Below are positions 1 to 32,786 of a DNA stretch of 32,786 nucleotides, piece after piece (positions within the stretch are counted from its first letter, which is position 1; each line of letters starts with the position of its first letter). This DNA comes from an uncultured Candidatus Saccharibacteria bacterium (GTDB lineage: Bacteria > Patescibacteriota > Minisyncoccia > UBA6257 > UBA9933). Both the position numbers and the translations under genes were made by a program. Where the stretch lies: assembly GCA_964398445.1 (NCBI GenBank), contig CAYNMK010000002.1, positions 1 through 32,786 of the forward strand, written 5' to 3'. Under the pieces are notes generated by a model that was given only the letters and a program-made list of their open reading frames with translations, was not told the DNA's origin and did no database searches.

Positions 1-56
1 CCTGCTGAGATATTTTATCAGGAGACGGGCGTTGCACTATTTCCTTGAATGTAGCC

Positions 57-84
57 TTGACAACTTTTTTACTATATATATACT
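57..84 (+). promoter_or_regulatory. Candidate sigma70-type promoter upstream of the 23S-5S operon
   Basis: TTGACA at 57-62, 16-nt spacer, TATACT at 79-84. It lies ~300 nt upstream of the mature 23S 5' end. A weak hairpin plus T-run at ~160-195 lies between them, so the assignment is uncertain. Confidence 0.3.
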
Positions 85-226
85 GTAATAATATAGATAT
101 GAAAATGTTAATGAAAATATCCGGCGGTTGAAAAATGGCGAATTTTTTATATTCGTAATTTCAATCCGTTGAATAGCGGATTTTTTATTTTCTGCAAAGA
201 TAGTTGTTTGACAAATTAATAAGTAA

Positions 227-251
227 CAATTATTCGAGTCCTCGAACCCTG
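227..251 (+). promoter_or_regulatory. 5' strand of a long-range pre-23S processing stem (RNase III-type)
   Basis: caattattcgagtcctcgaaccctg is complementary to 5959-5983 (cagggttcgaagagtcgaataattg) at 23 of 25 positions. The two strands bracket the whole 23S gene. Confidence 0.6.
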
Positions 252-255
252 AGTC

Positions 256-378
256 GTGTCTCATTATTGTTCGGCACTTTTTTGTCAATGATTAATGATC
301 AATGACTAAATAATAAGATTTTTAGGTTGCATAAGTCGTAAATTGTAACTTAAAGTGGTGATCGGTAGTGAGACACGA
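256..378 (+). repeat. Long imperfect hairpin element in the 23S leader (gtgtctc...gagacac base)
   Basis: cgtgtctca (257-265) pairs with tgagacacg (370-378). The arms are AT-rich with 7-nt periodic units (caatgat/taatgat/caatgac) and many G-U positions. The base motif is the same as in the inserts at 544-605 and 1393-1545. Confidence 0.5.
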
Positions 379-543
379 AACAGGTTGAGACAAATTTTTA
401 ATTAAGGGCGTATGGTGGATGCCTTGATATCAAATGGCGATGAAGGACGTGGCGTGGCTGCGATAAGCCTCGGTGAGGTGCTTAGCAACCTATGACCCGG
501 GGATTTCCGAATGGGGAAACCCTCTGCGGTAAACCCGCAGAAC

Positions 544-605
544 CGTGTCTCGCTTTTGTTCGACACTTATAAATTGGAATAAGTGGTAAATAAAAGTGAG
601 ACACG
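544..605 (+). repeat. 23S hairpin insertion/expansion 1 (helix 9-10 region)
   Basis: cgtgtctc...gagacacg stem. It contains the recurring motif gtgtctcgcttttgttcgacac and is longer than the corresponding E. coli segment. Confidence 0.45.
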
Positions 606-658
606 GAGCGTACCCGCTGAAGTGAAACATCTCAGTAAGCGGAGGAAAAGAAAAAAAT

Positions 659-838
659 CGTTTGCGCCTCACTGCGTTTGGCACAGACTAAAACCAAAGG
701 TAAAAAATAAAAAATTAAAAATAAAAATGTAAAAACGGAAAAATGTTTTTAGGTTTTAGGAATTTTTGATTTGTATTTTTTATTTTTAATATTTAATTTT
801 TGGTTTGAGTGAGTGTTGAGCATAGTGAGGCGCAAGCG
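659..838 (+). repeat. 23S hairpin insertion 2 (~E. coli nt 215 region)
   Basis: It interrupts ...gaggaaaagaaa...|...attccccaagtagcggcgagcgaa. gcgcctcact (664-673) pairs with agtgaggcgc (824-833). The ~80-nt AT-rich arms pair with many G-U positions. Confidence 0.7.
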
Positions 839-877
839 AATATTCCCCAAGTAGCGGCGAGCGAAAAGGGAGGAGCC

Positions 878-1047
878 CAAACCTAACCATACCTCACTGC
901 GTTCGGTATGGAATTATTTAATTTTTAATTTTTAATTTTTATTAAATTTTTAATGTTTTAATTTTCAAACATTAAGTCATTCATTAGAAATTAGAAATTG
1001 AAAATTAGAAATTCTACCCGAGCATAGCGAGGTGTGGTTGGGGGTTG
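878..1047 (+). repeat. 23S hairpin insertion 3 (~E. coli nt 270 region)
   Basis: Basal pairing is aacctaaccatacctc / gaggtgtggttgggggtt. The 5' arm has (aattttt)3 and the 3' arm has (attagaa)n, paired through U-G wobbles. Confidence 0.7.
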
Positions 1048-1392
1048 TAAGAATTTCACGCTACTTTACTAATCGCAAAGTTCCTGTTTATGGGATTTTG
1101 TGATTTGTGAAGCAAGAAAAGGTTACAAAATTATTTGTTAGCTGAATTTATTGGAAAGTAAAACCAAAGAAGGTGATAGTCCTGTAAGCGAAAACGAATG
1201 ATCCTTTTAGTGAAGTATCTTGAGTAACTCGATGACAGAATACTTCGAGTGAATCATCCGGCACTATCCGGAAAGGCTAAATACATTTGATAATCGATAG
1301 CGAATAGTACCGTGAGGGAAAGGTGAAAAGTAGGCCGGCAAGGCCGTTGAAATAGAACCTGAAACCATATGCTTACAAGGAGGCGGAGCTTT

Positions 1393-1545
1393 GTGTCTCA
1401 CTTTTGTTCGACACCGAATTTTTAATTTTTAATTTTGAATTTCTAATGAATAATTAAATGATTTAATGTTTAAAGCATTAAGTTGTTAGAAATTAGAAAT
1501 TAAAGAATTAGAAATTGGAACGAGTGGCGAGCGAAAGCGAGACAC
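1393..1545 (+). repeat. 23S hairpin insertion 4 (helix 25 region, a classical IVS site)
   Basis: It sits between ...caaggaggcggagc and agtgacgctgtgcc. The base is gtgtctcacttttgttcgacac ... gcgagacac, with an AT-rich periodic distal hairpin. Confidence 0.7.
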
Positions 1546-1654
1546 GGAGTGACGCTGTGCCTATTGAAGAATGAGCCAACGAGTTTATGTATATCGCTAG
1601 TTTAAATCTTATGAGATGAAAGCACAGGGAAACCGAGTGTTAAAAGCGCGTATA

Positions 1655-1814
1655 CCGTTGCTGTCGCAACGGAAATCCTAAATCCAAAATCCTAAACCCT
1701 AAACAAATCCAAAATTTTAAATCCAAAATTCAAAACAATTTTTTGGATTTAATGTTTAAATTTTATTTAGGATTTAGAGTTTAGAATTTAGAGTTTCCGC
1801 TGCGGTAGCAGCGG
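1655..1814 (+). repeat. 23S hairpin insertion 5 (domain II, ~nt 640 region)
   Basis: Mini-hairpin ccgttgctgtcgcaacgg (1655-1672), then a long hairpin of cctaaat/ccaaaat 7-mers paired with ggattta/gagttta units, then mini-hairpin ccgctgcggtagcagcgg (1797-1814). Confidence 0.7.
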
Positions 1815-2331
1815 TCGGCGGTATGTGTAAGACCCGAAGCCAAGCGAGCTTGCCCTGGCCAGGATGAAGTTTGATGAAAATCGAATGGAGGTCCGCACCA
1901 GTAGGTCGTTCAAAACCTTTGGATGAGCTGGGGCAAGAAGTGAAAAGCTAATCGAGCTTGGTAATAGCTGGTTCTCTCCGAAATAGCTTTAGGGCTAGCG
2001 TCCGGGGAAAATTTATGTGGGGTAGAGCTACTAGTTAAGAAGTAAGGGTGAAAGCCTGATCTTTTTAGTCAAACTCCGAATACGCATAAAATTAGCCTGG
2101 GCAGTTAGACCATGGGGGCTAAGCTCCATAGGTCAAAAGGGAAACAGCCCAAATCGTCGTCTAAGGTCCCTAAATATTTGCTAAGTGTTAATAAGGCAGT
2201 GATTTGCCACAGACAGATAGAAGGTTGGCTTAGAGGCAGCCATCCTTTAAAGAGTGCGTAACAGCTCACTATTCGATGGCGAATTGCGCCAAAAATTTAC
2301 GGGACTAAGCAAATTACCGAAGACACGAATA

Positions 2332-2473
2332 CCAGTGCTTCGCACTGGAATTTTCAATGATCAATTTTTAATTTTCATTGAATTTTTAATCTTTTAATTT
2401 TCAAACATTAATTTATTAGAAATTCATTAGAAATTAGAAATTGAAAATTAGAAATTCCAATGCGCAGCATTGG
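2332..2473 (+). repeat. 23S hairpin insertion 6 (helix 45 region, a classical IVS site)
   Basis: ccagtgcttcgcactgg (2332-2348), then an AT-rich heptad hairpin, then ccaatgcgcagcattgg (2457-2473). It sits between ...ccgaagacacgaata and tgtggtaggagagc. Confidence 0.75.
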
Positions 2474-3016
2474 TGTGGTAGGAGAGCATTTCAATCGCGT
2501 TGAAGCTTTAGCCGTGAGGCAGAGTGGAGCGTTTGGAAGAGAAAATGTTGGTATGAGTAACCGCAAAGCCGATGAGAATTCGGCTCCCCGAAAATCCAAG
2601 GTTTCCTCCGCAACGAAAATCGACGGAGGGTTAGGCGATCCTAAGGCGATGACGAAAGTCGGAGTCGATGGACAGCTGGTTAATATTCCAGCCCGCTGAA
2701 CATAGTTCGATGGAGAGACGGAGAAAAAAAGATCAAGCATCTTAATGGTTTGGTGTTATTGGTTATTAGAATTGTTGTTTTGGCAAATCCGGGCAACTAC
2801 CTTTAATGGTAAAATTCGCAAATTGATAAAACTTCGATTCGTCGGAGAATTTGATTGAAGAGTCTTCTGAAAAAAACTTCTAAGATTTCCTATGTTTGGC
2901 TTCGTACCGTAAACCGACACAGGTGGATGAGGCGAGGAGCCTCAGGGGAACGAGTGAGTCCTCGTTAAGGAACTCGGCAAAAAAGCGGCCGTAACTTCGG
3001 GATAAGGCCTGCCTGC

Positions 3017-3197
3017 CCAGTGTTTCGCACTGGAGTTTTCAATGAATAATTGTTAATTTTTATTAAATTTTTAATGTTTTAATTTTTGAACATTAATTCA
3101 TTAGAAATTGCTTGCCCCGTAGTGAATGCGAAGCATTCTATTGCTGGGGATTAGAAATTAATAATTAGAAATTAGAAATTCCACTGCGGAGCAGTGG
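3017..3197 (+). repeat. 23S hairpin insertion 7 (helix 63 region) with a nested branch
   Basis: ccagtgtttcgcactgg (3017-3033), then a long hairpin, then ccactgcggagcagtgg (3181-3197). An extra branch at 3110-3150 contains cccc...gggg and the mini-hairpin gaatgcgaagcattc. Confidence 0.75.
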
Positions 3198-3319
3198 TGT
3201 GGGCCGCAGCGAAAGTATCCCTGGCGACTGTTTATCAAAAACACAGCTCCCTGCGAACTCGTAAGAGGATGTATAGGGGGTGACGCCTGACCGATGCGAG
3301 AAGGTTAACGGTGGCAGTC

Positions 3320-3450
3320 TTGTGTTTCGCACTTAGTTTATGAGTTTCGCTTCATTACAGTTTAATGAGTTATTGAGTTTTAATTGATTAAACTACAGTG
3401 AGCGGAACGAATGTAACTCATTAATTCATAAACTGGGTGCGGAGCGCGAG
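3320..3450 (+). repeat. 23S hairpin insertion 8 (domain IV, ~nt 1860 region)
   Basis: It is flanked by ggcagtc / gactgcc pairing. gtgtttcgcac on the left and gtgcggagcgc on the right enclose a hairpin of gagtttN 7-mers. Confidence 0.65.
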
Positions 3451-3525
3451 GCCGACTGCCCGAAGCCCTCGTCAATGTCAGCAGTAACTATAACTGTTCT
3501 AAGGTAGCGCATTTCCTTTCCGGGT

Positions 3526-3907
3526 AAGGTGGAACTTGCCCCTTTTCGCCGCGAGGTGAATCGAAGAAGTCAGCTTATAACGGTGAAGCCCTAATTCTTT
3601 AATGATGTATTTTGTGATATTATATAAAGAATGGGTAATACCGTGGGAAGCCTAACTAGTGCTGTCGCACAAGTGACTAACGATAAATGACCTATGACCA
3701 ACGACAAAAAAGTTGTTAGTCGTTAGTTGTGAGTCGTAAGTTGCTCGCGCGGAGCAGTGGTAATGGCCCTGTAACGACTTAGGCGAAAGCCTTAATAATT
3801 CTTTTTTAAGAATTATTATACGCTGACCACTTAACTTAAATTATAAATAATTTAAGTTAAGTTGAAGATATAGTCTGATACTTATCGTGAGATAAGCAAA
3901 CATATAG
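3526..3907 (+). mobile_element. Group I intron 1 in 23S (after U1951, E. coli numbering; no ORF)
   Basis: The exon junction restores ccgggt|aagttccgg. The 5' exon ends in T and the intron ends in G. The internal guide aactt-gccc (3533-3541) pairs with the 3' exon aagtt (P10) and the 5' exon gggt (P1, with a U-G pair). Core motifs present: cttataacggtgaag, taataccgtgggaag, ccctgtaacgactt, aagatatagtct. Confidence 0.85.
3656..3760 (+). repeat. Hairpin element inserted in a peripheral loop of intron 1
   Basis: Mini-hairpin gtgctgtcgcac, then a hairpin of gactaac/gataaat/gacctat/gaccaac 7-mers, then tgctcgcgcggagca...gtgg. It occupies the same intron position as the HEG ORF in intron 3. Confidence 0.6.
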
Positions 3908-4404
3908 AAGTTCCGGAGCGCACGAAAGGCGTAACGACTGGGGAACTGTCTCAACGAGGAGCTCGGTGAAAATGCAATTCCCGTGAAGATGCGGGATACC
4001 TACAGCAAGACGAAAAGACCCCGGGAGCTTTACTGTAGCTTGATATTGATTTTAAAATTTTGATGCGTAGCGTAGTGGGGAGGCTTTGAAACTTTACTTT
4101 CGGGTAAAGTGGAGCCGCCAATGAAACACCCATCGTTAAAATTTTAAAATCTAATCTAAATGGCAAAAACATTTGGAGACAGTGTTTGGTGGGCAGTTTA
4201 TGTGGGGCACATTCCTCCTAAAAAGTAATGGAGGAGTTTATTAAGGTTGGCTTGGCCCGGATGGAAATCGGGCTGGACGTGTAAAGGCAAAAGCCAGCTT
4301 AACGGCAAGGCCGACAAGCCGCGCCGATGCGAAAGCAGAACTTAGTGACCCGACCATTCTTTATAGAAAGGTGGGAGACAACGGATAAAAGCTACCCCGG
4401 GGAT

Positions 4405-4686
4405 AGAACCTGAAATAAGGTTTTGTTGTCCTCCTCATAGTAATGTGAGGTAAAAAATGCGACTTATAACGGTGAAATCAAAATTGGTCTTCCCTGGAAA
4501 CAGGTTTTAGGATTTTGGTAATACCGTGGGAAGTCTAACCACTGCGGAGCAGTGGCAATGACCCTGTAACGACTTAATCTAAGAAGATTGGATGGTAGTT
4601 TTTAAACTATCATAATACGTCGCGCCCATTAAAGTTTTTTTAATGGGAAAAGATATAGTCTAATCATTCGCAAAGCGAATAGATTG
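4405..4686 (+). mobile_element. Group I intron 2 in 23S (after U2449; no ORF)
   Basis: The junction restores ggggat|aacaggctg. The guide gtt-gtcctc (4425-4433) pairs with the 3' exon aac and the 5' exon ggggat, with a U-G pair at the splice site. It has the same core motifs as intron 1 and ends ...agattg. Confidence 0.88.
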
Positions 4687-4821
4687 AACAGGCTGGTTGC
4701 GTCTAAGAGTTCATATCGACGACGCAGTTCGGCACCTCGATGTCGGCTCATCACATCCCGGGGGTGGAGAAGCTCCCAAGGGTTTGGCTGTTCGCCAATT
4801 AAAGTGATACGCGAGCTGGGT

Positions 4822-5648
4822 GAATTAATCCAAAAATGAGCCCAGCAAAAATTGACTCATAACGGTGGAGTCCGAATGCTTAAAGTGTTAAAATTTAAGT
4901 AATGGATAATACCGTGGGAAGATTACAATCTTTATTTTCACCACATCAATTTGATGTGATTATTGGATCATTATTAGGAGATGCACGACTTGAATGTCGT
5001 TCAATTGGATTAAGACATTCAATTACCGCACGATTCAGAGTGCATCATGGAGAAAAACAAAAAGATTATGTTTTTTGGAAATACGAAATTCTTAGAAGTT
5101 TAGTAATAAAAGAGCCTCAGAAAAGTATATGGAATAATCCAAAAAGAAATATTCAAGAAATTTCTTGGTATTTTCATACGAAAAGCTTAAAAGAATTTGG
5201 TGTCATTTATAGATATTTCTATAAAGACAACATTAAGATTCTTCCAAAAAATTTATTTAATCTACTTACTCCTAGAATGATGGCAATATGGTTTATGGAT
5301 GATGGCTCAAATACCAAAGAAAGCTTTACGTTAAATACGCATAGTTTTTCAGAAAAAGAGCAATTACATATAGTTGATTTTCTAAAAAACAATTATAAAA
5401 TTATAGCTACTTTAGTAAAAGATAGAAATAAATTTAAAATCAGAATTAATAAAAGTAGCTATCAGAAATTCGTAAACATTATTAAGCTATTTATTATTCC
5501 TTCTATGATTTATAAGATTGATAATCCCCGTAACGACTTGTCATATAATATGACAGAGTTGCCTTATTAAAGGCAGTTAACACGTCAGCTCCGACTTAAC
5601 ATCGGAGAAGGTATAGTCTAATGCTATTAGTAATAATAGAGAATATTG
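4822..5648 (+). mobile_element. Group I intron 3 in 23S (after U2584/2585, in the peptidyl-transferase loop), carrying a LAGLIDADG gene
   Basis: The junction restores gctgggt|tcagaccgtcgtgagacagg. The guide tga-gcccagc (4837-4846) pairs with the 3' exon tca and the 5' exon gctgggt (7 bp, U-G pair at the splice site). Core motifs present: ctcataacggtggag, taataccgtgggaag, ccccgtaacgactt, aaggtatagtct. Confidence 0.88.
4902..5570 (+). CDS. Double-motif LAGLIDADG homing endonuclease (intron-encoded)
   Basis: 222-aa ORF inside intron 3. It has two LAGLIDADG-type motifs, IIGSLLGDARLE and IWFMDDGS. Confidence 0.85.
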   Translation: MDNTVGRLQSLFSPHQFDVIIGSLLGDARLECRSIGLRHSITARFRVHHGEKQKDYVFWKYEILRSLVIKEPQKSIWNNPKRNIQEISWYFHTKSLKEFGVIYRYFYKDNIKILPKNLFNLLTPRMMAIWFMDDGSNTKESFTLNTHSFSEKEQLHIVDFLKNNYKIIATLVKDRNKFKIRINKSSYQKFVNIIKLFIIPSMIYKIDNPRNDLSYNMTELPY

Positions 5649-5773
5649 TCAGACCGTCGTGAGACAGGTTGGTCTCTATCTGCTGTAGGCGTTGACGCTT
5701 GAGGGAAGTTGACCCTTGTACGAGAGGATCGGGTTGAACGAACCTCTGGTCTACCGGCTTTACCACCAGGTGA

Positions 5774-5804
<31 letters not shown>

Positions 5805-5958
5805 GAGCTGAAAGCATCTAAGCACGAAGCCCCTCCCAAGATTAGGCGTCTTAGATTGGTCGAAGACTACGACCTTGATAGGCTTTAGGTGTAAGCATAG
5901 TAATATGTTTAGCCGAGAAGTACTAATAAATCATATTTTTTTGTTTCTATCTAAATTT

Positions 5959-5983
5959 CAGGGTTCGAAGAGTCGAATAATTG
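5959..5983 (+). promoter_or_regulatory. 3' strand of the long-range pre-23S processing stem
   Basis: Complementary to 227-251 at 23 of 25 positions. It is followed by a trailer hairpin (~5984-6047) with atgac/atgat 7-mer units. Confidence 0.6.
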
Positions 5984-6106
5984 TCGTATTGTGCTTCATT
6001 GTCGTTTGGCGTTTTTTAATCAACGACTAATGATTAATGACTTATGCAATATAGAAATATTATTGTTATTATGTTGTAGGTTATTAATTATTATTGTTAA
6101 TAGCGG

Positions 6107-6221
6107 TTTCTTGGTGATTTAATTTATCGTGCTCTACCCGATTCCATTCCGAACTCGGAAGTAAAAGCGATAAATACCGATGATACTTAGTTTTCTAGGG
6201 AAAGTAGGTTTCGCCAAGATT
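6107..6221 (+). rRNA. rrf: 5S rRNA
   Basis: ttcttggtg...cgccaaga forms the terminal helix. Conserved ccgaactcggaagtaaaa and ggaaagtagg segments are present. It lies ~155 nt downstream of 23S. Confidence 0.85.
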
Positions 6222-6260
6222 CCTCTGTTAATAATTTGGTGTAAAGAGTATAATCATAAA

Positions 6261-7313
6261 ATGACTCGACAAATAATAAAGCAGATTTTTTATGGTACTG
6301 GATTTTTTTTAATATTTTTTTTAATTATTTCCGGTAGTTATTTTATTTGGCTTAAGCCATCTCCTAGTTGTTTTGATGGTCGTCAAAATCAAGGCGAAAT
6401 TGGAATTGATTGCGGTGGTCCTTGTATTGATTGCGAAATAAAAATTTTAAATCCTTTAGAAGTATCTTGGTTAAGACATTTTCCTGTTGACGACAGAGTA
6501 GTTATTGCGGCTGAAATAAGAAATCCTAATTTTAATTACGGAGCTGATAATTTTTCTTACATTTTTACTATTTATAATTATTTTGGAGAAAAAATTTATA
6601 CTTTAAATAAGAATTCTTTTATTTATGCTGGTGAAATAAAATATCTTATAGAGGCAAACATTGATATTAATCCGAAAAATATTAACAAAATTAAACTTTC
6701 TTTTTCCAACATTAATTGGAAATCTAAAGAAGAATTCCCTAGGCCCGAAATTCAAATTCGAGAGATTAGAACTGAGTCAGCCCAACCTATTCGTGTTAGT
6801 GGATTAGTAATCAATAATAATGCCTTTGCATTATCAGATGTAAACGTTGTTAGTTTTTTGTTTAATAAAAATGGTTTTCGGATAGGCGCTTCTATAGCTA
6901 AATTAGGCAGCCTTCCAGCTTTTGAAGAAAAATTTTTCCGAATTGTTTTCCCTGGTCATATTTCTTTAATTGCAGAAGAAATTATAGAAAAGTTGGCTCC
7001 AATTAATTATAAATTTACTCGTAATTTAACTATTGGCTCAAGGGGTGAAGATGTAAAATCTTTGCAGCAGTTTCTTAAAGAGCAAGGATTTTTTAATCGT
7101 GAAATTACAAATTATTTTGGTTTAATAACTAAAAATTCTTTAATTCAATATCAGAAAAAGGCAGGCATATCGCCAGCATCTGGTTATTTTGGCCCCATAA
7201 CTCGTAATCATATTAACTCTTTAATAACGCCAGTTCCTCTGTATTTGCCTAAGTTTAATATTAATGAGGCTGATCCAGGCTTAACTAGAGTTTATGTTGA
7301 TGTTATTCGTTGA
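6261..7313 (+). CDS. Membrane-anchored protein with a C-terminal peptidoglycan-binding domain
   Basis: The ORF-track start at 6180 overlaps the 5S gene, so the start is moved to the ATG at 6261 (MTRQIIK). One N-terminal TM segment, a GIDCGGPCIDCE Cys motif, and a C-terminal GEDVKSLQQFLKEQGFF...GYFGPITRNHI segment typical of PG_binding_1. Confidence 0.6.
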   Translation: MTRQIIKQIFYGTGFFLIFFLIISGSYFIWLKPSPSCFDGRQNQGEIGIDCGGPCIDCEIKILNPLEVSWLRHFPVDDRVVIAAEIRNPNFNYGADNFSYIFTIYNYFGEKIYTLNKNSFIYAGEIKYLIEANIDINPKNINKIKLSFSNINWKSKEEFPRPEIQIREIRTESAQPIRVSGLVINNNAFALSDVNVVSFLFNKNGFRIGASIAKLGSLPAFEEKFFRIVFPGHISLIAEEIIEKLAPINYKFTRNLTIGSRGEDVKSLQQFLKEQGFFNREITNYFGLITKNSLIQYQKKAGISPASGYFGPITRNHINSLITPVPLYLPKFNINEADPGLTRVYVDVIR

Positions 7314-7337
7314 TTTTATTATTTTTTATATATTAAA

Positions 7338-7703
7338 TTGAATTTTTTTATTAGGTTAATTTTTCTTCTTTTTTCTAATTTGGCGGCTCTTTTTGTGGCA
7401 GATTATTTTGTTGAAGGATTTGAAATTTTACCTGGTTTTATAAATTTTATTACGGTTGCAGTAATCTTAACTTTAATTAATATTTTTATTAGGCCGCTTA
7501 TTAAATTTATTTTAACTCCATTCATTGTTTTAACTCTTGGTATTGGAATTATTTTTATTAATGCTTTAATGCTTTATATTCTTGACTTTTTTTTAAACGA
7601 TATTACTATTATAGGGTTCATGGTTTTAATTTATGCGACTTTGATTATAAGTATTGTAAATATTTTTATTAATTTTTCGGCAAAAAGACTTTATAAAGCG
7701 TGA
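7338..7703 (+). CDS. Small 4-TM membrane protein (DUF360/phage holin family IV-like)
   Basis: 121 aa, TTG start, four hydrophobic helices, resembles the YvlD-type family. Confidence 0.5.
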   Translation: MNFFIRLIFLLFSNLAALFVADYFVEGFEILPGFINFITVAVILTLINIFIRPLIKFILTPFIVLTLGIGIIFINALMLYILDFFLNDITIIGFMVLIYATLIISIVNIFINFSAKRLYKA

Positions 7704-7710
7704 TACCAAT

Positions 7711-7795
7711 ATACGAATGCGTACTAATGATACGAATAAATATTAATTCGTATCCATTAGCATAATTAGTATGAATTAGTATATTAGTATCACAT
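7711..7795. repeat. Intergenic AT-rich imperfect hairpin (tacgaat/tactaat units)
   Basis: ctaatgatacgaat (7724-7737) pairs with attcgtatccattag (7746-7760). Outer pairing extends the stem. Located between the DUF360 gene and secG. Confidence 0.45.
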
Positions 7796-7805
7796 TAGCG
7801 AAGCG

Positions 7806-8027
7806 ATGACCATATCTATTCTTCAGATTATTATTTCTATTATTCTAATTATTTTAATTCTTCTTCAAGAGCGGTCTTCTGGGCTTTCTGGTATGTTTGG
7901 CGGAGGCGGCGAAGAAGGATTTTATCAAAAACGTCGCGGTTTGGAAAAAATTATTTTTCGAGCCACTATAGTTTTAGTTATTATTTTTGCCGGCTTATCA
8001 TTGACTAGTCTTTTACTTTTGAATTGA
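7806..8027 (+). CDS. secG: Preprotein translocase subunit SecG
   Basis: 73 aa, two TM segments, LLQERSSGLSGMFGGGG motif. Confidence 0.8.
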   Translation: MTISILQIIISIILIILILLQERSSGLSGMFGGGGEEGFYQKRRGLEKIIFRATIVLVIIFAGLSLTSLLLLN

Positions 8028-8103
8028 TATTCTATTTTTAATTTGGATTTAAATTGATTTTATAGTTGAGAACATTTTTATAGATTTTGATTAGACATTA
8101 ATA

Positions 8104-9780
8104 ATGTTTACTAGAATATTTCAAATTCTCAAATCTTTTTCTCGTTATGAGCGATATGTTTTTGTGGCGTCTTTTTTAGTCTTTGTAACTTCTTTTATTT
8201 TTATTTTAATTAATTTTATAAGTCAAAATACTTTTCTTGCGCCAATTAGTGGGGGCGAATATAGGGAGGGTTTAATTGGTCAGCCAATTTTTATTAATCC
8301 TGTTTTAGTTGGCAGCAACGACTCTGATCGTGATTTAACAGAATTAATTTTTAGCAGCATTCTTGAATTAAACGAAAGTTATAGAATAGATGACTATGGT
8401 ATGACTTGGAATGTCAGGCTTAAGGAAAATATTTTTTGGCATGATGGAAATACTATTACTAGCGATGATGTGATTTTTACTGTTAAAACTATTCAAGATC
8501 CTGACGCTCGTTCTCCTCTTTTTTCCAATTGGTATGGCGTAACCGCGGAGCGAATTAGTGAGCGCGAGGTAAAATTTATTTTATTGGCTCCTTATGCGTT
8601 TTTTAAGGGCACCCTTGAAGAATTAAGATTAATTCCTGAACATCTTTTTGGTGATATACCAGCTGCTAACATCAGACTTTCTAATTATAATTTTGAACCA
8701 ATTGGCAGCGGACCTTTTAAGTTTGATTCTTTGCAGAAGCGTCGTGATGGCTTTATTACTGAGTATAATCTTATAAGAAATGAAAATTATTTTGGTCAAA
8801 AACCATATTTGAATCGGATAATTTTTAAATTTTATCTTAATGCCAATGAATTAATTAAAGATTTTAATTTAGGGGCAATTGATGGGTTTGGCGGCGTTAG
8901 TCCTAAAAATTTAACTAACATTAAACTTGATTATCAGGAATTTAAACTTGCGATGCCTAGGCATTATGCTATCTTTTTTAATGTTAATGCTCAGCCATTA
9001 TTAAATGATATAAATATCAGGGCGGCTCTAAGTATGGCTGTTGATCGTCGGTTATTGATTCAAGAAATTTTTTTAAATCGCGCTATAGTTGCTTTTGGCC
9101 CATTGAATCCTTTAATAGAAAGTCATGGTTTGAATATTTTTCGAGAAAATTCTTTAGCATTTAAGCCTGAAGAAGCTAATCAAATTTTAGATAATGCAGG
9201 TTGGCGGATTAATTATGAAGGAATTCGTGAAAAAAATTTTAATGATGGCAAAAAAGAAAAAATTTTAAAATTGGAATTTAAATTAACTGTTCCGGAGATA
9301 CCGTTTTTAATTGAAACGGCAAATATTATTCAAGAGAATTGGAAAAAAATTGGCGTTAAATTAGATATAGAAATTTTTCATCCATTTCATATTAATAATG
9401 AAATAATTAAAGCTCGTAAATATGAGATGCTTTTATTTGGTAATATTTTTGGTAAAAGTCCGGATTTTTTCTCTTTTTGGCATTCTTCAGAAAAATTTTA
9501 TCCTGGTCTTAATTTGTCTCTTTATGACAATAAAGAAGCAGACATTTTAATTGAATTAATTAGAGAAGATTTAGAAAAAGAAAGTCGGCAGCGAAATTTA
9601 AATAAACTTCAATCATTGATTGTTAATGACCAGCCAGCGGTTTTTCTTTATTTTCCGTTTTATCTTTATGTTAGCAATGCCCAGCTTGGCGGTTTTAAGG
9701 AAGAATTTATTTTTTTCCCAAGTGAACGTTTTGAAAATATTGAAAATTGGTATTTAGAAACGGAAAGAAGATTTAAATAA
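8104..9780 (+). CDS. ABC transporter substrate-binding protein, family 5 (peptide/nickel, OppA/DppA-like)
   Basis: 558 aa with an N-terminal TM anchor and SBP_bac_5-like sequence (WHDGNTITSDDVIFT, GSGPFKF). No permease or ATPase genes are adjacent. Confidence 0.7.
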   Translation: MFTRIFQILKSFSRYERYVFVASFLVFVTSFIFILINFISQNTFLAPISGGEYREGLIGQPIFINPVLVGSNDSDRDLTELIFSSILELNESYRIDDYGMTWNVRLKENIFWHDGNTITSDDVIFTVKTIQDPDARSPLFSNWYGVTAERISEREVKFILLAPYAFFKGTLEELRLIPEHLFGDIPAANIRLSNYNFEPIGSGPFKFDSLQKRRDGFITEYNLIRNENYFGQKPYLNRIIFKFYLNANELIKDFNLGAIDGFGGVSPKNLTNIKLDYQEFKLAMPRHYAIFFNVNAQPLLNDINIRAALSMAVDRRLLIQEIFLNRAIVAFGPLNPLIESHGLNIFRENSLAFKPEEANQILDNAGWRINYEGIREKNFNDGKKEKILKLEFKLTVPEIPFLIETANIIQENWKKIGVKLDIEIFHPFHINNEIIKARKYEMLLFGNIFGKSPDFFSFWHSSEKFYPGLNLSLYDNKEADILIELIREDLEKESRQRNLNKLQSLIVNDQPAVFLYFPFYLYVSNAQLGGFKEEFIFFPSERFENIENWYLETERRFK

Positions 9781-9990
9781 AATATCTTTGAATTACGCTG
9801 TTCATTTTATATCTGTCAATTTACTATGTTCAATGCAAATTCCGTCCGAAGAATCTCATTTTTAACAAGATATTACGAGATTTTTCGCGGAGCTTGCGCT
9901 GAATGAAGCGAAGTGCCTCAGAATGACAGGAGGGGGCTCAGAATGACAATGGGCAAAAACAGGTATGTTCGCAATTCAAAGAGTATATAA
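9781..9990. mobile_element. MITE-like nonautonomous element (TIR family ATATCTTTGAATT)
   Basis: The left end aatatctttgaattacgctgttc and right end gttcgcaattcaaagagtatat form an imperfect inverted repeat. No ORF. The internal motif ttcgcggagcttgcgctgaatgaagcgaag...cagaatgaca recurs at 10621-10686. Confidence 0.5.
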
Positions 9991-10343
9991 ATTTGACTTT
10001 AAAAATATGAAGCGTATAATGAATATATATTAAGGACTCTTTTGTTGATGGTGCTAAGAAATTCTTTTTTAATAAAATATTTTTTAGAATTTTTAGAAAA
10101 CTTAAAATATTTAAGTTCTAAATTTTGAAAAGAAATAAAATTTTTAAGCAAACTGGTTAAAGTGTTTTTAATAATAATTAAAAAGTAGACTTATTGCATA
10201 ATATTTTTCATAGTGAAAATTTTTAGATTTTAAACAAAGTAAAGCGACTTTTGAGACATATTTTATGGAGAATAAGGTATTTTATATTATAAAATATAAA
10301 AAGCATTATTTATAATATGTTTTCAGGTTTTCCTTGCCTAAAT

Positions 10344-10447
10344 AATTCCCTTTTTGCCTTCGCTGTTAACCTCGTTCGCCTAACGCCATTTTTTCAGCCT
10401 CAAAGGGACGCTAACGCTTCTGGAAAAAATAGCTACGAACTTCGGGG
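10344..10447. ncRNA. Conserved noncoding element, copy A (unknown function)
   Basis: ~80% identical by eye over ~105 nt to 21303-21405. Shared blocks: ttgccttcg, tcgttcg, gccatttt, aaagggacgcta, cgcttct, aaaaaatagctac, ttcgggg. Confidence 0.4.
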
Positions 10448-10620
10448 CAATGCCTAGACATTCTTTTTCCGAATATCGTCACGGAATATTCAGGCGAGGA
10501 AAGTGTGGGCAATATTAAGGGTTCTTGCAAATTATTGTAAAAAATTAAATGTTTCTTATGTGAAGATATAGGATTTAGAATATAATGAATTTTTAATTTC
10601 TAATGATTAAAATGACCACA

Positions 10621-10706
10621 GAGATTCTTCGCGGAGCCTGTGCTGAGCGAAGCGAAGTATTCAGAATGACAATAGGCAAAAACAGACAGCGTAATTCAAA
10701 GATATT
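10621..10706. mobile_element. Partial (right-half) copy of the MITE-like element
   Basis: Direct repeat of 9878-9990. Its terminal 21 nt (10686-10706, acagcgtaattcaaagatatt) is the perfect reverse complement of 9781-9801. Confidence 0.5.
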
Positions 10707-10782
10707 GTAAATAAATAAAATTATTCTAAGGTTTAGTGCGTATTAATTTAAATGAATTTTAGAGTAAATAATTATTAAAATA

Positions 10783-12480
10783 ATGAAAAAAATAATAAAA
10801 AAAATTTCCGAAAAAGAAGAAGTAGTTAAATTTATTCCAATTGGTGGATTTGAAGAGGTTGGTCGTAATATGATGCTTTTTGAATATCAAGATGAGATTA
10901 TTATTATTGATGCTGGTCTTCAATTTCCAGAAGAAACTACTCCGGGCATTGATTATATAATTCCGAATATTTCTTATCTTGAGAAAAAAAAGAATAATAT
11001 TAAAGTTTTAATTATTACTCATGGTCATTATGATCATATTGGCGCTATCCCTCATATTATGGAAAAATTAGGAAATCCGACTATTTTAACAACATCAATT
11101 TCTAAAGAAATAATTATTAAACGCCAAAGAGATTACCCTAACGCGCCAAAGCTTAATTTTGACATTATTAAACCTAATGACAGTCGTCGGCTTTCTGAAA
11201 ATTTTAAAGCGGAGTTTTTTGGCCTTGCGCATAATATCCCTGAAGGATTTGGTGTAATTTTAGATACACCGATTGGTAAAGTTGTTCATGGAGGAGAGTT
11301 TAAGTTTGACTATGATATTGATGGTAAGCCGCGTGATTTGAATATTTGGAAAAAAATCGGTGATCAAAAAATTCACACATTATTGCTTGAATCAACTGGA
11401 GCTGAAACACCTGGTTATTCAATCTCTGAAAGAGTAGTAGAGCAGGAATTGGAAAAACTTTTCAAAAAAGCTGATGGCAGAATTATTGTTGGAACTTTTT
11501 CTTCGCTCTTAGATCGTTTGGCTGAAATTATTAAAATTGCGGAGCGGCTTAACAGAAAAGTCGCTATTAGTGGATTTTCAATGAAAACAAATATTCAGAT
11601 TGTTCGTGATCTTGGCTTTATGAAGGTTCAAAAAGGAACTATTATTCCTTTGGAAGAAATTAAAAAATATCACGATGATAAACTTTTAATTCTTTGCACC
11701 GGTGCCCAGGGTGAGCCCAATGCCAGTTTAATGAAAATTGCCAATGGAGAACATCCTTATATTGGAATTAAAAAAGGCGATATGGTGATCTTGTCATCTT
11801 CAATTGTTCCGGGAAATGAGCGCAGTGTTCAAATAATTAAAGATGATATTTCTCGCCAGGGCGCGTTAGTTTACCATAATAATATGCTAGATATTCATTC
11901 CAGCGGTCATGCCCCCCAGGAAGAGCTTAAAATAACAATGAGGCTTGTTCGTCCAAGATTTTTTATTCCGATGCACGGTTATTATTTTATGCGATGGAGA
12001 AATGCTCAAAACGCGCAAGAAGCTATAAAACTTAAGCCTGATGAAACTATATTGACTAGCAATGGACAGGTTGTTTTATTAACAAAAAATTCAGTTAAAA
12101 TAACAGAAGAAACAGTGCCGGTTTTTTATGTGATGGTTGACGGCTTGGGCGTTGGTGATGTTGGAGAAGTGGTTTTAAGAGATCGTCGAGTTTTATCTCA
12201 GGAAGGCATGGTGGTTATTATATCTACTTTAGATCGCCAAACGGGTCGTTTTCTTAAAAATCCAGATATTATTTCTCGGGGATTTATTTATCTTAAGGAA
12301 AATAAGGAATTAGTAGAAGAATTAAGAAAGAATATTCGTGGTATCATTAATCGCATTCCCCAGCGCCAATATTTTGAATCAAATTATATTAAATCTTTAA
12401 TACGAAATCAAGTAAGCAAATTTTTATATAAAAAAATCAAAAGAAGACCTATGATTATCCCTGTTATTATTGAAATATGA
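10783..12480 (+). CDS. rnj: Ribonuclease J
   Basis: 565 aa. Metallo-beta-lactamase motif HGHYDHIGA, beta-CASP region, and a C-terminal domain typical of RNase J. Confidence 0.85.
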   Translation: MKKIIKKISEKEEVVKFIPIGGFEEVGRNMMLFEYQDEIIIIDAGLQFPEETTPGIDYIIPNISYLEKKKNNIKVLIITHGHYDHIGAIPHIMEKLGNPTILTTSISKEIIIKRQRDYPNAPKLNFDIIKPNDSRRLSENFKAEFFGLAHNIPEGFGVILDTPIGKVVHGGEFKFDYDIDGKPRDLNIWKKIGDQKIHTLLLESTGAETPGYSISERVVEQELEKLFKKADGRIIVGTFSSLLDRLAEIIKIAERLNRKVAISGFSMKTNIQIVRDLGFMKVQKGTIIPLEEIKKYHDDKLLILCTGAQGEPNASLMKIANGEHPYIGIKKGDMVILSSSIVPGNERSVQIIKDDISRQGALVYHNNMLDIHSSGHAPQEELKITMRLVRPRFFIPMHGYYFMRWRNAQNAQEAIKLKPDETILTSNGQVVLLTKNSVKITEETVPVFYVMVDGLGVGDVGEVVLRDRRVLSQEGMVVIISTLDRQTGRFLKNPDIISRGFIYLKENKELVEELRKNIRGIINRIPQRQYFESNYIKSLIRNQVSKFLYKKIKRRPMIIPVIIEI

Positions 12481-12539
12481 TTAAAAATATCAAGCATTAA
12501 ATATTTATAGATGTTTGATATACAGAATATAGCTTAATT

Positions 12540-13523
12540 ATGAAAAAATCAACAATAGTTAGTGGATTAAAGCCTAGCGGAGAACTTCATATTGGAAATT
12601 ATTTGGGTGTATTAAAAAACGCTGTTGAGTTACAAAATTCAAATAAATATAATTGTTTTTATTTTGTTGCGGATTATCACTCTTTGAGTTTAAAATATAA
12701 TACTAAAGAAAAAATTAGAGAAATTTATAATATGGCGGTTGATTCTTTAGCCGCAGGGCTTGATATTAAAAAATCAACGATTTTTATACAATCGCATATT
12801 TTAGAGCATGCTAATTTAGCATGGATTTTAAATAATATTACTCCAATGGGCAAGCTCCAGGGAATGATTGAGTATAAAGAAAAATTAAATGAAGGCCAGA
12901 TGCCAAATGTTGGACTTTTTAGCTATCCTGTTTTAATGGCAGCTGATATTCTTTTGTATAGAGCTAAATTTGTGCCTATTGGTGACGACCAAAAACAACA
13001 TTTAGAATTAACAAGAGATATTATTAAAATTTTTAACGATAGATTTGGTAAAACTTTCGTTGAACCAAAAGCTATTTTAACTAAATTTCCGCGAGTAATG
13101 AGTTTAGATAATCCTAATAAAAAAATGTCTAAAACTATGCCTAAAGGATGTTTGTATTTATCTGATTCACCAAAAATTATTAGAGAAAAAATAAAAGGCG
13201 CTGTTACGGATTCATATGAAGAGATTAGTTATGATCCAAAAAATCGTTTGGCAATTTCTAATTTAGTTTTAATTTATTCAGAATTTTCAGGAAAAACTAT
13301 ATCAGAAGTTGTTGAAAAATTTAAAAGAGTAAATTACTCGGAATTTAAAAATGAATTAGCAATGACAATTATTGAGGCATTAGGTCCGATTCAAGAAAGG
13401 CGCGGGAAATTAATTAATAATAAAAAGTATGTAATGAAAGTTCTGGCCGACGGCGCTAAAAAAGCTAAATATATTGCTGAAACCACGATGACGGAAGTTA
13501 AAAAGAAGGTTGGTTTGATATAA
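12540..13523 (+). CDS. trpS: Tryptophan--tRNA ligase
   Basis: 327 aa. Class I signatures PSGELHIGNYLG and KMSKT. Length and layout are typical of TrpRS. Confidence 0.9.
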   Translation: MKKSTIVSGLKPSGELHIGNYLGVLKNAVELQNSNKYNCFYFVADYHSLSLKYNTKEKIREIYNMAVDSLAAGLDIKKSTIFIQSHILEHANLAWILNNITPMGKLQGMIEYKEKLNEGQMPNVGLFSYPVLMAADILLYRAKFVPIGDDQKQHLELTRDIIKIFNDRFGKTFVEPKAILTKFPRVMSLDNPNKKMSKTMPKGCLYLSDSPKIIREKIKGAVTDSYEEISYDPKNRLAISNLVLIYSEFSGKTISEVVEKFKRVNYSEFKNELAMTIIEALGPIQERRGKLINNKKYVMKVLADGAKKAKYIAETTMTEVKKKVGLI

Positions 13524-13558
13524 AAAAATGGTTCATATGCGTATGAGCCATTTTTTTA
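13522..13558. terminator. Bidirectional rho-independent terminator between the convergent trpS and dehydrogenase genes
   Basis: atggttcata (13528-13537) pairs with tatgagccat (13542-13551). An A-run lies upstream and a T-run downstream. Confidence 0.7.
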
Positions 13559-13561
13559 TTG

Positions 13562-14581
13562 CTATGCTTTGATTGGAAAAGCCGCTTCTCCTTTTTTTAA
13601 AAAACTTTTAATATTTTTAATGTCTGCGTCTAAAATTCGTTTGAGTGCTTTTTTGGTGTTAAAAGCATTATGTGGTGTAATAATTACATTGGGCATATCA
13701 ATTAAAATATGATTTGCTAAAATGGTTTTTAAGTCGTGGGCTTTAATATTTCCGTAAAGAAGCAGTGATTTTTCGTCTTGAGTCGCGCTTTCTTCTTCTA
13801 AGACATCTAACCCAGCGCCAGATAAAATTTGTTCATTTAATGCTTTAACCAAGGCCTTAGTTTCTATTATCGCGCCGCGAGAAGTATTGATAAGTAAAGC
13901 GCCTTTTTTGATTTTATTGATATTTTTAGAATTTATTAAGTGATGGGTGGATTTAAGGTAGGGGATATGCAGGCTGATAATGTCTGATTGACTGAGTAAT
14001 TTCTCTAATCCGACATATTGAAATCCTGATTTTTTACTAAATTGTTTGTCTGGATAAGCATCAAAAGCGATTATTTTCATATCAAATCCATTGGCGATTT
14101 TTATCATATGTTTGCCGATTCTGCCGGTGCCGATAATGCCAATTGTTCTTCCTTTTAAGTCAAACCCCATTAATCCCTCTAAAGAAAAACTACCGGTTTC
14201 TCGGATACGATTATAGGCTTGATAAATTTTTCTTGAAAAAGTAAGAATTAATCCAAAAGCCATTTCTGCTACTGTATTATCGCCATATCCAGGTACATAA
14301 GCCACTTTAATGCCTCTTTTTTTGGCGGTTTGCAAATCTATGTGGTCAAAACCAGTTGAGCGAGTGGTGATTAATTTTAAATTTGAAAAACTGTCAATAA
14401 CTTTTTTATCAATTTTTGACTTAACAAAAACAGAGATAATTTCAGCATTTTTTTCAGCTGGTAAATTATCTTTGTCTATATTATTGTCATAAAAAAATAA
14501 TTCTTGATTATTGATTTTTGGCTTTTGATTTTTAATATAATCCTTTTCCCAGTTTTTAATTTCAAAAAAAACAATTTTCAT
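13562..14581 (-). CDS. D-isomer-specific 2-hydroxyacid dehydrogenase (LdhA/SerA-like)
   Basis: NAD-binding motif GIIGTGRIGKHM, with NTSRGAII and PHNAF motifs. The start is moved to the internal ATG at 14581 (MKIVFFE) because the longer ORF overlaps the clpP 3' end. Confidence 0.8.
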   Translation of the reverse strand: MKIVFFEIKNWEKDYIKNQKPKINNQELFFYDNNIDKDNLPAEKNAEIISVFVKSKIDKKVIDSFSNLKLITTRSTGFDHIDLQTAKKRGIKVAYVPGYGDNTVAEMAFGLILTFSRKIYQAYNRIRETGSFSLEGLMGFDLKGRTIGIIGTGRIGKHMIKIANGFDMKIIAFDAYPDKQFSKKSGFQYVGLEKLLSQSDIISLHIPYLKSTHHLINSKNINKIKKGALLINTSRGAIIETKALVKALNEQILSGAGLDVLEEESATQDEKSLLLYGNIKAHDLKTILANHILIDMPNVIITPHNAFNTKKALKRILDADIKNIKSFLKKGEAAFPIKA

Positions 14582-14588
14582 AATAATA

Positions 14589-15173
14589 TTATTTTTTTGC
14601 TTTAATAATTTCGTCAATTAAGCCATATTCTTTGGCTTCTTTGGCGTTAAGCCAAAAGTCGCGGTCAGTGTCTTTTTCTATTTTAGGTAGTGGTTGATTA
14701 GTGTGCTTGGCTAAGATGTGGTTTAATTGGTCTTTAATTTTAATAATATGACGAGCGGCGATTTCAATTTCTACTGCTTGTCCTTCGCCCGCGCCCATTA
14801 CCTGGTGAAGCAGAACTTCAGAATTTGGCAGCATAAATCTTTTATCTTTTTTGCCCGACGTTAAAAGTATTGCCCCCATTGAACCGGCGATTCCAACGCA
14901 AATTGTTGAAACATCTGGTTTAATGTATTGCATTGTGTCGTAAATTGCCAAGCCAGCTGAAACCGCGCCGCCAGGAGTATTTATATAAAGTATAATGTCT
15001 TTTTTTCGGTCTTCATGTTCTAAAAATAAAAGTTGAGCGATTATTGCATTAGCCATTGAATCGGTAATCGGTCCGCCTAGAAAAATTATTCGTTCTTTGA
15101 GTAATCGGGAATAGATATCATAAGCGCGTTCGCCGTATTGAGATTTTTCTATTACTGTGGGTATTAAATTCAT
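14589..15173 (-). CDS. clpP: ATP-dependent Clp protease proteolytic subunit
   Basis: 194 aa. [28 protein letters not shown] (Ser) and LLHQV (His) motifs. Confidence 0.92.
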
Positions 15174-15242
15174 ATTATATTTAATATATTCAACAATATT
15201 AAATTAATCAATAATATTGATGAAACGCTTTGTAATTTTTAT

Positions 15243-15767
15243 TTATGATTTATATTTTTCTTTATAAAGATTTGTTGATTTTTCTATGATTTTAATCGCT
15301 TTTTCTTTATTTTCCCATTCTCCCACAATTACTTCTTTTTTTTGCAAATCTTTATAAACTTGAAAAAAATGTTGGACTTCTTCTAGTATGTGCGGTTCTA
15401 CATCATAAATATCGTTTGTATTTTTAAATCTTGGATCTTTTGTTGGTATAGCTAAAATTTTTTCGTCATTTTCGCGATCATCTATTATATTGAGCAAGCC
15501 AATTGGCTTTGTTTCAATAAAACAACCAGGTACTAATGATTCATGGGAAAACAACATAACATCTAATGGGTCTCCATCGCCACAAAGAGATTGGGGAATA
15601 AATCCATAGTTCATTGGATAATGCATTGGCGAATAAAGAATGCGATCAACTTTAATAATCCCTGTTTTTTTATCTATTTCGTATTTTACACGAGAAAGTT
15701 TAGGGATTTCAATCACCGTTATAAATTTTTCTTTATTGCCAAATTGTAAGTCATGCCAAAGATTCAT
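15243..15767 (-). CDS. ppa: Inorganic pyrophosphatase (family I)
   Basis: 174 aa. YPMNYGFIP and DGDPLDVM motifs. Confidence 0.9.
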   Translation of the reverse strand: MNLWHDLQFGNKEKFITVIEIPKLSRVKYEIDKKTGIIKVDRILYSPMHYPMNYGFIPQSLCGDGDPLDVMLFSHESLVPGCFIETKPIGLLNIIDDRENDEKILAIPTKDPRFKNTNDIYDVEPHILEEVQHFFQVYKDLQKKEVIVGEWENKEKAIKIIEKSTNLYKEKYKS

Positions 15768-15802
15768 AATTATTTGAAGCTTATTTTTTGTTTTTAGTAT
15801 TT

Positions 15803-17023
15803 TTATTGTTTTTCTGCTTCTGCGTCTGTTTTAATTTTTGTTTTTTCTGCTTCTGCTATTCCGCTTTTATGAATTTCTTCTGGACGCGATTCAGAACGAA
15901 CATCGATTTTCCAGCCAGTAAGTTTAGCGGCTAATCTAACATTTTGTCCGCCTTTGCCGATTGCTAAACTTAATTGGTCTTCTGGTACCAGTGCTTTAGC
16001 TTCCCTGCGCGGCATAATTTCCACTATTTTTACTTTTGCAGGAGAGAGTGCCGCAGCAATAAATTTTGCTGCGTCATCTGACCATTCAATAATGTCAATT
16101 TTTTCCATTCCAAGCTCATTGCTTATGGACATTACCCTGGTGCCTCTTTGGCCAACACTGGATCCAATCGGATCTACGCCTTCTATCTTAGAAGTTACTG
16201 CGATTTTTGTTCGGCTACCGGCTTCCCGGGCGATAGATTTAATTTCTACTGATTCATCTTGAATTTCCGGCACTTCCATCTCAAAAAGTTTGCTGACAAA
16301 TTTCGGGTGAGAGCGCGAAAGAATTATCCCAGGTAATCTGGATGTTTCCTCTTGAAGATGTAAAAGATAAAAACGTAACCTTTCGCCTATTCGATAATGC
16401 TCGCCAGGAATAATTTCATTATAAAACATTATTCCAACTGCTCGTTTTAAATCAATATAAACATTGCCGTGTTCAACTCTTTGGACGACACCACTGATAA
16501 TTTCTCCTTCTTTTCCTGCATATTCTTTTTTAATAGACTCTCTTTCGGCTTCTCTGATTTTTTGCAGAATTACTTGTTTGGCTGTTTGGGCTGCAATTCT
16601 GCCGAATTTTTCATATTTTTTCAATGGAAATTCTATCTCTTCGTTAAGCTTAGCGTTGTTTTTTATTTTTTTTGCGTCTTCAATTAAAATATGGCGGTCA
16701 GGATTATAGCGTGGTAGTTTTTCTTCTTTATTTTCTATAGTTTTTTTATCTGCGGCAAACTTAACAGGGGCTGGAGCATTAATAGATTTTTTATCCTCCA
16801 TTTCTACTATGGTTTCGTCAACTACAGTTTTTATTTTTTTAAATTTCAAATCACCAGTTTTTAAATCTAATTTTGCTGCAATAAATTCTACTTTTTTTCC
16901 ATATTCTTTTTTATAGGCGGCGGCAATTGCATCTTCAACTACTTTGATAATTTCTTCAGGTTTGATGCTTTTTTCGTCGGCAATTTGTTCCACTACCCGA
17001 TTGAGATTTTTAATATCTAACAT
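15803..17023 (-). CDS. nusA: Transcription termination/antitermination factor NusA
   Basis: N-terminal domain, an S1 domain (ISGVVQRVEHGNVYIDL), and two KH domains (DPIGSSVGQRGTRV; LAIGKGGQNVRLAAKLTGWKIDV). Confidence 0.9.
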   Translation of the reverse strand: MLDIKNLNRVVEQIADEKSIKPEEIIKVVEDAIAAAYKKEYGKKVEFIAAKLDLKTGDLKFKKIKTVVDETIVEMEDKKSINAPAPVKFAADKKTIENKEEKLPRYNPDRHILIEDAKKIKNNAKLNEEIEFPLKKYEKFGRIAAQTAKQVILQKIREAERESIKKEYAGKEGEIISGVVQRVEHGNVYIDLKRAVGIMFYNEIIPGEHYRIGERLRFYLLHLQEETSRLPGIILSRSHPKFVSKLFEMEVPEIQDESVEIKSIAREAGSRTKIAVTSKIEGVDPIGSSVGQRGTRVMSISNELGMEKIDIIEWSDDAAKFIAAALSPAKVKIVEIMPRREAKALVPEDQLSLAIGKGGQNVRLAAKLTGWKIDVRSESRPEEIHKSGIAEAEKTKIKTDAEAEKQ

Positions 17024-17034
17024 TTTATTTTACT

Positions 17035-19155
17035 TTAAGCCGTTTTTAAGGATAATCCAATTTTTCCGTTTTCTGAGCGAATAATTTTTGCTTTAACACG
17101 GTCGCCAATTTTTATTACGTCTTCAACTTTTCGAACAAAACCATCTTTTAATTCTGAAACGTGAATCATTCCGTCTTTATTGCCTCCCAAGCTAATAATA
17201 GCTCCGAAATCAAGAATTTTTATTATTTCACCTTCAACAATTTCACCAGCTTGAAATTCACGGGTTAGCGATTTAATATATTGAATCGCTGAATCGGCTT
17301 TTTCATAATTTTCAGCTGATACAAAAACTTTACCTGTTTGTTCAATATCAATAGTATGAACACCGGTGTTTTTAATAATGGAGTTGATTATTTTTCCGCC
17401 TGGTCCAATTACATCGCCGATTTTTTCAGGATTAATATCTGTAGTTATTATTGTAGGCGCGAAAGATGAAACTTTTGGGCGTGACTCTGAAATTGTTTTA
17501 TTCATAGTTTCTAAAATTTCTAAACGAGCTTTTTTAGCTTGTTGAAAAATTTTTTTTAATATTGAAAGAGTAATGCCGTTAATTTTTACATCCATTTGAA
17601 TGGCAGTAATGCCGTTTTTTGTGCCAGCTACTTTGCAGTCCATATCGCCATAGTGATCCTCCGGACCTTGAATATCTGTTAATATTTTATAATTGGTTGA
17701 GGATTGTTGTTGGTCAGTTATAAGCCCCATTGCGATTCCGGCAACTGGTTCTTTGATTGGAACACCGGCATCCATTAAGGACAGAGAAGAGGCGCAGACA
17801 CTTGCCATTGAAGAAGAGCCATTAGATGAGAGTATCTCTGAAACAAGGCGAATAGTATAAGGAAATTCTTCTTTAGACGGAATAAGTGCTCTAACAGCTT
17901 TATCTGCTAAAGCGCCGTGTCCTATTTCTCGTCGACCAGGGCCGCCAATTCGTTTTATTTCACCGGTTGAATATGGGGGGAAGTTATAGTGAAACATAAA
18001 TCGGCGTTTGGCTGTTACTTCCATTGTTTCAATTAGTTGTTCGGCCCCGGGAGCTGCCAAAGTGGTAACTGCCAGTGCTTGAGTACCGCCGCGAATAAAA
18101 AGTCCAGAACCGTGAAGGCGTTTAAATAATCCTATTTCTGCGTGAAGTTCGCGAACTTCGTCAAGTTGGCGTCCATCGGGCCTTTTTTCCAATTCAAGAA
18201 TGTTTTTATGAATTAATTTATCAACTTCATCTTCAATTATAGAATCAATCATTTTAATCCCTTCTGATGTGTTTTCTTGCTCCAAATATTCTTTTAATAA
18301 TTGTTTTAAGTCATTAAGATTATTTTCAATGCTTGCTTTGTTGGGCGCATAAATTGCGCTTTCCAATCTATCTTTTAAGAAGGTTTGAATTTTATCTTTA
18401 ATTTCGTTGTTATTATTGTTATTGGCATAATTAATTTTTGGTTTACCGATTGTTTGAATGATTCTTTTTTGAAAATCAATTAATTTTAAAATTTCTTTTT
18501 GAGCTAAATCAAAGCTTTCAATAATTTCATCTTCTTTTAATTCATTTCCGGATAATTCAATCATATTAATTTTTCCGGTTTTTTCTTCTTTATTTTCTGC
18601 GCCAGCAATAAAAGCATCAAAATTATATTTTAATTCGTTCATTTGAGAGTTAATTGGATTAATGATTATTTCTTTTTCAGCGGTGCGGCCGATTCTAACT
18701 CCGGCAACTGGGCCATTCCATGGAATTTCTGAAATTGCTAATGCGGTTGAAGCGGCAAGGAGTGAGATAAAATCAGGGTCATTTTCTTCATCATAGGAAA
18801 AAATAGTAATAATAATTTGCACATCGCGCCGCATCCTTTGATCAAAAAGTGGTCTTAATGATCGGTCAATCATTCGGCCAGAGAGCACAGCTTCTTCTGA
18901 TGGTCGGCCTTCGCGTCGGATAAATCGGCTACCGATAATTTTTCCTGCTGCGTAAAATTTTTCTTCATAGTCAATAGTTAAGGGAAAATAATCAATGTCT
19001 TTATCTTTTTTCCCCATTACAACAGTTGCCAAAACAGTTGTATCGCCATATTGCCCCAATACTGATCCATTGGCTTGATTAGCAATTTTTGAAATTTCTA
19101 ATGTTACCTTTTTTCCGGCAATTTCAGTTGTAAATTGTTGTTTGTGTAGATCCAT
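17035..19155 (-). CDS. pnp: Polyribonucleotide nucleotidyltransferase (PNPase)
   Basis: 706 aa. Two RNase PH domains, a KH domain (GPGGKIINSI) and an S1 domain (GEIVEGEIIKILDFGAIISL). Confidence 0.92.
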   Translation of the reverse strand: MDLHKQQFTTEIAGKKVTLEISKIANQANGSVLGQYGDTTVLATVVMGKKDKDIDYFPLTIDYEEKFYAAGKIIGSRFIRREGRPSEEAVLSGRMIDRSLRPLFDQRMRRDVQIIITIFSYDEENDPDFISLLAASTALAISEIPWNGPVAGVRIGRTAEKEIIINPINSQMNELKYNFDAFIAGAENKEEKTGKINMIELSGNELKEDEIIESFDLAQKEILKLIDFQKRIIQTIGKPKINYANNNNNNEIKDKIQTFLKDRLESAIYAPNKASIENNLNDLKQLLKEYLEQENTSEGIKMIDSIIEDEVDKLIHKNILELEKRPDGRQLDEVRELHAEIGLFKRLHGSGLFIRGGTQALAVTTLAAPGAEQLIETMEVTAKRRFMFHYNFPPYSTGEIKRIGGPGRREIGHGALADKAVRALIPSKEEFPYTIRLVSEILSSNGSSSMASVCASSLSLMDAGVPIKEPVAGIAMGLITDQQQSSTNYKILTDIQGPEDHYGDMDCKVAGTKNGITAIQMDVKINGITLSILKKIFQQAKKARLEILETMNKTISESRPKVSSFAPTIITTDINPEKIGDVIGPGGKIINSIIKNTGVHTIDIEQTGKVFVSAENYEKADSAIQYIKSLTREFQAGEIVEGEIIKILDFGAIISLGGNKDGMIHVSELKDGFVRKVEDVIKIGDRVKAKIIRSENGKIGLSLKTA

Positions 19156-19309
19156 ACTAATTTTAAAGTGTAAGAATTCTAAGAGTTGTTAATATTCAGG
19201 TGAGAAAAATGTAAGCAACGCTGTTAATTCTTGCAAATAATTTTTGCGAATTATATGTGAATAGTTACAAACTATTTGTGAATATTCACGTTAATTATTC
19301 GCATATTTT

Positions 19310-19843
19310 TTACTTTTTTATTATTATTTTTGGTTTTTTTTCTAGATCAATAAATAAATCCGCTTTCTCTTTTAATTTAACGGAAGCGCTTCGACTAAAG
19401 GCTGCTACTTCAACTTCTCTGCCTAGGCCCCATTTAAGATATTCTACTAAAGGAATAAAATCGCCGTCGCCTGTAACTAAAATAATTGCGTCTAGAAAGT
19501 TTGACATTCTAATGGCGTCAACTGCCATTCCTACATCCCAGTCTGCTTTTTTGGATCCATCGGGAAAAATTTGGAGATCTTTTATTCTTAATTCTATGCC
19601 GATTTTTTTTAGCGCATCAAAAAAAGTAGATTCACTTTTTTTGTTTTTTTGGTGCGTATGTTCTTCATCTAGGGCAATTTCACTTTTAATTGTATAGCCA
19701 ATTACTCTGATTAATTTTCGTCCACTAACTAGTTCTTTAATCAATTCTTGGTAATTAACTCTGGCGCTATAAAGATTTTTAGCCGAATGATAAAGATTTT
19801 GAACATCAATAAAAATTCCAATTCGTTGATCTTTATGTTTCAT
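19310..19843 (-). CDS. NYN-domain (LabA/DUF88-like) predicted ribonuclease
   Basis: 177 aa. IGIFIDVQNLYHSAKN at the N-terminus and LVTGDGDFIPLVEYLK, typical of NYN/LabA-like proteins. It overlaps the rpsO stop by 11 nt. Confidence 0.7.
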   Translation of the reverse strand: MKHKDQRIGIFIDVQNLYHSAKNLYSARVNYQELIKELVSGRKLIRVIGYTIKSEIALDEEHTHQKNKKSESTFFDALKKIGIELRIKDLQIFPDGSKKADWDVGMAVDAIRMSNFLDAIILVTGDGDFIPLVEYLKWGLGREVEVAAFSRSASVKLKEKADLFIDLEKKPKIIIKK

Positions 19844-20105
19844 TTTTTAATCCTAATTTTCTCACTAAAGACGCATAACTTTTTTTATTATTTTTAATTA
19901 GGTAGCTTAACATATCTCTTCTTTTGCTAACCATTTTTAAGAGTCCTCGCCGAGAATGATTGTCTTTGGGGTGAGTTTTTAGGTGGTTAGTCAATTCGGT
20001 AATTAATTTAGTTAAAAGAGCAATTTGAATTTCGGCTGAACCAGTGTCAATTTCGTGAAGTTTATATTCTTTAATAAGAGTTTGTTTTTTATTAGGCGTA
20101 AGCAT
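19833..20105 (-). CDS. rpsO: 30S ribosomal protein S15
   Basis: 90 aa. DTGSAEIQIALLT and HLKTHPKDNHSRRGLLKMVSKRR. Confidence 0.92.
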   Translation of the reverse strand: MLTPNKKQTLIKEYKLHEIDTGSAEIQIALLTKLITELTNHLKTHPKDNHSRRGLLKMVSKRRDMLSYLIKNNKKSYASLVRKLGLKNET

Positions 20106-20112
20106 AATTTAA

Positions 20113-20196
20113 AATTAAAAAATGTAAAGTTTGCAAATTAAAATGATTTAAATTAGAAATTTTAACATTGTTATTTTAATATTTACATTTTTAATT
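20113..20196. repeat. Intergenic AT-rich hairpin element (rpsO/xer divergent region)
   Basis: aattaaaaaatgtaaa (20113-20128) pairs with tttacatttttaatt (20182-20196). The inner arms contain attaaaa/attagaa-type units. Confidence 0.45.
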
Positions 20197-20241
20197 AGTT
20201 TTATATTACTTTATCTTAAGACAAAAAGCAATAGGTGGATT

Positions 20242-20269
20242 TTGCGACAGCTTTTAAATAAGTTATAAT
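20242..20269 (+). promoter_or_regulatory. Candidate promoter giving a (near-)leaderless transcript of the recombinase gene
   Basis: TTGCGA (20242-20247), 16-nt spacer, TATAAT (20264-20269). The ATG lies at 20277, 7 nt after the -10, and there is no SD. Confidence 0.4.
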
Positions 20270-20276
20270 AAAATTA

Positions 20277-21206
20277 ATGACTAATATTAACTATTTGCTT
20301 AAAACTTATCTTAATTATTTAGAAATTGAAAAAAATCGTTCTCCAAAAACATGTGAAAATTATGAACGGTATCTTAATGCATTTATAAATTTTATTCCTT
20401 CTAGTGGCGAGCAAGACAAAATTAAGACTGAAAAAGATATTACCATTGACAAGGTAAGAGACTTTAGGTTGTATTTAGCTAGAGTTAAAACTCAGAAAGG
20501 CGAAATTCTCAAAAAAACCACTCAGGCATATTATATGATTGCCTTAAGGAATTTTTTAAAATATTTAATTAAACAAGATTATGGCGTTTTATCGCCAGAT
20601 AAAATTGAATTACCAAAAACTTCAACGCGGCAGATTGAAATTATTGAATATAAAGATTTAGAAAGATTACTTGAAGCGCCTAAAGCAAAAGATTTGCGTT
20701 GTTTGCGCGATAGAGCCATTTTGGAAATTTTTTTCTCTACTGGCTTACGAATTTCTGAACTTTGCAAGCTTAATCGTTATTTTGATTTAAATCGTGGCGA
20801 GATTACTGTTCGAGGAAAAGGCGATAAATTGCGAATAGTTTTTCTTTCTGAACGCGCCAAAAAAGCGATTAAAAATTATTTAGACAAACGGACAGACACC
20901 GAAGAAGCGCTTTTCATAAGCTTAACAAAAGCTAAGTCGCCGAAAATAATTGGCAGGATTATTCCCAGGACGATTCAAAGGTTGGTAAGTTTTTATGCCA
21001 GAAAAGCGGGTATTTCAGATAAAATTACTCCGCATCAACTTCGTCATCAATTTGCTACAGATCTTTTAATAGGTGGCGCTGATTTGCGTTCGGTTCAGGA
21101 ACTTTTAGGGCATGCTAATGTTTCTACTACTCAAATTTATACCCATCTTACCAACAAAGAACTTCATGAAATTCATAAAACCTTTCATGCTAGGCGTCGG
21201 AAATAA
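20277..21206 (+). CDS. Tyrosine site-specific recombinase, XerC/XerD family
   Basis: 309 aa. N-terminal SAM-like domain. Catalytic-region motifs RISELCKL, HQLRHQFAT and LLGHANVSTTQIYTH. Confidence 0.85.
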   Translation: MTNINYLLKTYLNYLEIEKNRSPKTCENYERYLNAFINFIPSSGEQDKIKTEKDITIDKVRDFRLYLARVKTQKGEILKKTTQAYYMIALRNFLKYLIKQDYGVLSPDKIELPKTSTRQIEIIEYKDLERLLEAPKAKDLRCLRDRAILEIFFSTGLRISELCKLNRYFDLNRGEITVRGKGDKLRIVFLSERAKKAIKNYLDKRTDTEEALFISLTKAKSPKIIGRIIPRTIQRLVSFYARKAGISDKITPHQLRHQFATDLLIGGADLRSVQELLGHANVSTTQIYTHLTNKELHEIHKTFHARRRK

Positions 21207-21302
21207 AAAATCATTTTAATGTATTGTTAATTTAATGCATTGTTAATTGTAAGAATCCCGAGCGTTGTTTATAGTCTGTCTTTGTTCTTTTTCCGCCCGA
21301 AC

Positions 21303-21405
21303 AATTCCTCTCTTGCCTTCGTTACTAACTTCGTTCGTTTAATGCCATTTTCTTCCAGTCTTAAAGGGACGCTACGCTTCTAAAAAAATAGCTACCTTTT
21401 CGGGG
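21303..21405. ncRNA. Conserved noncoding element, copy B (unknown function)
   Basis: Paralog of 10344-10447. It lies between the recombinase gene and the tRNA locus. Confidence 0.4.
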
Positions 21406-21501
21406 TGACGAATGTGCGCGCGGGGGACTTGTCACTAAAATTTCATTTTGACGAGCTTCGTCTAGCTTTAGAAAGTATTGTGATGTTATCTTAAATTTCT
21501 G

Positions 21502-21685
21502 TGCTCCCGAGAGGATTTGAATCTCTACCTCTTGCAAGATTCCGCACCTTTTTTTTGAAATGTGGGCAGGGAGGGACTTGAACCCTCAAGCCTTGCGGCA
21601 CTAGCTTCTAAGGCTAGCGTGTTTGCCATTTCACCACCTGCCCATAAAAGGTGAGGGACGCGTCTGCCAGTTCCGCCACGGGAGC
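21502..21685 (-). other. Split Leu-type tRNA-like gene whose anticodon region is replaced by a stem carrying a whole tRNA
   Basis: Minus-strand reading. The 5' part is GCTCCCG-TG-GCGGAACTGGCAGACGC (acceptor strand plus a Leu-type D arm). The 3' part is AGAGATTCAAATCCTCT-CGGGAGC-A (T arm, with an A-C at positions 53:61, plus the complementary acceptor strand). Between them, CACCTTTT and AAAAGGTG form an 8-bp stem enclosing tRNA-Leu(UAG). I could not fold a canonical anticodon arm. Confidence 0.45.
21563..21643 (-). tRNA. tRNA-Leu (anticodon UAG), class II
   Basis: GGGCAGG/CCTGCCC acceptor, GTG/CAC D stem, CTAGC-CTTAGAA-GCTAG anticodon arm, 13-nt variable arm, GAGGG-TTCAAGT-CCCTC T arm, discriminator A, no encoded CCA. 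Confidence 0.85.
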
Positions 21686-21849
21686 ATTGGGTTGACTTAT
21701 TTATAATTTTATGTTTATATTATATTGCCTTCAATAGGTACCCTTGGTATTTTATGAAGCGAGTTTCAAGAGTAAATCTTGGAATCTGAAAGTACATTAA
21801 CAATACTATATTGAATTGAAAATAAAAACAATTCAAAAAGGAGGAAGCA

Positions 21850-23214
21850 ATGTTCATTTTCAAAGAAGAAACCGAGGAAGCAAAAGAACTAAAAGCCGGA
21901 AAACTGATATCCAACTATGCGGCAATTCTTTCTCTGGGGGTGATAATTTTTATCACATTCGCAGGGGGGGTATTTATTGATTGGATTGGATTCTTATTGA
22001 TTGGAAGCGCTGTAGCTATTATAACATTAGCGCTAAATTCGCCCGTTATGGTTCCGACAGTTTATTTTGGAATTATAACAAGAATGGAAAAGAGAAGAGT
22101 GGTAGATGATAAAGTCGCAATATTGGATGAGGGTATTGGACTTATATATCCTTTGATAGACGATTTGTTACCTAAAAATCTCAAGTGCAGGAAATTGGTA
22201 ACCAAAGAAATTGACGCAACTGCCTTGAGCAAAGATAAGTTGTCTATCACCTTCAAGGGCTCTGTGCAATATAACCCATCAAAATTGAATGTCTTCATTG
22301 AAATGGACAAGAAGACAATTGAAGAAGGCATGGTGGATGCTATTATGTCGGAAATTGGCAAAGTTTGCGGACTTAAAAACGCTGACACCTTTGTTGAAAA
22401 ACGAGCTGAAATAGAACTTATGATCCGTTCTATACTTCAGCTAGAAAAACCTCCTCATTATTATTTTGATGAGGAAGTTGATCTTGAGAAGATTAAAAAA
22501 GAAGCTATCTCAACAAGAATATCGCTTGAGAAGTTCACTTCTACTTCAGAAAAAGAAATTATCAAAAAAGAAGTAGACAGGTTGTCGCCTGAGGCTGGTA
22601 TAGTGATGGGCGTAATCTTAAAGAAGGATATACTTGAGGAGCTTATTAAAGCTAAGTATGGGTCTGAAAAAATTAAGGAACTGGCTAGGAAGTTGTCACC
22701 AGAAAACTGGCAACTTCTGGTAAATGAAGACGAAGACGAAGACGATAAAGACAAAGATAAAGACAAAGACAAAGACAAAGACAAAGACAAAGACGACAGA
22801 AGAAAAGGAATAGATATTGTTCAGTTCTATAAGGACAATATCAGCCGCATATCCTTAATATTTGATATCTTTGATGATATCAAAATAAGTTCAAGGGTAG
22901 AGAGGCTTTATGGGATCAGAGTAGCGACCTTTCGCTTGGCCAAGCTTTCTTTCTCTGACGAAGCTCAAGCAGCATTTGAAAGGGTAAGGGCTGCGGAAGC
23001 TATAGCAGAGGCAGCTAAAAAGATTTTTACCACAAAAAGAGAGATCTTAAGGGGATTCATAGAAGATAAAGTTCCAATGGCTCAGGCTGTCAATCTAACT
23101 GAGTCAACAATGGCCGGGAAAGAAAAGGTCAGCCGCGATGTAATCTCAGTGGAGGGGACTAAGGAATCAGACCTGATCGCGATTGCCAAAACATTTGCTG
23201 GCAAGGACGACTAA
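21850..23214 (+). CDS. Membrane-anchored SPFH/band-7 family protein with a large charged insertion and a (DK)n tract
   Basis: 454 aa with two N-terminal TM segments. The SPFH-like N part runs VPTVYFGIITRMEKR...ITFKGSVQY...IEEGMVDAIMSEIGKV. The SPFH C part is YGIRVATFRLAKLSFSDEAQAAFERVRAAEA. The two parts are separated by ~150 aa of charged sequence. A strong SD (ggagg) lies 7 nt upstream. Confidence 0.55.
   Translation: MFIFKEETEEAKELKAGKLISNYAAILSLGVIIFITFAGGVFIDWIGFLLIGSAVAIITLALNSPVMVPTVYFGIITRMEKRRVVDDKVAILDEGIGLIYPLIDDLLPKNLKCRKLVTKEIDATALSKDKLSITFKGSVQYNPSKLNVFIEMDKKTIEEGMVDAIMSEIGKVCGLKNADTFVEKRAEIELMIRSILQLEKPPHYYFDEEVDLEKIKKEAISTRISLEKFTSTSEKEIIKKEVDRLSPEAGIVMGVILKKDILEELIKAKYGSEKIKELARKLSPENWQLLVNEDEDEDDKDKDKDKDKDKDKDKDDRRKGIDIVQFYKDNISRISLIFDIFDDIKISSRVERLYGIRVATFRLAKLSFSDEAQAAFERVRAAEAIAEAAKKIFTTKREILRGFIEDKVPMAQAVNLTESTMAGKEKVSRDVISVEGTKESDLIAIAKTFAGKDD
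22727..22797 (+). repeat. Coding microsatellite (GAAGAC)3 + (GAYAAA)~8 encoding EDEDEDDKDKDKDKDKDKDKDKDD
   Basis: Direct reading of 22727-22797. Confidence 0.9.
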
Positions 23215-23235
23215 AATAAAAAGGAGGGAAAGCAG

Positions 23236-23640
23236 ATGAAGATAGGAAGCAGAGTAATTATCGTAGCAATAATAATACTGCTACTACTAGCGGGGACATA
23301 TTACAGGTTCTTGTCGCTAATCCCAGAGACAAGAAACAAAGGAATAGCAGCGGTCGAGATTGCTATTCCTCTCCAGGAGACAAAATTTCATCAAAGAGGA
23401 GAGGAGATAATAGTGCTTGTTCCACCCGACAGGCACATTTCAGTCCCCTTGCCATTCAACCACATTTTTGATTTTTACTTTGAAGATGATTTCGAAGTAA
23501 AATTGATGAATGGCAGATTATTCAAATTTACGAAGGAATTGTATCCCTATGTGGGAACAATTCCGGGGAACAGAATAAAACTCCGGTCACTCACAGGAGA
23601 GGAAGTGAAGATAACAATATTTCTCTCTCCTGATGAGTAG
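23236..23640 (+). CDS. Small single-pass membrane protein, unknown function (partner of the SPFH gene)
   Basis: 134 aa. N-terminal TM segment followed by a beta-rich soluble part. Strong SD (ggaggg). 21 nt after the SPFH stop. Confidence 0.5.
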   Translation: MKIGSRVIIVAIIILLLLAGTYYRFLSLIPETRNKGIAAVEIAIPLQETKFHQRGEEIIVLVPPDRHISVPLPFNHIFDFYFEDDFEVKLMNGRLFKFTKELYPYVGTIPGNRIKLRSLTGEEVKITIFLSPDE

Positions 23641-23657
23641 GAGGAGGCCAAAACAAA

Positions 23658-23704
23658 CCCCGTTAGATGAGCAATACGCTTGCTTTATCTAACGGGGCTT
23701 TTTT
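23658..23704. terminator. Rho-independent terminator (probably bidirectional)
   Basis: ccccgttagat (23658-23668) pairs with atctaacgggg (23687-23697). Inner pairing agcaa/ttgct, then a T-run at 23699-23704. Confidence 0.75.
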
Positions 23705-23729
23705 ATTCTAATACTTAAATTGAAATAAT

Positions 23730-24119
23730 TTAAGCACCTCTTTCTAAAAATGTTCTGATTATTTCTTGGAAGCCAACCGCTAAAAGAGCGACAATAATCG
23801 CAACAGAAGCGTAGATTATCTGATTTTTAGCTGTTTTAACTTTTTCTTCATCACCGCCAGCAGTTAAATAAGTAAAAGCTGCAAAAATAATAAACAGGAC
23901 AGCTATAATAAAAAAGATAACATATGTCCATTGGACAATATTTTCAAGCACGCCAACTATACCGGTCACGGTGGTAATAGGAGAGACTGGGATGCCGATA
24001 TTACCAGGGGTGGCAGGGGGACCAATTGGTTCAGCTCCGACTAACATGGCGCTTCCCAATAAAACTGATAAACCAATTAAAGTTATGATTGAAATTTTTG
24101 TTTTTTTAATCTTTTCCAT
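23730..24119 (-). CDS. TrbC/VirB2-like pilin family protein (paralog 1)
   Basis: Signal peptide, Pro/Gly-rich segment, TM1, loop LTAGGDEEKVKTAKNQ, TM2. Confidence 0.55.
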   Translation of the reverse strand: MEKIKKTKISIITLIGLSVLLGSAMLVGAEPIGPPATPGNIGIPVSPITTVTGIVGVLENIVQWTYVIFFIIAVLFIIFAAFTYLTAGGDEEKVKTAKNQIIYASVAIIVALLAVGFQEIIRTFLERGA

Positions 24120-24272
24120 AATGTCAGATGTTAAATATACGAATGGATCTGAATAATGTTAATAAATACGAATTATTAATATTTATTTGCATCATTAGGG
24201 CGCATTAATATATTTAGCATCAGGTTCAATCTTTCGACCTTTGAAAATTTATTATATTATATAGTATAATTT

Positions 24273-24617
24273 TTAATTTAAAATATCTAGTATTATTTTC
24301 TCAACTCCAATTGAAATTAAAGCGATAGCAATGGCAATAGCTGCGTAAAATATTCGCTTGTAAGCGATGTTGATTTTTTCCGGGTCTGCTTGAGCTGTTA
24401 AAAAGCTAAAAGCCGCTATTAAAATAAAAAATATGGCAACAATAAAAAAAATAATATAAATTATTTCTACAATATCATTAAGCACACGCTCAATATCGCT
24501 TAAGGTTCTAATGGGGGAATCTCTATCAATAGTAGATGCCAAGGCAATTGGCATTGCGCTTAAAAGCGTAATGCTTATTAAGATTAATAATGACGCGATT
24601 TTTATTGAGAAATTCAT
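24273..24617 (-). CDS. TrbC/VirB2-like pilin family protein (paralog 2)
   Basis: Same topology, with loop LTAQADPEKINIAYKR. Confidence 0.55.
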   Translation of the reverse strand: MNFSIKIASLLILISITLLSAMPIALASTIDRDSPIRTLSDIERVLNDIVEIIYIIFFIVAIFFILIAAFSFLTAQADPEKINIAYKRIFYAAIAIAIALISIGVEKIILDILN

Positions 24618-24618
24618 A

Positions 24619-25086
24619 TTAATTTAATATTTCTTGAATTATATAAATAATTCCCCAAGAGCATAAAATAATGGTGTAGCCGATAACAGAATATAAGATA
24701 GTGTTTCCGCCGACTTTGACTTTTTCTGGATCGCCGCCCGCGGTTAAAATTTGAAAGCCACCTATTAAAATCATAATTGCTAAAATAGGCGCGCCGATTA
24801 CAATTAAAAAATTAACGATGTTTTCAAGAATATTAACAATATTATCAGTCCCTAGGGGATTAGGAATGGTGGCGTCGCCAACTCTACCGGCTGGATGATC
24901 GCCAACTCTACCGGCTGGATGATCGCCAACTCTACCGCCTGGAAGATCAGTGCCACCCGGATCCCATCTAATTAGGTCATACGCCAAACTTTCGTTAGCA
25001 AAAGATAAGGTTAAAAACATCGCTAAACTTATGCAGAACAAAGCATAAAGCAGATGTGAAACTATTTTTTTTTGGTAAGATTTCAT
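24619..25086 (-). CDS. TrbC/VirB2-like pilin family protein (paralog 3) with an octapeptide repeat
   Basis: Same topology, with loop LTAGGDPEKVKVGGN. It has (GRVGDHPA)~3 after the signal peptide. Its stop is 1 nt from the start of paralog 2. Confidence 0.55.
   Translation of the reverse strand: MKSYQKKIVSHLLYALFCISLAMFLTLSFANESLAYDLIRWDPGGTDLPGGRVGDHPAGRVGDHPAGRVGDATIPNPLGTDNIVNILENIVNFLIVIGAPILAIMILIGGFQILTAGGDPEKVKVGGNTILYSVIGYTIILCSWGIIYIIQEILN
24875..24946 (-). repeat. 24-nt tandem repeat x3 inside pilin paralog 3
   Basis: tcgccaactctaccggctggatga occurs twice perfectly (24875-24898, 24899-24922), followed by a degenerate third copy. Confidence 0.9.
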
Positions 25087-25210
25087 TTTTTATAGAAGCG
25101 AATTTACGCAGATTCTTTTTTTGTAGAAGCAGATTAACGTGGACAATTCATTTATTTTATTATAATAATAAAATTTATTATTGGCAAGGCGAATTTTTAA
25201 TTTCTAAATA

Positions 25211-25630
25211 TTAACAACTAATTTGATTCCATGGACCGATTTCCATTTGAAATTGATCCTGTAAAACAACTTTAATTATTGTGTCAATTAATATCCAGGA
25301 GACAAAAACGATAATAATTCCTATGATTGCGGATTGTAGAATATCTTGGCCGCTTTTAAGTCGTTCAGGGGAGCTGCTAGCAGTCATTATAATAAATCCG
25401 CCCCAGATTATAAATATTACTGCAACCACGATTGCAATCTTAATAAAAAAATCTATGATATTTTTGATTAATTGACCAAAGTGACACCAGTTGCAGAGGT
25501 CTTGGCCAACGCCGCCGCAGGGGACAAGGCCAGCTTCTGCTACAGGCGCGAAATTAAAAATTGAAAATGCAAATATCAAAATAATAGCGCAAAATGTTAA
25601 AATTTTGAATTTTAAATTGTAATTTTGCAT
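25211..25630 (-). CDS. TrbC/VirB2-like pilin family protein (paralog 4, Cys-containing)
   Basis: Signal peptide, PCGGVGQDLCNWCHF segment, TM1, loop MTASSSPERLKSGQD, TM2, C-terminal Cys. Confidence 0.55.
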   Translation of the reverse strand: MQNYNLKFKILTFCAIILIFAFSIFNFAPVAEAGLVPCGGVGQDLCNWCHFGQLIKNIIDFFIKIAIVVAVIFIIWGGFIIMTASSSPERLKSGQDILQSAIIGIIIVFVSWILIDTIIKVVLQDQFQMEIGPWNQISC

Positions 25631-25644
25631 TTTAATTTTTAATT

Positions 25645-26883
25645 TTATCTCATTAGAGATGTAATTTCATTCTCTGCCCATTCTAGCGCCCTGCTTGGAC
25701 TTAATCTACCATTTAATACTGATTGAATCATATTTGAAAAAATTTGATTAATTGCTGCGCTATCTGGTTGAAACCATGAACGGGCTGTTAGAGCTTGTCG
25801 CGCAAAAACTCCTAAATGTGGGTCATTAAGATGTTGCGCAATAAGCGTTCTAAGGGCTGGCGAATGCCCTGAATTTTGTAAATATTCTAAAGAACCGACG
25901 GGATTAACAGTTATGAATAATATAAAGTCCCATGCCCAGGCTGGATTTTGACTTTGATTAGAAACTGCTAATCCCCAATAATTAGCGTAATTAATTGGAT
26001 TATTAAGATCAAATTGAAGCATTGGCGCTATGGCTAAATTTAAAAATGGATTTTTAGCTTTTATTTGCGGAATTGATTTAGCGTAATTAAAAATCACATC
26101 AATTTCTCCTTGGCCAAAAGCATTAATTGAATATTGGCGATTCTCATTCCAAGTATAAAATGGGCTCGCTGGATTGGCGAATTGGAGGTAAAAATTCAAC
26201 GCTTTAAGACCTTGTTCGTCAAAATCCGCCCGAGAATGTTGATGATTAATCATTGGGGCATTGAATTGAAGCATTAAAAGAGAAAGTAGGTCGTTTGCTT
26301 GATTGATGCTTCTTTCTGAGCCACCGATAGCTGCGGATAATATAGGAATTAAATTTTTAAATTCTTGCCACCTAGTTGGCGGCATAGCAATAGCTCTAGA
26401 ATCAAAAGCATCTTTATTGTATATAAACGCTAAAGTATCAATATAAAGAGGTAGACTGTAAATGGCATTATTAAAGCTCATATCTTGTTTAACTACGGTC
26501 GGGAATATTTTGCGGAAATTGGCAAAAGGAATTTGGGATTCATTAGCTGGCGTAATTTTATCAAAATGTTTTGGCAACCAAGTGTTATGGAACATTAAAA
26601 TGTCTGGTCCTTGACCAGCAGCTAAAGCGTTTATTAAATAACGTTCATAAGAATCGCGAGGAATTTGCTTATACGTAATTTTAACTTCTGGTCTAATCTG
26701 CATATAACTGTCTAACGAAGGTTTAAAATTCCTAATATCTTCAACGCCCCAAATTACTAATTCAACCTCTTGTTTTCTGCCAGCATCTTCATCTTGGCCA
26801 AAAAAAACAAACATCAATATTATTGATAGAATTATTGCCACAGCAATAAAAATTATAATTACTTGATTACGAGTTAGATTCAT
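25645..26883 (-). CDS. ABC transporter extracellular solute-binding protein (family 1, sugar-type)
   Basis: 412 aa with an N-terminal TM anchor and SBP_bac_1-like sequence. No adjacent permease. Confidence 0.6.
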   Translation of the reverse strand: MNLTRNQVIIIFIAVAIILSIILMFVFFGQDEDAGRKQEVELVIWGVEDIRNFKPSLDSYMQIRPEVKITYKQIPRDSYERYLINALAAGQGPDILMFHNTWLPKHFDKITPANESQIPFANFRKIFPTVVKQDMSFNNAIYSLPLYIDTLAFIYNKDAFDSRAIAMPPTRWQEFKNLIPILSAAIGGSERSINQANDLLSLLMLQFNAPMINHQHSRADFDEQGLKALNFYLQFANPASPFYTWNENRQYSINAFGQGEIDVIFNYAKSIPQIKAKNPFLNLAIAPMLQFDLNNPINYANYWGLAVSNQSQNPAWAWDFILFITVNPVGSLEYLQNSGHSPALRTLIAQHLNDPHLGVFARQALTARSWFQPDSAAINQIFSNMIQSVLNGRLSPSRALEWAENEITSLMR

Positions 26884-26914
26884 AATAAAATTAAACGAGT
26901 TAAATTTAAAGATT

Positions 26915-29362
26915 TTATAGGCATATTATTCCTATAATTTTATCTCTTTCTTTTAGTTTCATTATTCGGACGCCGCTGGTGGCTCGACCAGTAATTCTAA
27001 TATTGGAAATTTTAGTTCTGATAATTTGTCCTTTTATTGAAAGAGCCAAAACTTCTTCTTCATTAGTAATAATTCTACTATCTACAATTAGTCCAATTTT
27101 AGGGGTAATTTTGGCGGTTTTAATTCCTTGCCCTCCGCGGCTTTGAATTTTATATTCTTTAAGAGCTGTTTGCTTGGCAAATCCGTTTTCCGTTATAATT
27201 AATAATTTTTCATCTTTTTTGTTTTCTCTTCCTTCTTTTTTTATTATATCAATTCCAGCCACAAAGTCGCCCCGTTTGAGTTTAATAGCTTTTACGCCTG
27301 CGGTAGTTCTGCCTATTGATCGTAGTTGAGATTCTTTAAATCTTATTGCTTGCCCTAGTTTAGTGGCAATAATTATTTCATCTTTTCCAAGCGAAAGTTT
27401 TACCCATTTTAATTTGTCATTTTTAGACAAATTAATCGCGATAATTCCGTTTCTTCTTACATTAAAAAATTTCTTAAGAGGTATTTTTTTTATTATTCCA
27501 TTTAAAGTAGCCATTATAAGAAAAGATGTTTGAATGGTCTCGTTAGAGTAGGCAACTATTTCAGTAATATTTTCTTCAGATGGAATTTCTAAAAAGTTTT
27601 GTATTAATTTACTTTTAGCAGTTCGTGAACTAGCTGGAATTTCATAGACTTTGGTTTGAAAAACTTTGCCGCTGTCTGTAAAAAATAAAATATTATTATG
27701 AGTATTAGCTGAAATAAAGTGAGCAAGAAAGTCTCCCTCTCCTACTTCTGAGCCGATTAATCCTTTGCCGCCCCGACCTTGTGCTTTAAAATTGGTTGGG
27801 GCTACTCGTTTGATATAACCATTCTGCGAAAGAGTGATAATTGTTTCTTCTTTTGGTATTAAATCTTCTTCTTTGAATTCTTTTAGTCCGCTTATAACTA
27901 ATTTTGTGCGTCGTTCATCGCCATATTTTTCTTTAATTTCTTTTAGTTCGTCTTTAATGATTTTAAAAATTTTTTGCTCGCTTTTTAAAATAATTTCTAA
28001 TTCGTTAATTAGTTTTTTCTTTTCTTTTAATTCATCTTCAATTTTTTGTTGTTCTAGCGCCGCTAAAGCGCGAAGTTTCATTTCAAGAATTGCCGTTGCT
28101 TGAATATTTGTAAGTTTGAAGTTTTTTATTAATTTTTGGCGAGCTTCTTCAACGTTTTTTGATTTTTTAATAACCGCGATTATTTTATCAATAACACTTA
28201 AAGCTGTAACTAATCCCTCTAAAATGTGAGCGCGTTCTTTTGCTTTGTTTAATTCAAATTCTGTTCGACGCCTTACTACTTCCTGTCTATGCTTTATGTG
28301 CGCCTGAAGGATGTCTTTGACTGACATTGTTTGTGGCTGAACTCCTTGGTTTAGGGCAAGCATATTCATATGAAAATCTTTTTGAAGGTCGGTGTGATTA
28401 TAAAGTTGGTTAAGGATTTTTTGTGGAGAAATATTATTTTTTAATTCAATAATTATTCTAATTCCTTCTTTGCCGCTTTCGTCTCGTAAGTCGCGAATGC
28501 CTTCAATTTTTTTATTTTGAATTAATTCAGCAATTTTAACGACTAATTCTGATTTATTTACTTGATAAGGAATTTCGGTAACAAGTATATTAAATTGTCC
28601 GTTTTGTTTTTCAATAATTTCTGTTTTTGCCCGGCTTCTAATTGGTCCTCGCCCGGAAACATAAGCGTTAATAATCGCTTTTTTGTTATAAATAATTCCA
28701 CCGGTTGGAAAATCTGGGCCTTGAATGAACCTCATTAAATCTTCGGCAGGGGATTTTGGGTTGTCTATTAAATATAAAATAGCTTCTATTATTTCTGTTA
28801 AATTGTTTGGTGGAATATTTGTCGCCATTCCAACGGCAATTCCCATTGAACCGTTAATAAGAAGGTTTGGCAGTTTTGCCGGCAGAACTTTTGGTTCTTG
28901 ATAAGAGCCGTCGTAATTTGATTTCCAGTCAACAGTTTCTTTTTCTATATTAAAAAGCAATTCCTCGGATATTTTAGAAAGTTTTGCTTCTGAATATCTC
29001 ATTGCCGCGGCTGAGTCTCCGTCTTGTGATCCAAAATTGCCTTGCCCTTGAATAAGCGGATATCTTAAAGAAAAGTCTTGCGCCATTCGGACCAATGTGT
29101 CGTAAATTGCCGTATCACCGTGAGGATGATATTTAGCCATTACATTTCCCACTGTAGATGCTGATTTTTTAAATTTAGCAGAACGAGTTAATCCGTCTTC
29201 CCACATTGCCCATAAAATTCGGCGATGAACTGGCTTTAAGCCGTCTCTAACATCAGGTAGGGCGCGCGAAACAATCACGGACATAGCATAATCAAGGTAA
29301 GATTCTTCCATTTCAGCGATTATTTCGCGTTTTTCTATTTTGCCAATTTTATTTGTATCCAT
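26915..29362 (-). CDS. gyrA: DNA gyrase subunit A
   Basis: [29 protein letters not shown], catalytic Tyr context [11 protein letters not shown]-terminal beta-pinwheel repeats. The ATG at 29362 is preferred to the TTG at 29392, which overlaps the upstream ORF. Confidence 0.92.
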
Positions 29363-29378
29363 ATTTACATTATAAATT

Positions 29379-29693
29379 TTAAGGTTTTTCAATAATAATC
29401 ACATTTTCGCTCCTAAATTTGTTATTAATATCCGAAATTAAATTATTAGCGAATTCTTTTATTGATTCACCGGTGATTATTAAGCCAGCTTTAAAAACTT
29501 GCCAAAAACTCGTTGAAACGGTGATTTCATTTTCAATATTTTTAGCTGTTTCAATGGTATGATTAAAATAAATCAACCAACCACCGATTACAAAAATCAT
29601 CATTATGGCGCTAGCTCCTATTAGCCAGCGTTTTTTTACTGCTTCATTAGAGTCTTGAATTTTTTTTAAATGTTGTTTTAGTATTTTTAGCAT
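29379..29693 (-). CDS. Hypothetical single-pass membrane protein
   Basis: 104-aa ORF with one TM segment ([21 protein letters not shown]), codirectional with and adjacent to gyrA. Confidence 0.4.
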
Positions 29694-29793
29694 AATTAAT
29701 AATTTGAAAACATTTTATTGCATTCTTAATAGAAGTGAATTTTTATAAATATTAGGCAAATTTTTGTATGGTTCATAATTAATGATTATATGA

Positions 29794-30423
29794 TTAGGCT
29801 TTTAATACAATAATTTGCGTTTTTATAATGCCATCTAAGTCTTTTTTCTTAATAGTTAGTTTTTCTTGAGGCGTAATTGTTTGATGGTTAAATTTTTCAA
29901 TGAATTTTTCTATCTTATCAGCGTCTCTTTTAAGGCCGGAAATTTTAAATAAACTTGGAATAACAATTTTTGGTTCAAGTTGTTTTATTAATTTTATTGC
30001 TGATTCTTGGTCAATAAACGGCGAGCCTCCGGCCGGGATAAATAATAGATCTATTTCCTTAAAAGTTTCTAAAATTATTGGAGATAGTAATTTAATCTCT
30101 GAAAGATGCCCCAAGATACCGAGTTTAATTCCTTCCATTTTTATTAAATAAACTGATATGAGTAATTTTTTAGCTGATTCATTTGGCAAGTTGAAGCCAG
30201 TTATATCAATATTTTTAAAATTATATTCACCGGCTCCAAGTATTAGCTTCCCAAGTTGGTCAGGAAATTGAATGATTGGAAATGGAGTTATTGTTTTTAT
30301 GGCAATATCTGGCTTTAAGCGAGGCGGTGTTAATCCGCTTTGACTGTTAAAGCTATCGGTTAAAATCATGGCATCGCCATTTTGTATTTTAAAACAATTT
30401 TCACCGTAGAATGTAATTATCAT
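29794..30423 (-). CDS. MBL-fold hydrolase-like protein (UPF0173/Lactamase_B_3-like) lacking an obvious HxHxDH motif
   Basis: ITFYGENCFKIQNGDAMILTDSF resembles the N-terminus of this family, but Glu replaces the usual His. Confidence 0.45.
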   Translation of the reverse strand: MIITFYGENCFKIQNGDAMILTDSFNSQSGLTPPRLKPDIAIKTITPFPIIQFPDQLGKLILGAGEYNFKNIDITGFNLPNESAKKLLISVYLIKMEGIKLGILGHLSEIKLLSPIILETFKEIDLLFIPAGGSPFIDQESAIKLIKQLEPKIVIPSLFKISGLKRDADKIEKFIEKFNHQTITPQEKLTIKKKDLDGIIKTQIIVLKA

Positions 30424-30432
30424 AATAAAATT

Positions 30433-30497
30433 ATCTTTAGAATTGCGCTACTCATTTTACATCTGTTATTTTTTGTCATCTCATAATTCAAAGATAT
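30433..30497. mobile_element. Miniature copy (~65 bp) of the ATATCTTTGAATT-TIR element
   Basis: atctttagaatt (30433-30444) and aattcaaagatat (30485-30497) are inverted. The interior, gcgctactcattttacatctgtt, resembles 9796-9820. Confidence 0.45.
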
Positions 30498-30648
30498 TCT
30501 ATAACTATATTATACTCTTGCTTTTCAATCAAGGTTAAGTTAATCTCTCTTTAAGAGAAACGAGATTCTTCGCTTTGTTTAGAATAATAGAAGTTGTGTA
30601 ATTAAAATTAAGGCATTAAAAATTAAATTATGATTAAAAATTAAAATT

Positions 30649-31743
30649 ATGTTAGTAACAAATAAAAAACCTCTTTCTTCGATGGGTCAATTAATAAAGC
30701 TTGAGCTGGATTTAATTTCTTTTTTGAAAAAAGGGGAGTTAATTAAAGTAAAATTTTTAAATAGAAATCGGCGGATACTTTATTTTGATTTAGGAAAATT
30801 TGGCACAGGCGTTGTTTACGGTAAAGAATTTTTAAACGCCAAAAGCGTTATAAAGAATTTAATTCTTGGGGATTTTTATAACGTTAAAATTATCGGCTTG
30901 GAAAACGAAGACGGCTATGTTGAGCTTTCATTGTCTGATGCTCAAAAACAAAAAGAATGCTTAGAAATAAAAGAGCTTCAAGAATCAGGCAAGGTTATTA
31001 TTGTAAAAATAATTGGAGCTAATAGTGGCGGTTTGGTAACTAAAATTAATGATCTCAAAGCGTTTTTGCCAGTTTCTCAGTTAGCTAGCAAGCATTATCC
31101 GCGGGTTAACAACGGAGAAAAAAATAAAATCTTGGAAGAATTACGAAAATTGGTTGGTCAAGAATTCACAGTTAAAATTATTGATTTTAATCCGCAGAAC
31201 GATAAGTTAATTGTTTCTGAAAAGGGGGCGCTAGAAGAAAGCATTAAAGAATTTATTAATAAATATAAAGAAGGTGATGTTATTGAGGGCATTGTTTCTG
31301 GCATAGCGGATTTTGGTGTTTTTGTAAAATTTATTGACAATTTAATGATTGAGGGGTTGATTCATGTTTCTGAACTTGACCATCAGCTTGTTGAAAATCC
31401 AAAAGAAATAGTGGAAATAAATGAGCAAATTAAAGTAAAAATTATTGAAATTAAAAATAGTCAAATTTTCCTTTCGCTGAAAGCGTTTAAACCCGACCCT
31501 TGGGAAAAAATTAATGAAAAATACAAACAAGGTCAGGAAGTTAGCGGAACGGTTAATAAGTTTAATCCTTTTGGCGCCTTTATTTTTCTTAGTCCGGAAA
31601 TTCAGGGATTAATTCATATTTCAGAATTTGGCAGCGATGAAGAGATGAAAAAACAATTAAAAGCGGGAGAGAAATATCAATTTATTATTGAAGCCATAAA
31701 ACCCGAAGAAAAAAGAATTACCTTGAAGTTGTCCGCATCTTGA
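30649..31743 (+). CDS. rpsA: 30S ribosomal protein S1-like protein (four S1 domains)
   Basis: 364 aa with repeated S1 OB-fold signatures (GDVIEGIVSGIADFGVFVKF; GQEVSGTVNKFNPFGAFIFL). Confidence 0.7.
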   Translation: MLVTNKKPLSSMGQLIKLELDLISFLKKGELIKVKFLNRNRRILYFDLGKFGTGVVYGKEFLNAKSVIKNLILGDFYNVKIIGLENEDGYVELSLSDAQKQKECLEIKELQESGKVIIVKIIGANSGGLVTKINDLKAFLPVSQLASKHYPRVNNGEKNKILEELRKLVGQEFTVKIIDFNPQNDKLIVSEKGALEESIKEFINKYKEGDVIEGIVSGIADFGVFVKFIDNLMIEGLIHVSELDHQLVENPKEIVEINEQIKVKIIEIKNSQIFLSLKAFKPDPWEKINEKYKQGQEVSGTVNKFNPFGAFIFLSPEIQGLIHISEFGSDEEMKKQLKAGEKYQFIIEAIKPEEKRITLKLSAS

Positions 31744-31762
31744 TCTTGAAAAAAAAGATAGA

Positions 31763-31878
31763 GAGTGGGTCTTTATTAATTATTCAGTCAATTCTGTCTC
31801 CAATTTCAATTTTCATTGAAAATTCAATGAAAATTGAAATTGAAAATTAGTCATAAATAGGGGGGTTGAACCCCACTC
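31763..31878. repeat. Intergenic hairpin element with a GC base and a perfect 18-bp AT-rich heptad hairpin
   Basis: gagtggg (31763-31769) pairs with cccactc (31872-31878). caatttcaattttcattg (31801-31818) pairs with caatgaaaattgaaattg (31825-31842), a perfect complement. A mini-hairpin ggggttgaacccc is also present. Confidence 0.6.
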
Positions 31879-32022
31879 AGCATTTCATAATTCAAAGATA
31901 TCCTAAATTCTCATAACATAATAAAAAGGTCGTCTAATTAAAAACTAATTTAAAAAGATATATAACTTTGAATCTTGAATAATATTCTAAATTCAGGTCT
32001 CAGGTTTTATGTTTCAAATTTT

Positions 32023-32786
32023 ATGTTTCAAATTTCAAAAAACAAGGGTTTCACTCTGGTTGAACTAGTGCTTTATCTCGCAATTTTTGGAGTCGCAGCC
32101 GGTTTAATGACTGGTATTGTTATTAATGTTTTGAAAGTTCAGGACAGAGAAGCTAGTAAAATTGAAATATCCAGCCAATTGAATTTTACTGTTCAAACAA
32201 TTCAACGGCTCACAAGAGAAGCAAGTGTTATAGATATACCAACTGGAGCAACTACTTCTGTTCTTAGGTTAAGAATGGCTGACCCTAGTCAAGAACCTAC
32301 TTATATTACACTTGAAAATAACGTTATTAAAATCAAGCAAGGGACAAACCCCGCTGCCCCTCTAACCACAGACAGAGTGATTGTTAATTTATTAAGTTTT
32401 GAAAAGTTTTCTCAACCGCCAGGCCTTGATATGCTTCAAATTAATGTTGTAATGTCAGCTGCGTCCGACCCATTGATAAGCCAAGCCTTGCGCACAGGCA
32501 CTGCTAGAGTGGGTGCCGCTGTTTTTGATGCTGATGTTTTACCTGGAGGTCCAAACTTTGGCATTGGTCAGCCAGCTCTTCCTTGGCAAGATCTTTATCT
32601 TTCTGGGGTTTTAAATCTTGGAGCTTTAGCTGCTGACCCTTTTGGCCAAGACGGTTCAATTTATTACAATATTACTGATAATGTTTTTAGGGGCTTTAAA
32701 GCTGGCGCTTGGACTGATATAGGAGGTTATTGGGCTGCTGCTATTGGTAATGATATTTATTATAACGCCGGCAACGTCGGCATCGG
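32023..32786 (+). CDS. Type IV pilin/pseudopilin-like protein with a tail-fibre-like C-terminal region (3' truncated by the window end)
   Basis: This ORF is absent from the supplied track because no stop is reached. MFQISKNKG|FTLVELVLYLAIFGVAAGL is a class III (prepilin peptidase) signal with Glu+5. I checked the frame codon by codon and it is open to 32786. The C-terminal part has IYYN...GNVGIG motifs. Confidence 0.75.
   Translation, partial: MFQISKNKGFTLVELVLYLAIFGVAAGLMTGIVINVLKVQDREASKIEISSQLNFTVQTIQRLTREASVIDIPTGATTSVLRLRMADPSQEPTYITLENNVIKIKQGTNPAAPLTTDRVIVNLLSFEKFSQPPGLDMLQINVVMSAASDPLISQALRTGTARVGAAVFDADVLPGGPNFGIGQPALPWQDLYLSGVLNLGALAADPFGQDGSIYYNITDNVFRGFKAGAWTDIGGYWAAAIGNDIYYNAGNVGI

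Follow-up and report, generated by a model that had tools for sequence, protein, structure and literature searches.

Heptad-armed foldback inserts in a patescibacterial 23S rRNA gene as probable members of a mobile, sense-oriented family

[quoted passage not shown] They would be copies of a short (~75-230 nt), non-coding foldback family that appears to be widespread in Patescibacteria/CPR, each element being built of a GC-rich basal module under a long AT-rich stem of facing, degenerate 7-nt arrays. CPR/Patescibacteria are noted for unusually many rRNA-gene insertions, of which the short non-intron ones have been reported and taken for IVSs of the RNase III type, but left uncharacterised (PMC11270868). 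Our analysis shows that such short inserts form a coherent family with conserved terminal hairpins and heptad arms, strictly sense in orientation and confined to stable-RNA hosts. The family is apparently undescribed so far.

Rfam places the 23S rRNA gene at 392-5935 of the window, and alignment to E. coli 23S locates inserts near E. coli positions 135-175, 230, 271, 540 (helix 25, H25), 655, 1165 (H45), 1710-1770 (H63) and 1855-1873 (H68), all of which fold as long hairpins on the plus strand. The inserts in H25 (I4) and H45 (I6) occupy classic IVS sites, while the others sit at further helix tips. I1 (543-606), a 64-nt hairpin near 135-175, has a basal motif, GTGTCTCGCTTTTGTTCGACAC, of the type seen in the plus-strand hairpin of the 23S precursor 5' leader (256-375); this leader motif, GTGTCTCATTATTGTTCGGCAC...GGTAGTGAGACAC, is common to the leader hairpin, I1 and I4. 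I2 (658-839, 179-182 nt) lies after ~230 and combines the base CCTCACTGCGTTTGG...TGAGCATAGTGAGG with TAAAAAA / AATTTTT heptad arms. It is followed by I3 (888-1036, ~271), I4 (1388-1550, ~540, with AATTTTT / TTAGAAA arms), I5 (1660-1808, ~655), I6 (2329-2476, ~1165, with AATTTTT / ATTAGAA arms), I7 (3013-3202, ~1710-1770), which carries a GC-rich side hairpin within its 3' arm (~3110-3149), and I8 (3317-3452, ~1855-1873), whose ends are GTGTTTCGCAC...GTGCGGAGCGC. One more heptad hairpin (3655-3758, plus strand) occupies a peripheral loop of group I intron 1 (3526-3907). A scan for ungapped 28-bp hairpins was over-strict and overlooked the bulged rRNA inserts.

I6 and I7 share a distinctive basal module, which we describe as two 17-nt self-pairing mini-hairpins, CCAGTGCTTCGCACTGG (2332-2348) and CCAATGCGCAGCATTGG (2457-2473) in I6, and CCAGTGTTTCGCACTGG (3017-3033) and CCACTGCGGAGCAGTGG (3181-3197) in I7. 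Each of these 17-mers is a palindrome, and the left and right ones are inverted with respect to each other. In group I intron 2, the corresponding loop contains a solo 17-nt hairpin on the plus strand (4539-4555) identical to the right end of I7. This hairpin may be left over from an element, or it may be the loop in its bare state. Outside the rRNA operon, the window's other 26 kb yielded no copies of the element motifs, and none of the window's inserts contains an S23p / 23S_rRNA_IVP (PF05635) ORF. The stretch itself is not a one-off assembly artefact, since four DNA runs from hydrothermal-vent metagenomes contain 91-97% of its sampled words; the same word search found no RNA runs matching this organism.

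The preliminary description had attributed a clear 7-nt period to every insert. Within the arms, lag 7 ranks first or second in autocorrelation for I2-I7 and for the intron-1 element (z 2.4-4.7), and the claim stands for these; it fails for I1, which has no such period, and for I8, the supposed 'gagtttN' insert, where period 7 reaches z ~1, short of significance, and gives no TRF row. Over window positions 1-6300, TRF reported period 7 in 14 of 28 rows, period 14 in four and period 21 in one; over the remaining 26 kb, period 7 accounted for 5 of 44. The arrays recover the units named earlier for I3 (AATTTTT x7.9 at 912-965 opposite ATTAGAA x4.4 at 983-1013), I5 (AAATCCT x8.6 at 1673-1729 opposite ATTTAGA x4.6 at 1765-1796), the 3' arm of the intron-1 hairpin (AGTCGTT x4.4 at 3711-3741) and the leader, where the array is short (AATGATT x3.3 at 287-309). 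That the heptamer differs between inserts proved only partly correct: I3, I4, I6 and I7 have identical AATTTTT/AGAAATT units and are paralogues.

Heptads are not specific to rRNA inserts either, because in 1.2 Mb of DNA from related CPR, protein genes included, period 7 is the dominant TRF period (555 of 1527 rows from CPR loci versus 5 of 115 from unrelated contigs). The unrelated set consisted of viral contigs with 31 matches to an intron-core 15-mer, which served solely as this control; no 23S was found in those 31 matches. Similar hairpins, of AATTTTN/AGAAATT heptads, also occur in the valS gene of five other CPR genomes, where they keep the reading frame. In three of these, the strand antisense to the mRNA folds at -25 to -33 kcal/mol versus -4 to -18 kcal/mol for the sense strand; in the other two (L068 and L070) the gap between strands is narrower, ~5 kcal/mol. 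The 7-nt period is both a hallmark of the family and a general trait of these genomes, and slipped-strand gain and loss of units probably both create and maintain it. Since both arms are periodic, the stem could presumably re-pair in a shifted register after a unit change.

The arms had further been said to pair through G-U wobbles specific to the sense strand, and within the window both tests of this statement bear it out. When each 5' arm was aligned to the reverse complement of its own 3' arm, 86 positions paired as G-U only in the sense strand and 31 only in the antisense strand, being A-C in the sense (binomial p=3.7e-7), beside 469 Watson-Crick positions and 41 transversions. Likewise, the sense fold has the lower MFE, with a margin of 6-34 kcal/mol, in 10 of 11 hairpins. 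I5 is reversed in both respects, with 5 sense versus 8 antisense G-U positions and MFEs of -47 kcal/mol for the sense and -59 kcal/mol for the antisense strand. Across the whole family (75 members, described below) the G-U excess is modest, at 296 versus 227 positions, and the sense strand is the more stable in 50 of 75. The excess in the window probably reflects tolerance of changes that preserve pairing in the sense RNA, and part of it could come from strand-biased mutation in a heavily transcribed gene without selection.

The right terminal hairpin shows compensatory changes: 98% of cells are paired, and none of 500 shuffles attains the observed score. For the arms, RNAalifold detected no compensatory pairs in an alignment of a 10-member subfamily, and duplex energies of an element's own two arms beat those of foreign-arm combinations only moderately. 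A continuous left-right basal stem was considered for the I6-type ends, but two of its pairs are broken, one in 9 and the other in 13 of the 23 end types; because the local hairpin covaries whereas these basal pairs do not hold, we prefer two local end hairpins. Likeness of the ends to tRNA or to RSS was dropped, since the loops measure 3 nt and no other feature agrees.

A search of related loci demonstrated that the family extends well beyond the window. The left-end sequence of I6, CCAGTGCTTCGCACTGGAA, of the end type found in I6 and I7, occurs in 111 metagenome stretches, from which we obtained 75 distinct complete elements; the relatives are Patescibacteria/Parcubacteria MAGs. Seven was the best lag in all 60 family elements scored for periodicity. 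The 74 elements that could be assigned to a host lie in 23S (51), RNase P RNA (18) and 16S (5) genes, hosts confirmed by Rfam, and every one is in sense orientation inside a stable RNA gene, which points to a constraint or mechanism acting at the level of the transcript or of a single strand. Identical 17-19-nt ends recur at more than ten different host sites, and copies that are 85-97% identical over the whole non-terminal part stand at different sites and in different genes; near-identical copies were found, for instance, in the 16S and 23S genes of one contig and at two sites of one RNase P RNA. At locus L121, a complete I6-type element sits in the same group I intron loop as the intron-1 hairpin of the window. 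Heptad inserts with the same base motifs are also present in the 23S genes of distant CPR (L055 and L051). At a further locus, L115, a 473-aa ORF follows the left end; this seems to be an RNase P RNA locus that is truncated or chimeric.

Unoccupied sites can be seen in the closest relative, L035, whose homing endonuclease is 91% and whose 23S exons are ~90% identical. L035 has short native helices at the positions of I2, I3, I4, I7 and I8, and what is absent there is the entire base-plus-arms unit, not just parts of the arms. Comparison of the five junctions with these empty sites revealed no evident target-site duplication. At H45, L035 does carry an insert, with a base identical to that of the window and different heptads (AAATTCC).

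We propose that base and arms are inherited jointly, as one copied unit, and that the elements spread by copying among helix tips of stable-RNA genes (23S, 16S, RNase P RNA and group I intron loops), always in sense, being gained and lost between close relatives. In the transcript, an element would extend the helix of its host. Alternatively, each insert could have grown at its own helix tip by short-repeat slippage with no movement between sites. The prevalence of period 7 as the commonest tandem-repeat period in these genomes indicates that heptad slippage is evidently frequent, and the H45 insert of L035, with the same base and different units, fits such growth. However, the 85-97% identical copies at different sites and in different genes largely refute in-place expansion and indicate that the arms, rather than being shaped at each site, are copied with the element. 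The identical ends at more than ten host sites and the absence of whole units from the empty sites of L035 also speak against local growth, which we consider very unlikely. Nor do we favour a REP/REPIN-like DNA palindrome system, in which an ssDNA hairpin or cruciform would be bound by a transposase or other protein and RNA folding would be incidental. Such a system would account for the I6 and I7 ends, each palindromic and mutually inverted in the manner of a REP doublet, and for the valS hairpins that pair better antisense to the mRNA. Yet an extragenic DNA repeat would not be expected to lie in sense in 74 of 74 cases, or to have an end type limited to stable RNA genes. The G-U excess in the window, moreover, is on the transcript strand, and we regard this explanation as highly improbable. 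The original proposal of selection on the folded sense RNA rather than on a DNA palindrome is hence upheld by the sense-favoured pairing and the uniform orientation, but in a softened form: the family-wide G-U excess is modest, and a role at the DNA level may exist as well, because the ends are self-palindromic and the valS hairpins favour the opposite strand.

What becomes of the elements in RNA separates our preferred reading, mobile IVS-like elements, from a third alternative, in which the hairpins are expansion segments kept in mature rRNA and RNase P RNA, possibly to bind a lineage-specific protein. On the preferred reading, an RNase specific for double strands, such as RNase III, would most likely remove the inserts from mature rRNA and leave a fragmented 23S. 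A 168-nt family member offers a suggestive contrast in favour of excision: in two groundwater metatranscriptomes, both from mixed communities, its interior has a summed depth of ~0-30, against 1e3-1e5 for the 23S flanks, whereas in DNA the interior is covered by two runs and spanned by one contig, these studies differing from the RNA ones. All 24 of its best word-matching runs are DNA. This deficit of three to four orders of magnitude, although indirect, tells against retention. In addition, a 130-nt hairpin at the tip of helix 68, at the subunit interface, would be awkward to accommodate. CPR rRNA insertions have been reported to be removed from transcripts, according to PMC11270868, which cites Brown et al. 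2015 for this. Retained expansions fit part of the data too, since RNase P RNA and the loops of group I introns host the same elements, which there have to be compatible with a functioning ribozyme that cleavage would fragment. The heptanucleotide repeats of cyanobacterial RNase P RNA are situated in helix P12, where they are retained, and several of the insert sites, including H25, H45 and H63, coincide with sites of eukaryotic expansion segments. Metatranscriptome contigs aligned to the H68 insert of L051 came just from other organisms with short helix tips, and no RNA runs matched the RNase P RNA locus L077. Weighing these points, we think retention unlikely.

The elements combine features of several known systems. 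23S IVSs occur at helices 25, 45 and 9 in Salmonella, Leptospira, Campylobacter, Coxiella and Rhizobiales, are excised by RNase III without religation, and often encode a small S23p / 23S_rRNA_IVP (PF05635) ORF. Like them, the present inserts are extended stem-loops in place of helix tips, H25 and H45 among them, and are patchy among close relatives, as in L035; moreover, the related metagenome locus L107 has a PF05635 IVS-protein gene bracketed by inverted heptad arrays, outside an rRNA gene. They differ in numbering at least eight per gene at many more sites, in belonging to a family also found in 16S, RNase P RNA and intron loops, and in their heptad arms and conserved terminal mini-hairpins; their excision we infer. 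With REPINs, MITEs and RPEs they share a short, non-coding, hairpin-forming, multicopy nature with inverted-repeat ends, and I6 and I7, as two inverted short palindromes forming a long hairpin, recall the REP doublet of a REPIN. Unlike these repeats, they have a 7-nt internal period, and elements of this end type have one orientation and lie in stable RNA genes only, not in extragenic space like a REPIN. No target-site duplication of the MITE kind was evident at the inspected junctions, and the loci covered revealed no transposase, RAYT-type gene or autonomous partner. The in-frame valS hairpins resemble RPEs, a resemblance and not membership; the window itself has no RPE-like in-frame palindromic copy in protein genes.

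The closest precedent for the arms comes from heterocystous cyanobacteria. The P6b stem of the Nostoc trnL(UAA) group I intron is built of heptanucleotide units, TDNGATT or NNTGAGT (PMC4476775), and STRR repeats have been described in the cyanobacterial RNase P RNA gene (Vioque 1997, as cited in PMC2858038). In both lineages, hairpins with degenerate 7-nt units on each strand extend a peripheral helix in a group I intron or in RNase P RNA, length changes come about through unit gain and loss and through side hairpins, and heptamers also make up a class of repeats found throughout the host genome. In contrast, the patescibacterial elements have other units (AATTTTT, AAATCCT, AAATTCG and others) and conserved GC-rich terminal modules, use rRNA genes as their main host and, in view of their near-identical copies at many sites, behave as discrete mobile elements. 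We found no papers on heptad-built rRNA inserts in CPR bacteria, and to that extent the view that this build is undescribed for rRNA IVSs still holds; the heptads themselves are neither special to rRNA nor far from the cyanobacterial case.

A bolder version, which we put forward tentatively and think doubtful as a whole, is that the inserts represent an undescribed class of strand-specific mobile foldback elements, with 7-nt modules between terminal mini-hairpins, that home to hairpin loops of stable RNAs through an ssDNA or RNA intermediate, perhaps with a PF05635 (Avd-like) partner. Such elements would be the source of bacterial rRNA IVSs and expansion-like segments, and 23S, possibly also RNase P RNA, would work as non-covalently joined pieces. 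The family in any case gives a handle on the origin and spread of rRNA IVSs and expansion segments, on the ways in which essential RNAs accommodate or process them, and on the mobilising factor. The preference for 7-nt units, common to these elements and cyanobacterial STRR, hints at a common mechanistic cause. In practical terms, the inserts disrupt covariance-model matches to rRNA and RNase P RNA as well as amplicon primers, and they make gene lengths come out too long in MAG annotation.

The window carries a bacterial 23S rRNA gene at 392-5935, with a group I intron match inside, and a 5S gene at 6110-6219, both identified with Rfam. Alignment to E. coli 23S places three introns at E. coli positions 1951, 2449 and ~2585-2593, the last containing a LAGLIDADG gene (4902-5570), together with inserts of 60-190 nt at E. 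coli ~135-175, 230, 271, 288, 540, 655, 1165, 1710-1770 and 1855-1873. One long hairpin is predicted for each window insert, and eight of them are numbered I1 to I8 from 5' to 3'. Positions 540, 1165, 1710-1750 and 1855-1873 are the tips of helices 25, 45, 63 and 68 (H25, H45, H63, H68); bacterial intervening sequences (IVSs) are classically found at H25 and H45. Since 91-97% of sampled words of the 23S gene are present in four hydrothermal-vent metagenome DNA runs, the sequence is not an isolated assembly artefact. Through the intron homing endonuclease, relatives were reached among Patescibacteria/Parcubacteria-type MAGs.

We examined the 7-nt period of the inserts with Tandem Repeats Finder (TRF) and autocorrelation. 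Within 1-6300, TRF returned 28 rows, of which 14 have period 7, four period 14 and one period 21; the other 26 kb of the window gave period 7 in 5 of 44 rows. The arrays detected by TRF agree with those that the preliminary description named. Scored per arm against shuffles, lag 7 (or 14) tops the autocorrelation in I2-I7 and in the heptad hairpin carried by a loop of group I intron 1 (z 2.4-4.7), so that the period once assigned to every insert stands for these, but is not significant in the arms of I8 and is absent from I1. Likewise, the heptamer differs between inserts only in part, because I3, I4, I6 and I7 are all built on AATTTTT/AGAAATT units. These four also have an apical segment in common, and on sequence comparison they are clearly paralogues.

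In 10 of 11 hairpins the sense fold is the more stable, with an energy lower by 6-34 kcal/mol; I5 is the exception (antisense -59 vs sense -47 kcal/mol). When each 5' arm was aligned with the reverse complement of its own 3' arm, 469 positions were Watson-Crick and 41 were transversions; of the rest, 86 are G-U pairs confined to the sense strand, against 31 positions pairing in the antisense strand alone (binomial p 3.7e-7). The claim that pairing favours the sense RNA is thus borne out in the window, with I5 reversed.

A family beyond the window, for which the preliminary description had proposed a search, was sought in metagenome contigs by exact match to the 19-nt left end common to I6 and an insert of L035, the nearest relative that the genome collection offers. 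This end was found in 111 metagenome stretches, mostly groundwater, a sample defined by one exact end sequence and so covering the I6/I7 end type, as distinct from the I1/I4/leader, I2/I3 and I5/I8 types. Right ends were at first recognised in 79 elements, of which 60 are distinct, and lag 7 was best in all 60 (autocorrelation z 2.3-12.1); a looser right-end definition brought the set to 75 elements, all distinct and complete, with lengths of 77-231 nt. By flank comparison, 74 of the 75 lie in stable RNA genes: 51 in 23S (leader, spacer and introns included), 18 in RNase P RNA and five in 16S, one of the five being located in a group I intron loop (L107). All three kinds of host were confirmed by Rfam in a sample of loci, and the 23S sites include those of I1-I8.

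Relative to the host RNA, orientation is sense in 74 of 74. The G-U bias of the whole family is modest (296 sense vs 227 antisense positions, the sense fold being more stable in 50 of 75 elements) and cannot by itself explain this strict orientation, which is suggestive of a processing signal or a mechanism of insertion that depends on orientation.

The non-terminal parts are 85-97% identical among copies at different sites and in different genes, which is mobile-element behaviour rather than independent local growth. A single 168-nt form recurs at three places (H45, an intron loop and the 23S 3' domain); one such pair occupies H63 and position ~230; and such copies are found in 16S and 23S on a single contig and at two sites of one RNase P RNA. 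The Rfam-confirmed RNase P RNA of L091 (2450-3181; 732 nt vs 367 in the Rfam model) has two I6-type copies of 105-106 nt, 93% identical, at two different helices.

Elements are thus copied between sites, and sites are empty in a close relative. L035, with an endonuclease 91% identical and 23S exons ~90% identical, has plain short helices at the I2, I3, I4, I7 and I8 sites, so whole units, GC-rich base and arms together, are present in one lineage and missing in the other. At its H45, the insert base is exactly that of I6 (ATACCAGTGCTTCGCACTGGAA...TTCCAATGCGCAGCATTGGTGTGG), and the arms are made from another heptad, AAATTCC x9.4. The 23S of a more distant CPR genome carries heptad hairpins with window base motifs at E. 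coli ~270, H25 and H45, and H68 of the distant Yanofskybacteria locus L051 carries one whose base, GGCTCACTATTGTTCGCCAC, is of the window I1/I4/leader type. This type has a 22-nt motif, GTGTCTCRYTWTTGTTCGRCAC, common to the hairpin in the 5' leader of the 23S precursor (256-277), I1 (545-566) and I4 (1393-1414), and matched in the L051 base; it is a second conserved end type. The remaining CPR inserts at these 23S sites are hairpins without a 7-nt period.

Covariation, which the preliminary description had proposed as a check, was found at the ends of the I6/I7 type: the right 17-mer keeps its self-pairing despite variation, with compensatory change (two pairs with at least four pair types, 98% of cells paired), at a score reached by 0 of 500 shuffles. 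In the heptad arms, none was demonstrated among the family members compared. Of the pairs in a continuous left-right stem, two break down, one in 9 of the 23 end types and the other in 13. Given both results, the I6/I7 type most likely folds into three hairpins atop the host helix, a long heptad one between two small ones, and the single continuous stem of the minimum-energy fold is probably wrong at its base.

Additionally, a solo 17-nt hairpin identical to the I7 right end occupies the group I intron 2 loop (4539-4555) and may be a scar from element loss; the corresponding loop bears a full heptad hairpin in intron 1 (3655-3758) and in the metagenome locus L121. A GC-rich side hairpin (GCTTGCCCCGTAGTGAATGCGAAGCATTCTATTGCTGGGG) is nested within the 3' arm of I7 (3110-3149), and similar palindromes are nested in heptad stems of L074, L110, L130 and the valS gene of L070, which suggests that elements insert into each other.

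The heptad build is not confined to rRNA inserts. Period 7 accounts for 555 of 1527 TRF rows (period 14 for 135) in 1.2 Mb of CPR-derived loci and for 88 of 343 in genome-derived loci outside rRNA operons; the figure for unrelated viral contigs (276 kb) is 5 of 115. Facing heptad arrays are also intergenic and within protein genes. An in-frame 69-nt AATTTTN/AGAAATT hairpin, which encodes a conserved ISNSQFLISKQIKNSKLKIKNSS-like peptide loop, is present in valS of L035 (14634-14700) and four other CPR genomes (L065, 11325-11391; L067, 11256-11322; L068; L070), and its pairing is much stronger on the strand complementary to the mRNA. Facing arrays in the tsaD coding region of L067 (9139-9201) are predicted to form a hairpin on the antisense strand only (0.0 vs -15.3 kcal/mol). 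Outside any rRNA gene, a 119-aa PF05635 gene (23S rRNA IVS protein, Avd-like; L107, 3190-3690, minus strand) lies between inverted heptad arrays (CAACAAC/CAACTAA on its upstream side, TTGTTGT/TTAGTTG on its downstream side), a single case that links heptad arms to classical ORF-bearing IVSs. An 85-aa GIY-YIG nuclease ORF (L179, 657-914) likewise has period-7/14 arrays on both sides.

Heptanucleotide-built stems are already known in cyanobacteria, where the heptanucleotide STRR repeats of RNase P RNA are located in helix P12. In Nostoc, TDNGATT or NNTGAGT units invariably underlie the P6b stem-loop of the trnL intron (PMC4476775). STRR copies in the RNase P RNA gene are described by Vioque 1997 (as cited in PMC2858038), and a survey of CPR rRNA insertions left short, ORF-less, non-intron inserts uncharacterised, as probable RNase III-type IVSs (PMC11270868). 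Full-text literature gave no match for heptanucleotide repeats with CPR names or for the end sequences themselves. Placed among these known kinds, we rate the family as a variant of IVSs, small palindromic mobile elements and STRR-type stems, not a categorically new system.

As to mechanism, the arms would gain and lose 7-nt units through strand slippage, which the stem would tolerate because both of its arms are periodic and can pair again after a shift of register. Changes that form G-U pairs would be kept since the sense transcript must fold for assembly or processing of the host RNA. By analogy with classical IVSs, an RNase specific for double-stranded RNA probably cuts the stems. Across two metatranscriptomes from groundwater, summed contig depth is ~0-30 in the interior of a 168-nt family member, vs 1e3-1e5 in flanking rRNA. 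Two DNA runs cover this interior, one DNA contig runs from flank to flank through the element, and the 24 runs that best match its words are all DNA runs. Because this contrast compares mixed communities from different studies, the depletion in RNA is indirect support for excision, not proof. A metatranscriptome contig (L083, 3651/3803) joins the H45 flank straight to the element's final 17 nt, which form the terminal mini-hairpin, skipping 151 nt; its source could be an organism that has the end hairpin alone, or it could be a processed form.

Follow-up and report, generated by a model that had tools for sequence, protein, structure and literature searches.

Three group I introns, probably of independent arrival, in the 23S rRNA gene of an uncultured Saccharibacteria bacterium

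Introduction

[quoted passage not shown] The insertions of CPR 23S genes were catalogued in 2024, in a survey that describes site-specific LAGLIDADG clades, with homing as the route of horizontal transfer, and that lists a position 1952 corresponding to the site called 1951 in this study (Tsurumaki, Sato, Saito & Kanai 2024, PMC11270868). Coxiella burnetii has Cbu.L1951, a 23S group I intron of 720 nt at L1951 with a LAGLIDADG gene (Raghavan et al. 2007; also listed in PMC1995217). Archaeal metagenome assemblies contain introns of subgroup IA3 with an endonuclease gene in P6, at LSU/2500 and LSU/2593 (Nawrocki et al. 2018, PMC6125680), and for fungal rDNA it has been proposed that related introns spread to new sites by reverse splicing (Bhattacharya et al. 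2005, PMC1299323).

The locus presented here lies in a window of 32,786 nucleotides (the whole stretch of DNA analysed), and its three-intron arrangement is of the kind already catalogued, real but ordinary. As in the CPR/Patescibacteria genes of the 2024 survey (PMC11270868), several introns are found in one gene around the peptidyl-transferase centre, their distribution is patchy and explained by homing, and both LAGLIDADG-bearing and ORF-less copies are found at the same sites. The two studies differ in that sites 2449 and 2584 are unnamed in the main text of the survey (its set includes 23IS9-11), and in that ribozyme cores are compared between sites here but not there. A literature search on sites L2584, L2585 and L2586 returned nothing useful.

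The 23S rRNA gene and its insertion sites

The 562-kb genome contains a single 23S rRNA gene, which is interrupted by three group I introns and reaches a length of 5.5 kb through these and about eight non-intron inserts. A blastn comparison of the window with E. coli rrlH places the exon breaks 1951/1952, 2449/2450 and 2584/2585 at 3525|3908, 4404|4687 and 4821|5649, respectively, with the introns directly 3' of E. coli U1951, U2449 and U2584 (Table 1). The intron coordinates and the site names L1951, L2449 and L2584/85 given in the initial annotation were thereby reproduced. The insertions fall within conserved functional regions of domains IV and V, one of them just 3' of helix 69 and the other two, at U2449 and U2584/U2585, in the peptidyl-transferase loop. 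Because all three introns interrupt conserved functional parts of the rRNA, the removal of each from the 23S precursor would be required.

Table 1 Features of the three introns, with positions in the window. Equivalents are the corresponding positions in introns 2 and 3.
Feature	Position	Equivalents	Strand	Description
Intron 1	3526..3907		+	L1951, 382 nt, ORF-less; exon break 1951/1952
Intron 2	4405..4686		+	L2449, 282 nt, ORF-less; exon break 2449/2450
Intron 3	4822..5648		+	L2584, 827 nt, endonuclease gene within P6 loop; exon break 2584/2585
Intron 1 guide	3530..3541		+	tggaactt-GCCC: 3530-3537, P10 with 3' exon; 3538-3541 (GCCC), P1 with exon GGGU
Intron 2 guide	4422..4433		+	tttgtt-GTCCTC: 4422-4427, P10; 4428-4433 (GTCCTC), P1 with exon GGGGAU
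Intron 3 guide	4837..4846		+	tga-GCCCAGC: 4837-4839 (TGA), P10; 4840-4846 (GCCCAGC), P1 with exon GCUGGGU
P block (J3/4 and P4 5' strand)	3574..3588 (intron 1)	4463-4477, 4856-4870	+	Core block match
Q block (P4 3' strand and P6 start)	3636..3650 (intron 1)	4519-4533, 4907-4921	+	Core block match
Enlarged P6 loop of intron 1 with GC-ended hairpin element	3651..3766		+	Same kind of element fills 23S expansions
R block (P6 3' strand, J6/7, P7 5' strand)	3767..3780 (intron 1)	4562-4575, 5526-5539	+	Core block match
P7.1/P7.2 hairpin pair, between P7 and P3 3' strand	3779..3820 (intron 1)	4575-4616, 5539-5580	+	Folding against shuffles
S block (J8/7 and P7 3' strand)	3865..3876 (intron 1)	4650-4661, 5608-5619	+	Core block match
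LAGLIDADG_2 homing-endonuclease ORF (predicted)	4902..5570		+	222 aa, PF03161; overlaps Q block (start) and R block (end)

Ribozyme core and subgroup

With the Rfam group I model RF00028, intron 1 exceeds the gathering score of 50 (53.2 bits) and intron 2 reaches 45.7 bits (E 7.5e-10), while in intron 3 the match is confined to the 3' part (18.9 bits, E 0.08), because a 669-nt ORF occupies the P6 loop. A fourth candidate in the same genome (C1:50005-50291, 18.3 bits) was absent when the fetched locus was rescanned, and was discarded. Four core blocks (P, Q, R and S) occur in each of the introns and, within the 562-kb genome, only there; the Q block is identical and the P, R and S blocks are near-identical across the three. 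The shared blocks described in the initial annotation were all recovered in every intron, but two of its consensus strings are slightly off: the S block reads AAGRTATAGTCT and not aaRgtatagtct, and in the first block, intron 2 has a terminal AAA and intron 3 an initial CTC. The P7.1/P7.2 stretches each form a pair of hairpins, and none of 200 shuffles was as stable (z -4.7, -3.8 and -4.0 for introns 1, 2 and 3); the P7.1/P7.2, P8 and P9 hairpins fold in each of the three introns.

Base pairs of the helices P3, P4, P6, P6a and P7 were tallied in 73 introns of the family by a script anchored on the four blocks. Taken together, the pair cells of P4, P6, P6a and P7 are 88.6% canonical, against 32-52% when the partner strand is slid. 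Canonical pairs make up 97-100% in P4 and in P7, the latter helix changing from A-U to G-C beside a bulged base, and 94-100% in P3, with at least four pair types at most positions; in P7.1, the A-U of one subfamily is replaced by G-C in another. Covariation is seen in P3, P4.1, P6a and P7.1, and the block-anchored check confirmed the P3, P4, P6 and P7 pairs of intron 3. The earlier expectations of a core that folds as P3-P9, of compensatory changes between aligned cores and of one structural family for the three introns are borne out by canonical pairs in P3/P4/P6/P7 next to the P8 and P9 hairpins, by the covarying helices (and an exon/guide change described below), and by the four blocks common to all three.

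The three are genuine group I introns, of a type predicted from the intact core to self-splice. P7.1 together with P7.2, a trait of subgroup IA, is present in all of them, and IA3 is probably the appropriate label, judging from the likeness of the core to the L2500/L2593 introns. As in the IA3 introns described by Nawrocki et al. (PMC6125680), the ORF of intron 3 is situated in P6, and close variants of the core blocks occur at those two sites in Patescibacteria; the P7.1/P7.2 pair is present in the introns of the window. The difference is that IA3 membership is read here from core likeness, with the general RF00028 model as the only profile.

Guides and endonuclease gene

As originally proposed, each intron has a guide of its own that pairs with both of its exons. 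P1 and P10 contribute 4 and 8 bp in intron 1 and 6 and 6 bp in intron 2 (12 bp in both), and 7 and 3 bp in intron 3 (10 bp). When the first 80 intron bases were shuffled, with the observed P1+P10 length as the criterion, this pairing was matched in 7, 0 and 28 of 5000 trials for introns 1, 2 and 3, respectively. In all three, U pairs with G at the 5' splice site and the last intron base is G, with the E. coli exon resuming at the next base. The guides recur at the same sites elsewhere. That of intron 1 is found in L1951 introns of other genomes, among which the one from G181 (a genome of another family) displays a compensatory exon/guide change, CAGGT with GCCTG. In the comparison set, of which the part L038-L157 was fetched by exact Q-block match and is biased towards this intron family, the L2449 guide GTTGTCC is common to L035, L041, L073 and L160, and the intron 3 guide TGAGCCCAG is also present in L071, L073, L130 and L034.

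Only one copy had been credited with an endonuclease, and the ORF of intron 3 is indeed the sole plus-strand ORF of at least 40 aa within any of the three introns. It matches PF03161 over profile positions 2-168 of 168 (E 2.7e-44) with an intact reading frame, and the nearest solved structure is I-SceI (E 2.9e-20); its product is a predicted LAGLIDADG homing endonuclease of the I-SceI-like type. The copy of the gene in a congener (G002) is intact as well, with 201 identical residues. Compared with the omega intron, the arrangement is different, since in the window the L2449 intron is devoid of an endonuclease gene, the I-SceI-like one being found in the L2584 intron.

Relatives at the same sites

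The L2449 intron of one congener (G001) shares 84% identity with intron 2 over 266 nt, and the L2584 intron of another (G002) matches intron 3 at 91% identity over its full length (835 aligned positions, endonuclease gene included). The relatives of intron 1 are the L1951 introns of G181, G383, G404 and G309, which belong to other families and are alike in the guide and in the start of P9. By comparison, pairs of introns from within this genome can be aligned in the core only. Cbu.L1951 resembles the L1951 introns of G181, G383 and G404 in size (720 versus 710-725 nt); set against it by site and size alone, intron 1 differs in being only 382 nt long and ORF-less, with a hairpin element in P6.

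The three congeners, this genome included, carry introns at {1951, 2449, 2584}, {about 1921, 2262, 2449} and {1931, 2262, 2500, 2584}, so that intron 1 is missing from both of the others, intron 2 from one and intron 3 from the other. G181 has introns at 1931, 1951, 2449, 2500, 2584, 2593 and 2656, that is, at all three sites and four more; the boundaries of closely spaced introns (1931 and 1951, 2584 and 2593) were set by flank matching. Among the matches listed, the family core is also found at nine or more further rRNA sites, including 2500, 2504, 2511, 2535, 2575, 2656 and 16S 1060 in Patescibacteria, and in MAGs of Gammaproteobacteria, Actinomycetes and Omnitrophota. The all-genome scan with the 14-base Q block gave many chance matches in unrelated bacteria, and only loci with the match inside an rRNA insertion were kept.

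A core tree of 77 introns (113 alignment columns), in which many forks are without resolution, groups the introns by site, with 19 site-label changes against 49.5 for shuffled labels. Intron 2 groups with the G001 copy (99/89) and intron 3 with the G002 and G181 copies (99/98). Intron 1 belongs to no strongly supported set in this tree; its nearest rows, there and in a tree of 75 rows, are other L1951 introns, which form a group (94/89) in the latter. In AU tests, a clade uniting the trio was rejected (p 0.014, delta lnL 65), the pair of introns 1 and 2 was not rejected (p 0.14), and the pair of introns 1 and 3 was marginally rejected (p 0.089).

Origin of the three introns

These results make it very probable that the three are mobile group I introns (subgroup IA), each specific for its site and independent of the others. 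Each combines a P3-P9 ribozyme core with a guide that aligns the splice sites through P1, ending in the U.G pair, and P10, and each would belong to a lineage bound to its own rRNA site. Such lineages would pass between genomes by endonuclease-driven homing into an empty site and be lost frequently, introns 1 and 2 presumably being ORF-less derivatives and intron 3 a copy that has kept its I-SceI-like endonuclease gene. The common core would then reflect membership in one widespread intron family and not duplication within the genome. Since each intron copies a mobile intron known at the same site elsewhere, they would not have spread within this genome, and any retargeting predates it by far.

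The initial annotation had instead read the three introns as paralogues, arising by intragenomic spread of one scaffold through guide change. We find it hardly credible that one intron multiplied in this way in this genome or its recent ancestors. It is true that the Q block is identical and the other blocks nearly so, that all three introns fall within one subfamily clade of 41 rows with the GTAACGACT / TAGTCT signature (93/95; 75-row tree), and that introns 1 and 2 have a 33-nt stretch of P6 in common (94% identity) and may form a clade according to the AU test. However, the same core blocks are found in introns of other phyla and of many further sites, and guides and peripheral helices are shared with the same-site introns, those of the congeners being 84-91% identical, whereas likeness within the genome is confined to the core. 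With the tree and the rejection of the trio clade, these identities contradict the view that the three are each other's closest relatives. The absence of intron 1 from both other congeners, and of introns 2 and 3 from one each, is also at odds with a local multiplication, as is the presence of all three site lineages in another family (G181). The copies are not assembly duplicates of one intron either, there being no alignment outside the core, and separate Logan contigs from a DNA run (possibly the source sample and not an independent one) span each whole intron and both exon junctions with zero differences. Identical core blocks in several introns of one gene should not be equated with duplication in the genome concerned, as they are common to the introns of a widespread family that occupies many sites.

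Independent arrival could have been followed by an exchange of P6 between introns 1 and 2, through gene conversion or the same mobile GC-hairpin element striking both, although we consider this rather unlikely. The 33-nt stretch (positions 224-256 of intron 1 and 140-172 of intron 2) is lacking in the G001 copy of intron 2, whose P6 loop is different, and the middle of intron 1 (query positions 160-256) matches non-intron places in G007, G008, G278, G215, G002, G035 and G040. About half of the stretch is nevertheless conserved R block, which leaves roughly a dozen bases, and throughout the family P6 is commonly flanked by CTAAC / AATG. It may also be, though this is less likely than not, that one IA-type scaffold with the GTAACGACT / TAGTCT core spread to nine or more rRNA sites of Patescibacteria and other phyla (counting 1951, 2449, 2500, 2504, 2511, 2535, 2575, 2584 and 2656 in the 23S) while changing little beyond its P1/P10 guide. 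In this reading, two different core subtypes with almost the same guide appear to have entered site 1951 separately. If the scaffold did colonise these sites, the window would contain three products of old, repeated retargeting, and the family would lend itself to tests of ectopic transposition in bacteria, by reverse splicing or module exchange. The situation resembles that of the fungal rDNA introns (PMC1299323) in that one ribozyme family occupies several rRNA sites with site-matched guides, here at the scale of the whole family, but differs in that this genome gives no indication of a recent move from one site to another. With its single core and many guides, the family could be used to study target-site change in group I introns.

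Splicing and annotation

The three introns are predicted, from their sequences, to be spliced from the 23S precursor. Among RNA runs, only metatranscriptomes from groundwater and freshwater have words in common with the stretch (about 10% of its words), and they cover the exons alone. Metatranscriptome contigs join 3525-3908, 4404-4687 and 4821-5649, with many differences from the window. As spliced RNA of this organism they were rejected, the first two joins and a near variant of the third being present in a DNA run as well; because of the many differences and the same joins in DNA, we take them for rRNAs or rRNA genes of other organisms.

A fragmented 23S rRNA would result if the inserts stayed unspliced or were excised without ligation, in the manner of intervening sequences processed by RNase III. 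The roughly eight non-intron inserts of the same gene may be processed in that way, and an unspliced 23S group I intron has been reported for Chlamydiales (Everett et al. 1999). We nonetheless regard such an outcome as highly improbable for the three introns, in which the ribozyme core, the guides, the U.G pair and the terminal G are all intact, and are kept in relatives to the point of the compensatory exon/guide change in G181. Two of the sites, moreover, belong to the peptidyl-transferase loop, a region in which neither a break nor an insert would easily be tolerated.

The value of recognising group I introns at this locus lies mainly in correct annotation. Automated callers truncate this 23S gene, which the first Rfam pass stopped at 4898.

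Introns of the 23S rRNA gene

The window is one contig (C2) of a 562-kb genome of 46 contigs, and it carries a bacterial 23S rRNA gene with the 5S gene downstream of it. Exon breaks were mapped by blastn against E. coli rrlH, with the numbering verified against known landmarks. The exon alignment has three interruptions and is continuous otherwise, and the intron coordinates and site names of the initial annotation match these breaks. A first Rfam pass had placed the gene at 392-4898: with the alignment broken by the 827-nt intron 3, all 2925 model positions were forced into that range. The gene in fact extends to near 5935 at its 3' end.

Features of the 23S rRNA gene region of the window
Feature	Window position	Strand	Size	E. 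coli position	Basis
23S rRNA gene	about 392 to about 5935
5S rRNA gene	6110-6219
Intron 1 (L1951)	3526-3907	+	382 nt	1951/1952 (window 3525/3908)	blastn vs rrlH
Intron 2 (L2449)	4405-4686	+	282 nt	2449/2450 (window 4404/4687)	blastn vs rrlH
Intron 3 (L2584)	4822-5648	+	827 nt	2584/2585 (window 4821/5649)	blastn vs rrlH
LAGLIDADG_2 ORF (intron 3)	4902-5570	+	222 aa		Pfam, end-to-end match, E 2.7e-44
P6 loop element (intron 1)	3651-3766
Non-intron inserts (span 522-3461)	near 660-833, 879-1136, 1389-1549, 1651-1830, 2322-2467, 3008-3224, 3308-3461		145-260 nt each	about 230, 270-290, 540-553, 652-668, 1157-1177, 1704-1770, 1854-1887

Introns 1, 2 and 3 are group I introns. The Rfam model RF00028 matches all three: intron 1 along the full length of the model (53.2 bits, exceeding the gathering score), intron 2 with 45.7 bits (E 7.5e-10), and intron 3 in its 3' part alone (18.9 bits), since a 669-nt ORF sits in its P6 loop. 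The same four core blocks (P, Q, R and S) are present in the three introns and absent elsewhere in the genome, which bears out their description as one family. Near the 5' end of each, a guide forms P1 with the final 4-7 bases of the 5' exon, with U.G at the end; the bases directly upstream of this guide pair with 3-8 bases at the start of the 3' exon, and each intron has a terminal G. These features had been described for every intron, and the pairing exceeds that of shuffled intron starts, which reached it in 7, 0 and 28 of 5000 cases for introns 1, 2 and 3, respectively.

Core helices were counted in 73 introns of the family by a script that took the four blocks as anchors. The pairs of P3, P4, P6, P6a and P7 are canonical in nearly all cases; for P4, P6, P6a and P7 together the share is 88.6%, against 32-52% with the partner slid by one or two bases. 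As for compensatory changes in the core, the pair type varies in P3, P4.1 (A-U/U-A), P6a and P7.1 (A-U/G-C beside a bulged base). On folding, the stretch from P7 to the 3' strand of P3 forms two hairpins (P7.1/P7.2) in each window intron, which places them in subgroup IA; P8 and P9 are hairpins as well. Subgroup IA3 is likely, judged by core likeness and not by model scores, since the core closely resembles that of L2500 and L2593 introns, a kind classed as IA3 (Nawrocki et al., PMC6125680).

Only intron 3 has kept an endonuclease, as initially annotated; introns 1 and 2 have no ORF of at least 40 aa on the + strand. The solved structure nearest to the ORF product is I-SceI (E 2.9e-20). The ORF starts within the Q block and ends past the R block, and ORFs reaching into the core have precedent in other bacterial rRNA introns (PMC1995217). 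The DNA runs in which the stretch occurs are exclusively hydrothermal-vent metagenomes, which may be the source sample. RNA runs gave only conserved exon words from other organisms, and splicing of the window introns is predicted.

About eight more inserts of the window 23S gene are not introns but AT-rich palindromes whose hairpin ends are GC-rich. A related element sits in the P6 loop of intron 1; the middle part of this element matches non-intron places in seven other genomes (G007, G008, G278, G215, G002, G035 and G040).

Distribution of the intron family

The four core blocks recur, often letter-identical, in introns at positions 2500, 2504, 2511, 2535, 2575 and 2656 of the 23S gene and 1060 of the 16S gene, at least. 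Among the matches listed, their hosts are many Patescibacteria together with MAGs labelled Gammaproteobacteria, Actinomycetes, Omnitrophota and Solirubrobacterales; the shared core marks a family. Introns of a sister subtype (GTAGAGACT / TAGTCC) sit at 2593, account for part of those at 2500 and are present at other sites. The comparison sample was retrieved partly by exact Q-block match, which biases that portion in favour of the family; relatives retrieved with RF00028 show the same pattern. One contig binned as Gammaproteobacteria (L073) has family introns at 2262, 2449, 2500, 2584 and about 2600; either the family has spread widely by horizontal transfer, or this rRNA contig is mis-binned.

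Insertions occur in 82% of CPR 23S genes, group I introns making up 45% of these insertions and being concentrated near the peptidyl-transferase centre; 1917, 1931, 1952, 2593, 2604 and 2657 are among the sites named, ORF-bearing and ORF-less forms share sites, endonuclease clades are site-specific, and homing is credited with the spread (Tsurumaki et al. 2024, PMC11270868). Coxiella carries an intron at L1951 (PMC1995217), the same site as intron 1.

RF00028 matches were found in 55 of the 101 relatives searched. This genome has introns at 1951, 2449 and 2584, congener G001 at about 1921, 2262 and 2449, and congener G002 at 1931, 2262, 2500 and 2584; at empty sites the exon alignments are uninterrupted. 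Such a patchy pattern is what homing gain followed by loss would produce. G181, from another family of the same order, has seven group I introns (1931, 1951, 2449, 2500, 2584, 2593 and 2656; locus L180, C4:34000-41000), with an exon of just 9 nt between 2584 and 2593. All three intron sites of the window are among them, so the trio is not special to this genome.

Origin of the three introns

The initial annotation proposed that the trio are paralogues spread within this genome by guide change. Within the genome, BLAST aligns core blocks only: introns 1 and 2 have four short pieces in common, introns 1 and 3 have 77 nt at 69%, and introns 2 and 3 have pieces of 14-22 nt. Relatives at the same site are closer. 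Over 266 nt, intron 2 and its G001 counterpart show 84% identity. For intron 3 and its G002 counterpart the figure is 91% over 835 aligned positions, and the endonuclease ORF of the G002 intron is intact, with 201 residues identical to the window ORF. When intron 1 was searched by BLAST in 401 genomes of the order, L1951 introns turned up in G181, G383, G404, G309, G169 and G317; the first four share its core subtype and guide, and the first ten bases after the S block are identical in the G181 intron. At that G181 site the exon reads CAGGT (not CGGGT) and the guide GCCTG (not GCCC(N)), a compensatory change in support of P1. The GTTGTCC guide is in all L2449 introns of one Patescibacteria and one Gammaproteobacteria MAG, and the TGAGCCCAG guide in all L2584 introns of the same Gammaproteobacteria MAG and two further MAGs (one Saccharibacteria). 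Each site lineage thus passes on its own guide, and the guides did not arise anew in this genome.

The core tree agrees with this. It covers 77 introns and 113 alignment columns, taken from windows of fixed extent at the four anchors; two mis-parsed composite inserts were left out, as was any intron in which one of the anchors could not be located. Intron 2 groups with the G001 copy (support 99/89) and intron 3 with the G002 and G181 copies (99/98); the rows nearest to intron 1 are other L1951 introns, and in an earlier 75-row tree it falls inside an L1951 group (94/89). The tree requires 19 changes of site label, where shuffled labels require 49.5 on average. A tree constrained to keep the trio as one clade is worse by 65 log-likelihood units and is rejected by the AU test (p 0.014), as is the pair 2+3 (p 0.014); the pair 1+3 is marginal (p 0.089) and the pair 1+2 is not rejected (p 0.14). 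The small number of columns leaves deep forks of the tree unresolved. The surplus likeness of introns 1 and 2 is located in P6, where both have sequence of the GC-ended hairpin element that also fills the non-intron expansions of this gene; the counterpart of intron 2 in G001 differs in its P6 loop. Core-only likeness, closer same-site relatives and the AU test refute the intragenomic mechanism for this genome and its genus. Spread by guide change survives only as a statement on the deep history of the family. Reverse splicing to new sites has been proposed for fungal rDNA introns (PMC1299323), with direct evidence lacking according to a review.

The L1951 introns of G169 and G317 (L170:1342-1544; L172, minus strand, 201 nt) measure only 201-203 nt and have the other core subtype (GTAGAGACTA / TAGTCC), yet their first 15 bases and guide are almost those of the long introns at this site. 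Two colonisations of the site, or an exchange of guide and core modules, would explain this. The unlinked 16S gene (stretch of interest: G000:C3 about 20415-20769, equal to L179 about 1416-1770) has about 1 kb of inserts. One, directly before E. coli 517/518 (515-region), has no RF00028 match at E 0.1 or better and its 5' exon would end in G, not U; its 3' end carries group-I-like R and S blocks, both of the other subtype (CCCTCAGAGACTT and AAGATATAGTCC), and the insert may represent a fourth intron that is atypical or decayed.

Follow-up and report, generated by a model that had tools for sequence, protein, structure and literature searches.

Results

A conserved tRNA position beside a Xer-type recombinase gene

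In the 32.8-kb stretch of AT-rich bacterial DNA that we analyzed (hereafter, the window), two tRNA-Leu sequences, one within the other, lie on the minus strand shortly after a gene for a Xer-type tyrosine recombinase (20277..21206, plus strand). The product of this gene contains Pfam Phage_integrase and SAM-like domains, scores 224.6 bits against the NCBIfam XerA-type model (cut-off 220) and also closely resembles XerC and XerD; among its 5320 homologues, those that carry names belong to Candidatus Wolfebacteria, Paceibacterota or the ‘Patescibacteria group’, with 83–84% identity for the best matches. The DNA is accordingly assigned to a groundwater-type bacterium of the CPR/Patescibacteria that lacks close database relatives. 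The protein genes of the window at large include those for a LAGLIDADG endonuclease, RNase J, TrpRS, ClpP, NusA, PNPase, GyrA and several type IV secretion pilin-like proteins, and there is a 5S rRNA gene as well as a 23S rRNA gene that is stretched by insertions, a genuine group I intron among them.

Related loci were collected in two ways. A scan of one genome per prokaryotic species with the 5′ half of the outer tRNA (described below) returned 42 loci, all with uninterrupted tRNA-Leu genes, and 80 further loci were fetched by means of the recombinase, most of which, like L129, L131 and L137, have one tRNA-Leu(UAG) directly after that gene. A single uninterrupted tRNA-Leu(UAG) stands right after the Xer gene in about 45 of roughly 90 related loci, and the order that recurs in the closest relatives is NusA, PNPase, NYN, S15, Xer, tRNA-Leu(UAG) on the opposite strand, Band7/SPFH, a small ORF and pilin-like genes. 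Since all relatives have the recombinase, next to uninterrupted tRNAs, it does not represent an integrase brought in by an element; it lies outside the insert described below and marks the position, or slot, of the tRNA.

On the far side of the tRNA, the positions of the Band7/SPFH protein and of the ORF after it are maintained, whereas their sequences diverge extremely: identity between the window and L043 is 31% there, and L045 and L129 give no BLASTP match. The SPFH protein of the window has no exact database record, and its homologues, at most 51% identical, could not be used as anchors. In that positions are conserved and sequences are not, the slot lies where a conserved block meets a hypervariable one. 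A first-pass annotation of this DNA had placed the tRNAs at the edge of a foreign-looking cassette; the slot does border a block of unusual sequence, but that block is position-conserved and sequence-hypervariable rather than inserted.

One tRNA-Leu gene between the halves of another

Read on the minus strand, positions 21502–21685 consist of two halves of a class II tRNA-Leu gene, in normal order and not permuted, around a canonical tRNA-Leu(UAG). The inner gene (21563..21643, minus strand) is 81 nt long, belongs to class II and has no encoded CCA. It possesses a 7-bp acceptor stem, U8, G18G19, U33, a 7-nt anticodon loop, a long variable arm, G53-C61, the T-loop TTCRANT and A73, and we presume it to be a functional gene. 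ARAGORN calls a tRNA-Leu(tag) at 21562–21643, Rfam RF00005 matches with 64.2 bits (gathering score, 29), and a covariance model of the clade, which was built from an alignment of 28 distinct intact slot tRNAs, matches over its positions 1–82 with 94.3 bits. This is the single tRNA that ARAGORN and Rfam call in the whole window.

The outer 5′ half (21659..21685, minus strand) is made up of the acceptor strand GCTCCCG (21685–21679), U8 and G9, the D arm GCGGAACTGGCAGACGC (21676–21660) and G26, and the outer 3′ half (21502..21539, minus strand) of the variable arm TCTTGCAAGAGGT, the T arm AGAGA-TTCAAAT-CCTCT, the acceptor strand CGGGAGC (21509–21503) and the discriminator A73 (21502). The acceptor strands form 7/7 pairs, and the acceptor stem, D arm and variable arm are of the Leu type, matching the slot tRNAs of certain relatives (type A, see below). 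The anticodon stem-loop is missing, positions 27–43 having been exchanged for 119 nt. Moreover, the T stem contains A53:C61, at a position that is G53 in 28/28 intact slot tRNAs, and its predicted pairing probability is about 0.01; a second change, from C to T in the variable stem, yields a G-U pair. Because it has no anticodon arm and its T arm is damaged, the outer gene is unable to decode. All of these elements (the acceptor stem, the D arm, the T arm with its A53:C61 pair and the inner tRNA-Leu(UAG)) had been recognized on first reading of the sequence and are confirmed here.

The outer halves are not called as a tRNA by ARAGORN, even with its intron and pseudogene options, which return only the inner tRNA, and the same holds when the insert is deleted or when the arms that flank the inner gene are merely joined; nor does ARAGORN report a tmRNA. 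An Rfam search over 21150–21900 at E-values up to 10 likewise finds the inner tRNA alone. With a type A anticodon arm restored, the outer element is called as tRNA-Leu(tag), and the clade model matches the outer pieces singly: the variable arm plus T arm (21510–21539) with 14.8 bits (E = 1.3e-3) and the D arm (21660–21676) with 11.1 bits (E = 0.013). A deletion series of 575 constructs, run with the pseudogene option at relaxed thresholds, was uninformative because its 174 calls contradicted one another (Phe, Pro, Arg, Leu and others).

The insert and its complementary arms

The insert (21540–21658, 119 nt) stands in the place of the 17-nt type A anticodon stem-loop, i.e., positions 27–43, and represents an exact swap of arm for arm. 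On the minus strand its first 15 nt are a 5′ arm, TCCCTCACCTTTTAT (21644..21658), starting at outer tRNA position 27; then come the inner tRNA (81 nt), an unpaired spacer of 8 nt, CATTTCAA (21555..21562), between the 3′ end of that tRNA and the next element, and finally a 3′ arm of 15 nt, AAAAAAGGTGCGGAA (21540..21554), which ends at outer tRNA position 43. No protein is encoded within these 119 nt.

The inner gene had been thought to sit on an 8-bp stem. The pairing is as described, in that CACCTTTT and AAAAGGTG are complementary and have predicted pairing probabilities of 0.77–0.99, but the length is not: these 8 bp are the core of a symmetric, imperfect inverted repeat of 15 nt (12/15), in end-to-end register, that begins directly after G26 and stops directly before position 44. 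When the register is fixed, as it is by the points at which type A homology stops, complementarity of 12/15 is expected by chance with a probability of 4e-5 (binomial) or 1e-4 (empirical). An 8-bp repeat flanking a tRNA is by itself not rare, occurring in 8/183 tRNA contexts of the fetched loci. The 184-nt RNA is predicted to fold into the outer acceptor stem, the 8-bp helix and the inner cloverleaf, with pairing probabilities of about 1.0 for the inner and outer acceptor stems; its folding z-score, –2.3, is unremarkable for a sequence with a real tRNA inside.

If the two halves were those of an intron-containing or split tRNA, they would be spliced into a working molecule, and the long helix joining them, as in archaeal split tRNAs, together with the perfect acceptor stem, would accord with such a fate. 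However, a true intron would leave the strands of the original anticodon stem, CATGG/CCATG, and these are absent. Halves joined with or without the arms have no anticodon loop and are not called by ARAGORN, there is no group I intron signal in 21150–21900 (RF00028, E up to 10), and by inspection no 3-4-3 bulge-helix-bulge could be recognized in a helix that has 15 positions, three mismatches and no 3-nt bulges. A canonical outer fold with a standard intron, which would have made this simply an intron-containing tRNA, was thus not obtained, and we regard the probability of a spliced outer tRNA as close to negligible.

Known interrupted tRNA genes differ from the window in corresponding ways. 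Group I introns occur in the anticodon loops of bacterial and plastid tRNA-Leu(UAA), so that a bacterial tRNA-Leu interrupted in its anticodon region has a parallel; but such introns lie within the loop, keep the stem strands, measure at least 200 nt and possess a ribozyme core, whereas in the window the whole arm is replaced, by 119 nt without a group I signal. Split, tri-split and permuted tRNA genes are present in Archaea and red algae, e.g., the split tRNAs of Nanoarchaeum (PMC4090602, PMC3978253). As in the window, their halves are held by a helix of extra complementary sequence beside the position of the anticodon stem, but these halves rebuild a full anticodon arm by way of a bulge-helix-bulge and a splicing endonuclease, whereas the arrangement in the window rebuilds none, shows no such motif and is bacterial.

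Two alleles of the slot tRNA in related genomes

The outer gene is found uninterrupted at the same locus in L026, L051 and L031/L069. L026 and the window are collinear to either side of the slot (NusA, PNPase, NYN, S15, Xer, tRNA), with 79% identity over the upstream intergenic region and the 5′ half and 89% over the 3′ half and its flank, and its intact tRNA-Leu(UAG), which we refer to as type A, reads GCTCCCG TG GCGGAATTGGCAGACGC G CATGG-TTTAGGA-CCATG TCTCGCAAGAGGT AGAGG-TTCAAGT-CCTCT CGGGAGC A. The outer element of the window equals a gene of this type minus positions 27–43. Its 5′ half differs from the 5′ part of the intact genes of L026 and L051 at 1/27 positions, and its 3′ half is 88–97% identical to the 3′ part of type A slot tRNAs; against L026, there are 3–4 differences in the 65 nt of the two halves, whereas the flanking intergenic DNA is 79–89% identical. 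Because both halves align to the halves of one uninterrupted tRNA in a relative, flanks included, more than chance resemblance is involved. Comparison of the orthologous locus, proposed at first pass as a check, thus finds an intact outer tRNA-Leu and two halves homologous to a single gene.

The inner gene is of another kind, which is the slot gene in its own right of L074, L067 and L131. Its identity is 90% with the slot tRNA of L074 and 93% with that of L067, and it has in common with the slot genes of L131 and L137 the acceptor strand GGGCAGG (type B). The likeness to L074 extends about 13 nt past the 3′ end of the inner tRNA (to 21550), through the spacer and into the run of A that opens the 3′ arm. 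The anticodon is the one that the slot always supplies, UAG, as in the intact type A gene.

In a neighbor-joining tree built from the recombinase, the window falls together with L026 (type A); further members of this clade are L051 (type A), L045 (with a type B-like allele) and L043/L044 (with a mixed allele), and the genes with GGGCAGG belong to a different subclade. Judging from this tree, type A was likely the ancestral state of the lineage of the window, and the inner gene an import. Among the explanations first offered for this locus, that of a Leu tRNA gene destroyed by the insertion of another tRNA gene is therefore the one that the relatives support, having the outer gene uninterrupted in some and the inner gene alone in the slot of others.

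Alternatively, the two alleles might have been brought together on paper only, if strains of types A and B had been merged into a chimeric contig. The contig is of the metagenome type and has no close relatives, both alleles occur in related populations, and contigs of another assembly break within the slot tRNA (L036/L031). But merging an A strain with a B strain leads to a switch of allele, not to a complete B gene between both halves of an A gene, and would not make 38 nt of linker (15 + 23) that come from neither allele and form a 12/15 inverted repeat; in addition, the junctions share no assembler-length k-mer with either allele. We consider such an artefact very unlikely.

Turnover of alleles and relics at other loci

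Across 377 pairs of loci, the identity of the Xer gene and that of the slot tRNA are uncorrelated (r = 0.03). In the pair L045 and L051, for instance, the Xer genes are 93% identical and the tRNAs 62%. A second nested arrangement was absent from the 70 other loci searched with the clade covariance model, which revealed one orphan piece, in L104. This locus has an intact tRNA-Leu(UAG) of yet another type and, 21 nt further on, an orphan type B variable arm, T arm and 3′ acceptor strand, identical to the inner gene of the window over 36 nt. The linker that precedes the orphan piece, ATAAAAGGCGCGGGA, resembles the 3′ arm of the window at 13/15 positions and ends 1 nt before the variable arm, i.e., at the equivalent junction. 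When its A-run, a common feature after such tRNAs, is set aside, the G-rich 10 nt match at 7/10 (P ~0.007), so that the likeness is suggestive only. L111, in which a 165-nt insert lies between 17-nt direct repeats of the tRNA 3′ end, records an event unlike that in the window.

Searches beyond these loci were made for the nested arrangement and for its parts. In viral contigs, a gapped pattern specific to nested genes with type-A-like outer D arms and similar inner ones gave three false positives within single tRNAs and one orphan D-arm fragment (L133). Searching viral sequences for the D arm of type B returned unrelated phage tRNA arrays. The insert itself, searched against a phage collection, showed generic tRNA-Leu likeness and no match covering 80% or more of its length.

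Several candidates were rejected. In L104, GCGCGGG could be aligned by the covariance model as the 5′ acceptor strand of the orphan piece (6/7 pairs), which we judge to be compatible with chance. An older tRNA relic at 21411–21475 of the window, proposed from three collinear short repeats at a spacing of 148–149 nt and a weak alignment, was dropped since the clade model gave it just 1.9 bits. The sequence CCTTAAAAGGTGCGGGGT in L105 and L128 has 11 nt in common with the 3′ arm, but the genes in front of which it stands are unrelated, and the match is taken to be a coincidence.

The arms and the question of mobility

The exact fit of the insert could indicate that the arms, the spacer and the tRNA arrived together as a small mobile cassette, bounded by a hairpin and targeting the anticodon arm of tRNA-Leu(UAG) genes. 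Its insertion would be harmless to the host because it carries its own tRNA-Leu(UAG). Several features are as such an element would have them: the terminal inverted repeats of 15 nt (12/15) lie exactly against positions 26 and 44, the anticodon of the cargo is also that of the target, alleles at the slot turn over rapidly, and the linker of L104 resembles the 3′ arm at the equivalent junction, even though the resident and incoming tRNAs differ there.

Against the cassette stand the form of the insertion and its rarity. There is no target-site duplication, 17 nt having been deleted instead, so that of the features of MITE-like elements, terminal inverted repeats are present, whereas target-site duplication and multiple copies are absent. 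The 3′ arm has no further full copy in the window at up to 3 mismatches, and the 5′ arm has one other match with 2 mismatches (15026–15040), which is within chance expectation; in about 745 kb of related loci, an arm-like partial match at the equivalent junction occurs only in L104, where, moreover, the cargo is a tRNA of a different type. No transposase or dedicated recombinase is linked to the insert, the adjacent Xer gene being of a conserved housekeeping type, no nested case came from the 70 loci or, within the specificity of the pattern used, from viral contigs, and the 8-bp core of the inverted repeat is itself of a kind that is not rare around tRNAs. We therefore hold the cassette to be unlikely. 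Integration by a Xer/dif-type system was also considered and rejected: the arms are unlike the CGATCG-centered palindromes of relatives, and CGATCG is absent from the window.

It had also been pointed out at first pass that tRNA genes are classical integration sites. They are said, by Williams in 2002, to be hot spots of recombination and integration at which displaced tRNA fragments are left behind (att-type duplications). The slot is like such sites in that its tRNA lies at the border of conserved and hypervariable DNA, in the orphan 3′ piece beside the intact gene of L104, and in the 165-nt insert of L111 with its 17-nt repeat. The window differs: no direct repeat flanks 21540–21658, and no element-borne half completes the host gene; rather, the anticodon arm has given way to an entire second tRNA gene, and the host gene is left split and non-functional. 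With neither an att-type repeat nor an integrase in the insert, and with the adjacent XerA/XerC/D-like gene in all relatives, classical integration finds no support as the origin of this insert.

Discussion

The anatomy of the nested unit, the homology of each of its parts and the patchy distribution of alleles among relatives are matters of observation. The explanation that we consider probable is that a tRNA gene has been replaced in place and that the window captures the replacement at an intermediate stage. According to this explanation, the lineage would at first have had a type A tRNA-Leu(UAG) in the conserved slot between the Xer-type recombinase and the Band7/SPFH genes. A 119-nt piece of DNA would then have taken the exact place of the 17-nt anticodon stem-loop of the resident gene; this incoming piece would have consisted of complementary arms of 15 nt and a complete tRNA-Leu(UAG) gene of type B, the allele that a different Wolfebacteria-like subclade has natively in this slot. 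The lack of correlation between Xer and tRNA identities, the contrast between L045 and L051, and the relic in L104 all support replacement.

If replacement proceeds in this manner, the inner gene is now presumably the working tRNA-Leu(UAG) and would have to be expressed from within the remains of its predecessor. A promoter-like site, TTGAAG-17 nt-TAAAAT (21706..21734, minus strand), was detected by a consensus scan upstream of the outer 5′ half, where its function is presumed; it lies in a block that is conserved in L026, L043, L045 and L051, and no other promoter-like site occurs between it and the inner tRNA. It thus appears to be the only candidate promoter for the whole nested unit. (A scan of metagenomes with a degenerate version of the promoter pattern gave 0 matches.) Because the sole conserved promoter is upstream of the outer 5′ half, the precursor would be composite: the inner gene would be transcribed from the old promoter, and its tRNA freed by RNase P at the 5′ end and by endo- or exonucleases and the CCA-adding enzyme at the 3′ end. 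Polycistronic tRNA precursors are processed by RNase P and 3′ nucleases, and the inner tRNA would similarly be cut from a longer transcript with further tRNA-like sequence; in ordinary tRNA operons, however, the tRNAs are side by side, whereas here one is within another and the outer one is incomplete. A composite precursor had been among the possibilities raised at first pass. As to the precursor, it follows from the insertion of one gene into another under a lone conserved promoter, but nothing indicates a role for the released halves.

In terms of replacement, the outer halves would be the by-products of a young, split pseudogene, which without an anticodon loop would not take part in decoding. 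Over time, they would be lost to leave a cleanly replaced gene; L045 is possibly such a case, and L104 may be a half-resolved one. That the halves are nearly unchanged is what a recent event would produce, but selection on the outer structure could have the same effect.

This last point bears on the alternative that the whole is a functional composite RNA, the outer shell being kept as a scaffold for processing or stabilization, or else as a nicked, anticodon-less, tRNA-like RNA that accepts CCA and leucine for a non-ribosomal role. Consistent with either, the outer acceptor stem is perfect (predicted pairing about 1.0), neither the D arm nor the variable arm is damaged, the new arm extends a helix from positions 27/43 so that the geometry of the cloverleaf is kept, and conservation is higher in the outer halves than in the DNA that flanks them. 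Moreover, bacterial LeuRS is not known to read the anticodon. If the outer structure were under selection, however, one would not expect G53, invariant in 28/28 intact genes, to be changed to A, nor the outer T stem to be predicted not to form. All of the roughly 45 relatives with the slot have a plain tRNA there and none a nested one, the arrangement occurs once and has no covariation evidence, and its z-score is nothing out of the ordinary for RNA with a real tRNA inside. A functional shell is, in our estimation, distinctly unlikely; the tRNA-like scaffold that was suggested at first pass has no positive support, and the change of G53 counts against it. There is an artificial counterpart: Ponchon and Dardel reportedly engineered a ‘tRNA scaffold’ for the expression of RNA, in which, as in the window, the anticodon stem-loop is swapped for an extended stem with a cargo RNA. 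The engineered scaffold has an intact T arm, whereas that of the window contains A53:C61, and use of the shell as a scaffold is not supported.

How the type B gene came to occupy so exact a position bears on the choice among these views. Random illegitimate recombination, were it the route of replacement, predicts neither the exact swap of arm for arm nor the 12/15 inverted repeat, and this argues against that route. Because it predicts neither, the mobile cassette and the functional shell were kept as alternatives. The cassette competes with replacement over how the DNA arrived, a point on which we again give it a small chance, and not over which of the two genes works. The nested arrangement is represented by a single example, the nearest relatives of which in the databases have Xer proteins at 83–84% identity, and a full-text search of the open-access literature found no report of one tRNA gene nested within another.

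It would be of wider consequence if the unit of arm, tRNA and arm belonged to a hitherto undescribed class of minimal selfish or adaptive cassettes that home to tRNA anticodon arms and bring a replacement of the same specificity, or if the outer shell were a natural scaffold or a chargeable, anticodon-less RNA; we think it improbable that either is so. A cassette of this sort would drive the rapid turnover of alleles at the slot, perhaps in response to phages or to toxins that target tRNAs. Should the paired arms prove to recur, the unit would be a mobile element of a new kind, with a tRNA as its cargo, or else a naturally occurring equivalent of the engineered tRNA scaffold. For annotation, the locus carries a warning, since tRNA finders silently miss the outer gene.

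Genes for tRNAs are usually treated as very stable, and yet in this slot those for tRNA-Leu(UAG) differ by up to 38% where the adjacent Xer genes are 93% identical. The window seems to hold a physical intermediate in the exchange of one tRNA gene for another. If the replacement reading is true, it would reveal a route by which whole tRNA genes may be replaced in the streamlined genomes of CPR bacteria: the new gene enters inside the old, the promoter of the old gene is used, and the shell is subsequently lost.

Partial tRNAs and repeats at the slot and elsewhere

Pieces of tRNA-Leu occur at the slot (the position beside the conserved Xer-type recombinase gene that holds a single tRNA-Leu(UAG) in relatives) in genomes other than that of the window. 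In the related locus L104, an intact tRNA-Leu(UAG) and, 21 nt downstream, an orphan 3' fragment represent two different tRNA types; the fragment (1621-1677, minus strand) derives from type B tRNA-Leu, the allele of the window's inner gene (21563-21643), comprises the variable and T arms plus the acceptor strand, and is identical to the inner gene at 36/36 positions. The linker preceding the fragment resembles the 3' arm of the window's insert (21540-21554) at 13/15 positions. Comparison of two further relatives, L111 and L102, revealed a 165-nt insertion directly 3' of the slot tRNA in L111 (3474-3654, minus strand). The insertion contains no ORF, and 17 nt of the tRNA 3' end (GACTCCCACCGAGGACA) flank it as a direct repeat, a classical signature of the att type.

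In the viral contig L133 (8969-9095), an orphan Leu-type D-arm fragment (TGGCGGAATTGGTAGACGC) precedes a complete tRNA-Leu(UAA) by 22 nt, with no matching 3' half visible downstream. The window's 3' arm also has AAAAGGTGCGG in common with a 17-18-nt motif, CCTTAAAAGGTGCGGGGT, that is paired in L128 (1966-1985 and 2087-2104) and L105 (1930-1948 and 2119-2136), in each case in inverted orientation, with about 100-170 nt between the copies and upstream of divergent genes.

On the 3' side of the slot tRNA, the window (21411-21480) and the type A locus L026 (about 300-365) have a conserved block in common; it includes the motif CAAGTCCC and three short stretches of the inner tRNA repeated collinearly at a spacing of 148-149 nt. 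A reading of this block as a much older tRNA relic was not supported by the clade covariance model built from 28 intact slot tRNAs, which gave it only 1.9 bits.

Flanks of the slot and the rRNA region

On the other side of the slot, a Band7/SPFH gene and the next small ORF (window 21850-23640) have equivalents in L043, L045 and L129, in which positions are kept and sequences hypervariable: between genomes with Xer proteins 80-93% identical, these genes show 31% identity or none that can be detected. The intergenic DNA as far as the start codon retains 77-84% identity.

In many relatives, the interval from the Xer gene to the tRNA has a palindrome with a CGATCG center (e.g., AACTTATATACA-CGATCG-TGTATATAAGTT), and these palindromes share the dif-like architecture of arm, 6 nt, arm. 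Such palindromes lie at 425-460 and 1105-1140 in L026, about 4075-4110 in L045, and about 1275-1305 and 2025-2048 in L046, and downstream of the slot tRNA in L074, L069, L056, L130 and L132; in the whole window, CGATCG is absent, against 3.7 occurrences expected. The two palindromes of L026 bracket a 199-aa Cas2/PaaX_M-like ORF that is found also in L045, L046, L130 and L132, and together the sites and the ORF look like a small element exploiting Xer.

Elsewhere in the window (392-6219), the match to 23S rRNA extends over 4507 nt, against a model of 2925 positions, and contains a group I intron (3516-3897); a LAGLIDADG endonuclease ORF (4902-5570) starts 4 nt past the end of that match, and the 5S gene, 1.2 kb beyond, overlaps the start of the ORF at 6180-7313.

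Allelic variation of the slot tRNA

From its sequence, the slot tRNA of L043/L044 (4965-5046) looks like a mosaic assembled module by module. Its D arm matches that of the B-like L056 (16/17), its anticodon and T arms those of type A, the allele of the window's outer halves, in L026 (17/17 each), and its variable arm that of the type B locus L074 (12/13); the acceptor stem, GCCGGCG, is unique to it.

Two contigs of one assembly, L036 (7448-7500) and L031 (3-87), both include nucleotides 1-53 of one and the same type A tRNA-Leu(UAG); since one of them terminates at that point, the assembly graph branched within this tRNA, which may reflect an allele or insertion polymorphism of that population.
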